From contig JAACWQ010000004.1 of the NCBI GenBank assembly GCA_009991965.1, positions 1-40,073 of the forward strand: a stretch of DNA of 40,073 nucleotides. The letters are read 5' to 3'. The notes under the pieces are model-generated. The model had not been told where the DNA came from. It did not search any database and was given only the letters and a program-made list of their open reading frames with translations. This document shows, one piece after another, positions 1 through 40,073 of this stretch. Source of the DNA: Minisyncoccota bacterium. Its GTDB lineage: Bacteria; Patescibacteriota; Microgenomatia; UBA1400; PJMF01. Each line of letters starts with the position of its first letter. Position 1 is the stretch's first letter. The translations under genes and the position numbers were made by a program.

Positions 1-55
1 TCTCTCTCCTAGATAGCTTTTCTCGAGAACTCCCTGTACAATACGCCCTTCGGCT

Positions 56-1882
56 ATGCAGAAACATACACAACAACTATTACGTAACGTCGCCATCATT
101 GCCCACGTTGATCATGGCAAAACAACCTTGGTGGACTCGATGCTGAAGCAGACGAGAACGTTTGCAGCGCATCAAAAAGAAAACCAACAGACGACTATTA
201 TGGATTCCAATGATCTGGAGCGAGAGCGTGGCGTTACGATTTTGGCCAAAAATACTGCAGTTTTTTGGGAAGAGTATAAAATTAATATTCTCGATACGCC
301 TGGTCATGCCGACTTTAGTGGCGAAGTAGAGCGCGTCTTGAACATGGCGGATGGCTGTGTACTTTTGGTTGATGCAGCCGAAGGCGTACTTTCGCAAACT
401 CGTTTTGTGCTTGCACTTGCTTTGCAACTTGGACTTATCCCGATCGTCATTATCAATAAAGTCGACCGCAAAGACCAACGAGTGGTAGAAGTAAGAAATG
501 AGATTGACGATCTCTTTCTTGAGCTCGCTACCAATGAATCACAACTCAACTTTCCTCTACTCTACGCTCGTGGTTTCGAAGGCATTGCTGGGTTTGATAT
601 AGAAGAACAGGCAGACCATTCGCTCAAAATTACTGATAGCACAGACCTCACTCCCGTATTCAAAACGATTGTCGAGACTGTTCCCTTTCCAAAAGGTGAT
701 CTCGACGGACCACTGCAGCTGCAAATAACCAACGTCGATTACGACGACTACCAAGGCAAGTACGCCATTGGTCGCATCGTCCGCGGCAGTATCAAGCGAA
801 ATCAGCAAATTGCCCTGCTTCGCTCTGAGACAGAATCAAGTACAGAAAAAGTTAAGGGTCTGTTTACCTATTACGGACTCGATCGCATCGAGATTGAAGA
901 AGCCTCTGTCGGAGAAATTGTTGCTATAACTGGACTCAATGATCCACATATTGGCAACACGCTGACTGATGTTTCTGCAAAGGATCTACTCCCAGCACTT
1001 AATATCAGTGAACCAACGGTCAAAGTACAACTGTCTGTTAATACTTCACCATTTGCTGGTCGTGAAGGCCAATTCTCTACGTCTCGCCAACTACGAGAAC
1101 GACTCAAAAAAGAACTCGAGACCAATGTCGGACTACGCGTGACGGACGGTACAACCGGTGAGCGCGTCACACTCATTGGACGCGGCGAGCTACATTTGTC
1201 AATTCTAGTCGAAACTATGCGTCGCGAGGGGTACGAATTTTCACTTTCGAGACCAGAAGTGGTTATCCGAATCACCGATGGCCAGCAAGAAGAGCCATGG
1301 GAGTACGTGACAATCGACGCACCAGAAACTCGCACGGGCGTGATCACGAGTAACTTGGCACAACGACGCGGAGAGTTAATCTCGATGCAAACAACACAGA
1401 GCGGTACGCGATTTACCTATGAGATTTCTACCTCAAACATCATTGGTCTGCGCAACGAGCTTATGACTTCAACCTCGGGTGAAGCAGTGCTCAATAGTTC
1501 ATTTCTTGAATATCGACCGCTTTCTGCTCGTATTGAAGCAAATCGAGGTGGCGCTATCATCAGTCACGAAATTGGCACAGCAACAGCGTACTCAATCGAA
1601 AAAGCACAAGACCGCGGCATGCTCATCGTCAACCCAGGTGAAGAAGTGTATGGCGGTCAAGTCGTCGGCATCCACAAACGAGCAGAAGATATTGTCATGA
1701 ATGTCAGTAAGGGTAAAAAGTTGACCAACATGCGCGCTGCTAGCGCAGATGCAACTGTCGTACTGGCTCCAGCATGGAAACCCTCGCTCGAACAATTCCT
1801 CACCCTGATTGCAGATGATGAAATTCTTGAAGTCACTCCATTAAATATGCGCCTGCGCAAAATTGATCTTATCCGAAAATAA
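56..1882 (+). CDS. typA: Translational GTPase TypA/BipA
   Basis: NVAIIAHVDHGKTTLVD (G1), ERERGVTI, DTPGHADF, NKVD, GRGELHL, C-terminal KKLTNMRA and EVTP motifs typical of BipA. Confidence 0.97.
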   Translation: MQKHTQQLLRNVAIIAHVDHGKTTLVDSMLKQTRTFAAHQKENQQTTIMDSNDLERERGVTILAKNTAVFWEEYKINILDTPGHADFSGEVERVLNMADGCVLLVDAAEGVLSQTRFVLALALQLGLIPIVIINKVDRKDQRVVEVRNEIDDLFLELATNESQLNFPLLYARGFEGIAGFDIEEQADHSLKITDSTDLTPVFKTIVETVPFPKGDLDGPLQLQITNVDYDDYQGKYAIGRIVRGSIKRNQQIALLRSETESSTEKVKGLFTYYGLDRIEIEEASVGEIVAITGLNDPHIGNTLTDVSAKDLLPALNISEPTVKVQLSVNTSPFAGREGQFSTSRQLRERLKKELETNVGLRVTDGTTGERVTLIGRGELHLSILVETMRREGYEFSLSRPEVVIRITDGQQEEPWEYVTIDAPETRTGVITSNLAQRRGELISMQTTQSGTRFTYEISTSNIIGLRNELMTSTSGEAVLNSSFLEYRPLSARIEANRGGAIISHEIGTATAYSIEKAQDRGMLIVNPGEEVYGGQVVGIHKRAEDIVMNVSKGKKLTNMRAASADATVVLAPAWKPSLEQFLTLIADDEILEVTPLNMRLRKIDLIRK

Positions 1883-2834
1883 TTTTTCTCGTTCTTGTAG
1901 CTAAACCAGCGAGTGTCCCAGCTAGCACAGCTGCGTCGGCAGTGTACTGCAATACTGGCAACCACAACCAACTTTTTGGTGCGTAACGAACGTTTTTATC
2001 TACCGCCCACATGCCGTACAAAACTCCAAGCGGCACCCAGAGCTTGAGAACAAATTTCGGTTCGAGGAAATACAAAATAACAAGCGAAGCACCGAGCAAC
2101 AGCACATAGCGAAAAAAAAGCAGCGCCACTTTCGGTCGAAACAATCCAGCCTGTGCATCCCCACGCGCAAAACGAAAAAGCATAGAAAAGAAGTCTCGCA
2201 AATTTGATCTTGGTTGCCACGAAACAATTGCATTTTTTGCAAAGGCAATTGAAATTTTTTGCTGTTGCAGTCTTCGCGCAAAATCGTAATCTTCGTTGTC
2301 AGAAAGAGATTCATCAAAGCCCTTGAGTTTCTGCCAAACTGCTTTGGTCATAAGCATTGAGCGCGTGGCCGGAAGAAAAGTGTTTTCATTTATCCTGTCT
2401 GGCATCACGAGCGTATAGGGAATACTTGCTTCTTCAAATGAAGTTGTTGCAATTCCTTTGTAGTAACCGGCGATAACCGCAGCCTGAGTCTTGAGTTGTT
2501 TTTTTACCAGCTGTTCGAGCCAGTTTTTTTCTGGAATGCAGCCAGCATCGGTGATGGCAAGTAGCGAATATTTTGCTTTTTGTAGAGCCAGATTACGACC
2601 GACACTCCTGTTGCCTGTAAGGGAAAACAGCCTAATGTTAAGCGAGGACTTTTTTGCGAATTGTGTAACTATATCGCCTGTGCCATCTGGCGAATCAGCG
2701 TCGACAATGATGATTTCTGCTGGTGGCAAGGTTTGTCGTTCGAGCGCCTGAAGCAGTGTAACAATTGTTCTGCTTTCGTTAAACGTTGTGATGATGACGG
2801 ATACCAATGTCGTAGATTCAGAATTTATTGGCAT
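1869..2834 (-). CDS. Glycosyltransferase family 2 with C-terminal hydrophobic segment
   Basis: VSVIITTFNE, IIIVDADSPDGT, GRNLAL, TDAG (DxD-like), GFDE...EDYDF. Confidence 0.9.
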   Translation of the reverse strand: MPINSESTTLVSVIITTFNESRTIVTLLQALERQTLPPAEIIIVDADSPDGTGDIVTQFAKKSSLNIRLFSLTGNRSVGRNLALQKAKYSLLAITDAGCIPEKNWLEQLVKKQLKTQAAVIAGYYKGIATTSFEEASIPYTLVMPDRINENTFLPATRSMLMTKAVWQKLKGFDESLSDNEDYDFARRLQQQKISIAFAKNAIVSWQPRSNLRDFFSMLFRFARGDAQAGLFRPKVALLFFRYVLLLGASLVILYFLEPKFVLKLWVPLGVLYGMWAVDKNVRYAPKSWLWLPVLQYTADAAVLAGTLAGLATRTRKIIFG

Positions 2835-3952
2835 ACTTTTTGTAATATGACTTCGTACTGCTTCGCAGTACGCTCTATTGTATAGTGCGCCAAAAATCTC
2901 TGGTGACCTGCGCTGCCCAAACGATTTGCCAGACTGTCGTCTGTGAGCAGGCGAATTATATTATCTGCAAACGCCTGCAAATCCCCATCTGATGCAAGTA
3001 GACCAGTTTTGTTGTGCATAATAATTTCATTACCTGGCCCATGATCAAATGCAACAACCGGCTTGCCAAATGCCATTCCCTCACAAGATACCAAACCAAA
3101 TCCCTCAAGTGGCCAAATAGATGGAACAGCGCATACTCTCGCAGTTGCCAAGATTTTGAGTGCATCGGGCACACGACCAGTGCAAGTGATCGATTTTGAT
3201 AATTGCAGTTTTTTTACCAGCTTGCGAACAGTTGCCAAAAATGCACCCTCACCAACTAAAGTCAGATGTGCGTGAGGAATTTTTTTCTGCACTATCGCAA
3301 AAATCTTAACCAATAGATCTTGCCCTTTTCCCGCTTCCATCCGTGAGATACAAATTATTTCTGGTTTTTTTGGGAGTGTTGCAAACGGTGCAGGGCGAAT
3401 ATTGCGGCCGCAGGGAATCATCGCAAGTTGCTGTTTCGTCAAAATCTTTTCTGCCAACAAACCTCGCTGTGAGTGGCGCGAAGAGGTTATTACTGTTGCA
3501 ACAAATTTGGCAGCGAGCTGATACCAAAACCGAGGTAATCCAAAGAATTTATCAAGTACTGTAGCCATTGGGGCAAACTCTATCCAAACTACCGAGACGC
3601 CAAAGACTCTCGCCCACCATGAGACGAATAGTTTTTCGGCAAAACCAGAAATGAGGAAGACGTCTACTTTGCGCTCCTTCCAAACAATCAGACCATAGAT
3701 AATCCAAGCAGCTGGCAACAATATCGCTGCCTTCAGTAATCCTTTCCAGTCACCAATAATATCGATCTCTACGGGAATGCTTTGCGCCGAAATCCCCTGT
3801 TGTTGCAGTAATTTTTGAAACGGTTGGTAGTTTGTGTATGCCGTCACCGCATGCTGCTTTTGTGCCAACGATCCAAGTAGCTCACTCACAAAGGTCTCAG
3901 CGCCACCCAAGCCAAACGTTTGCGAAATATAACAAATGCGAAGTGGCTTCAC
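2825..3952 (-). CDS. Glycosyltransferase family 4 (GT-B)
   Basis: GGAE N-terminal motif, SRMEAGKG, EGFGLVSCEGMAFGKPVV (EX7E). Confidence 0.92.
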   Translation of the reverse strand: MKPLRICYISQTFGLGGAETFVSELLGSLAQKQHAVTAYTNYQPFQKLLQQQGISAQSIPVEIDIIGDWKGLLKAAILLPAAWIIYGLIVWKERKVDVFLISGFAEKLFVSWWARVFGVSVVWIEFAPMATVLDKFFGLPRFWYQLAAKFVATVITSSRHSQRGLLAEKILTKQQLAMIPCGRNIRPAPFATLPKKPEIICISRMEAGKGQDLLVKIFAIVQKKIPHAHLTLVGEGAFLATVRKLVKKLQLSKSITCTGRVPDALKILATARVCAVPSIWPLEGFGLVSCEGMAFGKPVVAFDHGPGNEIIMHNKTGLLASDGDLQAFADNIIRLLTDDSLANRLGSAGHQRFLAHYTIERTAKQYEVILQKVCQ

Positions 3953-4923
3953 TTTTTACTCCACAGCTCATGGTACTGTTGGGCTAGTTTTTTCCATGTT
4001 TGTTTGTGACTCCACGAACGCGCGGCAGCTGCTAGCGGAACTAGGTCTGTGTATGCAGCAACAATTTGTGTGGGAGAATTTGCAATCGAAATCCAAGACG
4101 CAAACGGCGTCATTTGCAAGTAATCTTTTTTAAACTCGGTTTTGGCATATGCGATAACTGGAACGCCCGCAGACAAGCTCTCTAGGATTGCTAAGTATTG
4201 ACTCACAAAGGCGCAGGAGTATCGACCGATCAATGCGCCTGCATTTGGTACAAAGCCATAGAATGTTACTGGCAGTTTGTGCCGTCGAACGTACTGTTCT
4301 GCCCAGGATCGCTGACTGCCTTCGCCATAAACATCGAGGTGAATTTTACTGCCATTTTTCTTTGCCAATGCAACTGCTTGCATGTAACTACCAAATCCCG
4401 TATCTGACTCTAGTCTTCCAATAAATACAGCTTTTTTGATTGTGGTATGCGGTTGTTTTTGCACTCTTGCAACTGCGCCGTAGGAAATTTGGTTACTCGT
4501 TACTCCATACCATTTTGTGTGAAAGCCACCGATACAGATAGTGCCTCGTGTTAGCCACGAAGCTAACTGATGCCAAAACTTCTGCGTCTGACTTGGCCCT
4601 GCGACTGACTCATAACCATGAAATGTTATATAGATTCGCTTCCACCAAAGGAGGGGCAAAAAAGGCAGCAGCCACCAAAAAACATCGTGCACATGAATGA
4701 TTGCTGCTTGCCACAATGCCGGCAGTTGTCGAAACATTCCGGCCCAAACTGCAAGTTTGTGCGAACGAATTCCCCCTGAGTGATCTAACAACATCTGTTC
4801 ATTGAGAATCGAAGAATGATAACCAAGCTTTTGTAACTCAGGAATCAGTTGCGACAAATGTGACTCAACCCCACCAATTTGCGGTGCAGAACGACGAGCG
4901 AGATGAAATACTGTTTGTTGCAT
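3949..4923 (-). CDS. Glycosyltransferase family 4 (GT-B); start placed at ATG 4923
   Basis: GGVE, IIHVHD, TFHG, FIGRLE, AILESLSAGVPVI; GGAG just upstream of ATG 4923, and this start avoids overlap with dus. Confidence 0.85.
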   Translation of the reverse strand: MQQTVFHLARRSAPQIGGVESHLSQLIPELQKLGYHSSILNEQMLLDHSGGIRSHKLAVWAGMFRQLPALWQAAIIHVHDVFWWLLPFLPLLWWKRIYITFHGYESVAGPSQTQKFWHQLASWLTRGTICIGGFHTKWYGVTSNQISYGAVARVQKQPHTTIKKAVFIGRLESDTGFGSYMQAVALAKKNGSKIHLDVYGEGSQRSWAEQYVRRHKLPVTFYGFVPNAGALIGRYSCAFVSQYLAILESLSAGVPVIAYAKTEFKKDYLQMTPFASWISIANSPTQIVAAYTDLVPLAAAARSWSHKQTWKKLAQQYHELWSKK

Positions 4924-4933
4924 GTTCTCCAGG

Positions 4934-4939
4934 TATAAT
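4934..4939 (+). promoter_or_regulatory. -10 box (TATAAT) of dus
   Basis: TATAAT 8 nt before ATG 4948. Confidence 0.6.
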
Positions 4940-4947
4940 ACCCTCCT

Positions 4948-6000
4948 ATGAACTTTTGGCAACAACTACAGCAACCGATAATTGGTCTCTCACCCATGGA
5001 TGGAGTGACCGACCATCCCTATCGTCATATGCAAAAGAAATATGGCAATCCCACGGTGATCTACACAGAATTTGCGAGTGTCGAAGGACTCTGTCGTGGC
5101 GCAGCGAAATTGCTGAAAGATTTTTTGTTTGATGAAATCCAGCGTCCGATCGTTGCGCAAGTTTACGGTACGACGCCAAAGTTTTTTCGCCAAACCGCGG
5201 TTGTGCTCTGTGAGCTTGGTTTTGACGGTATTGATATAAATATGGGCTGTCCCGCCAAGAACGTGGCACATAGTGGGGCTGGAGCGGCATTGATCAAAAC
5301 ACCAGAACTGGCCCAAGAAATAATCCGAGAAACAAAAGCGGGTGTGGAGGATTGGCTCCAGGGAATGAAAATTGCAGATCTACCAGATATCACTCCAGAA
5401 ATTGCGAAAATTGTACAAGCACGCCACGATGCATTGCCGCAAGCATATCAAGAAAAAAGAGCGCTACCAATCAGCATCAAAACGCGCGTTGGGTATGACG
5501 CACCAGTAATTAGCGAATGGATTCCTCGATTACTCGAACTCGAACCAACTTGTATCGCTATACACGGCCGCACCTTGCGCCAACAGTATTCTGGAGTAGC
5601 TGACTGGGAACGCATTGGCGAGGCTGCCGAACTCGCTGCTGGCAGCAACACGCTCATACTGGGCAATGGTGATGTGGACTCTCTCGAAACAGCGCGCCAA
5701 AGAACAGAAGAATATAAACTTGCGGGTGTATTGATTGGACGCGCAAGTATGGGCAATCCGTTTGTTTTTCGGGCCTCACAACTAGATGAGCCTTCGCTAT
5801 TTGCAATTGCCGTTGAACATGCCAAATTGTTTGAGGCGACATACCAAATAAATGATTCCTATGCATTTTTGCCCATGCGCAAAAATTTGGGTTGGTACGT
5901 TCGCTCAATTCCCAACGCAAAAGAGGTGCGTGCGGAGCTTTTTCAGGCAAACACAAGTCAAGAAGTACGCGAAATTCTTAAACGCCACGGTCTTGTGTAA
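4948..6000 (+). CDS. dus: tRNA-dihydrouridine synthase (DusB-like, with an insertion)
   Basis: LSPMDGVTD, IDINMGCP (catalytic Cys), GAGAAL, SIKTRVG, IHGRT, GNGDV, IGRA..GNP. Confidence 0.95.
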   Translation: MNFWQQLQQPIIGLSPMDGVTDHPYRHMQKKYGNPTVIYTEFASVEGLCRGAAKLLKDFLFDEIQRPIVAQVYGTTPKFFRQTAVVLCELGFDGIDINMGCPAKNVAHSGAGAALIKTPELAQEIIRETKAGVEDWLQGMKIADLPDITPEIAKIVQARHDALPQAYQEKRALPISIKTRVGYDAPVISEWIPRLLELEPTCIAIHGRTLRQQYSGVADWERIGEAAELAAGSNTLILGNGDVDSLETARQRTEEYKLAGVLIGRASMGNPFVFRASQLDEPSLFAIAVEHAKLFEATYQINDSYAFLPMRKNLGWYVRSIPNAKEVRAELFQANTSQEVREILKRHGLV

Positions 6001-6001
6001 A

Positions 6002-6010
6002 TGCTATAAT
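6002..6010 (+). promoter_or_regulatory. Extended -10 promoter of tRNA-Val
   Basis: TGcTATAAT 13 nt upstream of the tRNA 5' end. Confidence 0.65.
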
Positions 6011-6023
6011 TGCCAGGTCATTT

Positions 6024-6097
6024 GGTCGCATAGCTCAGTTGGTTAGAGCGCTGCATTCACATTGCAGAGGTCAAAGGTTCGAATCCTTTTGCGACCA
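6024..6097 (+). tRNA. tRNA-Val(CAC), CCA not encoded
   Basis: Acceptor GGTCGCA/TGCGACC + A; D arm GCTC-AGTTGGTTA-GAGC; anticodon arm CTGCA-TTCACAT-TGCAG; T arm AAAGG-TTCGAAT-CCTTT. Confidence 0.96.
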
Positions 6098-6122
6098 CAG
6101 CTGTATGCCAGCTGAAAAATAA

Positions 6123-7745
6123 TTACTTAAAAAACTTTGCTTGTAGTTGTGCAAATTTTTCTGGGTCTGATTCCTTATATGTTTCAATAAATAATCTCAG
6201 TGATGCAGTATCTTGTGGTTCTAATAGGTAGGCTGTCCACAAATTTTTGCGAGCCTCTTCCAATCTTTTTTGATCAATTTGCAATCGACCAAGATTTAGA
6301 TATGCCAATGAAAATGCAGGATTAATCTCAATTTCTTTGAGATACAATTGTTCTGCTTGTTCAAGATCACCTCTCTCATATGCAATCAACCCCAAATTGC
6401 CATGTACCATTGGCTCCTCAGCATGCAGTTTGAGTGATTGCTGATACGCAAACTCAGCTTGATCTGGATTGCCTGCAAGTTGATACATTGCTGCTCTGTT
6501 TCGATGTGCAAATGCAGACAATGGTGACGTTTTCACCGCTTGATCCCAAAATACTTCGCGACTGATAAATGACCTGCTATATACGAGCGTCTTTGCTGCA
6601 AAGATTACAATTATTAAACCAATGGCTGTGAAATATAGCTTTTGCCATTTTTTATTTCGAAAGTATACAAATACTTCTAGCAAAAAAATCAGCATGCCAA
6701 TGCTTGGTACATACAATCTATGTTCTAGCTGTACATCCTGACCCAGCGCAAAACCCTCATTGTGGAATAAGATTACAGGAAACAGAAAAAGGGAAAACCA
6801 AGTTAGGCCAAAAGTTGCTCGCAAAAAAACTGTACGTTTTTTTCTTAAAAAGAATAGTATGCCAACAAATACAGCAAAGACAAATACGCCGAGATTTGGG
6901 GAGTATCCATTTACAATGGGAAAAACTGACTGGTGGATTGGGATAATAAGTTTGCCTAAGTAAACGAAGAAGGCTGAGTAGTTATGAATAAATGCTGCGA
7001 TAAATCCAACAATAGAAAACGAAGTAGAGCTAATGACCACATTGCTTCGTGCCACAAACCAGACAAGGTAGACCGTGAGCAACCCCATCATTAGCACCCA
7101 CTGATATAAAAACGCTGGCTTTTTTTTGTTCCAGGCAACTACCAAAGGTAGTATCAGCAAAGGAAACATTGCCGCCGATTCCTTTGTAAAAAGCGCCAAA
7201 GCAAATGTGACAACACCTGCTCCCAACCACACCCAAGATTTTTTCTCTAAGAAATGTAAAAAACTGAGGATACTCAACAATAAAAAAAGGGCTAGTAGTG
7301 AATCATTTCTCCCCGGAATCCAAGCAACCGCCTGAACAAATGCTGGGTGCACTAAAAAGAGTAAACTACTGAGAAAGCTTACGCGTTTGCTATATCCCAA
7401 TTTTTGCAAAAAAAAGTATAACAGCACCACAACTGCACCATGCAGCATGATATTACTAAAGTGAAATGGTAGTAAATTGTCTGGGCTTCGAGCGAAAAAT
7501 GCATCTATTGCCAGTGAAACAGTCACGAGCGGACGATAATATATGGCAGTTGTGCTCAAAAATACGTCTCGGGTAAATGCTTGAGTAATGCCGGAGGAAG
7601 AACCAATAAACCAAAAATTATTTGCAACCAGCCGATCATCGTCTAGATAGGTGTACCCAAAAAACAAACTCTGGGCGTACAAAATAAAAGCTAACACTGC
7701 CAATGTACTGGGCAAAAACCACTTGTGTTGCATGAAATTTGGCAC
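6123..7745 (-). CDS. Multi-pass membrane GT-C protein with C-terminal TPR repeats (TMTC-like glycosyltransferase)
   Basis: YLDD, YYRPL, FHFSNIMLH, FLVHP..VQAVAWIPGRNDSL, LFTKESA, EHRLYVPSIG, then TPR-type helices (HGNLG, YLNLG). Confidence 0.8.
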   Translation of the reverse strand: MPNFMQHKWFLPSTLAVLAFILYAQSLFFGYTYLDDDRLVANNFWFIGSSSGITQAFTRDVFLSTTAIYYRPLVTVSLAIDAFFARSPDNLLPFHFSNIMLHGAVVVLLYFFLQKLGYSKRVSFLSSLLFLVHPAFVQAVAWIPGRNDSLLALFLLLSILSFLHFLEKKSWVWLGAGVVTFALALFTKESAAMFPLLILPLVVAWNKKKPAFLYQWVLMMGLLTVYLVWFVARSNVVISSTSFSIVGFIAAFIHNYSAFFVYLGKLIIPIHQSVFPIVNGYSPNLGVFVFAVFVGILFFLRKKRTVFLRATFGLTWFSLFLFPVILFHNEGFALGQDVQLEHRLYVPSIGMLIFLLEVFVYFRNKKWQKLYFTAIGLIIVIFAAKTLVYSRSFISREVFWDQAVKTSPLSAFAHRNRAAMYQLAGNPDQAEFAYQQSLKLHAEEPMVHGNLGLIAYERGDLEQAEQLYLKEIEINPAFSLAYLNLGRLQIDQKRLEEARKNLWTAYLLEPQDTASLRLFIETYKESDPEKFAQLQAKFFK

Positions 7746-7785
7746 AGACGATAGTATCGCATGTTTCTACACTTAACGTCATGTT

Positions 7786-8448
7786 GTGTCGCTATCATCA
7801 TTTTTAGTGCTACAAACATTGCTCACACTCGGCAAGGAACTATTCTGGCCACAAACCTGTGCTGGCTGTGGCACCTGGTTTTCACCCCTCTGCCCGTACT
7901 GTTACAACAAACTTTCATTCTATATGCTGCCAAAAAAGTTTACGCTGAGCGACGATTCCTCTATGACTGTCTGGAGCATGCTAGAGTTTGATGAACGAGT
8001 GCGTACGCTCATTCACCGACTTAAATACCAAGGTATGTACGAGACTGCGCCGCTGCTGGCTGATCTTTTGTACTTCGCAAGTTATATCCCTCCAGTAGAT
8101 ATGATTGTACCCATACCCTTGCACAGAAGCAGAAAAAAGGCGCGTGGATACAACCAGTCCGAATTAATTGCTATGCGCTTGGCGCATCATTTACAAATTC
8201 CAGTCATCCCCGCCGTACTTCGAGTCGTCGCTTCTGCCCAACAGGCAAAGACAAGTTCTCGAGACGAACGACTCCATAATTTGGCAGGACACTTTGTGCT
8301 TGCGCCAGAATATCAAGCAAGTCTACAAGGCAAACACATCCTGCTGCTTGATGATGTACTGACCACTGGCGCCACCCTAACTGCCTGCGCAGAAGTACTC
8401 CAGCGAGCCGCGCCAAAAGAGATTTCCGGACTGACCGTTGCGCATTAA
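7786..8448 (+). CDS. comF: ComF family competence protein (zinc ribbon + PRTase domain); exact start uncertain
   Basis: CAGC..LCPYC, LKYQG, VPIPLH, RGYNQS, LLLDDVLTTGATL. Confidence 0.93.
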   Translation: MSLSSFLVLQTLLTLGKELFWPQTCAGCGTWFSPLCPYCYNKLSFYMLPKKFTLSDDSSMTVWSMLEFDERVRTLIHRLKYQGMYETAPLLADLLYFASYIPPVDMIVPIPLHRSRKKARGYNQSELIAMRLAHHLQIPVIPAVLRVVASAQQAKTSSRDERLHNLAGHFVLAPEYQASLQGKHILLLDDVLTTGATLTACAEVLQRAAPKEISGLTVAH

Positions 8449-8459
8449 TTAAAATACCC

Positions 8460-8465
8460 TATAAT
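8460..8465 (+). promoter_or_regulatory. -10 box of ssrA
   Basis: TATAAT 12 nt upstream of the tmRNA 5' end. Confidence 0.6.
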
Positions 8466-8477
8466 CTTTTTCACGTC

Positions 8478-8886
8478 GGGGATGTATTGCTTTGACGTAT
8501 GGCGCTCATTAACATCGGCAGGTCATCTTTGATAACAGATGTAAAACAGATCAAAACATAACTGCAAATTCAATTCGCAGCACAGTTGCAAAGGCAGGTA
8601 AAGCAGTCGCTGACTTCTTCACCATCACCCCAGCAACTTCAGCTTACGCTTTAGCGTAATATGACATTTAACATTTCACTCTCATGGGTGGTGAGTGTTA
8701 GGTGGAAACCCAGCCCGTGTGACTTGATGAATTATTTGGTTTATTCATCACTAAGCAACTAACGACCGAGGTTGTCTCTGTATGGTTTGGTCATTCACCG
8801 CAGCGACAATTAACCAAAAATGTTCTATACCTGTAGATGCTGTTTTTGTTCACATACGGACGGGGGTTCATTGCCCCCCATCTCCA
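8478..8886 (+). ncRNA. ssrA: tmRNA (one-piece); tag ORF 8564-8659 encodes ANSIRSTVAKAGKAVADFFTITPATSAYALA*
   Basis: 5' GGGGATG pairs with 3' CATCTCC-A including the G3:U alanine identity pair; TTTGAC after the D-loop analog; GGAC-GGGGG-TTCATTG-CCCCC T arm; ATAACT-GCA resume context; tag ends YALA*. Confidence 0.93.
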
Positions 8887-8900
8887 CAAATTTAGGCTAT

Positions 8901-9164
8901 TCAGCGATAGATATCTCTTCTGTGCCCGATTCTCAAAATTAAAACTGTCTTTTTAAACTCATAGATATCGTAGAGAACTCGGTAATCCCCAATTCTTAGT
9001 CTGCATTGTGCAATCTCATGACGGACTAGCGGCTTAAACTGTTGTGGCCGCTGGTTAATTTTTAAATCTTGAATTGCTCTAATTATTTTCTTCTGAGCAG
9101 GCGAGGAAATTTTCTTCAGATCTTTCTTTGCTTTACTCGAAATTTGAATAGAAAATTTTGACAC
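8901..9164 (-). CDS. relE: Type II toxin, RelE/ParE family
   Basis: AKKDLKKI, RLRIGDYRVLY, LRIGHRRDIYR; basic 87 aa protein downstream of antitoxin. Confidence 0.9.
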   Translation of the reverse strand: MSKFSIQISSKAKKDLKKISSPAQKKIIRAIQDLKINQRPQQFKPLVRHEIAQCRLRIGDYRVLYDIYEFKKTVLILRIGHRRDIYR

Positions 9165-9173
9165 CTCGTCAAA

Positions 9174-9446
9174 CTACTTTTCTAATTCCAATACAAACTG
9201 ATCAAAATCAGTTGCTTTTCCTTGCTGATACTCTTCTCGCGCTTGAGCAATTTCTTTTTTTAGTTTGGGAGAGCTCAGCTCCATCATGATATCTTGTATT
9301 TCCTTATAGTCATCAAAAGAGATTGCAACAAAAGCTGGCTTACTACGATTAGTCACTACATAGTGACCACCTACATCGCTGATCTGCCGAGCCAAAGCGG
9401 GCAGTTGTGTCTGAAACTGTTTAATACCAAATACATTTTGTAACAT
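9174..9446 (-). CDS. Type II antitoxin, Phd/YefM family
   Basis: YVVTNRSKPAFVAISFDDY, SSPKLKKEIAQAREEY..G; acidic C-terminus; directly upstream of the toxin. Confidence 0.88.
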   Translation of the reverse strand: MLQNVFGIKQFQTQLPALARQISDVGGHYVVTNRSKPAFVAISFDDYKEIQDIMMELSSPKLKKEIAQAREEYQQGKATDFDQFVLELEK

Positions 9447-9455
9447 ATATTGTTA

Positions 9456-9484
9456 AGTATGTCTTAAAGTACGTACTTTGTCAA
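9456..9484 (-). promoter_or_regulatory. Sigma70 promoter of the TA operon with palindromic operator AAAGTACGTACTTT (9466-9479)
   Basis: Minus strand TTGACA-17 nt-CATACT; the spacer contains a perfect 14-bp palindrome. Confidence 0.75.
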
Positions 9485-9489
9485 TTTGG

Positions 9490-10359
9490 TTAAAAGGAAA
9501 GCGAATTTAAAAACTTCTCAAAACCAGTGGCTTGCACTTCCTCACGTACTTCTCCTGTTTCATCATTAAGTATTATTTCCGCTGGAACACTACGTTTGAA
9601 GAAACCAAATAGACGCTTGGTCACCCCCACCTTTTGTCGATACTCAAGCTGTTGAGTATCCGAATTTACGGCAACCTCGATTGGCTCAGCACCATTGTCA
9701 AATAAACCAACCTCCTGCATACGCGCGATGGCTTGATCTGGCAGGTGATTGAGTGTCTTTTGCTCACCAGATGGAGTGGTTAGTGTTATTTCGTTGGTTT
9801 CAGAATTCAGTTCAAACCGCAACCCTTCGGGGATTGTCGCTTTGATTTGACGAGATTCCAGCTCAAGTCTGTGCCCGCCATCTACGTCTCTTGATTCCAA
9901 TTTTACTTTTTCCAACTCAGTTTTTCGCTCTACTCGCTCTTTGTGCACCTCTTCAATTTTAGCGTTGAACTCTTTTTCCATTTCTTGACGCTTTTCTTGC
10001 AAGACTGAGGGTTCAAATTTCATTTCCAAACGATCGGTTTGCAGTTGTTCAACTTTTTTGACCTGTTCCAATTTCTCTTTTGTCTTTTGCGCTTGAGGTA
10101 CAGTAGGCTTAATCTCAATTTCAGTGTGGTCACCACTTTTTTCGACCCGAATACTTTGCTTTTGCCGACTTAAAATTTGTTCACGCTTTGTATCTTGTAC
10201 TTCTTCTTTTCTTTCGCCTGAATCCGACTCACCTAAAACACTATTTTTGTATACAGAGATTACTCCTTTTGAGACATCAACCTCAAGAGCAACAGCTTGC
10301 TTTGTAATTACAAAGGAAAACACAAAAAAAACATCCAGCACAACTAACTTTTTCAGCAC
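9490..10359 (-). CDS. Secreted hypothetical protein (signal peptide, charged coiled region, C-terminal PepSY-like beta motif); start placed at GTG 10359
   Basis: MLKKLVV...AVA signal; E/K-rich middle; KRLFGFF...IILNDETGEV; TATAAT 6 nt before GTG. Confidence 0.65.
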   Translation of the reverse strand: MLKKLVVLDVFFVFSFVITKQAVALEVDVSKGVISVYKNSVLGESDSGERKEEVQDTKREQILSRQKQSIRVEKSGDHTEIEIKPTVPQAQKTKEKLEQVKKVEQLQTDRLEMKFEPSVLQEKRQEMEKEFNAKIEEVHKERVERKTELEKVKLESRDVDGGHRLELESRQIKATIPEGLRFELNSETNEITLTTPSGEQKTLNHLPDQAIARMQEVGLFDNGAEPIEVAVNSDTQQLEYRQKVGVTKRLFGFFKRSVPAEIILNDETGEVREEVQATGFEKFLNSLSF

Positions 10360-10395
10360 AACATCATTATAGTGAAGACTGTTAAAATACGCCAT

Positions 10396-11142
10396 ATGAT
10401 AATTGGCCTCATAGATTCTGGCATCGGTGGTTTTTCAATTTTACGCGCAACGCAAAAAGCGCTGCCGCACCATATGTACGTGTACTTGGCTGATCAAGCA
10501 AACTTTCCTTATTCACAGCGATCGACGAAAAATCTGATAGAGCTTGCAAAAGAACATGCTCGCGTTCTCATCGAAAAACACAACTGTTCTCTCATTGTCC
10601 TGGCCTGTAATACACTCAGCGTGGCAGCTCTCGCTGCTGTTAGAACTGCCTTTCCAGATACTCGATTTATCGGCACCGTGCCACCAGTCAACGTTGCAGC
10701 AAAATCACTCGGCAATGATGCAAACATCTTAGTTCTCTCCTCGGAGCGAACGGCTAAAAGTGAATATCTGCAACAGTTATTGGAAAATTTGTCTGGTCCA
10801 AATTGGGAAATACTTGGCTCAACAGATCTTGTCGAAGCGATTGAGGCAGGAGACGCAGCAAAAGTCAAACAGGTGCTCACTGCTATACGAGATTCGTACC
10901 CAAAAATTACATTTTCTGGAATTGTTTTAGGTTGTACACACTTCCCCTTAGTCGCCAACGAAATGCAAGAAACGTGGCCAGATGCTGAACTATTTTCACC
11001 CAGTGATGGCGTAGTGAAACAACTCAAGCAGATTTCGCCTGTAGAACCTACAGAACAACTAAGTTCTACTCCGCTGTTTTTGACAACGCCAGATTACTCA
11101 AGTTCTCTGCAACTGGAAAAACGCTACCATGCTACGCTATAA
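10396..11142 (+). CDS. murI: Glutamate racemase
   Basis: IGLIDSGIGG, YLADQANFPY, VLACNT, VLGCTHFP (both catalytic Cys); ATG 10396 follows TGtTAAAAT by 7 nt. Confidence 0.95.
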   Translation: MIIGLIDSGIGGFSILRATQKALPHHMYVYLADQANFPYSQRSTKNLIELAKEHARVLIEKHNCSLIVLACNTLSVAALAAVRTAFPDTRFIGTVPPVNVAAKSLGNDANILVLSSERTAKSEYLQQLLENLSGPNWEILGSTDLVEAIEAGDAAKVKQVLTAIRDSYPKITFSGIVLGCTHFPLVANEMQETWPDAELFSPSDGVVKQLKQISPVEPTEQLSSTPLFLTTPDYSSSLQLEKRYHATL

Positions 11143-11145
11143 CCC

Positions 11146-12876
11146 ATGAAACATCGACTTTCATTACTGTTTATTTTAATCATTTGCCTTCTGGCTGCAC
11201 GCACTTTATTTACCAACCAAATTGTGCGCGGCGATGATAGTGATTTTCATGGCGCAAGACTGGCAAATTATTATCTAGCTATCAAGCAAGGTCAGCTGCT
11301 GCCAGCTTGGGCTCCCAACCTCAATTATGGATACGGATATCCAATGTTTTTGTTTTCTTACCAAACATTGTATCTACTTGGATCATTTTTTTTTGCACTT
11401 GGCTTTAGCATTGAGCTGAGTGTAAATCTTGTCCTCGTACTTTCAATATTTTTGGCCGGTACTGGCATGTACATCTTTGGAGTTTTGGAAACCAAGCGTC
11501 CATGGCTTGCAGCCGTTGTAGCAGCTGTGTATGTCACCTCGCCATATCTATTGCTTGATATTTTTGTGCGCATTGCAGCAGCAGAAGTAGTTTTTCTAGG
11601 ACTTCTTCCGTGGATGCTGTTACTTATCAAACTACGAAATAAGTTGGTTTATCAACCTTTGCTTTGGTTTCTATTCTGGTCTCTTACAGTAGCTTGGCTA
11701 TTGTCGCACCCCTTGCTGGTAATGCTGTCCGTACCACTCCTACTCGGCTTGCTTTGGAGAGACGGTTTTTTTGTCGAATTACAACAAAAAGTCTGGCAAC
11801 CATGGTTAAAGTCATTTCTACTACTTGCTGCTGTTAGTATCGGCAGCTCTTTGTTCTTTTGGCTGCCACTCATTTTTGAAAAAAAGTTCACAGTTCTTAG
11901 CAGCAATATTTTAGTGAAAGAATACTATCTGCGCTTCCCAACACTTCTTCAGCTGTTTTGGACGGGTTGGGGCTATAACGGATTAGAAAATAATGGTGCC
12001 ACAAATATCTTTCCCATCATGATCGGTCCTATCTTTTGGTTATTATTTGCAATCTCTGCATTTCTCATTTTTCGTCGTAAAAAAACCAATAAACTACCAA
12101 AAACTCTCTACTTTTGGAGTATCGTATTTACAGCAAGCACATTTCTCCTTACATCGTACTCAAAAACGATATGGGATATTAGCCTAGTCCTCCCACTTCT
12201 CATGTTTCCCTGGCGATTGCTTTGGATGCCAGTGCTCGCAGGCAGCATGCTATTGCTGATTATCGGAAAACATCATCTATTGCAAAAAAAGTTAGAATTG
12301 AGTTTACTTATTTTGGTAGCAACTGTCGCTTCCTACCAAGCAATATTTTATGCACGTCCTGCGAGCTATATCAGCAAACCAGAAATTGAGTGGTTTGAGT
12401 ACCCAATGACCGCTACCACATGGGATGAATTACTAACCCGTGAGTGGGATGCACATAAAAATCTACGCCTTACTGAGGCAGTCGTTCTTAAGCCTGCTGG
12501 CAAGCTGCTTTTTGACGACAACAACGAAATAATAGGGAGTATTGGTAGCGTACAACAACAATTTTGGAACGGTACACAAATGAGATACTCTATAAAAACA
12601 GATCAACCTGCCACAATTGTGCAAAAAACAATGTATTTTCCTGGTTGGGTGGCAAGAGTTGACGGCATTACAACGGAAATTATTCACTCTGATCCTGAAT
12701 TTCCTGGTAGATTGGAAATTCCCGTTACGGCAGGCGAGCACACTATTGAAGTACAATTCACCAAAGAGACCTGGCCAAAAAAGCTCGGACTGTATATTTC
12801 TATCGCCAGTGTTGCTATTGGACTACTTACTCTTAAGCGCACTACCAGCCAGCGAAATCACAAACGTCACCGGTAA
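11146..12876 (+). CDS. Multi-pass membrane GT-C protein (YfhO / '6-pyruvoyl-tetrahydropterin synthase-related' membrane family)
   Basis: GDDSDFH, W.PNLNYGYGYPMFLF, FFWLPL, MFPWRLL, C-terminal MYFPGWVARVDG...IPVTAGEHTIEVQF. Confidence 0.8.
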   Translation: MKHRLSLLFILIICLLAARTLFTNQIVRGDDSDFHGARLANYYLAIKQGQLLPAWAPNLNYGYGYPMFLFSYQTLYLLGSFFFALGFSIELSVNLVLVLSIFLAGTGMYIFGVLETKRPWLAAVVAAVYVTSPYLLLDIFVRIAAAEVVFLGLLPWMLLLIKLRNKLVYQPLLWFLFWSLTVAWLLSHPLLVMLSVPLLLGLLWRDGFFVELQQKVWQPWLKSFLLLAAVSIGSSLFFWLPLIFEKKFTVLSSNILVKEYYLRFPTLLQLFWTGWGYNGLENNGATNIFPIMIGPIFWLLFAISAFLIFRRKKTNKLPKTLYFWSIVFTASTFLLTSYSKTIWDISLVLPLLMFPWRLLWMPVLAGSMLLLIIGKHHLLQKKLELSLLILVATVASYQAIFYARPASYISKPEIEWFEYPMTATTWDELLTREWDAHKNLRLTEAVVLKPAGKLLFDDNNEIIGSIGSVQQQFWNGTQMRYSIKTDQPATIVQKTMYFPGWVARVDGITTEIIHSDPEFPGRLEIPVTAGEHTIEVQFTKETWPKKLGLYISIASVAIGLLTLKRTTSQRNHKRHR

Positions 12877-13728
12877 CCAAATAAGCATGTACAGGGCGGT
12901 GAGTAACGCCGTATTCCAGCCGAAGTGCCAAAGTGCAGCCAACATTCCCCAGCCCATTTCAAGCATTTCCCAACCGGTGGGTCGTGCACTTGGATCAAAG
13001 TAACGCGCACCATCTGCAACAGATACATCAACGCGGGCATACTGCACAGTTTCTTCGACCGAATCTTTTGAATTCTCTAGACTTTTGATCTGTGCTTGTA
13101 ATCGCTGCAACTGTAGTTCTAACTTACGTCGAGCGCCATCACTCAGACCATTCTCTGTATCTGCCAGATCAGCTTCTATCACTGAAGCTTCGTCTTGCAG
13201 TGCTGTGATTTGATCAGTTATTGAAACATACTGGCCTGTTTCATCTTGAATCGACGTATTCTCTGAAACAACCGTAACTACACCCTCCTTGATTGTTGCC
13301 AACACACTTGCGACTTTTTCACTTGGAACACGAGCTGAGATGTTGCCAACTTTGTAACGACCATACTTTTCAATGCTTTGAGAAAGTACGCGTCCGTCTT
13401 GAGCCAAGATGGCAGTGCGAATTCGCTCTGTGTAACTGCTGACATCTTTGACAACCAATTGTGAGTACGAACTTGTGCTATACAAGCGTTGATCGACACT
13501 GAGCGCATCATCCTGTTGCCAGGTCTCATCACTGAAAGGCATCATTTTTTCTGCAACACCTAGGTTCAATGTAGCTTCTTGCATCATGCCAAAGTCACCA
13601 CGTGTTTGTGTGTACATACCAACTGGTTGATATCTGGTAAAGAATTGAAAGCTAAGGTGCAACACCGCGGTCGCCAAAGAAAGAAAAAACGCAATGGCGA
13701 TCAATTTTTTTGAAAAAAGTTTTGACAT
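12823..13728 (-). CDS. DUF4349-like membrane-anchored coiled-coil protein; start placed at ATG 13728
   Basis: N-terminal TM, ISARVPSEKV, SENTSIQDETGQYVSI, long coiled coil, VQYARVDV, C-terminal TM. Confidence 0.75.
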   Translation of the reverse strand: MSKLFSKKLIAIAFFLSLATAVLHLSFQFFTRYQPVGMYTQTRGDFGMMQEATLNLGVAEKMMPFSDETWQQDDALSVDQRLYSTSSYSQLVVKDVSSYTERIRTAILAQDGRVLSQSIEKYGRYKVGNISARVPSEKVASVLATIKEGVVTVVSENTSIQDETGQYVSITDQITALQDEASVIEADLADTENGLSDGARRKLELQLQRLQAQIKSLENSKDSVEETVQYARVDVSVADGARYFDPSARPTGWEMLEMGWGMLAALWHFGWNTALLTALYMLIWLPVTFVISLAGSALKSK

Positions 13729-13732
13729 AGAA

Positions 13733-15916
13733 TTACTCCTGTATTTCTCCTGCTTCAACGCTACGCAGGTGATCCATTATAGCTGATACCATTACTTCTC
13801 GTGGTTTACTGCCTTCTTGGGGGCCAACCATGCCAGCCGCGTGTAGTTGATCCAAAATGCGCGCTGCACGATTATATCCAACTGAGAATTTTCGTTGAAT
13901 CATCGACGATGAGCCCTTGCCCGCACTAGCTGCATACTGCGCTGCTTGAGTAAACAATGGATCGCGATCTTCTATTTGTACTTCTCCATCGGTTGCAATC
14001 GAACTTCCACCCTTACCAGTCATCGTGTACTTTGTGGTGACATCATCTTCGTACTCTGGCTTCTGACCCTGCGCCTTGATGAAATCTATGAGTGAACGAA
14101 TTTCGCTATCTGAAACATATGCGCCTTGGATTCTTGAAGGCTTTGCTTGATCAGGTGGAATAAACAACATGTCTCCACGTCCAAGCAGTTTCTCGGCACC
14201 TGGCGTGTCAAGCACAACTCGAGAATCAGTCATAGAAGAAACGTTGAAAGCTATGCGAGCAGGAATATTTGCTTTGATTAAACCGGTAATGACGTCAACC
14301 GATGGTCGTTGTGTCGCCAACACCAAGTGAATACCAACTGCACGTGCCATTTGGGCAATCCGAGTAATACTCTCTTCTACCTCTGCTGGAGCAAAAAGCA
14401 TCACATCTGCTAACTCATCGATAATAATGACAATACTTGGCATGGCAGAATGACCAGCGAGTTCGTTGTAGCCCGCAATATTTTTGACACCAACCTCTGC
14501 CAATTTCTTATAGCGCTCCTCCATTTCGTGCACTGCCCATTTGAGGGCCGAGACAACCTTCTTCGGTTCGACGATAACTGGGACGAGGAGATGTGGAATA
14601 TCATTGTAGCCAGTCAATTCAACACGTTTTGGATCGACCAAAATAAAGCGAACTTCGGCTGGACTGGCGCGGAACAACATTGAACACATAAAGGCGTTAA
14701 TCGCGACTGACTTACCAGATCCCGTGGCACCAGCAATCAGGACGTGTGGCATCTTGGCAATATCCATAACCACGGGCTGACCTGCAACGCTGATACCCAG
14801 TGAGGTAGCGAGCTTGGACGGATGCTTCTTCATCTGTTGCGAGGCGAGCATTTTTCGCAGGGTAACGTACTGTGCGGTGTAATTTGGCACTTCGACGCCG
14901 ACCAGCGAACGTCCTGCAATCGGAGCTTCGATACGAATCTGTCCTGTTGGAGCAGCCAATGCGAGCGCAAGATCAGTTGCGAGTCCAGTAATCTTTGAAA
15001 GCTTGGTGCCACGGGTAATTTCTAATGCGTATTGCGTCACAGACGGACCATAATTTACCTCAGACACTTTTGCTTTGATGCCAAAAGAGTCGAGGGTTGC
15101 CTCAATCGTTGCCGCATTCTTCCGCACATCACCGCGGTCTGCCTCACCACCTTCTGATTCATTCAAAAGTGACAATGGCGGATACTCCCAAATCATCTGG
15201 GCGTTTGAGGGAGTAAAGCCAGCTGGTAACTCACCGTCTTTGCCTGCTTGGGCGATTTGCCTGGCAGCCTCAACAGCTGTGCCAGTTTTGCTTGTCGGGT
15301 CTTCCTCGATCGCTTTTCCTTGGTTAATCTGAAATGGTGTCGCCCCCCCAGTTTTGCCAAATGGAAAGGTAATTTTGGGAAGTGACAATCTACTTTTAGA
15401 TTTTGGCTCCTCACTTGCAGCAGCAATATCAGCCGCATCTTTTTTCTGTCGCAGGCTAGCGAGCCAATCGGCCAGCTCAACAAACGAGGTTTGGAACAAG
15501 ACAAGTAACCCAGCAACAAGGACGGCTAAAAAGAGAAAGTAGCTACCGATGGGTGTGAGTAATGCACCAATGTTTGCAGCGGTGACTACGCCAACACTAC
15601 CGGTCTGAAAAAACCCAAGTATACCGGTAAAACAAAGTACAGCGCCCAAAAATGAGTGTGGTCGTGCCCAAATCCAACGACTGCGAAAGAATACCACTCC
15701 ACCTGAGAAAAACAAGAATGGCAAAAGCAACGCGGATAAACCCAACTTTGCGAACAGAAATGCATTAATTGTCTGAAGTAATTTGCCTTGCCCAGAGAAT
15801 GAAACGATAACTAGAATGCCGCAGAGAAACAAAGTCACTGCAGCCAAAGAATGCAGGGTGCCATCTTTCAATTGCAGTGGTGATTTTTTCTTGTTTCTAC
15901 GCTTACGTTTCTTCAT
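13733..15916 (-). CDS. ftsK: DNA translocase FtsK/SpoIIIE
   Basis: N-terminal TMs, GPSVTQY, RIEAPIAG, MPHVLIAGATGSGKS, IIDELAD, ATQRPSVDVITG, GAEKLLGRGDML, gamma domain QRKFSVGYNRAARI. Confidence 0.97.
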   Translation of the reverse strand: MKKRKRRNKKKSPLQLKDGTLHSLAAVTLFLCGILVIVSFSGQGKLLQTINAFLFAKLGLSALLLPFLFFSGGVVFFRSRWIWARPHSFLGAVLCFTGILGFFQTGSVGVVTAANIGALLTPIGSYFLFLAVLVAGLLVLFQTSFVELADWLASLRQKKDAADIAAASEEPKSKSRLSLPKITFPFGKTGGATPFQINQGKAIEEDPTSKTGTAVEAARQIAQAGKDGELPAGFTPSNAQMIWEYPPLSLLNESEGGEADRGDVRKNAATIEATLDSFGIKAKVSEVNYGPSVTQYALEITRGTKLSKITGLATDLALALAAPTGQIRIEAPIAGRSLVGVEVPNYTAQYVTLRKMLASQQMKKHPSKLATSLGISVAGQPVVMDIAKMPHVLIAGATGSGKSVAINAFMCSMLFRASPAEVRFILVDPKRVELTGYNDIPHLLVPVIVEPKKVVSALKWAVHEMEERYKKLAEVGVKNIAGYNELAGHSAMPSIVIIIDELADVMLFAPAEVEESITRIAQMARAVGIHLVLATQRPSVDVITGLIKANIPARIAFNVSSMTDSRVVLDTPGAEKLLGRGDMLFIPPDQAKPSRIQGAYVSDSEIRSLIDFIKAQGQKPEYEDDVTTKYTMTGKGGSSIATDGEVQIEDRDPLFTQAAQYAASAGKGSSSMIQRKFSVGYNRAARILDQLHAAGMVGPQEGSKPREVMVSAIMDHLRSVEAGEIQE

Positions 15917-15969
15917 ATTTATTTATTATAGGATATAACAAATTTTATCTTCATGGCAAGTACTAAAAT

Positions 15970-17625
15970 CTATACATCAAGTATAACTGGTACGATAAGT
16001 GGCTCACGCTTGATAATTTTATAGAGTTTGCGTGCCAGACGCTTTTCGATCATATGGCGCAATGCCTCGTCTTTTGTCTTCTTTTCTCTGGAGACAATAT
16101 CTGCAACTTCTTGTTTGATAAACTCGATCACTTCTTGGGCATCTCGTACAAAGATAAAACCGCGCGAAATAACTTCCGTTTGCCGAAGATCAAAACCATT
16201 TTGCCCACGGATAAGCACAACAACCACAATACCTGCCTTGGAAAGCGCAATTCGATCGGCCAAAACCATCGGTCCGACATCTCCGATACCAAGTCCGTCA
16301 ATGATTGGTGGTTTAAGATCAACGTGACCGACCGTGCTCGCACTTGTGGCCGTCAATTCAAGTATATCGCCAGAACTCGGCAAAAGTACGTCATGTACAG
16401 AATAACCCAATGGCTCTGCCACAGACTCAAAGAACTTGTAGCGATGGCGATCTGCGCCACCGATCGGCAAAATAAACTTTGGTCGCACGAGCTCAAGTAA
16501 TTCTCGCTGCTCTGTCATGCTGGCATGACCAGATTGGTGCAATCCTGGCAATACATCTGGGTACACAACATGTACTTTATTGCGAGCAAGCTCGTCTATT
16601 GCGCCAAAATAATTTAGTTCGTTACCGGGAATCGCGTCTGCCGAAAAAATTACCGTGTCATCATCAGTGATCTTGATCATGCGATGCTCACCATAAATCG
16701 CCCGCATCATCGAAGAACCCTCTTGTCCCTGACTACCAGCAACAATCACACACAGCATTTTATCTGGGTATTGATTCATATCATTTTTGTCGATCAAAAC
16801 ACCTTCGGGAAAATGCAACTTGTGCAAACGCATCGCCTCGGCAATATTGCGTTCGACCGAGCGACCAATAAACGCGACTTTTCTGCCAAGCCTACTCGCC
16901 GCATCTACAACTTGTTGAATCCGGTGAATGTGCGAACTCATCAGTGTAATGACACTTTTCCCTCTAGTTTCTGCCATAATTTCTGCAATCACTGGCCCAA
17001 CAGTTCGCTCAGACGAAGTACGTACCGTCCGCTCGACACGCAAACAATCGATGAGCATGCACAAAACACCTTCATCGCCAATCGCTTTAATCGAAGCAAG
17101 ATCACTTGGCTCTCCATCTACTGGGGTCGGATCGAGCTTGAAGTCACTCCCGTGGTACACGATGCCCACTGGAGTACGAATCACAATATGACGGGTATCT
17201 GGCACAGAGTGTGTAATGGGAATCAACGAAGCGGAAAACGACCCAAGTGTAAACGGCCTGGTGTTATCGATCACGGTTACTTTGTGCTCTGTCCCTGCTT
17301 CACGCATACGATCCTCTGCAAATCCGGCAGTCAGTGGCGAGGCATAGATTGGAAAGTTTGGCAGATGTGGCAAGATGTGCGCGGTAGCTGCAATGTGGTC
17401 GTCGTGGCCGTGACTCAAAATCATACCAACAATTTTTTTACCTGCTTGCAGCTGCTCCAAAACATACGAAATATCTGGGATCAAAATGTCAACGCCAGGC
17501 ATCTGTATATCAGGAAAACCAATGCCACAATCAACGAGCAAAAGCTCATTTTCGTACTCGTACACGTACATATTTTGGGTAACGACACCGCTCCCACCGA
17601 GAGAAATTATTTTTAAACCATTCAC
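15970..17625 (-). CDS. rnj: Ribonuclease J
   Basis: LGG..VTQNM, VDCG, SHGHDDH metallo-beta-lactamase motif, THSVPD, DFKLD, GSQGQ, IPGNE, HQSGHA. Confidence 0.93.
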   Translation of the reverse strand: MNGLKIISLGGSGVVTQNMYVYEYENELLLVDCGIGFPDIQMPGVDILIPDISYVLEQLQAGKKIVGMILSHGHDDHIAATAHILPHLPNFPIYASPLTAGFAEDRMREAGTEHKVTVIDNTRPFTLGSFSASLIPITHSVPDTRHIVIRTPVGIVYHGSDFKLDPTPVDGEPSDLASIKAIGDEGVLCMLIDCLRVERTVRTSSERTVGPVIAEIMAETRGKSVITLMSSHIHRIQQVVDAASRLGRKVAFIGRSVERNIAEAMRLHKLHFPEGVLIDKNDMNQYPDKMLCVIVAGSQGQEGSSMMRAIYGEHRMIKITDDDTVIFSADAIPGNELNYFGAIDELARNKVHVVYPDVLPGLHQSGHASMTEQRELLELVRPKFILPIGGADRHRYKFFESVAEPLGYSVHDVLLPSSGDILELTATSASTVGHVDLKPPIIDGLGIGDVGPMVLADRIALSKAGIVVVVLIRGQNGFDLRQTEVISRGFIFVRDAQEVIEFIKQEVADIVSREKKTKDEALRHMIEKRLARKLYKIIKREPLIVPVILDV

Positions 17626-18422
17626 TTGCGCTCCTGTCTAGTTTTATTCATTACCTCATACTGAAAACCCCAATTGGGTCGTTTGAATTTATCAAAAAAT
17701 GCACTCAATGTTTCAAACTTCACCGCAAACAGTGAGTACAAAACAGAGGTGACCGATGCACCAAACGAAACCCAGAACACACTCATTCTGCCCGCAAATG
17801 CCGGAGAATACAAGAAGTAAGCAATAACATGAATCATAAAGAAAAAAGCGAAAGCCAACTTCATAACCCGCATGAAGTTTTCCTTACCTGGATTAGAAAG
17901 CCAGACCACCATAAATTGGATAGTGCCAAGAACAGCAGACATGAAAAAGAGCCCATAAAACTGGAGCTTGGTCAACTCAGCCTCAAGTGGAAAGAAGATA
18001 TTTCCAATACCAAATGCGGCGAACAACAACATATACCCGATATACATAATCAAGTGCGACAACCAGAGGTGAAAATACTCTGTGTGTTCAAATAAATCGT
18101 GTAACGGATCTTTGTACATTTTTCGATTAAATGAGGTAGTCAGTGAATGAATAACAACGAATGCGTAGACAATGAGCGCGAGTGTACTCAGCACCGTATC
18201 GATAATAAACAAATTATTTGGCGATAACGGCGGCTGGATTTCTTTTGACAAAACAAAGTAGAAAAAACTCTTTATCCAGATGAACATGACCGGTGCAATC
18301 ACAAAACTATAGACAAACTGGACGACGTCAAAACGCAGAATTTCCCGTTTGCCATCGTGACGATAGAGCAACAAACCGCTCGCAAGTACTAACAACGGAA
18401 TTACTGTCAGAAAGATGATCAT
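17622..18422 (-). CDS. Hypothetical multi-pass membrane protein
   Basis: 266 aa ORF with about 7 hydrophobic segments, 4-nt overlap with rnj; EYFHLWLSH motif. Confidence 0.7.
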   Translation of the reverse strand: MIIFLTVIPLLVLASGLLLYRHDGKREILRFDVVQFVYSFVIAPVMFIWIKSFFYFVLSKEIQPPLSPNNLFIIDTVLSTLALIVYAFVVIHSLTTSFNRKMYKDPLHDLFEHTEYFHLWLSHLIMYIGYMLLFAAFGIGNIFFPLEAELTKLQFYGLFFMSAVLGTIQFMVVWLSNPGKENFMRVMKLAFAFFFMIHVIAYFLYSPAFAGRMSVFWVSFGASVTSVLYSLFAVKFETLSAFFDKFKRPNWGFQYEVMNKTRQERK

Positions 18423-18431
18423 AGTAACTGA

Positions 18432-19064
18432 TTATAACAATGCTGTAGCCACTTGTTGCTTAAACATTTTTGTCTCGTGTTGCTCCTGCACCCAAACAAG
18501 TGCTTTGGGAATTTTTTGCATATCGAGAATAAATTGCTCTTTTGTGCGGGTTGCTCTCAGCGCTGCAGCTGGATGATACATCGGGAGGACATACTGGTTC
18601 TGCTCGTTCCAGACTACTTGATGTAATCTGCCATGTACTTGCGAAATACGTACGTCTGGTAAAAATTTAGCCATCGAAAATCTGCCCAATGTGACGATCA
18701 ACTTTGGTTGCAAAATGGCAATTTCTTGATTGAGATACGGTCGAAATGCTTCAATTTCTTCTGGTGAGGGATCTCTGTTGTCTGGCGGGCGGACTTTGAC
18801 AATATTTGAAATGTAGTACTCTTCTGGAGCAAGGCCAATCTGCTCTAAAACTTGACGTAGGAGTTTGCCGGATCTGCCGACGAATGGTCTGTGATCAACA
18901 CTTTCTTGATAACCAGGGGCCTCACCTATAAAAAGAATATCCGCCGTCGGTGATCCTTCGCCAGGAACAATATCTGACTGAGATCTCGCCAGCAACAAAT
19001 TGCCGAGTGATGCTTCATTTTGTAGCGTTGCATAGAGTTCAACAAGCTGCGCTGCTGCATTCAT
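18432..19064 (-). CDS. udg: Uracil-DNA glycosylase, family 4-like, lacking Fe-S cysteines
   Basis: GEG, FIGEAPG..E, RPFVGRSG, SNIVKVRPPDNRDP, TLGRFS, MYHPAAALR. Confidence 0.92.
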   Translation of the reverse strand: MNAAAQLVELYATLQNEASLGNLLLARSQSDIVPGEGSPTADILFIGEAPGYQESVDHRPFVGRSGKLLRQVLEQIGLAPEEYYISNIVKVRPPDNRDPSPEEIEAFRPYLNQEIAILQPKLIVTLGRFSMAKFLPDVRISQVHGRLHQVVWNEQNQYVLPMYHPAAALRATRTKEQFILDMQKIPKALVWVQEQHETKMFKQQVATALL

Positions 19065-19088
19065 ATCGCTATCGTAACACGGAGAAAA

Positions 19089-20147
19089 TTAGTATTGTGG
19101 CAAAAATATCTTTTGATTTTCTGGCGTAATGACAATTTTTGGATAATTTTTTTCGACGATAATTCGAGCAGCCTTGCGTACTGCACCCTCAAGCGTCCGC
19201 TTGAGCGTACGAATACCAGCATCATATCCGAGTGGTCTGGTGATACTCGGCCACACGCTCTCTGCCATCACAAACTGTTCTGGACGTAAACCAGATTTTT
19301 TGAGTAAATCTGGCAAAATATACTGCTGCGCAATAACAATTTTCTCATGATCGGTGTACGACGGCATCGTAATTTTCTCGAGACGATCCATCACCGCAGT
19401 CGCAATTGCGGTGGTGTTATTGGCGGTAGCTAAGAAAATCGCATGTGATAAATCGATCGGATAATCGATAAACGCATCGCGGAAAGAGTGATTCTGTGCT
19501 GGATCAAGCAACTCAACCAGTACACCCATGATGTCTTTGTTTGCTTCTTCGGCAACACGGTCAATTTCATCGAGCAAAATAACGGGATTACGCACTTTGG
19601 CCTCGACTAAACCCTTCACAATTCTGCCAGGTTCTGATTCTATGTTGAGGCGCGTACTTCCCCGCAACTCTTTGGCAGAACTCATGCCACCAAACGGAAT
19701 ACGGACCAACTTACGACCAAGCGCCTCGGACAATGAGTAGGCGAATGTCGTCTTACCCGTACCAACCAAACCAACGAGCAACAAAATTGGCGCCCGAAAT
19801 TCCTCATCTGCCATCTGTGTCTGTCGCAACTGTAATACGGAGATGTATTCCAAAAAGCGGTTTTTTACATCCTGCATACCAAAGTGATGTTTGTCGAAAA
19901 TTTGTTTCGCTGTTTCGATTGAAAGCCGATCAGTTGTTTCTTCTGTCCATGGAATGCCAAGCGTCCACTCGATATAGCGAGAAACTTTTTCATATTTTTC
20001 GTCATATGAACCAAGTGCCACTGAGCGCTCCAGAGCGACAATATCCTTGTCTACTTTTCGGCGCAATTCTTCTGGTAATGTCGCCGCCGCCACACGTGTG
20101 CGCAGTTCATCTATTTCTTGCTCGAGGAGCTTGTTGTAATCTTGCAT
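19089..20147 (-). CDS. Stand-alone Lon-type AAA+ ATPase (no Lon N-domain, no protease domain)
   Basis: YIEWTLGIPW, HFGMQDVKNRFLEY, GLVGTGKT, PGRIVKGL..AKVRNPVILLDEIDR, ELLDPAQNHSFRD, DLSHAIFLATAN, DRLE, AGIRTLKR; ends after the alpha subdomain. Confidence 0.88.
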   Translation of the reverse strand: MQDYNKLLEQEIDELRTRVAAATLPEELRRKVDKDIVALERSVALGSYDEKYEKVSRYIEWTLGIPWTEETTDRLSIETAKQIFDKHHFGMQDVKNRFLEYISVLQLRQTQMADEEFRAPILLLVGLVGTGKTTFAYSLSEALGRKLVRIPFGGMSSAKELRGSTRLNIESEPGRIVKGLVEAKVRNPVILLDEIDRVAEEANKDIMGVLVELLDPAQNHSFRDAFIDYPIDLSHAIFLATANNTTAIATAVMDRLEKITMPSYTDHEKIVIAQQYILPDLLKKSGLRPEQFVMAESVWPSITRPLGYDAGIRTLKRTLEGAVRKAARIIVEKNYPKIVITPENQKIFLPQY

Positions 20148-21074
20148 TTATACTTGCTCTTTCAAAAAATCGTCCTGTCTGAGCAAGCCTGCCTTGCCAC
20201 CAAAGTGTTGAACGACTGCAGCAGCGTTCTGCTTTCCCCAAAGACATGCTGTCTCTAGCGTTTCATTTCGCAGACGTGCAGACACAAAACCAACGACAAA
20301 TGCATCGCCTGCGCCCGTCTCGTCTACCGCTTTTTCTACCTCTGCAGTGTACGGCATCCAGCCACTACCCTGAGTAAATACTCTCCCGCCATGTGAGCCA
20401 TCGGTAACCACAATAGTCGGAGCTTGCGATTCTATTTGTGGAACCACATCGTGCAACTGTTCCCACTCTTCTTTGTTTAAAATAAATAACTCACAGCCGA
20501 GATCCGCTGGCAAAATTTGCTGTGTGCGGATCATTTCTAATTCCTGAGAACCAGGATTCCAAGACAGATGCCTTGCTTGGTGTCTAGCGGCTGCGATCGT
20601 CTGCAGTGTCGGCAATCGCCCTGAGATGCTACTGAGGTGAACCCAACCAACTCGGGCAACTGCATCTTGCGGAACGTCTTCTGGATCAAGCTGAGAGGCT
20701 GCGCCCCGATGCACAAGGACCGAGCGTCCGCCATCTTGGCCGACCAAAATAACTGAGCCACCTGTTTGCTCTTTTTTCTCCTGAATAACGTAGTTTGTGC
20801 TGACTGTCTCTTTGTGAAAATCCTGCAAAATCACCTGAGCTAGAGAATCTTTGCCCGTCTCACAAAGAATTGCTGCATTGAAGCCAGCTCTGGCAAAACC
20901 GACAGCTGTATTGCCACCGCCACCGCCAGTCAGAACGTAGAACGAGTCGACATCCACCTTATTGCCGTAATCTTGGCACAACAACACATGGTCGTGTTCT
21001 GACCTAAGTTCAAATTGATCTGATTGGATAAAAATATCGATCAAAGCCGAACCAATGGACAGAACATCGTGCAT
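20148..21074 (-). CDS. PfkB/ribokinase family carbohydrate kinase; start placed at ATG 21074
   Basis: IGSALID, GGGGGNTAVGFARAG, NKEE, DETGAGDAF. Confidence 0.9.
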   Translation of the reverse strand: MHDVLSIGSALIDIFIQSDQFELRSEHDHVLLCQDYGNKVDVDSFYVLTGGGGGNTAVGFARAGFNAAILCETGKDSLAQVILQDFHKETVSTNYVIQEKKEQTGGSVILVGQDGGRSVLVHRGAASQLDPEDVPQDAVARVGWVHLSSISGRLPTLQTIAAARHQARHLSWNPGSQELEMIRTQQILPADLGCELFILNKEEWEQLHDVVPQIESQAPTIVVTDGSHGGRVFTQGSGWMPYTAEVEKAVDETGAGDAFVVGFVSARLRNETLETACLWGKQNAAAVVQHFGGKAGLLRQDDFLKEQV

Positions 21075-21093
21075 AACTCTATGGTACGACAAA

Positions 21094-21459
21094 TTAGTGA
21101 GGGACTCCAGTGGAGTGTTCTGTAGAGATGTCAAACCCCAACTCTGCCTTTGCCTCATCCGTCATCATGTCCTGCACCCAGGGCGGGTCAAAAACCAAAG
21201 TAATTGCCAAGTCGCGGTAGGGATCAAACCCAGGAATATCGAGCAATTGTTGTTTTACCAAATCTTCAAACACGTGCGCGAGCGGGCAACCAGGAGTCGT
21301 CAGCGTCATGGTAATCGTTGCTTCTAGTGGGACAACACCATCTGGCGCCACAACCTGGTAAATTAACCCCAAACTGACGATGTCGATACCAAGCTCTGGG
21401 TCGATAACGTTTGCTAAACCTTTCCAAATATGTTGTTCTAGTTCAGATTTTTTTGTCAT
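21094..21459 (-). CDS. sufT: SufT / DUF59 metal-sulfur cluster biosynthesis protein
   Basis: VIDPELGIDIVSLGLIY, MTLTTPGCP, LVFDPPW. Confidence 0.88.
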   Translation of the reverse strand: MTKKSELEQHIWKGLANVIDPELGIDIVSLGLIYQVVAPDGVVPLEATITMTLTTPGCPLAHVFEDLVKQQLLDIPGFDPYRDLAITLVFDPPWVQDMMTDEAKAELGFDISTEHSTGVPH

Positions 21460-21463
21460 ATAC

Positions 21464-21492
21464 AAAAACACCCCCCATTGCTGGAGGGTGTT
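21464..21492 (-). terminator. Intrinsic terminator downstream of the 69-aa gene
   Basis: Minus strand AACACCCTCCA-GCAA-TGGGGGGTGTT followed by T run. Confidence 0.8.
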
Positions 21493-21514
21493 ATCTTATT
21501 TCATTCGAAACAAA

Positions 21515-21724
21515 TTACTTGTTACTCTTCTTGAGAACAGGCATGTTGGTTCGTTTGGTCTCCATGACCTCATAACCAGCTGGAACTGCATCGAGCGAAC
21601 CATCTGCGCGAACATCTCGTGCAAAGAAGTAAATGCGTTGTACACGACCATTCTTAAGAGTCACCTCTTTGGTGTGTAGGTAGTAGGCCTGACCTTTGGC
21701 GTTTGTGTAGCTAAATGCTGCCAT
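21515..21724 (-). CDS. Small basic hypothetical protein (69 aa)
   Basis: Strong SD AAGGAG, own terminator, beta-rich aromatic/basic sequence (YYLH..EVTLKNGR.Q.IYFF..PAGYEV...PVLKK). Confidence 0.85.
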   Translation of the reverse strand: MAAFSYTNAKGQAYYLHTKEVTLKNGRVQRIYFFARDVRADGSLDAVPAGYEVMETKRTNMPVLKKSNK

Positions 21725-21741
21725 AGTATCTCCTTTTTTTC

Positions 21742-21761
21742 TTTTCGCAATTTTGCGAAAA
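21742..21761. promoter_or_regulatory. Palindrome TTTTCGCAA-TT-TTGCGAAAA next to the RBS of the 69-aa gene
   Basis: Perfect 9-bp inverted repeat with 2-nt spacer. Confidence 0.55.
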
Positions 21762-21778
21762 TTAATACGTTTATACCT

Positions 21779-21830
21779 TGCTACTTAATCTAGCGTTACT
21801 CTCAGTACTCAGCACCGTAATCGAGTAGCA
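21779..21830 (-). other. Candidate structured 5' leader element
   Basis: UGCUACUCGAUU pairs with GAUUAAGUAGCA (one mismatch) and encloses the hairpin CGGUGC-UGA-GUACUG; lies just downstream of TTGATG-16-TATTCT promoter-like sequence. Confidence 0.45.
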
Positions 21831-21881
21831 GTTTTTGTAAGAATAGCATACTCGACGGGCACATCAAGAAGCAAACTTCGT

Positions 21882-22424
21882 TTACTCCTGTGTTTCCTCG
21901 AGTGCTGGACTCAGTATCCCACGGAGGACAACGTTGTCTAGGACCTTTGTTTTGTCGCTACTCGTACTTACTACAACCTCTACAGGCAATAAATCTGAGT
22001 TGATTGCAGCGGTGCCAACCAAGCCACCTTTACCAGCAACTAAGTCAAACGCTGGCGATAACTCATTGGTGTCTGTGTCGTGCAGCCAGACATGGTATTC
22101 ATCTGTTTGCATAGCAGTCACGATGACGCTAAAAAGGACTTTGCCATCTGTAACTTCATAGCGGATGACGCCGGTAACATCTTGCTTCACCATTACATCA
22201 TCTGATGCTTCTGGAGAAAGATTGACTGTGTCGTAATCACCTGCGGCCTGTAACATAGTTCGTTGCTGATCTTCACTGAGGTTCTCGATCTGGATACCTT
22301 CGGAGAAGTTTAGCTCGTTGTTTGCTCGCTCACTGCGCAGTTGGAACCAACGGAAGATTAAGAAGAAAACAAGTAAAAAAACGAGTAATGGAAATATGTA
22401 CGGTGTGTATTTTTTTAGATTCAT
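21882..22424 (-). CDS. Hypothetical membrane-anchored protein
   Basis: N-terminal TM helix, acidic beta-rich soluble domain (EYHVWL...VLRG). Confidence 0.75.
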   Translation of the reverse strand: MNLKKYTPYIFPLLVFLLVFFLIFRWFQLRSERANNELNFSEGIQIENLSEDQQRTMLQAAGDYDTVNLSPEASDDVMVKQDVTGVIRYEVTDGKVLFSVIVTAMQTDEYHVWLHDTDTNELSPAFDLVAGKGGLVGTAAINSDLLPVEVVVSTSSDKTKVLDNVVLRGILSPALEETQE

Positions 22425-22451
22425 GTTAGCCCTTTTTCCTCTACGTACAGT

Positions 22452-23111
22452 TTACTGTGTAGCAGAGTGTTCTTGTACTATTGCGGTCACCAGGTCTCGC
22501 AATTGTGGGGCAGTGGCTTTTTGACCATTCACAAAGAAAGTTGGCGTTGCGTTTATGCCGACTTTGGTACCTAGATCTGCATCTTTTTGTACCAAACTAG
22601 AATATACGCTACTATCCTGTATCTTAGCGCCAAAAGTCTCCTCGTCAAGTCCAAGCTCTACAGCATATTGAGTAAAGGTAGTTTTTGCCTCTGCAACTGA
22701 GCCGAGTGTTGACCAGTCTGCCTGGCGTTCGAATAACAGATCATGCATTGGCCAAAACGCGCCATCTTCGGCAGCAACTTCGGAAGCTACGGCTGCAGTC
22801 CGGGCAAGTGGATGGAGTTGATCAAGCGGAAAATGTCGATATACAAGGCGAACTTGGTCACCAAATTCTTTGACTACCGCTTGGACGAGTGGCTCACTCG
22901 CCGAACACGCTGGACATTGAAAGTCGCTAAACTCGACAATTGTTGCTACAGCAGACTCGTTACCGAGAATATTGCGTGCATCTGCGACGAGCTCAGCTGT
23001 ATCAAGTACTTGTGTCGTAGGCGTTGTCTCTTTGGAAAAGAAAAAGGCTATGCCACCGATCAATAGCAACGTGCCAATGATTGTACCGAGGAGTAAGGGA
23101 AGATTTTTCAT
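22452..23111 (-). CDS. Membrane-anchored DsbA family thiol-disulfide oxidoreductase
   Basis: N-terminal TM, IVEFSDFQCPAC, YRHFPL, GINATPTFFVNG; ATGA overlap with ferredoxin stop. Confidence 0.92.
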   Translation of the reverse strand: MKNLPLLLGTIIGTLLLIGGIAFFFSKETTPTTQVLDTAELVADARNILGNESAVATIVEFSDFQCPACSASEPLVQAVVKEFGDQVRLVYRHFPLDQLHPLARTAAVASEVAAEDGAFWPMHDLLFERQADWSTLGSVAEAKTTFTQYAVELGLDEETFGAKIQDSSVYSSLVQKDADLGTKVGINATPTFFVNGQKATAPQLRDLVTAIVQEHSATQ

Positions 23112-23356
23112 AGTGGCCAAACTTGTTTGCCCGACTCCGTGTCGGTTACTATTACTGCCATTGTTGGACAGCTTTGGGCTGCCAACAATTTTGTTTCGTC
23201 GTCGTTACCATCCTGGCTAATCACCCGAGCGATCTGCTCTGCATCGAGATCAAATACGCCGGGAGCAATTACAACGCAACTCGCCGCACTAATGCACTTT
23301 TCTCGAATGACTTCGACTTTGTATTTACCTATCTGCTTCACTTGTGGATCTGCCAT
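23108..23356 (-). CDS. Single-cluster ferredoxin, probably [3Fe-4S]
   Basis: CISAASC (CxxAxxC) ... AAQSCPT. Confidence 0.9.
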   Translation of the reverse strand: MADPQVKQIGKYKVEVIREKCISAASCVVIAPGVFDLDAEQIARVISQDGNDDETKLLAAQSCPTMAVIVTDTESGKQVWPL

Positions 23357-23376
23357 AACTCCTTCTTATACTTTTG

Positions 23377-24087
23377 CTAATAAAACTTTTCGTGATGAAT
23401 GCGTTGCTCTGTCACTCCTTTTGCAAGTACTGTTTGGCTCACATCTGTAATCATCTTTGTACTGCCACAAAGATAATAGCCTACTCCCGCTGCTTGCTCA
23501 TGGGTATTGAGACAGTCAGTCACTCTACCACGACACAGTGGCCAAGCTTGCTCTGCCTGTGAAAGCACCGGATGAAAGGAAAAGTTAGGAAACGACTGCG
23601 CGAGTTCTTCAAACTCATCTTCCCAGAACAGAGTGTTGGCATGACGCATACCCCAATACAAGGTGATTGGTCGTGTGTCTTTTACTACCTGGAGACGCTC
23701 GAGCAACATAGAGCGAAATGGAGCAATACCAGATCCAGTGGCAACGAGTGCGAGTGATGTCTCTGCTTCGTCAGCGACGATGGTAAAAATTCCGAGGGGC
23801 GCAAGCAGTTCAATTTCTTGGCCAAATTGCAGATTTTCCAAATAGGTACAACCAACACCTGCAGGTTGATGATCAATCAGTAGTTCGAAACCATGCGAGA
23901 CTGCTGGAGAGGAACAAATTGAGTATGATCGACGCTCACCTTTCTCTGACACTTTGAGTGAAGCGTACTGTCCAGCCGAAAAGACCAACTCATTTGGCTC
24001 GACTAATTCAAAATAGTACTGCACAAAACGCTCGTTGAGCTGTTGCTTATCTTCTAGCTTGGCACGGTATTGTTTCGGAGGATTCAT
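23377..24087 (-). CDS. FAD/NAD(P)-binding oxidoreductase, ferredoxin-NADP reductase family
   Basis: FSAGQY, RSYSI, ATGSGIAPF, YLCGS, C-terminal EKFY. Confidence 0.9.
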   Translation of the reverse strand: MNPPKQYRAKLEDKQQLNERFVQYYFELVEPNELVFSAGQYASLKVSEKGERRSYSICSSPAVSHGFELLIDHQPAGVGCTYLENLQFGQEIELLAPLGIFTIVADEAETSLALVATGSGIAPFRSMLLERLQVVKDTRPITLYWGMRHANTLFWEDEFEELAQSFPNFSFHPVLSQAEQAWPLCRGRVTDCLNTHEQAAGVGYYLCGSTKMITDVSQTVLAKGVTEQRIHHEKFY

Positions 24088-24093
24088 TGTGTA

Positions 24094-24633
24094 TTATTTT
24101 TTGATATCTTGCTCCCAGTCACGACCAAACCACAGACCGAGTGCGAGCTTTGCAATACTAGCATACTCTGTGGTGCGATCAACAAAATTGCGGGTAATCA
24201 CTCCTATTGCGCCCTGTTTTTGTTTGATGTTGTCGCCAGCGAAAAGCGCACTGACCGCTGGACCCATTTCTGCTCCAGCAGCGAGTTTGTCTGCGATTAC
24301 TTTTGGCAATTTAAAGCGTGCGCCATTGCTTTCATAGTAATTCCCTGCTGTATCGAGCACTGCAGCCCAAACTGTTGACCAGAGCTCACCATTGAAAGTG
24401 TGAACACCACCTTCGAGTCCAAGACCAAGTTGGGTTGTTTTTCCACCTGCTGTAAGGGCGGCTTGTGCCCGAGCGCACGCGCCCTGGCGAGTTTCTTCGT
24501 CGCTGCGCGGTTGCTCTGAAACACCACTCTGGACTTCGAAACCTGCAACAACTACATCTGGCCACTGACCTTGGGCGGCAACACGTACTGCATTGAGTTT
24601 TACTGGGTTGGTGCTACCGACTGCGATTTTCAT
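24094..24633 (-). CDS. yjjX: Inosine/xanthosine triphosphatase (YjjX/DUF84)
   Basis: IAVGSTNPVK, SGVSEQP, GLEGG, EMG, KQKQGAIG, DRT; ATGA overlap with sufU. Confidence 0.92.
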   Translation of the reverse strand: MKIAVGSTNPVKLNAVRVAAQGQWPDVVVAGFEVQSGVSEQPRSDEETRQGACARAQAALTAGGKTTQLGLGLEGGVHTFNGELWSTVWAAVLDTAGNYYESNGARFKLPKVIADKLAAGAEMGPAVSALFAGDNIKQKQGAIGVITRNFVDRTTEYASIAKLALGLWFGRDWEQDIKK

Positions 24634-25004
24634 GTTTTTGCTAACAATTTTTGTACCGTGTTTAAACCAAGAAGTAAACACTTCTTGCGGGCAGTGGAAA
24701 ATGACTCAATACCAAGCCAACCAAGGAGTGTTTGTTCGTCCCAAGCAAGTACTTCGATAACCTTTTTTCCTCGGATATGGTCTGAAAGTAAACTCAGGCT
24801 CGCTGTACTGATGACGCAACCAGTCCCTTCCCAAGACAAGGTTGAAATACTCCGTTTGTCATCGCTTAGTTTGAGAAAGATGTGGCAGCTATCACCACAA
24901 GAATTGGTCGCTGGTGGAGAGCTGAGGTCAGCATCTGGCAACTGCCCTTTATTGTGAGGGTTGCGTGCCGCCTCGAGTAGTTCTTCGTGATATAGATCGT
25001 CCAT
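24630..25004 (-). CDS. sufU: SufU/IscU-like Fe-S scaffold / sulfur-transfer protein
   Basis: LYHEELLE..RNPHNKG, NSCGD, GTGCVISTAS, ARKKC (three conserved Cys). Confidence 0.9.
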   Translation of the reverse strand: MDDLYHEELLEAARNPHNKGQLPDADLSSPPATNSCGDSCHIFLKLSDDKRSISTLSWEGTGCVISTASLSLLSDHIRGKKVIEVLAWDEQTLLGWLGIESFSTARKKCLLLGLNTVQKLLAKT

Positions 25005-25014
25005 CAGATTCTTT

Positions 25015-26268
25015 CTATACTTTGAAAACTTGCCGCACTTTTGCCAAACCAGTTACGAGCGCATCAATGTCTGCTGTCGTATTATAGATGTTGCAGCTTG
25101 CCCGCACACTCGCGACCCAACCAAACTGCTCATGCAGTGGCATTGTGCAGTGATGGCCACTGCGAACTGCCACACCGACACTGTCGAGCACCTGCGCTAC
25201 ATCGTGGGCGTGAACACCTTTGTAAATGAAAGCTACAGAGCCAACGCGATCGACTTCACTTTCACTAAAATCCTGCGGGCCGATGATTTCTAGTTCTGGA
25301 ATTGCTGAGAGTTTTTCGAGCGCATAGAGTACCAGTTCCAAATCGTGCTGACCGACATCACTCATGTGCAATTTGGTGAGATACGCGCAGGCTGCTGCTA
25401 GACCAACTGCGCTGGCTACATCTGGTGTACCAGCTACAAACCGCTCACTGAGTTCATCGGTGAAAGTAGTCGCGTCTTTGGTAACCGCGGCAATCATACC
25501 GCCACCAAACAACCATGGTCGCATTTCACCAGACTGCAGTAGCGATTGGCGAACAAGTAAGCCACCAATCCCCATCGGACCGAGCATTTTGTGGCCACTA
25601 AAAACGAGAAAATCTACATCTAGTTTGGCAAATGAAACAGGAATGTGCGGTGCAGACTGCGCAGCGTCGATGAGTATACGAATGTCTGGTTGCAGCGCGC
25701 GGGCTTGCACAATGATTTCTGCAACTGGATTGAGTGTACCGAGTGTATTTGAAACGTGTGTGAGTGCGAGCAACCGCACTTTTGGTAATGAAAGTTTGGC
25801 TGCAAGTGATTTTTGGTCTAACCGTCCCTCTTTTGTGATCTCGATGTACTCGACAGTGGCGCCGGTGCGCCGGGCAAGTTCTTGCCAACACACAATGTTT
25901 GAGTGATGCTCCATGAGCGTGGTGAGAATAATATCGCCAAATTGTACATTGTGATCGCCCCAACCATACGCAACGCCATTGATTGCTTCCGTCGTATTGC
26001 GCGTAATAATCAATTCTTCTGGATTGGCATCAAAAAACTTTGCAATCGTAGCCCTACTCTCGTCCCAAACTTGCGTGCTTCTGTCTGAGAGCTGATGGAC
26101 ACCGCGGTGCACATTGGCATTGCTTGTCTGGTAATACTTGGTAATTGCGTCAAGAACTACTTGTGGTTTTTGGCTCGTAGCCGCGCTGTCGAGATAGACA
26201 AGTTTCTCTCCCCGTGGATTTTGGGAAAAAATGGGAAAATCTTGGCGAATAGTTTTTGGGTTGAACAT
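25015..26268 (-). CDS. sufS: Cysteine desulfurase SufS
   Basis: RQDFPI, YLDSAATSQKP, ANVHRG, MEHHSN, DAAQ, FSGHKMLGPMGIG, RSGHHC. Confidence 0.96.
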   Translation of the reverse strand: MFNPKTIRQDFPIFSQNPRGEKLVYLDSAATSQKPQVVLDAITKYYQTSNANVHRGVHQLSDRSTQVWDESRATIAKFFDANPEELIITRNTTEAINGVAYGWGDHNVQFGDIILTTLMEHHSNIVCWQELARRTGATVEYIEITKEGRLDQKSLAAKLSLPKVRLLALTHVSNTLGTLNPVAEIIVQARALQPDIRILIDAAQSAPHIPVSFAKLDVDFLVFSGHKMLGPMGIGGLLVRQSLLQSGEMRPWLFGGGMIAAVTKDATTFTDELSERFVAGTPDVASAVGLAAACAYLTKLHMSDVGQHDLELVLYALEKLSAIPELEIIGPQDFSESEVDRVGSVAFIYKGVHAHDVAQVLDSVGVAVRSGHHCTMPLHEQFGWVASVRASCNIYNTTADIDALVTGLAKVRQVFKV

Positions 26269-26276
26269 CCTGGTCT

Positions 26277-27506
26277 TCAAATCCTTACATCAAAATTGGC
26301 AACAATGGTCGCTAGATCATCGGCATTTATAACACAGTCCCCGATTTGGTTGTACGCACAGTTTTGCTGCATATAATACTGATAATCCAAGTTGTAATCA
26401 AAAATGTCAACTTGATTATCTTTATTTAGATCCCCCAGCAAAGGAATCGGACTAGGTGAAGGGGTTGGTGTGGGAAAAGGTGTGGGAACTGGAGTTGGAA
26501 TTGGGGTTGGCAACGGTTGCGGACAATACCGAGTAGCGTAATCATGAAACACTGTGTATGTCGGCCTTTTTCTACCCGTCGCATCAATCAGTCCCATTCT
26601 CAAAGTGTCTGCAAAATCCATAACTGTATGAAATGACGCGATCTCAACAAATGAGAACTCGTTTGAAAGCAAACGATCAAACGTTTGACGCAAATAATCC
26701 GCTGCCTCATTTTCTGAAATGCTATGTTCGTAGCCCTGGGCGACATTCCACCCATACTCAGTCATCCAAATCGGTTTGTGATATTTTTCGTACATGTGCT
26801 TAACACCATCTAAATTGGCTGGACCAAACCAGTTGTACGGATGCAAAGTCATCACATCATACGATCTCCCGCCAGGACTATTGTGCAATACGTCCATAAA
26901 TCCTTCATCGTTTCCGTCTAGTCCACCCACAGAAAGCTGAATCTGAGGATTTATTGCTTTTAAAGTTTTGTAGGTGACATCGAGCCAGTATGCATACTCT
27001 CGCACTGACTCTTCAGTATTTCTGCAGCCGTCCACATTCGAACCACAGCCATTTTGTTCATTCCAAAAAATATATCGATTCACCTGAGGATGCCTGGTAG
27101 CAAGAGCACGAATAAATTGTTCGTAATCTGCTTGTGCGTCTCGTCTCGGCAAAGCTTTGTGTGGTGGTAAATTACCCTCCTTTGCCCAATCAGGAGTACA
27201 ACAAATCATCACAGTATTACCTAAATTTCTGGCCTCAGCTTGCGCTAAAGTCGAGTCAAAAAGGCTGAAATCAATTGCGCCTCGAGTTGGCTCGGCAATA
27301 TCCCAATTTACGGCCAAACCCACGTAGGTAGCGCCAGCTTCCTGAATTGCTGCATAAACAGCGGGTTCATCCGTAGCTTTGTTGAGACCAAACAGCAGCG
27401 GACGAGTTGTGTTTTGGCAAGTTGGATCAGCTGCGCAAACGGGTGAGACTAGATATAACAAGCAAAAAAATACTGAGAACAATAAAATGCCTGTCAATCG
27501 TTTCAT
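26277..27506 (-). CDS. Secreted clan GH-A glycoside hydrolase + Pro/Thr linker + dockerin-like domain (paralog 2)
   Basis: Signal peptide, WNEQN (acid/base Glu), HPY, WMTEYGW (nucleophile Glu), PTPIPTP linker, GDLNKDNQVDIFDY and GDCVINADDL..IVANF. Confidence 0.85.
   Translation of the reverse strand: MKRLTGILLFSVFFCLLYLVSPVCAADPTCQNTTRPLLFGLNKATDEPAVYAAIQEAGATYVGLAVNWDIAEPTRGAIDFSLFDSTLAQAEARNLGNTVMICCTPDWAKEGNLPPHKALPRRDAQADYEQFIRALATRHPQVNRYIFWNEQNGCGSNVDGCRNTEESVREYAYWLDVTYKTLKAINPQIQLSVGGLDGNDEGFMDVLHNSPGGRSYDVMTLHPYNWFGPANLDGVKHMYEKYHKPIWMTEYGWNVAQGYEHSISENEAADYLRQTFDRLLSNEFSFVEIASFHTVMDFADTLRMGLIDATGRKRPTYTVFHDYATRYCPQPLPTPIPTPVPTPFPTPTPSPSPIPLLGDLNKDNQVDIFDYNLDYQYYMQQNCAYNQIGDCVINADDLATIVANFDVRI
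26428..26447. repeat. 20-bp identical segment shared by the two GH paralogs (second copy 27718-27737)
   Basis: AGATCCCCCAGCAAAGGAAT at the linker/dockerin junction in both genes. Confidence 0.85.
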
Positions 27507-27566
27507 AAGAAAAATTGTAATCTGGTTGGGTACAGACCACAAGCACAACCGAAGTTGCTGTGGCCT

Positions 27567-28790
27567 TCAAATCCACATATCAAAATTGGCAACAATTGCT
27601 CCAACGTCATCTGCGTCTATCATACAGTCTCCAACTAGATTGTAAGCACAGTTTTCTTGCGAGAAATACTGATACAACAAATTGTAGTCAAAGATATCTA
27701 CCAGGTTGTTTCTATCAAGATCCCCCAGCAAAGGAATTGGAGTTGGCGTGGGGGTATGTATTGGGGCTGTAGGAATAGGAGTGGGGGTAGGTTGTGGACA
27801 AAGACGGGTGGCAAAATTTTGAAATACCGAATACCACGGTCGCTTATTTCCGTTGTTGTCAATCAGTCCCATTGCAGGGTCACTAGAAAAGTCTCCCATC
27901 GTGTGAAAAAAGGCTGCCGTCACAAAAGAAAATTCATCAGAGGTCAATCTTTGGAGTGTTGCCGACAAATACTCTGCTCCCTGTGCTTCTGTACTTGAAG
28001 TGTCTGCGCCCGGCATAACATTCCAACCGTACTCAGTGATCCAAATAGGTTTTTGTACAATTTGATATAAATGCTTGACGCTATCGAGATCGGCTGCACC
28101 ATGCCAACTGTATGGATGGATTGAAAACACATCATAGGAGTGCCCACCAGGACTGTTGTGCAAACGATCGACAAATGCATCATCCATACGATCCAAACCG
28201 CCTACTGAGAGTTGTATCGATGGGTCAACACCTTTGAGTGCTGAATAGGTGACGTCAAGCCAATAGGCGTACTCTCTCACAGAGTCATCCGTATTACCGC
28301 AGCCGCCTGCGCTAGAACCGCAACCATTTTGCTCATTCCAAAACTCATATCGCTTGATTTGAGGGTACCGTCTCGCTGCTGTCTGAATAAAACGTACGTA
28401 CTCTTGAGCAAACTCGCGCTTTGGCAAAGCTTGGTGCGCAGGAAGACCTCCTTCTTTTGCCCAGGCTGGCGTACCAGTGATAAGTACTGTCAATGCAAGC
28501 TTATATTTCTCTGCTTCCTTTGTGTCTGCGTCCAATTGCGCAAAATTATACGTGCCATGATTCCTTTCAGATAAATCCCAATTGAGCACTAATTTTGTTG
28601 CGGTTCCTCCTACATTGCTGATTGCCTGATACATGTTGCCGACATTTCCCCCAGGATTAATGCCAAATAACAACGGGCGACTAAAATTTTGGCACGTCGG
28701 ATCTGCGGCTGTTACCGAAGGTATTTTTGAGATAGAGAAAAAAACAATCGAAACAAAAACTAAAACGCCGGAAAAAAGTATAAATTTCAT
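27567..28790 (-). CDS. Secreted clan GH-A glycoside hydrolase + Pro/Thr linker + dockerin-like domain (paralog 1)
   Basis: Signal/anchor, WNEQN, HPY, WITEYGW, PTPTP linker, GDLDRNNLVDIFDY and GDCMIDADDV..IVANF. Confidence 0.85.
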   Translation of the reverse strand: MKFILFSGVLVFVSIVFFSISKIPSVTAADPTCQNFSRPLLFGINPGGNVGNMYQAISNVGGTATKLVLNWDLSERNHGTYNFAQLDADTKEAEKYKLALTVLITGTPAWAKEGGLPAHQALPKREFAQEYVRFIQTAARRYPQIKRYEFWNEQNGCGSSAGGCGNTDDSVREYAYWLDVTYSALKGVDPSIQLSVGGLDRMDDAFVDRLHNSPGGHSYDVFSIHPYSWHGAADLDSVKHLYQIVQKPIWITEYGWNVMPGADTSSTEAQGAEYLSATLQRLTSDEFSFVTAAFFHTMGDFSSDPAMGLIDNNGNKRPWYSVFQNFATRLCPQPTPTPIPTAPIHTPTPTPIPLLGDLDRNNLVDIFDYNLLYQYFSQENCAYNLVGDCMIDADDVGAIVANFDMWI

Positions 28791-28851
28791 CACAAAAAAA
28801 TTGTAGGCGAGTTGGGCGCTGATCACAAGGAGGGGGTGTTATTGTACAGTG

Positions 28852-29477
28852 TTACGGGCGCCAGTTCGCGCGGCCAACTTTAGAAACTTCTTGCATATAC
28901 CTCTCATATGCTAGCTTATCATCCTCTCCTAAAATTCGAGCCCAAATTCCTGGGAGGTCGCGATTTAACTCGCTTGAATCAATACCAAAGCCTTCAACCC
29001 AAATGAGTAGCGGCGTTTTGAAACCAATCCAAACTTCTTGAGCAAGTTTGAAAAATAAGTTTTCCTCAGACACATCAACTTTGGCCAATAAAACAGCCAG
29101 CTGTAGCGAACAAGGTTCCAGCGAAGCAACAAAGATCAAAATTTTCTTTAAAGTCTCTCCTGAATCAATAATATCATCCATTACAAGCACATGTGCTCCC
29201 TCAATAAGATGAGGTTTTTTGATCGGCTCAACAAGAGGTTCTCCCGTGGCAACCAAGTTTTGCCCATAGCTACTTGCAGAAATATCATCTATTGTCGTGC
29301 GCACACCAAGTTTATACAGGTCTATCTGTAAAAAAGTTGCAAACACTCATCATCATTCGACCTAACTTTTTTAAAGTTATTTGCTATTTCCCCGGCCAAC
29401 TCAGTAATTCTTTGCAAGACTACCTCATGTGGGATCAAAATTTTGGATTCTCCGGGAAGCTCTGAGTGTTTCGGCAC
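28852..29477 (-). pseudogene. hpt: Disrupted hypoxanthine/purine phosphoribosyltransferase (hpt-like)
   Basis: N-part 29477-29322 (MPKHSELPGESKILIPHEVVLQRITELAGEIANNF...*) and C-part 29346-28852 (ASSYG, VLVMDDIIDSGETL, GFGID..RDLP) are in different frames; the 'vgilkGa' strand is missing. Confidence 0.75.
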
Positions 29478-29644
29478 AAAAACTATTATAAACTATATCA
29501 AAAGCCTCTAAGTCGGCTGCAGAAAAGTAGTTGTTTTATCTTCGCTGGAGGTTTCAACTGTTCCCGAAATGGGAATGGTTGAGAAATTTACAAGCTATTA
29601 GTTCGGCCTCTGTTTGAGCTGCTAAGTTTTACCTAACACTTGAA

Positions 29645-29848
29645 CTATAGAAACGAGCCACTTGTTTTTCTTACCCTGTCTTTGGCTTCAGAATGCCGAA
29701 CATATAGGCTCATCAAATAGTCATGTCTCTCAAGTACATAGATATACTCACCAATGGATTCGTTATAGCTTACTCCACCAACAGTAAAAGTCTTTCCTTC
29801 ATAACGAACAGAGTCGCCTTTCTCGAACAATGGTAAGTCTTTAGGCAA
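29645..29848 (-). CDS. Small hypothetical protein (67 aa, SH3/KOW-like beta pattern)
   Basis: GAGGT SD before TTG, 15 nt after the helicase stop; FEKGDSVRY...V.GV......Y.Y.L pattern. Confidence 0.55.
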   Translation of the reverse strand: MPKDLPLFEKGDSVRYEGKTFTVGGVSYNESIGEYIYVLERHDYLMSLYVRHSEAKDRVRKTSGSFL

Positions 29849-29863
29849 TTATGACCTCACTTT

Positions 29864-31702
29864 CTATAAAGAACCCCTCATATCCTCAAAATGCTTTCTC
29901 GTCTCTTCGTCCAAGAAGTAAACATATACTCCCTTATGAGCTCTCGACATCAAAACTCTATAAACATTCTTTAGATGCTCCTCTATCTGCTTATTTCCTC
30001 GCTTTACCATACTATCAAAAGACTTGTCTGGTTGGGCAATCCAGCCTTTGTTCTCTCGCCAAACTAGATCATCGCCAAAGATTACAGCAATATAATCAAA
30101 CTCAAAACCTTGTGCTGTATACACCGTTCCAACTTGTTCCATACCTGATTCGTCTGTTGCCCACTTCCAAAAATCTTTCTTGTGCTCCCACGGCATTGCA
30201 AAGTCACCAATCACCACATCGCTTACTAGCTGACCATTTTTTAGCGGATCACTCCAAGTCCAGCAGAAGCCTGCCACAATTCTGGCTGAGTTATGTTTTT
30301 CCTTATTTCTCAGCCTGACTTGTTCCATCATTGTCGTGGGTTTATCAAAAATTTTAAACTCCATTTTTGTATCAAACTGCATAATTTCAGATTCTTGAAT
30401 TCCCAGTGCAGCGTCCAACCACTGTAAGTATGAGTCTGAACCGCTGCATCTAAACTGAGTTTCCAGTTGGTACTCAAATACCTTTGCTCCAAATTTTTTC
30501 GCTGATTGTTTAATCAAGTCCACACTGCCAATTTCTGTGGGTCGTACAACCTGTCGCTCATCAATAAAAAAAATGGAAATTTTTGCAGGAGAAATCAAAT
30601 CGTCAATCTGAGGATTCTTTGACTTGAACATGAAAGGAACTCCCCAATCATTACTGTGTGCTCTAAGTCTATGCGCCTCATCACAAATCAAGACATCAAT
30701 AGAATTTTCTTCATTTTTAGTAAAACTATAAAAATATTTGAAAAACATTGAGGATCTCGTGCCAGCAATTTTTCTGAAAGTTTTTGTTAGCGCAGAAGAA
30801 CCAGTCGCATAAAAGGTGGTAAGGCCTTTTCGCATCAGCTGAACCATGGTCTCAAGTGCAATTACTGACTTACCAGTCCCCGGCCCACCTCTCACAATTA
30901 TTACGCTTTTTATTTTTTCCTTTGAGAGCCGACTCACCTGATCCTTGATTGCGTTGTAGGCAGCAATCTGCTCATCGATAAGATTGAATACTTGTTGACC
31001 TCTAATCATATGACCAAATTCCTCTAAGAGTCTTTTTGATGGTCTAACCTTACTAGAATCGAATCTTGCCAACACAGCAGAACCTTTTCCATTGAGCATG
31101 TGGTGCTTGAGATATTCGCCCAATTGAGCAACCTGCCCCTTAGTAAATAGTGGGAAGCGGGCCAAGTCTGTCTGATACTCAGAGTTAAGTAGCGGATCAT
31201 CATTTTCATTTTGAACATAATTGTGGCAATACACACATGCTCGAAGCAGTAGAGGATCTTTTTCTTCAAAAACACTGTACGAATCCTCCATCTCCCGCAC
31301 ATATGCTTCAACCTGAACTGAAGGATGTGCTACCTCTCTAAATCTGCCCGCAATCGGTGTCGACACATTTCCAACTATTTCAGTCTTATGTACCTCAGTC
31401 CATTGTTTTAACTCAACAATCACTGAAGAGTCTTGTGCTTGAGTGTTTTTTGCAAAAAGTAAGACATCAATCCTCTTTGCGGTAAAAGGCAACTCATGCT
31501 CTACAGCAATATGAAAGTCATTTAGCGACACTATATCCAAGGAATCTTTCACGAACCGTAGCGAGTTGTACCACGAACGATATTCGCCTGGACCAACCTT
31601 TCTGCGATAATAATCAGAATATGATTGCGCCAATTGATCGGCGATGGTGTTGTTCATGACATCAAAACGGAAATCTGAAGCTGAAGCTGAATATAATCTC
31701 AT
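29864..31702 (-). CDS. DUF2075-like (Schlafen group 3-type) SF1 helicase with N-terminal PD-(D/E)xK-like nuclease domain
   Basis: E...RIDVLL...VIVELKQW; Walker A GGPGTGKS; Walker B ICDEAH; QFRC; YTAQGFEFDY; YRVLMSRA. Confidence 0.85.
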   Translation of the reverse strand: MRLYSASASDFRFDVMNNTIADQLAQSYSDYYRRKVGPGEYRSWYNSLRFVKDSLDIVSLNDFHIAVEHELPFTAKRIDVLLFAKNTQAQDSSVIVELKQWTEVHKTEIVGNVSTPIAGRFREVAHPSVQVEAYVREMEDSYSVFEEKDPLLLRACVYCHNYVQNENDDPLLNSEYQTDLARFPLFTKGQVAQLGEYLKHHMLNGKGSAVLARFDSSKVRPSKRLLEEFGHMIRGQQVFNLIDEQIAAYNAIKDQVSRLSKEKIKSVIIVRGGPGTGKSVIALETMVQLMRKGLTTFYATGSSALTKTFRKIAGTRSSMFFKYFYSFTKNEENSIDVLICDEAHRLRAHSNDWGVPFMFKSKNPQIDDLISPAKISIFFIDERQVVRPTEIGSVDLIKQSAKKFGAKVFEYQLETQFRCSGSDSYLQWLDAALGIQESEIMQFDTKMEFKIFDKPTTMMEQVRLRNKEKHNSARIVAGFCWTWSDPLKNGQLVSDVVIGDFAMPWEHKKDFWKWATDESGMEQVGTVYTAQGFEFDYIAVIFGDDLVWRENKGWIAQPDKSFDSMVKRGNKQIEEHLKNVYRVLMSRAHKGVYVYFLDEETRKHFEDMRGSL

Positions 31703-31711
31703 CTGTGATAG

Positions 31712-32059
31712 TTATAACCTAGAGTACTTGGTGTGCTTGCCTTTTGCTTTTGAAATAGGATATTTTTTTTCATTAATTATTAGTTTTCTTCTCAGAGCCT
31801 CCGATACATCAATACCAAAATCATTTGCCATCAGCAAAACCCAATAAAAAACATCTGCTAACTCTTCGCCAATTTCTTGCTTGTGACTGCGCAAGTATGC
31901 AGTTAGTTCTTGCTCATTCTTCCACTGGAAATGTTCTGCTAATTCTGATAATTCCAACAAAAGTGAAATTACTAGGTCTTTTGGCGTGTGAAATTGCTTC
32001 CAATCCCGTTGATCACGAAATTTTATAATTTGTTTAGTTAGGTCTTGTATATCTGACAT
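31712..32059 (-). CDS. MazG-like nucleotide pyrophosphohydrolase (dCTP pyrophosphatase-like)
   Basis: FRDQRDWKQFHTPKDL, ELSELAEHFQW, EELADV (ExxE...ExxD), KKYP. Confidence 0.9.
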   Translation of the reverse strand: MSDIQDLTKQIIKFRDQRDWKQFHTPKDLVISLLLELSELAEHFQWKNEQELTAYLRSHKQEIGEELADVFYWVLLMANDFGIDVSEALRRKLIINEKKYPISKAKGKHTKYSRL

Positions 32060-32086
32060 GATCAAATTCTACTCCAATCGCAGAAA

Positions 32087-32175
32087 TTAATTTCTTTTTT
32101 TTCTTCCCCCAACCAACTCCTCAACCTCCCGATCAAAATCAGAGACGAATGCTCTGTCCAATCAGCCATTGCCAT
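32087..32175 (-). pseudogene. Probable remnant of the 3' end of a RhuM-family gene
   Basis: Reads MAMADW then, after a frame change, DRAFVSDFDREVEEL..*, resembling the RhuM C-terminal motifs MxMxDW and QDRxFxSDFD as recalled. Confidence 0.5.
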
Positions 32176-32182
32176 CGCTGAC

Positions 32183-32207
32183 AGTTATTAAGTATTGCTT
32201 AATAACT
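32183..32207. other. AT-rich inverted repeat at the sufD stop / insertion boundary
   Basis: AGTTATTAAG-TATTG-CTTAATAACT (10-bp arms). Confidence 0.55.
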
Positions 32208-32709
32208 AAATCTGATTACTAGATTCTACCCCCAAAAACCCCTCCACAATCAACTTCTCCGCTTCTTTTCGACTCACCCCGCGACTCATGAGATAAAACA
32301 GTTGGCTCTCTGGGATAGAGCTGATACTCGCCGCGTGCGAACACTTGACATCATCGGTCAAAATCTCAAGCTCTGGTACCGCTTCCGCTTTGGCCTGTGG
32401 TGAAAGTAGGAGGATTCGCTCAGTCAAAAAAGAATTGGTATCCGGACAATCCGGATCAATTTTTATTTTCCCCCAAAAGGAAATGAAAGCGCTGTCTGCA
32501 ACCACGCCGTGCAATTTAGTTTTTGCTAGCGTGTGTGGTGCTTGGTGATGGATCGTAATTCTAATGTTGATGCGCTCACTGCCAGTAGCGTGAAAACTGC
32601 CGCTGAGTGTAAACTCCACTCCTGGTTTGGTTAAAAAGTACTCGTACTCACCAGGCTTGGAAACGGTGATACTTTGTGACTCGCTGATAGTTGTTTGGAT
32701 TGCAGACAT
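32206..32709 (-). CDS. sufD: Short SufD (SufBD core only)
   Basis: IHHQAPHT, FWGKIKI, ILLLSPQA, PELEILTDDVKCSHAAS, LFYLMSRG, LIVEGF. Confidence 0.9.
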   Translation of the reverse strand: MSAIQTTISESQSITVSKPGEYEYFLTKPGVEFTLSGSFHATGSERINIRITIHHQAPHTLAKTKLHGVVADSAFISFWGKIKIDPDCPDTNSFLTERILLLSPQAKAEAVPELEILTDDVKCSHAASISSIPESQLFYLMSRGVSRKEAEKLIVEGFLGVESSNQI

Positions 32710-34136
32710 TAGCCGATGCTCCCTGCCATCTCGTGATCGATGAGTCGATTCATCTCAACCGCGTACTCCAATGGTAGTTTTTTGATCAAATCACCGATAA
32801 AGCCATGCACGATCATTTTGCGAGCAGCTTCTTCGTTGACGCCACGACTCATGAGGTAGAACAACTGCTCGTCGCCAATTTTGGAGACTGTTGCTTCGTG
32901 CTGGATTGCTACATCAGAAGCGAACACTTTATCGACTGGATAGGTATCTGAGCGCGACTCTGGGTCGAGCAAAAGCGCGTCGCAAATGACTGAGTTTTGG
33001 CTGTGATGGGCCTTGGGCCCAACAGAAACTAGACCGCGGTAGCTCGTGCGGCCACCATTTTTACTAATAGATTTTGAGACAATTGTGGAGCTCGTATACG
33101 GTGCCAAGTGAATCGCCTTGCTGCCGGTATCCTGGTGTTGTCCCTCGCCCGCTAGCGCCATGCTGAGGGTCTCACCCCTGGCACCTTTACCCGCCAGGAT
33201 GAAACTCGGATACTTCATGGTCACTTTGGAACCCATATTGAAATCCGTCCAGATCATTTCGCCTTCGGTCTCTACGCGAGCGCGTTTGGTGACGAGGTTA
33301 TAGACATTTTTGTACCAGTTTTGAATGGTAGTATATTGGCAGCGTGCGCCAGCTTTGACATAAATCTCGACGACTGCGGAATGGAGCGAGCCGCTCGAGA
33401 AACTTGGTGCTGTACAACCTTCTACATAATGCACTTTTGCCCCTTCATCAACGATAATCAGTGTGCGCTCAAACTGGCCAGCATTAGGAGAGTTGATGCG
33501 AAAATACGTTTGGAGCGGCAGCTGGACGTTGACGCCTTTTGGAATATAGACAAATGAACCACCCGACCAAACTGCGGAATTCAATGCCGCGAAAGTATTA
33601 TCGCCGCTCGGGATCAATTTGCCAAAGTATTCTTTGACCAAATCAGGATACTGCGCCAAACCCTCATCCATCGAGAGAAAAATGACGCCGTCTTTGGCGT
33701 AAGCAGCTTTGAGTGAGCCGTAGACAACTTCGCTGTCGTACTGGGCTTTGACGCCTGCCAAGACGCCACGCTCTGCTTCTGGAATGCCGAGTTTATCGAA
33801 AGTTGCTTTGACCTCTGGTGGCACGTCGTCCCAAGATTTTGACGGCGCATCGGTTGGCTTCAGGTAGTAATGAATGTCCTCAAATGCAATGGCCGACAAA
33901 TCTGCACCCCAAGGTGGCAACTGCATGTGCTCGTATTGCTCAAACGCTTTTAGACGCAGCTGGTGCATCCAGTCTGGCTCGTCTTTCATCGACGAAATTT
34001 CTTCTACTACCCATTTTGATAATCCAGGCTTGGCAATATGCTTGTAACTCGCCGTCGAAGAAAAGTACCCATGCTCATAGTTGGTGTCTTGACTTGGAGT
34101 AAAGGCGGTGGTGTTTTTCTGCGCAAACCGAGCCAT
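32709..34136 (-). CDS. sufB: Fe-S cluster assembly protein SufB
   Basis: LGIPEAE, AQYDSEVVY, ALNSAVWSGGSF, GQFERTLI, YVEGCTAP, LHSAVVE, TMKYPS, HEATVSKI, LPLEYAVE. Confidence 0.97.
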   Translation of the reverse strand: MARFAQKNTTAFTPSQDTNYEHGYFSSTASYKHIAKPGLSKWVVEEISSMKDEPDWMHQLRLKAFEQYEHMQLPPWGADLSAIAFEDIHYYLKPTDAPSKSWDDVPPEVKATFDKLGIPEAERGVLAGVKAQYDSEVVYGSLKAAYAKDGVIFLSMDEGLAQYPDLVKEYFGKLIPSGDNTFAALNSAVWSGGSFVYIPKGVNVQLPLQTYFRINSPNAGQFERTLIIVDEGAKVHYVEGCTAPSFSSGSLHSAVVEIYVKAGARCQYTTIQNWYKNVYNLVTKRARVETEGEMIWTDFNMGSKVTMKYPSFILAGKGARGETLSMALAGEGQHQDTGSKAIHLAPYTSSTIVSKSISKNGGRTSYRGLVSVGPKAHHSQNSVICDALLLDPESRSDTYPVDKVFASDVAIQHEATVSKIGDEQLFYLMSRGVNEEAARKMIVHGFIGDLIKKLPLEYAVEMNRLIDHEMAGSIG

Positions 34137-34597
34137 CAGATGTTACTCCGGCTCAAAATTTGGCGAATAAGTCCATTGGTCTCACCAGCAAAACCAAAAT
34201 CATAGAGAGCAATCTCGGCAAAAGAAACCCAAGCAAACTCAGTGTGCTCAGCACTCATACGTACTTTTTGCAGCCCGGACAATGCAACTTTCCAGCCAAC
34301 AATGAGCGTATAAAGTTGCTTCTCTCCGTCAAAGTAGGTGTCAAAAAAAATCGGTCGCGTAAACATGCTATCGGCCAAAGAAATTCCAGTCTCTTCCAAG
34401 ATTTCTCGCGTAATATCTGCTTGGTGTAAACTCCGCTCTGTCTGTTTTGATTGTGGCCACTCACTATTACCGCCTGGCAAATCCCATTGACCAGCGCGAG
34501 TTGCACTGTCATCTGCCCGCTTGAGAATCAAGACTCTGTTGTCTGCGACCAGCGCGGCTTTTTGTAAAACTTTTACTGTGTCTGTTAGTTGATGCAT
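34136..34597 (-). CDS. NUDIX hydrolase (Nudix box with insertion)
   Basis: LILKR, WDLPGG..E...REILEETG, SAEHTEFAWV. Confidence 0.85.
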   Translation of the reverse strand: MHQLTDTVKVLQKAALVADNRVLILKRADDSATRAGQWDLPGGNSEWPQSKQTERSLHQADITREILEETGISLADSMFTRPIFFDTYFDGEKQLYTLIVGWKVALSGLQKVRMSAEHTEFAWVSFAEIALYDFGFAGETNGLIRQILSRSNI

Positions 34598-34599
34598 CG

Positions 34600-35358
34600 T
34601 TACTCCTTGAGGGCTGCGTAGCCTGTTTTTTCGAGCTGTTCGACTAGTTGAGGACCACCCGATTGCTTAATCTTACCCGCAACTACTACGTGCACAAAAT
34701 CTGGTTTGAGGTACTGCAAAATACGCTGATAATGGGTGATGACTAGAACACCAAGTGACAATTTTTTTTGTAAAAGCGCAACTGCCTTGGCGACTTTTTT
34801 GATTGCGTCGATATCGAGTCCAGAATCTGTTTCATCGAGAACAACGTACTTTGGCTCGAGCACGGCGAGTTGTAAAATCTCGAGCTGCTTTTTTTCACCT
34901 CCGCTAAAACCTTCGTTGAGTCCGCGGGTTAGAAATGCCTGACTAATCTCGAGCTCATCGGCAATTGCTTGTAAATGTTTGCGAAATTCGAGCACCGTTT
35001 TGAATAACCGCCTCGGTTCACTAGCGAAACGAGCTTGGTACGCTTGACGGAGGAAATTCTGGACTGAAACACCGGGCACTTCAACCGGATATTGAAAAGC
35101 CAAAAATAAGCCTTTTTGTGCCCGCTCGTCTGGAGAGAGTGAAATAATATCTTCACCGTCTAGGGTAACTTTTGAACCTGAGAGGATGGTGTATGACGGG
35201 TGACCTGCGAGCGCGTACGCCAGCGTACTTTTACCCGAGCCGTTGGGGCCCATGATGGCGTGCGTCTCACCAGGGTTTACAACCAGCGATACACCCTTGA
35301 GAATCTGCTTCTCATCGATCGAAACTGCTAAGTTGGTGAGTACTAAACCCTGTGACAT
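34600..35358 (-). CDS. sufC: Fe-S assembly ABC ATPase SufC
   Basis: MGPNGSGKSTL, FLAFQYPVEVPGV, NEGFSGGEKK, LDETDSGLDIDA, ITHYQRIL. Confidence 0.97.
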   Translation of the reverse strand: MSQGLVLTNLAVSIDEKQILKGVSLVVNPGETHAIMGPNGSGKSTLAYALAGHPSYTILSGSKVTLDGEDIISLSPDERAQKGLFLAFQYPVEVPGVSVQNFLRQAYQARFASEPRRLFKTVLEFRKHLQAIADELEISQAFLTRGLNEGFSGGEKKQLEILQLAVLEPKYVVLDETDSGLDIDAIKKVAKAVALLQKKLSLGVLVITHYQRILQYLKPDFVHVVVAGKIKQSGGPQLVEQLEKTGYAALKE

Positions 35359-35370
35359 ATGCAGGGGGGA

Positions 35371-37317
35371 TTATAACAGCACCTGCTCTTCAAACTGCTT
35401 TTTTTGCTCAAAAAAGCGTAGCTTGTCTGCCAACACCGATCGCAGATACCAATAGGCTTGTTGTGGATGACTTACACAATAGCGGAATTCTTTCGCACAA
35501 TTTGGCGCTAAGTAAACAATTTCCTCCTGTGAATACTTGTCACTTGAAATTGTCACAGTCACCTGCAGTGGCTTTTGTGAAGCAATATCGATAAAAATCA
35601 TGCCGTTGCTGCCATGTGCTGGCTGACTACTTGCCGTCGCTTCTATCTGTGAAAGTGAGATTTCTGGAGGCTCGGAAAGCAAAACAGGAAAATTTTGTTC
35701 ATCCCGAGGATACAAAACCAATCGAGCGGGGTTTCTACCAGCAATTGCATAGCGGTTGTTGATGTAGAGCGTTGTTTTTTCTGAGTGTGGCTCGCCCAAT
35801 TGTATCTCGGGAAATAATAAGCCTTTCTGGTTTTTACGTTCTGATATTAGTAATTCTGGTATAGCAAAGGGAACAAACTGATTCTCTGTTTCTTCAAAAC
35901 CCCAAGCTGTTTTCCCCTCTGTCGCTAGCCACTGCAAATCAATCATTGGGGTATTTTCTAATAACTCAAATGAATCGGGAGAAAAACGAATTACAGATTT
36001 ATTCAATTCGTCAAATGAAATCTCAGGCAAATCGCTTGCAAGCTGCCAAAAATTTGCTTCAGGAAATGAACTCGGTCTATTTTTCAGCACATCATTGCGC
36101 GCAGCTTGGCCCACCTGTGTACTACTCCCTCTCGAACCATCGAGGATAAATGGCGCAATCCACCAACCCATACTTTTTGCCGTGTCAGTTACATACGGAT
36201 CGGGAAATTTCTCATCATAAATTCGCAAGTCTGTAATAGAAAGTACGCCATCGCTCAGACGTAGTCGAGCTCTGTACTTGAGAGTTGTTATCCACCAAGC
36301 TTGTTCGGTCTCGTCTGTTTGACTAACACCGCCATAGATTGAAATTTGTTGTACTGGCTGCGTTCTCAACCAAGCGTAAAAATCTTTTGCTGCTAATACT
36401 TTGCCTTGCGAATTATTTTGCCACTGCGCTACCAAATCAAGTTGATTGAGAAACTCCTGCTGACTTTCTGCTGTGAGTGAATTTTCTATCCCAAGCATGG
36501 CAAAGGTATAGCCGTTGCTCAACGGTTGATTATGGGCCTGTAAAAACAAATGCGAAAAATAGTCGGTAGTAGCACCGCGCAATCTGTAGTCATTTGGCTG
36601 CGACGTATAGCTACTCGTTTGGTCGCCATAGTTGTACACAGGATCAGTTATGGTTTGACGAAGCATAAGCGTCGAATCAGCTGCACCCTCGCTTGGCATC
36701 AGTGCCCAATCTTTTCCACTCCAATACGGATAGTGTGGTGGCCCACCGTAGAGTGTGTACGAGTCTGTACCAAACTGCTCGCGGGTGATTTCGTGTGTGG
36801 TGACACCATATTGATCTCGCAACAGCTTGAGCGAAAACGGGTCGATCATCCACGCCGTCGTCGTCTTCGGATAGAAATTAAAAACTGCTTTGAACTGCTC
36901 CATATATGCGTCTATCAGGGCTTCTCGTTCACTTTGAGTGAACCCCACCAAAAATACGTGCTGGGCCTCAAACCAATTGTCTGACGTGCTGCGATACTTG
37001 ACGCCCGCTGCCTCGGCAAGCGCAGGAGTTATTTCGAGCAACCCGCCATACTCAAACGCAGGATATTTTTGGATTGCAGCAACAAATTCTGGATCACTAA
37101 GCGCGTCATAGCGGATGGTGAACGTGGCAGAAAGATTTCTCTGTTGCAACTCTGCTTGTTGCTGTGCAAATGCTGCAACGGTACCAGCATCACAACACTC
37201 CGTCCCCCGCACTTGATTAATAATCACGGTGTAATGGGGAATAGTTTCTGCGGCAAATACTTGAGAATACGTGCCGAAAAAACTGAGCAAAAACAAAACA
37301 AAAAGTAAAACTCTCAT
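35371..37317 (-). CDS. Large secreted protein: N-terminal glycoside hydrolase/deacetylase-like barrel plus C-terminal Ig-like region
   Basis: Signal peptide (VFA/AE); ATFTIRYDAL, EYGGLLEITP, LIDAYMEQFKAVFNFYPKT..AW.ID, EQFGTDSY.LYGG..YPYW resemble NodB/GH57-like barrels. Confidence 0.55.
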   Translation of the reverse strand: MRVLLFVLFLLSFFGTYSQVFAAETIPHYTVIINQVRGTECCDAGTVAAFAQQQAELQQRNLSATFTIRYDALSDPEFVAAIQKYPAFEYGGLLEITPALAEAAGVKYRSTSDNWFEAQHVFLVGFTQSEREALIDAYMEQFKAVFNFYPKTTTAWMIDPFSLKLLRDQYGVTTHEITREQFGTDSYTLYGGPPHYPYWSGKDWALMPSEGAADSTLMLRQTITDPVYNYGDQTSSYTSQPNDYRLRGATTDYFSHLFLQAHNQPLSNGYTFAMLGIENSLTAESQQEFLNQLDLVAQWQNNSQGKVLAAKDFYAWLRTQPVQQISIYGGVSQTDETEQAWWITTLKYRARLRLSDGVLSITDLRIYDEKFPDPYVTDTAKSMGWWIAPFILDGSRGSSTQVGQAARNDVLKNRPSSFPEANFWQLASDLPEISFDELNKSVIRFSPDSFELLENTPMIDLQWLATEGKTAWGFEETENQFVPFAIPELLISERKNQKGLLFPEIQLGEPHSEKTTLYINNRYAIAGRNPARLVLYPRDEQNFPVLLSEPPEISLSQIEATASSQPAHGSNGMIFIDIASQKPLQVTVTISSDKYSQEEIVYLAPNCAKEFRYCVSHPQQAYWYLRSVLADKLRFFEQKKQFEEQVLL

Positions 37318-37318
37318 A

Positions 37319-37858
37319 TTACTTCTCCAAGGTATCTACAAGTGCGAACCCATGTGTAAGTTGTGCTTTCATATCTTCACTCAAATCAAAACTTGTTACT
37401 TCCTCGCGGGAAATCCAGCGAATCTGCGTTACTTCTTCCATCTGGGGAGACAAATCTAGTGTGCCAACCGATCTAACCATATACACAAAGCCTACGTGCT
37501 GTTCACAACCCTTCATCCGCAGCGGTGCTTTCGCATAGGCTTTTGGATCACTTCTGCGTTCCTGAAAGTTCTGCTCACAAATCCAGTGCAAATTGGTCTC
37601 TACCGGTGATGGCACGTACTCTGTTATTTTTGAATTTCTCGTATAGAGCGGATCATAGGTCTCGACCTTGACCCCTGTTTCTTCCAAAAATTCTCGCTCT
37701 GCTGCTTGGTGTGGCAACTCTCCGTCCTCCATATGTCCGCCAGGACAAAGCCAAAGGTGCAATTTCTTGTGATGGATAAGTAACACTTTGTTGTCGTGTA
37801 TCAACATACCTGCGGCGGTGTGACAAATTTTGGCGGGATATTGTTGGAGGTTGGCCAT
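37319..37858 (-). CDS. NUDIX hydrolase
   Basis: VLLIHHKKL..WLCPGGHMEDGELPHQAAEREFLEETG canonical Nudix box. Confidence 0.92.
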   Translation of the reverse strand: MANLQQYPAKICHTAAGMLIHDNKVLLIHHKKLHLWLCPGGHMEDGELPHQAAEREFLEETGVKVETYDPLYTRNSKITEYVPSPVETNLHWICEQNFQERRSDPKAYAKAPLRMKGCEQHVGFVYMVRSVGTLDLSPQMEEVTQIRWISREEVTSFDLSEDMKAQLTHGFALVDTLEK

Positions 37859-37862
37859 AGTA

Positions 37863-38447
37863 TTACAACAAACTCATCTGCATCCCCGTCTGTTTTTTTG
37901 GGGTAAAGCTAAAGTCTACCGGACAATCGACAAGCCTATTCCATTTATTGCGAAACTTCACTTCACCCTTAGTCCTACCGTAATCATAGACATCTCTTGT
38001 CACTGCAACATCTTGCAAACAATATTTTTCGAGTGCATCAAAATTATGAGTGTTGTAATACTTGACCGCATCGAGCCCATCACCACTTTTGCCTATGCCG
38101 AGTGTCGACTGTGCCACTGCGTCCAAGCTAATTCGGTGACCCGCGCTTTTTTTGATACACGTCAGCAAATCGAGCGTCGGGATGAGCGTAATATCTCCCT
38201 TGTAGTACGGGACCATGGTCTGCATATCGAAGCCGTCGATGTTGAAACCAATCACGACGTCAGCTGTCTCAAGCAAGGGGAAAAGATCCGGAAGATCATC
38301 CTCGAAAAAACTTCGCATCTCGCCTTGGCCCATAGTGCCTTCGCGGATGCAAACACCAACAAACGAGATTCCCAGTCGATCAGGGAAAAACCCACCAACA
38401 TCATCAAAAATCTTTTTGGTTTCTACATCGAGAATAATCTGTCGCAT
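37863..38447 (-). CDS. RNase H-like DEDD 3'-5' exonuclease (YprB-like)
   Basis: ILDVET, IGFNIDGFD, SLDAVAQSTLG..KSGDG, YCLQDVAVT. Confidence 0.85.
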   Translation of the reverse strand: MRQIILDVETKKIFDDVGGFFPDRLGISFVGVCIREGTMGQGEMRSFFEDDLPDLFPLLETADVVIGFNIDGFDMQTMVPYYKGDITLIPTLDLLTCIKKSAGHRISLDAVAQSTLGIGKSGDGLDAVKYYNTHNFDALEKYCLQDVAVTRDVYDYGRTKGEVKFRNKWNRLVDCPVDFSFTPKKQTGMQMSLL

Positions 38448-38453
38448 GACAGA

Positions 38454-39065
38454 CTACTGTACCACTGCCGCGTAGCACGCTTCAACCTTTGCCCAATCGA
38501 GCACCTGCCAAAATGCCTGAATATAATCTGGCCGTTTGTTTTGATACTTGAGATAATAGGCATGTTCCCAAACGTCGAGCCCGATAATCGGCTTGTCTGC
38601 TTGGAGCAATGGCGAATCCTGATTTGGCGTGCTGTTGACCGCAAGCGTGCCATCAATTTTTTGCACCAACCAAGCCCAACCGGAACCAAATTGACCTCCA
38701 GCAGCTTCAGCGAATTTTTGCTTGAACACGTCCATGCTGCCAAACGTTTTCGTCAGTGCAGCTACCAAAGTTGGTGCCTGTGCCTCGGTCGTACCAACAC
38801 CGAGAATACTCCAAAAAAGCGAGTGATTGGCGTGCCCACCACCGTGGTTGCGCACCGCCATTTTTATCTCTTCTGGTAAAGAGGATAGTTTGCCAAGTAA
38901 AGCCTCGACTGACAAACTTTGTAAGTCAGCGTGTTTTTCGAGTGCTGCATTTAATTTATCAACATAAGCCTGGTGATGCTTGGTGTAATGGATTTCCATT
39001 GTCCGGGCATCAATGTGTGGCTCGAGAGCGGTGTACTCAAATGAGAGTGGAGGAAGTATGTGCAT
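38454..39065 (-). CDS. sodA: Fe/Mn superoxide dismutase, Mn-type signatures
   Basis: LEPHID..TMEIHYTKHH, NHGGGHANH, FGSGWAWL, NQD, DVWEHAYYL. Confidence 0.93.
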   Translation of the reverse strand: MHILPPLSFEYTALEPHIDARTMEIHYTKHHQAYVDKLNAALEKHADLQSLSVEALLGKLSSLPEEIKMAVRNHGGGHANHSLFWSILGVGTTEAQAPTLVAALTKTFGSMDVFKQKFAEAAGGQFGSGWAWLVQKIDGTLAVNSTPNQDSPLLQADKPIIGLDVWEHAYYLKYQNKRPDYIQAFWQVLDWAKVEACYAAVVQ

Positions 39066-39074
39066 ATTAGGCCA

Positions 39075-39911
39075 CTATAGCATAACTTCTTGCCGAATCC
39101 GCTCAAGTTCTATTGCTCTATCTCGCGCAGTGGTAGCAAAAAACTCTGCCACACGCTCTGGCGAGCGCTGTTCATGTGGGACTTCTGCTGGCAAAAGTTG
39201 CGAGCCAATCACATAGCCTTGCGCACCACTTTCAAATGAAGCGCGCACCTGATCTTTGAACTCCTCATACGGCACCCCACGACCAGAAACAACCCAAGGT
39301 ACATCGAGACTTGCGGTAAGCGTAACAGCCGAAAGTGGATCAATTGGGTACTCTAGGAAAAACAAATCGCAGTACTCTTGCAACTCAGCAATTGAGTCGA
39401 GCTGTAATTCCAAAAATTGCGCCTGGTATTTTTCCTTAGCTGTTTCTAGATACAAAACTAAATCGAGAATAAAGGCGATACCTTCATGCCTGCAGTAATC
39501 TGCCAACTCCACCACCATTTGTTTTTTGGAGCGCGCGTCTTCTTCTTGTGGATTATAATAAAGCTCGAGCTTGGCAAGCCCGTAGTTATTGCGCGTTTGT
39601 TCTACTCCCCAAGTCTGCGCCAACACTGGCACTGTCAGCGGATCCTTCGCGCGCACCATGTCAGAAAGTTCGAAAATGACGCCCGCATTCTTGGGCAAAC
39701 TTGCCACGGCAGAAAATCCAATATCTGGAGCCAGACACACACCGCTCACATGGGGAGCCAACAATGTACTTGCTTCTGAAATGAGGCTGGCTACTTCTGC
39801 AGCATGATCTAGATTTTGGAGCGACAAACCTGCGTGATCTGCCACTGCCAATGGATCAGCCAAACTGAGTAGTGAATAACCTGAGTCAGCGCGTATGGCA
39901 TCGAGTGTCAT
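39075..39911 (-). CDS. Tagatose-1,6-bisphosphate aldolase (LacD)-like TIM barrel, catalytic residues degenerate
   Basis: W.VE, AKLELYYNP, C..EGIAFILD, LEYP, PWVV..RGV.YEEF....GA.GY..G. Confidence 0.65.
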   Translation of the reverse strand: MTLDAIRADSGYSLLSLADPLAVADHAGLSLQNLDHAAEVASLISEASTLLAPHVSGVCLAPDIGFSAVASLPKNAGVIFELSDMVRAKDPLTVPVLAQTWGVEQTRNNYGLAKLELYYNPQEEDARSKKQMVVELADYCRHEGIAFILDLVLYLETAKEKYQAQFLELQLDSIAELQEYCDLFFLEYPIDPLSAVTLTASLDVPWVVSGRGVPYEEFKDQVRASFESGAQGYVIGSQLLPAEVPHEQRSPERVAEFFATTARDRAIELERIRQEVML

Positions 39912-39925
39912 ACACTCAGTATACC

Positions 39926-40073
39926 TTAGCGGCGATCGTAACGATCGCGTGAGTTGCTGCCACCGCCTCGTCTATCTCCACCACCTGGTCGGCCACCGCG
40001 GAACGGAGGTCTGCCTTGTGGTCGGTTGGATCGTGCTGCTGCTTGCTCTTCAGCGGAGAGCAGTGAGAGACCG
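39926..40073 (-). CDS. 3' end of a gene cut by the window edge; probably polynucleotide phosphorylase or another S1-domain protein
   Basis: Reads ...GLSLLSAEEQAAARSNRPQGRPPFRGGRPGGGDRRGGGSNSRDRYDRR*; the GLSL resembles an S1-domain end and is followed by an RGG-rich tail. Confidence 0.55.
   Translation of the reverse strand, partial: GLSLLSAEEQAAARSNRPQGRPPFRGGRPGGGDRRGGGSNSRDRYDRR

Follow-up and report, generated by a model that had tools for sequence, protein, structure and literature searches.

Enzymes that deplete dNTPs (dCTP deaminase, dGTPase) and nuclease-helicases (Nhi, Gabija, Hachiman) are both known as defences. When a gene for a predicted nucleotide pyrophosphatase lies directly beside a gene for a predicted nuclease-helicase, as it does in the genome of a Minisyncoccota bacterium, the question arises whether the two genes belong together, and what such a pair might do. 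The locus lies in a 40,073-nt stretch of DNA (hereafter the window; forward-strand positions 1-40,073 of contig JAACWQ010000004.1, assembly GCA_009991965.1), for which a sequence-only reading had proposed a candidate anti-phage system of two or three components, where removal of normal or modified dNTPs may be coupled to nucleic-acid cleavage.

The ORF coordinates bear out the arrangement described in that reading, i.e. three co-oriented minus-strand genes with gaps of 9 nt and 15 nt. These are a gene for a MazG-like NTP pyrophosphatase (31712-32065; 117 aa), a gene for a 612-aa protein in which a putative PD-(D/E)xK nuclease precedes an SF1B helicase of the DUF2075/Schlafen type (29864-31702), and a 67-aa ORF (29645-29848), which is a lineage-restricted neighbour outside the module. 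As had been noted, the trio is AT-richer than the flanking suf genes, with a GC content of 0.396 (MazG-like gene 0.347, helicase gene 0.406) vs 0.476-0.499 (sufC 0.476, sufS 0.490, sufB 0.499), the whole window being at 0.45, and it is indeed placed inside the suf cluster, between sufD and sufS. Two genomes of the same genus have the gene order sufC-nudix-sufB-sufD-hpt-sufS with the insert absent, and the sufD-hpt interval is a variable site within the genus, which the cassette occupies here. No att-like boundaries were identified among the repeats at the insert flanks, as these are short and look like chance, and Rfam and tRNA scans of the region gave zero matches. Overlapping DNA contigs are fragmentary and of low depth, and none joins across the island.

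Three other parts of the initial proposal did not survive closer analysis. The 67-aa ORF had been regarded as a small SH3-like component of the system, but it is present in none of 80 homolog loci, and a 62%-identical copy stands alone beside sufD in a sister genome (G004) that is without the pair, which rules it out as a third component. It matched no Pfam, PADLOC or NCBIfam family, a search of a 5.8-billion-protein collection returned the protein itself only, and its structural look-alikes in the Atlas are small barrels of the CarD/TRCF-RID type (TM 0.75), which serve as a lead only. The rhuM relic thought to lie beside the trio was not found in the window, where the adjoining gene is a frameshifted hpt; a six-frame search of the whole genome with PF13310 at E<=1 matched only a different contig (C22), and the RhuM fragment of G004 reached a best E of 6.7 against the window by tblastn. 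Finally, the TAGAAT hexamer taken as the trio's own -10 box is present, yet the promoter scan made no call there (2 promoter-like sites vs a mean of 6.8 in shuffles), and its location between GGAG and the TTG start means that it may be a ribosome-binding spacer.

The product of 31712-32065 is predicted from its sequence to be a MazG-like all-alpha NTP pyrophosphatase of the DCTPP1-like type. Translation from TTG at 32065 gives 117 aa and from ATG at 32059 gives 115 aa, the latter agreeing better with the N-termini of homologs. The protein falls within PF12643 (61.8 bits vs a cut-off of 27, E 7.4e-17), and its ExxE...ExxD metal-binding motif is intact, as first reported, with E36, E39, E66 and D69, as well as K92, invariant in an alignment of 48 sequences. 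The nearest solved structures are the archaeal pyrophosphatase 4qgp (E 1.8e-19) and mouse and human DCTPP1/RS21-C6 (E 2.3e-18), and homology to the latter chains makes the protein a candidate dCTP pyrophosphatase of the DCTPP1 type. It shares the all-alpha MazG-like fold family with 4qgp and with DCTPP1/RS21-C6, in the latter case along with the RDWxQFHxP, FQWK and ExxE...ExxD motifs that the aligned sequences have in common; it differs in being a free-standing prokaryotic protein of ~115 aa whose gene shares an operon with that of a nuclease-helicase.

Judged by its modelled fold, the N-terminal part of the 612-aa product (aa 1-235; 30998-31702, minus strand) is a member of the PD-(D/E)xK nuclease superfamily. 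The D...ExK-type motif that had first drawn attention to it is well conserved, with E68, D79, E97 and K99 invariant across 44 N-terminal domains, and the top matches of its AF2 model (pLDDT 95.8) by Foldseek and VIA are almost all PD-(D/E)xK nucleases, with the restriction-endonuclease-fold proteins VC1899, Cdn1, Can2, Upx, Card1, NucS and McrC among them. The VC1899 match (Z 8.1, rmsd 4.0, 129 aligned residues) is borderline when a Z near 8 is taken by itself, and it is the motif together with the uniform list of matches that leads to the assignment. The remainder of the protein (aa 236-612; 29864-30997, minus strand) comprises a linker and a DUF2075/Schlafen-group-3 SF1B helicase domain, which matches PF09848 at aa 265-598 over profile positions 1-354 (E 1.2e-83, 281.8 bits vs a cut-off of 24); a search of the genome with this profile gave a match at 29909-30910. 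The Walker A/B and SF1 motifs had been called intact, and an alignment of 23 sequences shows little or no variation in GGPGTGKS (Walker A), CDEAHR, QVVRP, QFRC, VYTAQGFEFDY and VLMSRA, in keeping with the SF1B class. Structural matches of the helicase domain by Foldseek include SLFN11 and SLFN14, as well as RecD2, Dda, DSH9, RecD, Nsp13 and Dna2, these six with E 1e-8 to 1e-11; when the helicase profile was compared with the sequences of solved structures, the return was a P-loop match to HelD only. A self-cleaving domain of the LexA/UmuD type is present in long forms of the helicase and hints that family members are regulated by damage signals.

The protein invites comparison with several known or candidate systems. 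Nhi of Staphylococcus epidermidis (SERP2475; 10.1101/776245) and Nhi-like (Millman et al. 2022, 10.1101/2022.05.11.491447) are described as validated single-gene defences. Like the present protein, each joins in one polypeptide a nuclease at the N-terminus and an SF1 helicase of the DUF2075 family (PF09848), and the likeness extends to spread by horizontal transfer, occurrence on plasmids and proximity to other defence genes. Unlike this general likeness, the sequence relation to Nhi is confined to the helicase core, where the PADLOC Nhi model matches weakly (40.7 bits, aa 255-419 only, model positions 193-330 of 470; 36-58 bits for the homologs). No model in PADLOC takes in the family, the best match being PDC-S41 (70.9 bits in three stretches, the best at aa 521-595). 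A distant Bacillus homolog matches positions 6-258 of this model and the window protein its C-terminal part, and from these complementary N- and C-terminal matches the overall architecture is probably the same; however, 50-71 bits on a 657-position model is far below family level, and PDC-S41 is a single-gene candidate. With the group 3 Schlafens (SLFN11, SLFN5, SLFN14) the helicase shares its Pfam family, and SLFN11 and SLFN14 are among its top structural matches, whereas the N-terminus is a predicted PD-(D/E)xK nuclease instead of a Schlafen core, and there was no PDB match at the sequence level.

What sets this family apart from the single-gene Nhi and Nhi-like defences is that it usually comes with a DCTPP1-like partner gene, and that it spans archaea and bacteria; since the helicase gene has a MazG-like neighbour both in the window and in the majority of homolog loci, the locus does not qualify as a single-gene system of that kind. 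A set of 80 helicase-seeded homolog loci from bacteria and archaea (972 ORFs) held a MazG-like gene in 55. In 43 of these it is co-oriented and lies immediately upstream, within 120 nt; in 5 it is co-oriented and immediately downstream, and in 3 it is adjacent on the opposite strand. Paired genes overlap or are separated by gaps of a few nt, their adjacency survives a flip of gene order in Actinomycetota, and the helicase and the MazG-like protein are the only widely recurrent families among the 972 ORFs. The nuclease domain was detected at E<=1e-50 in 12 genomes (its own included) of a 401-genome sample of the phylum, and in each of the remaining 11, all strong family members, a MazG-like gene lies next to it; in three genomes of the same family, with helicases 36-37% identical, it lies directly upstream in each. 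A homolog on a Bacillus thuringiensis plasmid, only 24% identical, is part of an NTP pyrophosphohydrolase-HNH-helicase trio. In the reverse direction, a DUF2075 helicase adjoins the MazG-like gene in 16 of the best 29 MazG-seeded loci. The identities of paired proteins are correlated (41 pairs; 0 of 2000 permutations as high), with a modest r of 0.31 that implies partner shuffling. No fusions of the two proteins occurred in the 80 loci, nor among 8 longer MazG-like proteins, the latter being weak evidence, and a complex prediction for two MazG-like copies and the helicase with alignment inputs scored 0.00 vs a mark of 0.32, a result that counts neither way. The MazG-like gene and the nuclease-helicase gene are thus a real, conserved two-gene module.

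The distribution of this module is that of a mobile element. Searches detected the helicase in none of 4 genomes of the same genus and in 3 of 24 of the same family, its tree interleaves bacteria with archaea and ignores taxonomy, and homologs occur in 68 plasmid and 4 phage records. Type I restriction-modification genes, an ABC-three-component system and a restriction endonuclease surround the pair on a Priestia plasmid, and on a Hymenobacter plasmid it adjoins a restriction endonuclease and a methyltransferase. Among the top 25 families listed, the PADLOC matches of the 272 nearest neighbours include HNH (10), type IV and type I restriction endonucleases, PbeA, BrxP, SoFic and PDC-S02/S04/S05, as raw, uncontrolled counts that do not amount to a demonstrated enrichment; RadC is a further recurrent neighbour. 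A homolog locus from an Enterobacteriaceae MAG (L044) gave no match by megablast to complete E. coli genomes. Together these observations support a module that is horizontally mobile and defence-like in its genomic behaviour, and we consider it probable that the pair is a horizontally mobile two-gene cassette, most likely serving in defence against phages or other mobile DNA.

What we infer beyond the module itself is its role in defence, what each enzyme acts on, and any physical or regulatory coupling between the two. In the mechanism that we favour, the large protein would act as effector and probably double as sensor, loading on foreign or aberrant DNA (e.g. replication intermediates), unwinding it with ATP and then cutting it. 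Its MazG-like partner, with catalytic motifs intact, would act as a DCTPP1-like dNTP pyrophosphatase that splits non-canonical pyrimidine dNTPs, such as 5-modified dCTP, into dNMP and pyrophosphate, as extrapolated from its eukaryotic homolog; this may keep the phage from building modified, nuclease-resistant DNA, and may also bar modified nucleotides from degraded DNA from returning to host DNA. In a bolder and on balance doubtful version, the pair would be a widespread bacterial and archaeal immune module, undescribed in the sources searched, in which the pyrophosphatase strips phage-made modified pyrimidine dNTPs (5-hydroxymethyl- or 5-methyl-dCTP-type), the phage replicates unmodified DNA, and the nuclease-helicase destroys that DNA. 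The mechanism resembles dNTP-depleting defences, PUA-Calcineurin-CE-HAD included, in placing a nucleotide-triphosphate-hydrolysing enzyme in a defence context, but unlike in PUA-Calcineurin-CE-HAD the partner of the pyrophosphatase is a predicted DNA nuclease-helicase and not PUA/HAD modules. Rare variants of that system with a MazG-like replacement of the effector have been predicted (10.64898/2026.01.15.699771), and MazG domains more generally are predicted, not validated, as defence domains (PMC13092281; 10.64898/2026.01.15.699771); Burroughs et al. 2015 is cited as having predicted MazG in conflict systems.

An alternative that we consider unlikely is that the nuclease-helicase defends on its own, as an Nhi-like protein, and that the MazG-like gene is a co-travelling nucleotide-pool house-cleaner with no mechanistic link to it, which would benefit small genomes and mobile elements of any kind. 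The MazG-like protein could be such a general house-cleaning enzyme: no MazG-like gene lies within 6 kb in 24 of the 80 homolog loci (in all of which the upstream flank was sufficient), and the presence of the partner changes at least 10 times across the starred branches (SH-aLRT >=95) of the helicase tree, so that it appears dispensable for many family members. It is also not an exclusive partner, given that the MazG-like subfamily is commoner than the nuclease domain (74 vs 14 of 401 phylum genomes) and that the other 13 of the best 29 MazG-seeded loci have different neighbours, including DNA methylases, RadC, NYN and HAD; moreover, Nhi and Nhi-like function as single genes. Against this stand the immediate, tightly spaced same-strand adjacency in 43 of the 80 loci across both domains of life, its preservation through the Actinomycetota flip, the pairing of 11 out of 11 strong phylum members, and its persistence in Bacillus plasmids at 24% helicase identity. 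That the pairing has been retained despite rampant transfer suggests that selection acts on both genes together.

More unlikely still, the MazG-like enzyme may be a safety switch or regulator, either antitoxin-like or a nucleotide-signal hydrolase, that holds a potentially self-toxic nuclease-helicase off until infection shifts nucleotide pools. The upstream position of its gene in an overlapping operon would suit such a role, as would the self-cleaving LexA/UmuD-type domain of the long helicase forms and the toxicity on expression of one Nhi homolog, reported in 10.1101/776245. However, with many family members lacking the partner, the MazG-like protein cannot be an obligatory antitoxin, and its sequence is closest to dNTP house-cleaning enzymes and not to known signal hydrolases. 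Least likely is a non-defence role as a DNA repair or replication-restart unit serving plasmids, phages and reduced genomes, in which a Dna2/RecD-like nuclease-helicase works with a nucleotide-pool sanitiser: although the fold resembles RecD2, Dna2, Dda and Pif1, DCTPP1-type enzymes protect genome integrity, homologs occur in the 4 phage records and RadC recurs nearby, the extreme patchiness (a strong match in 12 of 401 genomes), the mixing of bacteria and archaea in the tree, the nearby restriction-modification and other defence genes, and an architecture common to proteins validated for defence all speak against it.

We return to the two-gene defence cassette as the preferred reading, and to its novelty. 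The original suspicion that the pair is not a named system agrees with PADLOC-DB v2.0.0, where it matches none. The literature searched gave no description of a DUF2075 or nuclease-helicase protein paired with MazG, and the supplementary candidate lists of PADLOC and DefensePredictor may name the pair; the terms PDC-S41, DUF2075, MazG and Nhi are absent from the main text of the PADLOC preprint (10.1101/2024.01.29.577857), as are pyrophosph-, PF09848, PF12643 and Nhi from PMC13069673. While Nhi-type and dNTP-depleting defences are already known, the sources searched contain no earlier description of a conserved operon in which a dNTP pyrophosphatase accompanies a nuclease-helicase.

A functional pairing would reveal how cells couple the editing of nucleotide pools with DNA degradation to fight phages, possibly those with modified bases, and it would provide a testable role for the MazG domain, whose part in defence has so far been a prediction. 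The bolder version, if true, would amount to a defence directed specifically against base modification as a phage counter-defence, and to a prokaryotic setting where relatives of the eukaryotic genome guardians DCTPP1 and the Schlafen helicases cooperate. The small size of the cassette, its occurrence in culturable hosts (Parageobacillus, Priestia, Paraburkholderia, and Bacillus plasmids) and its presence in both prokaryotic domains make it easy to test and broadly relevant. For the organism itself, the locus means that even a reduced genome of 854 kb holds mobile defence-type cargo, here within the suf cluster.

Between sufD and hpt, the minus strand of the window carries three open reading frames (ORFs), which encode a MazG-like protein (31712-32065, 117 aa, PF12643), a nuclease-helicase (29864-31702, 612 aa, PF09848) and a 67-aa product without a family (29645-29848), and which are separated by gaps of 9 and 15 nt. 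The sequence-only reading, which had described a tightly packed, co-oriented trio in DNA richer in AT than the suf genes, was largely right in its observations: trio GC content is 0.396, compared with 0.47-0.50 for sufB, sufC, sufD and sufS, and 0.45 for the whole window, which is contig C15 of an 854-kb host genome (26 contigs, completeness rated about 94%). The TAGAAT hexamer proposed as the trio's own -10 box is present, yet the promoter scan made no call there, and promoter-like sites in the region were fewer than in shuffles of the same region.

The 117-aa product belongs to the MazG-like all-alpha NTP pyrophosphatases (PF12643, 61.8 bits; cut-off 27). Its closest solved structures are those of 4qgp, a pyrophosphatase from an archaeon (E 1.8e-19), and of dCTP pyrophosphatase 1 (RS21-C6/DCTPP1) from mouse and human (E 2.3e-18); RDWxQFHxP and FQWK stretches are shared in the alignment. 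When the protein is aligned with 47 products of the partner gene at other loci, residues E36, E39, E66, D69 and K92 do not vary, and the metal site is therefore intact, as the motifs had suggested. A GGAG lies 6 nt ahead of the TTG at 32065, and an ATG at 32059, giving 115 aa, matches the N-termini of homologs. In the 612-aa protein, PF09848 (DUF2075 / Schlafen group 3 helicase) covers residues 265-598 (E 1.2e-83), the Walker A GGPGTGKS, the CDEAHR and the later helicase motifs are invariant among 23 sequences, and the full-length AF2 model (pLDDT 78.6) matches the SF1B helicases DSH9, RecD2, SLFN11, RecD, Dda, Nsp13 and Dna2. The N-terminal 235 residues, folded alone with 44 sequences (pLDDT 95.8), match almost only restriction-endonuclease-fold nucleases (Foldseek, VIA-align), including VC1899 (Z 8.1, rmsd 4.0, 129 aligned), Cdn1, Can2, Upx, Card1, BpuSI, NucS and McrC; with E68, D79, E97 and K99 invariant, the D...ExK nuclease-like N-terminus read from the sequence, joined to an SF1 helicase, is confirmed.

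The pairing of these two genes is real. An alignment-seeded scan, with one genome per species, yielded 80 helicase loci (full-length identity 36-56%), spread over numerous bacterial phyla and, among archaea, over Woesearchaeota, Micrarchaeota, Methanosarcinales, Thermoplasmata and Thaumarchaeota. A MazG-like gene was present in 55 of them: immediately upstream on the same strand within 120 nt in 43, immediately downstream on the same strand in five (in L044 behind a longer gene form), adjoining on the opposite strand in three, and 0.75-2.7 kb upstream in four. When all 972 ORFs of these loci were clustered, only the helicase and the MazG-like protein recurred widely. Of 401 genomes sampled evenly across the phylum, 14 have the nuclease domain, and 12 of these, the host genome included, reach E<=1e-50; the MazG-like gene directly adjoins, by coordinates, in all 11 others at that threshold. 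It also lies directly upstream in each of three same-family genomes whose helicases are 36-37% identical to that of the window. Conversely, of the phylum's 29 best loci for the MazG-like gene, 16 have a DUF2075 helicase alongside; 11 carry the window's helicase family and five (L099, L100, L123, L127 and L128) a MazG-like gene followed by a helicase whose N-terminal region of ~150-190 aa is unlike the family's nuclease domain, and the pyrophosphatase therefore pairs with other DUF2075 architectures too. A more distant homolog (24% identical) on a Bacillus thuringiensis plasmid belongs to a group of three genes whose annotations read NTP pyrophosphohydrolase, HNH endonuclease and helicase.

The association is not a strict one, and one alternative reading is that the MazG-like gene merely co-travels as a house-cleaning gene. 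Of the 80 loci, 24, each with at least 400 nt of upstream flank, have no MazG-like gene (one more has too little flank), its subfamily is commoner than the helicase (74 versus 14 of 401 genomes), and no fusion of the two was seen in the 80 helicase loci or among longer MazG-like proteins, all of which stands against a strict two-component system. In the helicase tree (76 of 81 rows, leaving out L023, L033 and L049, which have no intact ORF, and L069 and L081, with ORFs <560 aa), branches with SH-aLRT >=95 force at least 10 changes of the 'no MazG-like gene' label, a whole Chloroflexia clade included. Pairwise identities of the two proteins are modestly correlated (Pearson 0.31 over 41 pairs; none of 2000 permutations as high), which indicates co-inheritance with some partner exchange. 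The remaining 13 of the 29 best MazG-like loci have different genes beside the MazG-like gene, including two N6/N4 DNA methylases, RadC, a NYN nuclease and a HAD hydrolase (L110:1860-3341, L115:585-1421, L107:1860-2522, L111:1898-2413), which hints that the subfamily is linked more widely to DNA-modification genes.

The cassette behaves as a mobile, defence-like element. The helicase was found in none of four same-genus and three of 24 same-family genomes, its best relatives are metagenome proteins (62-65% identity), followed among named lineages by Omnitrophota and Doudnabacteria (55-57%), and its tree interleaves bacteria and archaea. Homologs are found on 68 plasmid and four phage records. 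One plasmid of Priestia aryabhattai carries DUF3578, nucleotide pyrophosphohydrolase and DUF2075 genes, with a restriction endonuclease, an ABC-three-component system and a type I restriction-modification system around them. In Hymenobacter, a restriction endonuclease and a methyltransferase precede two DUF2075 genes on a plasmid, where a TPR protein stands directly ahead of a nucleotide pyrophosphohydrolase 6 kb from these DUF2075 genes (L094:13118-15479). PADLOC matches in the neighbouring genes (the two nearest on either side, 272 in all, counted with no background control) include HNH (6+4), Cas4-like nucleases, type IV and type I restriction enzymes, PbeA, BrxP, SoFic and PDC-S02/S04/S05; Pfam adds RadC and a HIT-PLD-helicase-DUF3427 protein. 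That the cassette serves repair is a further alternative.

The sufD-hpt site differs across the genus. Two genomes (G001, G003) have the order sufC-nudix-sufB-sufD-hpt-sufS with no insert. In G002, sufD is followed at once by a MazG-like gene (89% identical), after which the contig ends. The corresponding place in G004 holds a copy of the 67-aa ORF (62% identical) and, after it, other cargo (L090, G004:C49, 8100-11900), namely a 377-aa protein without a family, a MarR/LexA-like winged-helix protein, an N-terminal RhuM fragment and TspO. It follows that the site is variable and that the 67-aa ORF occurs independently of the pair. Of the two- to three-component system proposed earlier, the MazG-like protein and the nuclease-helicase stand, and the 67-aa ORF, absent from all 80 homolog loci, falls outside, leaving two genes. 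The product of the 67-aa ORF had no family match in Pfam, PADLOC or NCBIfam, and a large protein collection returned only itself; structural look-alikes (Atlas), which may serve as a lead only, are viral hypothetical proteins and CarD/TRCF-RID-type small barrels.

The neighbour once read as a probable rhuM relic is instead hpt, which a frameshift divides into ORFs of 51 aa and 164 aa (28852-29477, minus strand); PF13310 matches only contig C22 of this genome. A contig from metagenome run X3 spans 28652-29403 without differences, which makes it unlikely that the break is an error confined to this assembly. All four same-genus genomes with contigs extending that far (G000, G001, G003, G004) have hpt between sufD and sufS. 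Between hpt and sufS, two ~420-aa ORFs with alike N- and C-terminal stretches and Pro/Thr-rich linkers (26277-28826, minus strand) form another insertion into the suf cluster; one gene of this type is present in G004, and none at that position in G001 and G003. A ~33-nt stretch between the 67-aa ORF and hpt (29547-29579), single-copy in the host genome, has a contig depth of 24-28 in runs X3 and X5, far above its surroundings, and contigs from X1, X3 and X4 diverge on one side of it; it had no Rfam or tRNA match and resembles a CRISPR repeat or an otherwise shared short element. A NUDIX hydrolase gene (34136-34597, minus strand) keeps its position between sufC and sufB in all five genus genomes compared, and in G001 (C22:4309-6870, L089/L093) SufB matches in two parts, residues 1-255 and 238-475, within one 870-aa open frame, which implies that ~360 aa were inserted in frame, possibly as an intein.

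Long helicases of 726-841 aa occur in 11 of the 80 homologs (L002 [3094-3669], L004, L008, L021, L024, L025, L028, L040, L041, L044, L051), their C-terminal extension being a Peptidase_S24 (LexA/UmuD-like) domain, and PF00717 is found in many database proteins of roughly 792 aa. Ten of the 11 keep an Ala-Gly-type site, a GxSM serine motif and a TVK(R/K)Y lysine motif, whose meanings we assume to be those in LexA; the analogy suggests that the long forms may be regulated by RecA-stimulated self-cleavage. In 13 of 80 loci (L030:7980-8957, L040:8421-9386 and 11 others), a gene next to the helicase, often immediately downstream, encodes an HNH_2 (PF13391) protein of ~320 aa. On Bacillus thuringiensis plasmids, a gene annotated as an HNH endonuclease (L129:4668-5717) stands between pyrophosphohydrolase and helicase; such arrangements look like a three-gene variant. 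Upstream of the helicase in L025, L026, L043, L044 and L045, four of which have no MazG-like gene, lies one protein family, a TPR-repeat protein in its longer member (L044) and without a Pfam match in the shorter one of L045.

The family shares its organisation with systems called 'Nhi-like', a name given in the preprint 10.1101/2022.05.11.491447 to proteins that join an N-terminal nuclease to DUF2075 and have no sequence identity to Nhi. The PADLOC models Nhi, AbiO and PDC-S41 match the window protein weakly, and five homologs likewise; family members L129, L002 and L031 match all three, and L100, with its other N-terminus, only Nhi and AbiO. RefSeq labels members only as 'DUF2075 domain-containing protein' and 'nucleotide pyrophosphohydrolase'. 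MazG domains appear as predicted, unvalidated defence domains in PMC13092281, and as a rare predicted effector in PUA-HAD systems in 10.64898/2026.01.15.699771. No paper retrieved in literature searches for the MazG-like and DUF2075 pair gives an account of it, although a catalogue entry may already exist.

On balance we favor a two-gene defence module of MazG-like protein and nuclease-helicase, a reading we consider somewhat better than even. We infer the enzyme's substrate, the coupling of the pair and protection: the nuclease-helicase would act on foreign DNA as an Nhi-type sensor and effector, and the DCTPP1-like enzyme would hydrolyse non-canonical pyrimidine dNTPs, which would deny phages modified precursors, or bar modified nucleotides from degraded DNA from entering the host genome. 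The MazG-like protein might alternatively be a safety switch. With the two-gene defence module as the preferred reading, the cassette would be an Nhi-like nuclease-helicase defence with a conserved dNTP pyrophosphatase partner, in bacteria as well as archaea.
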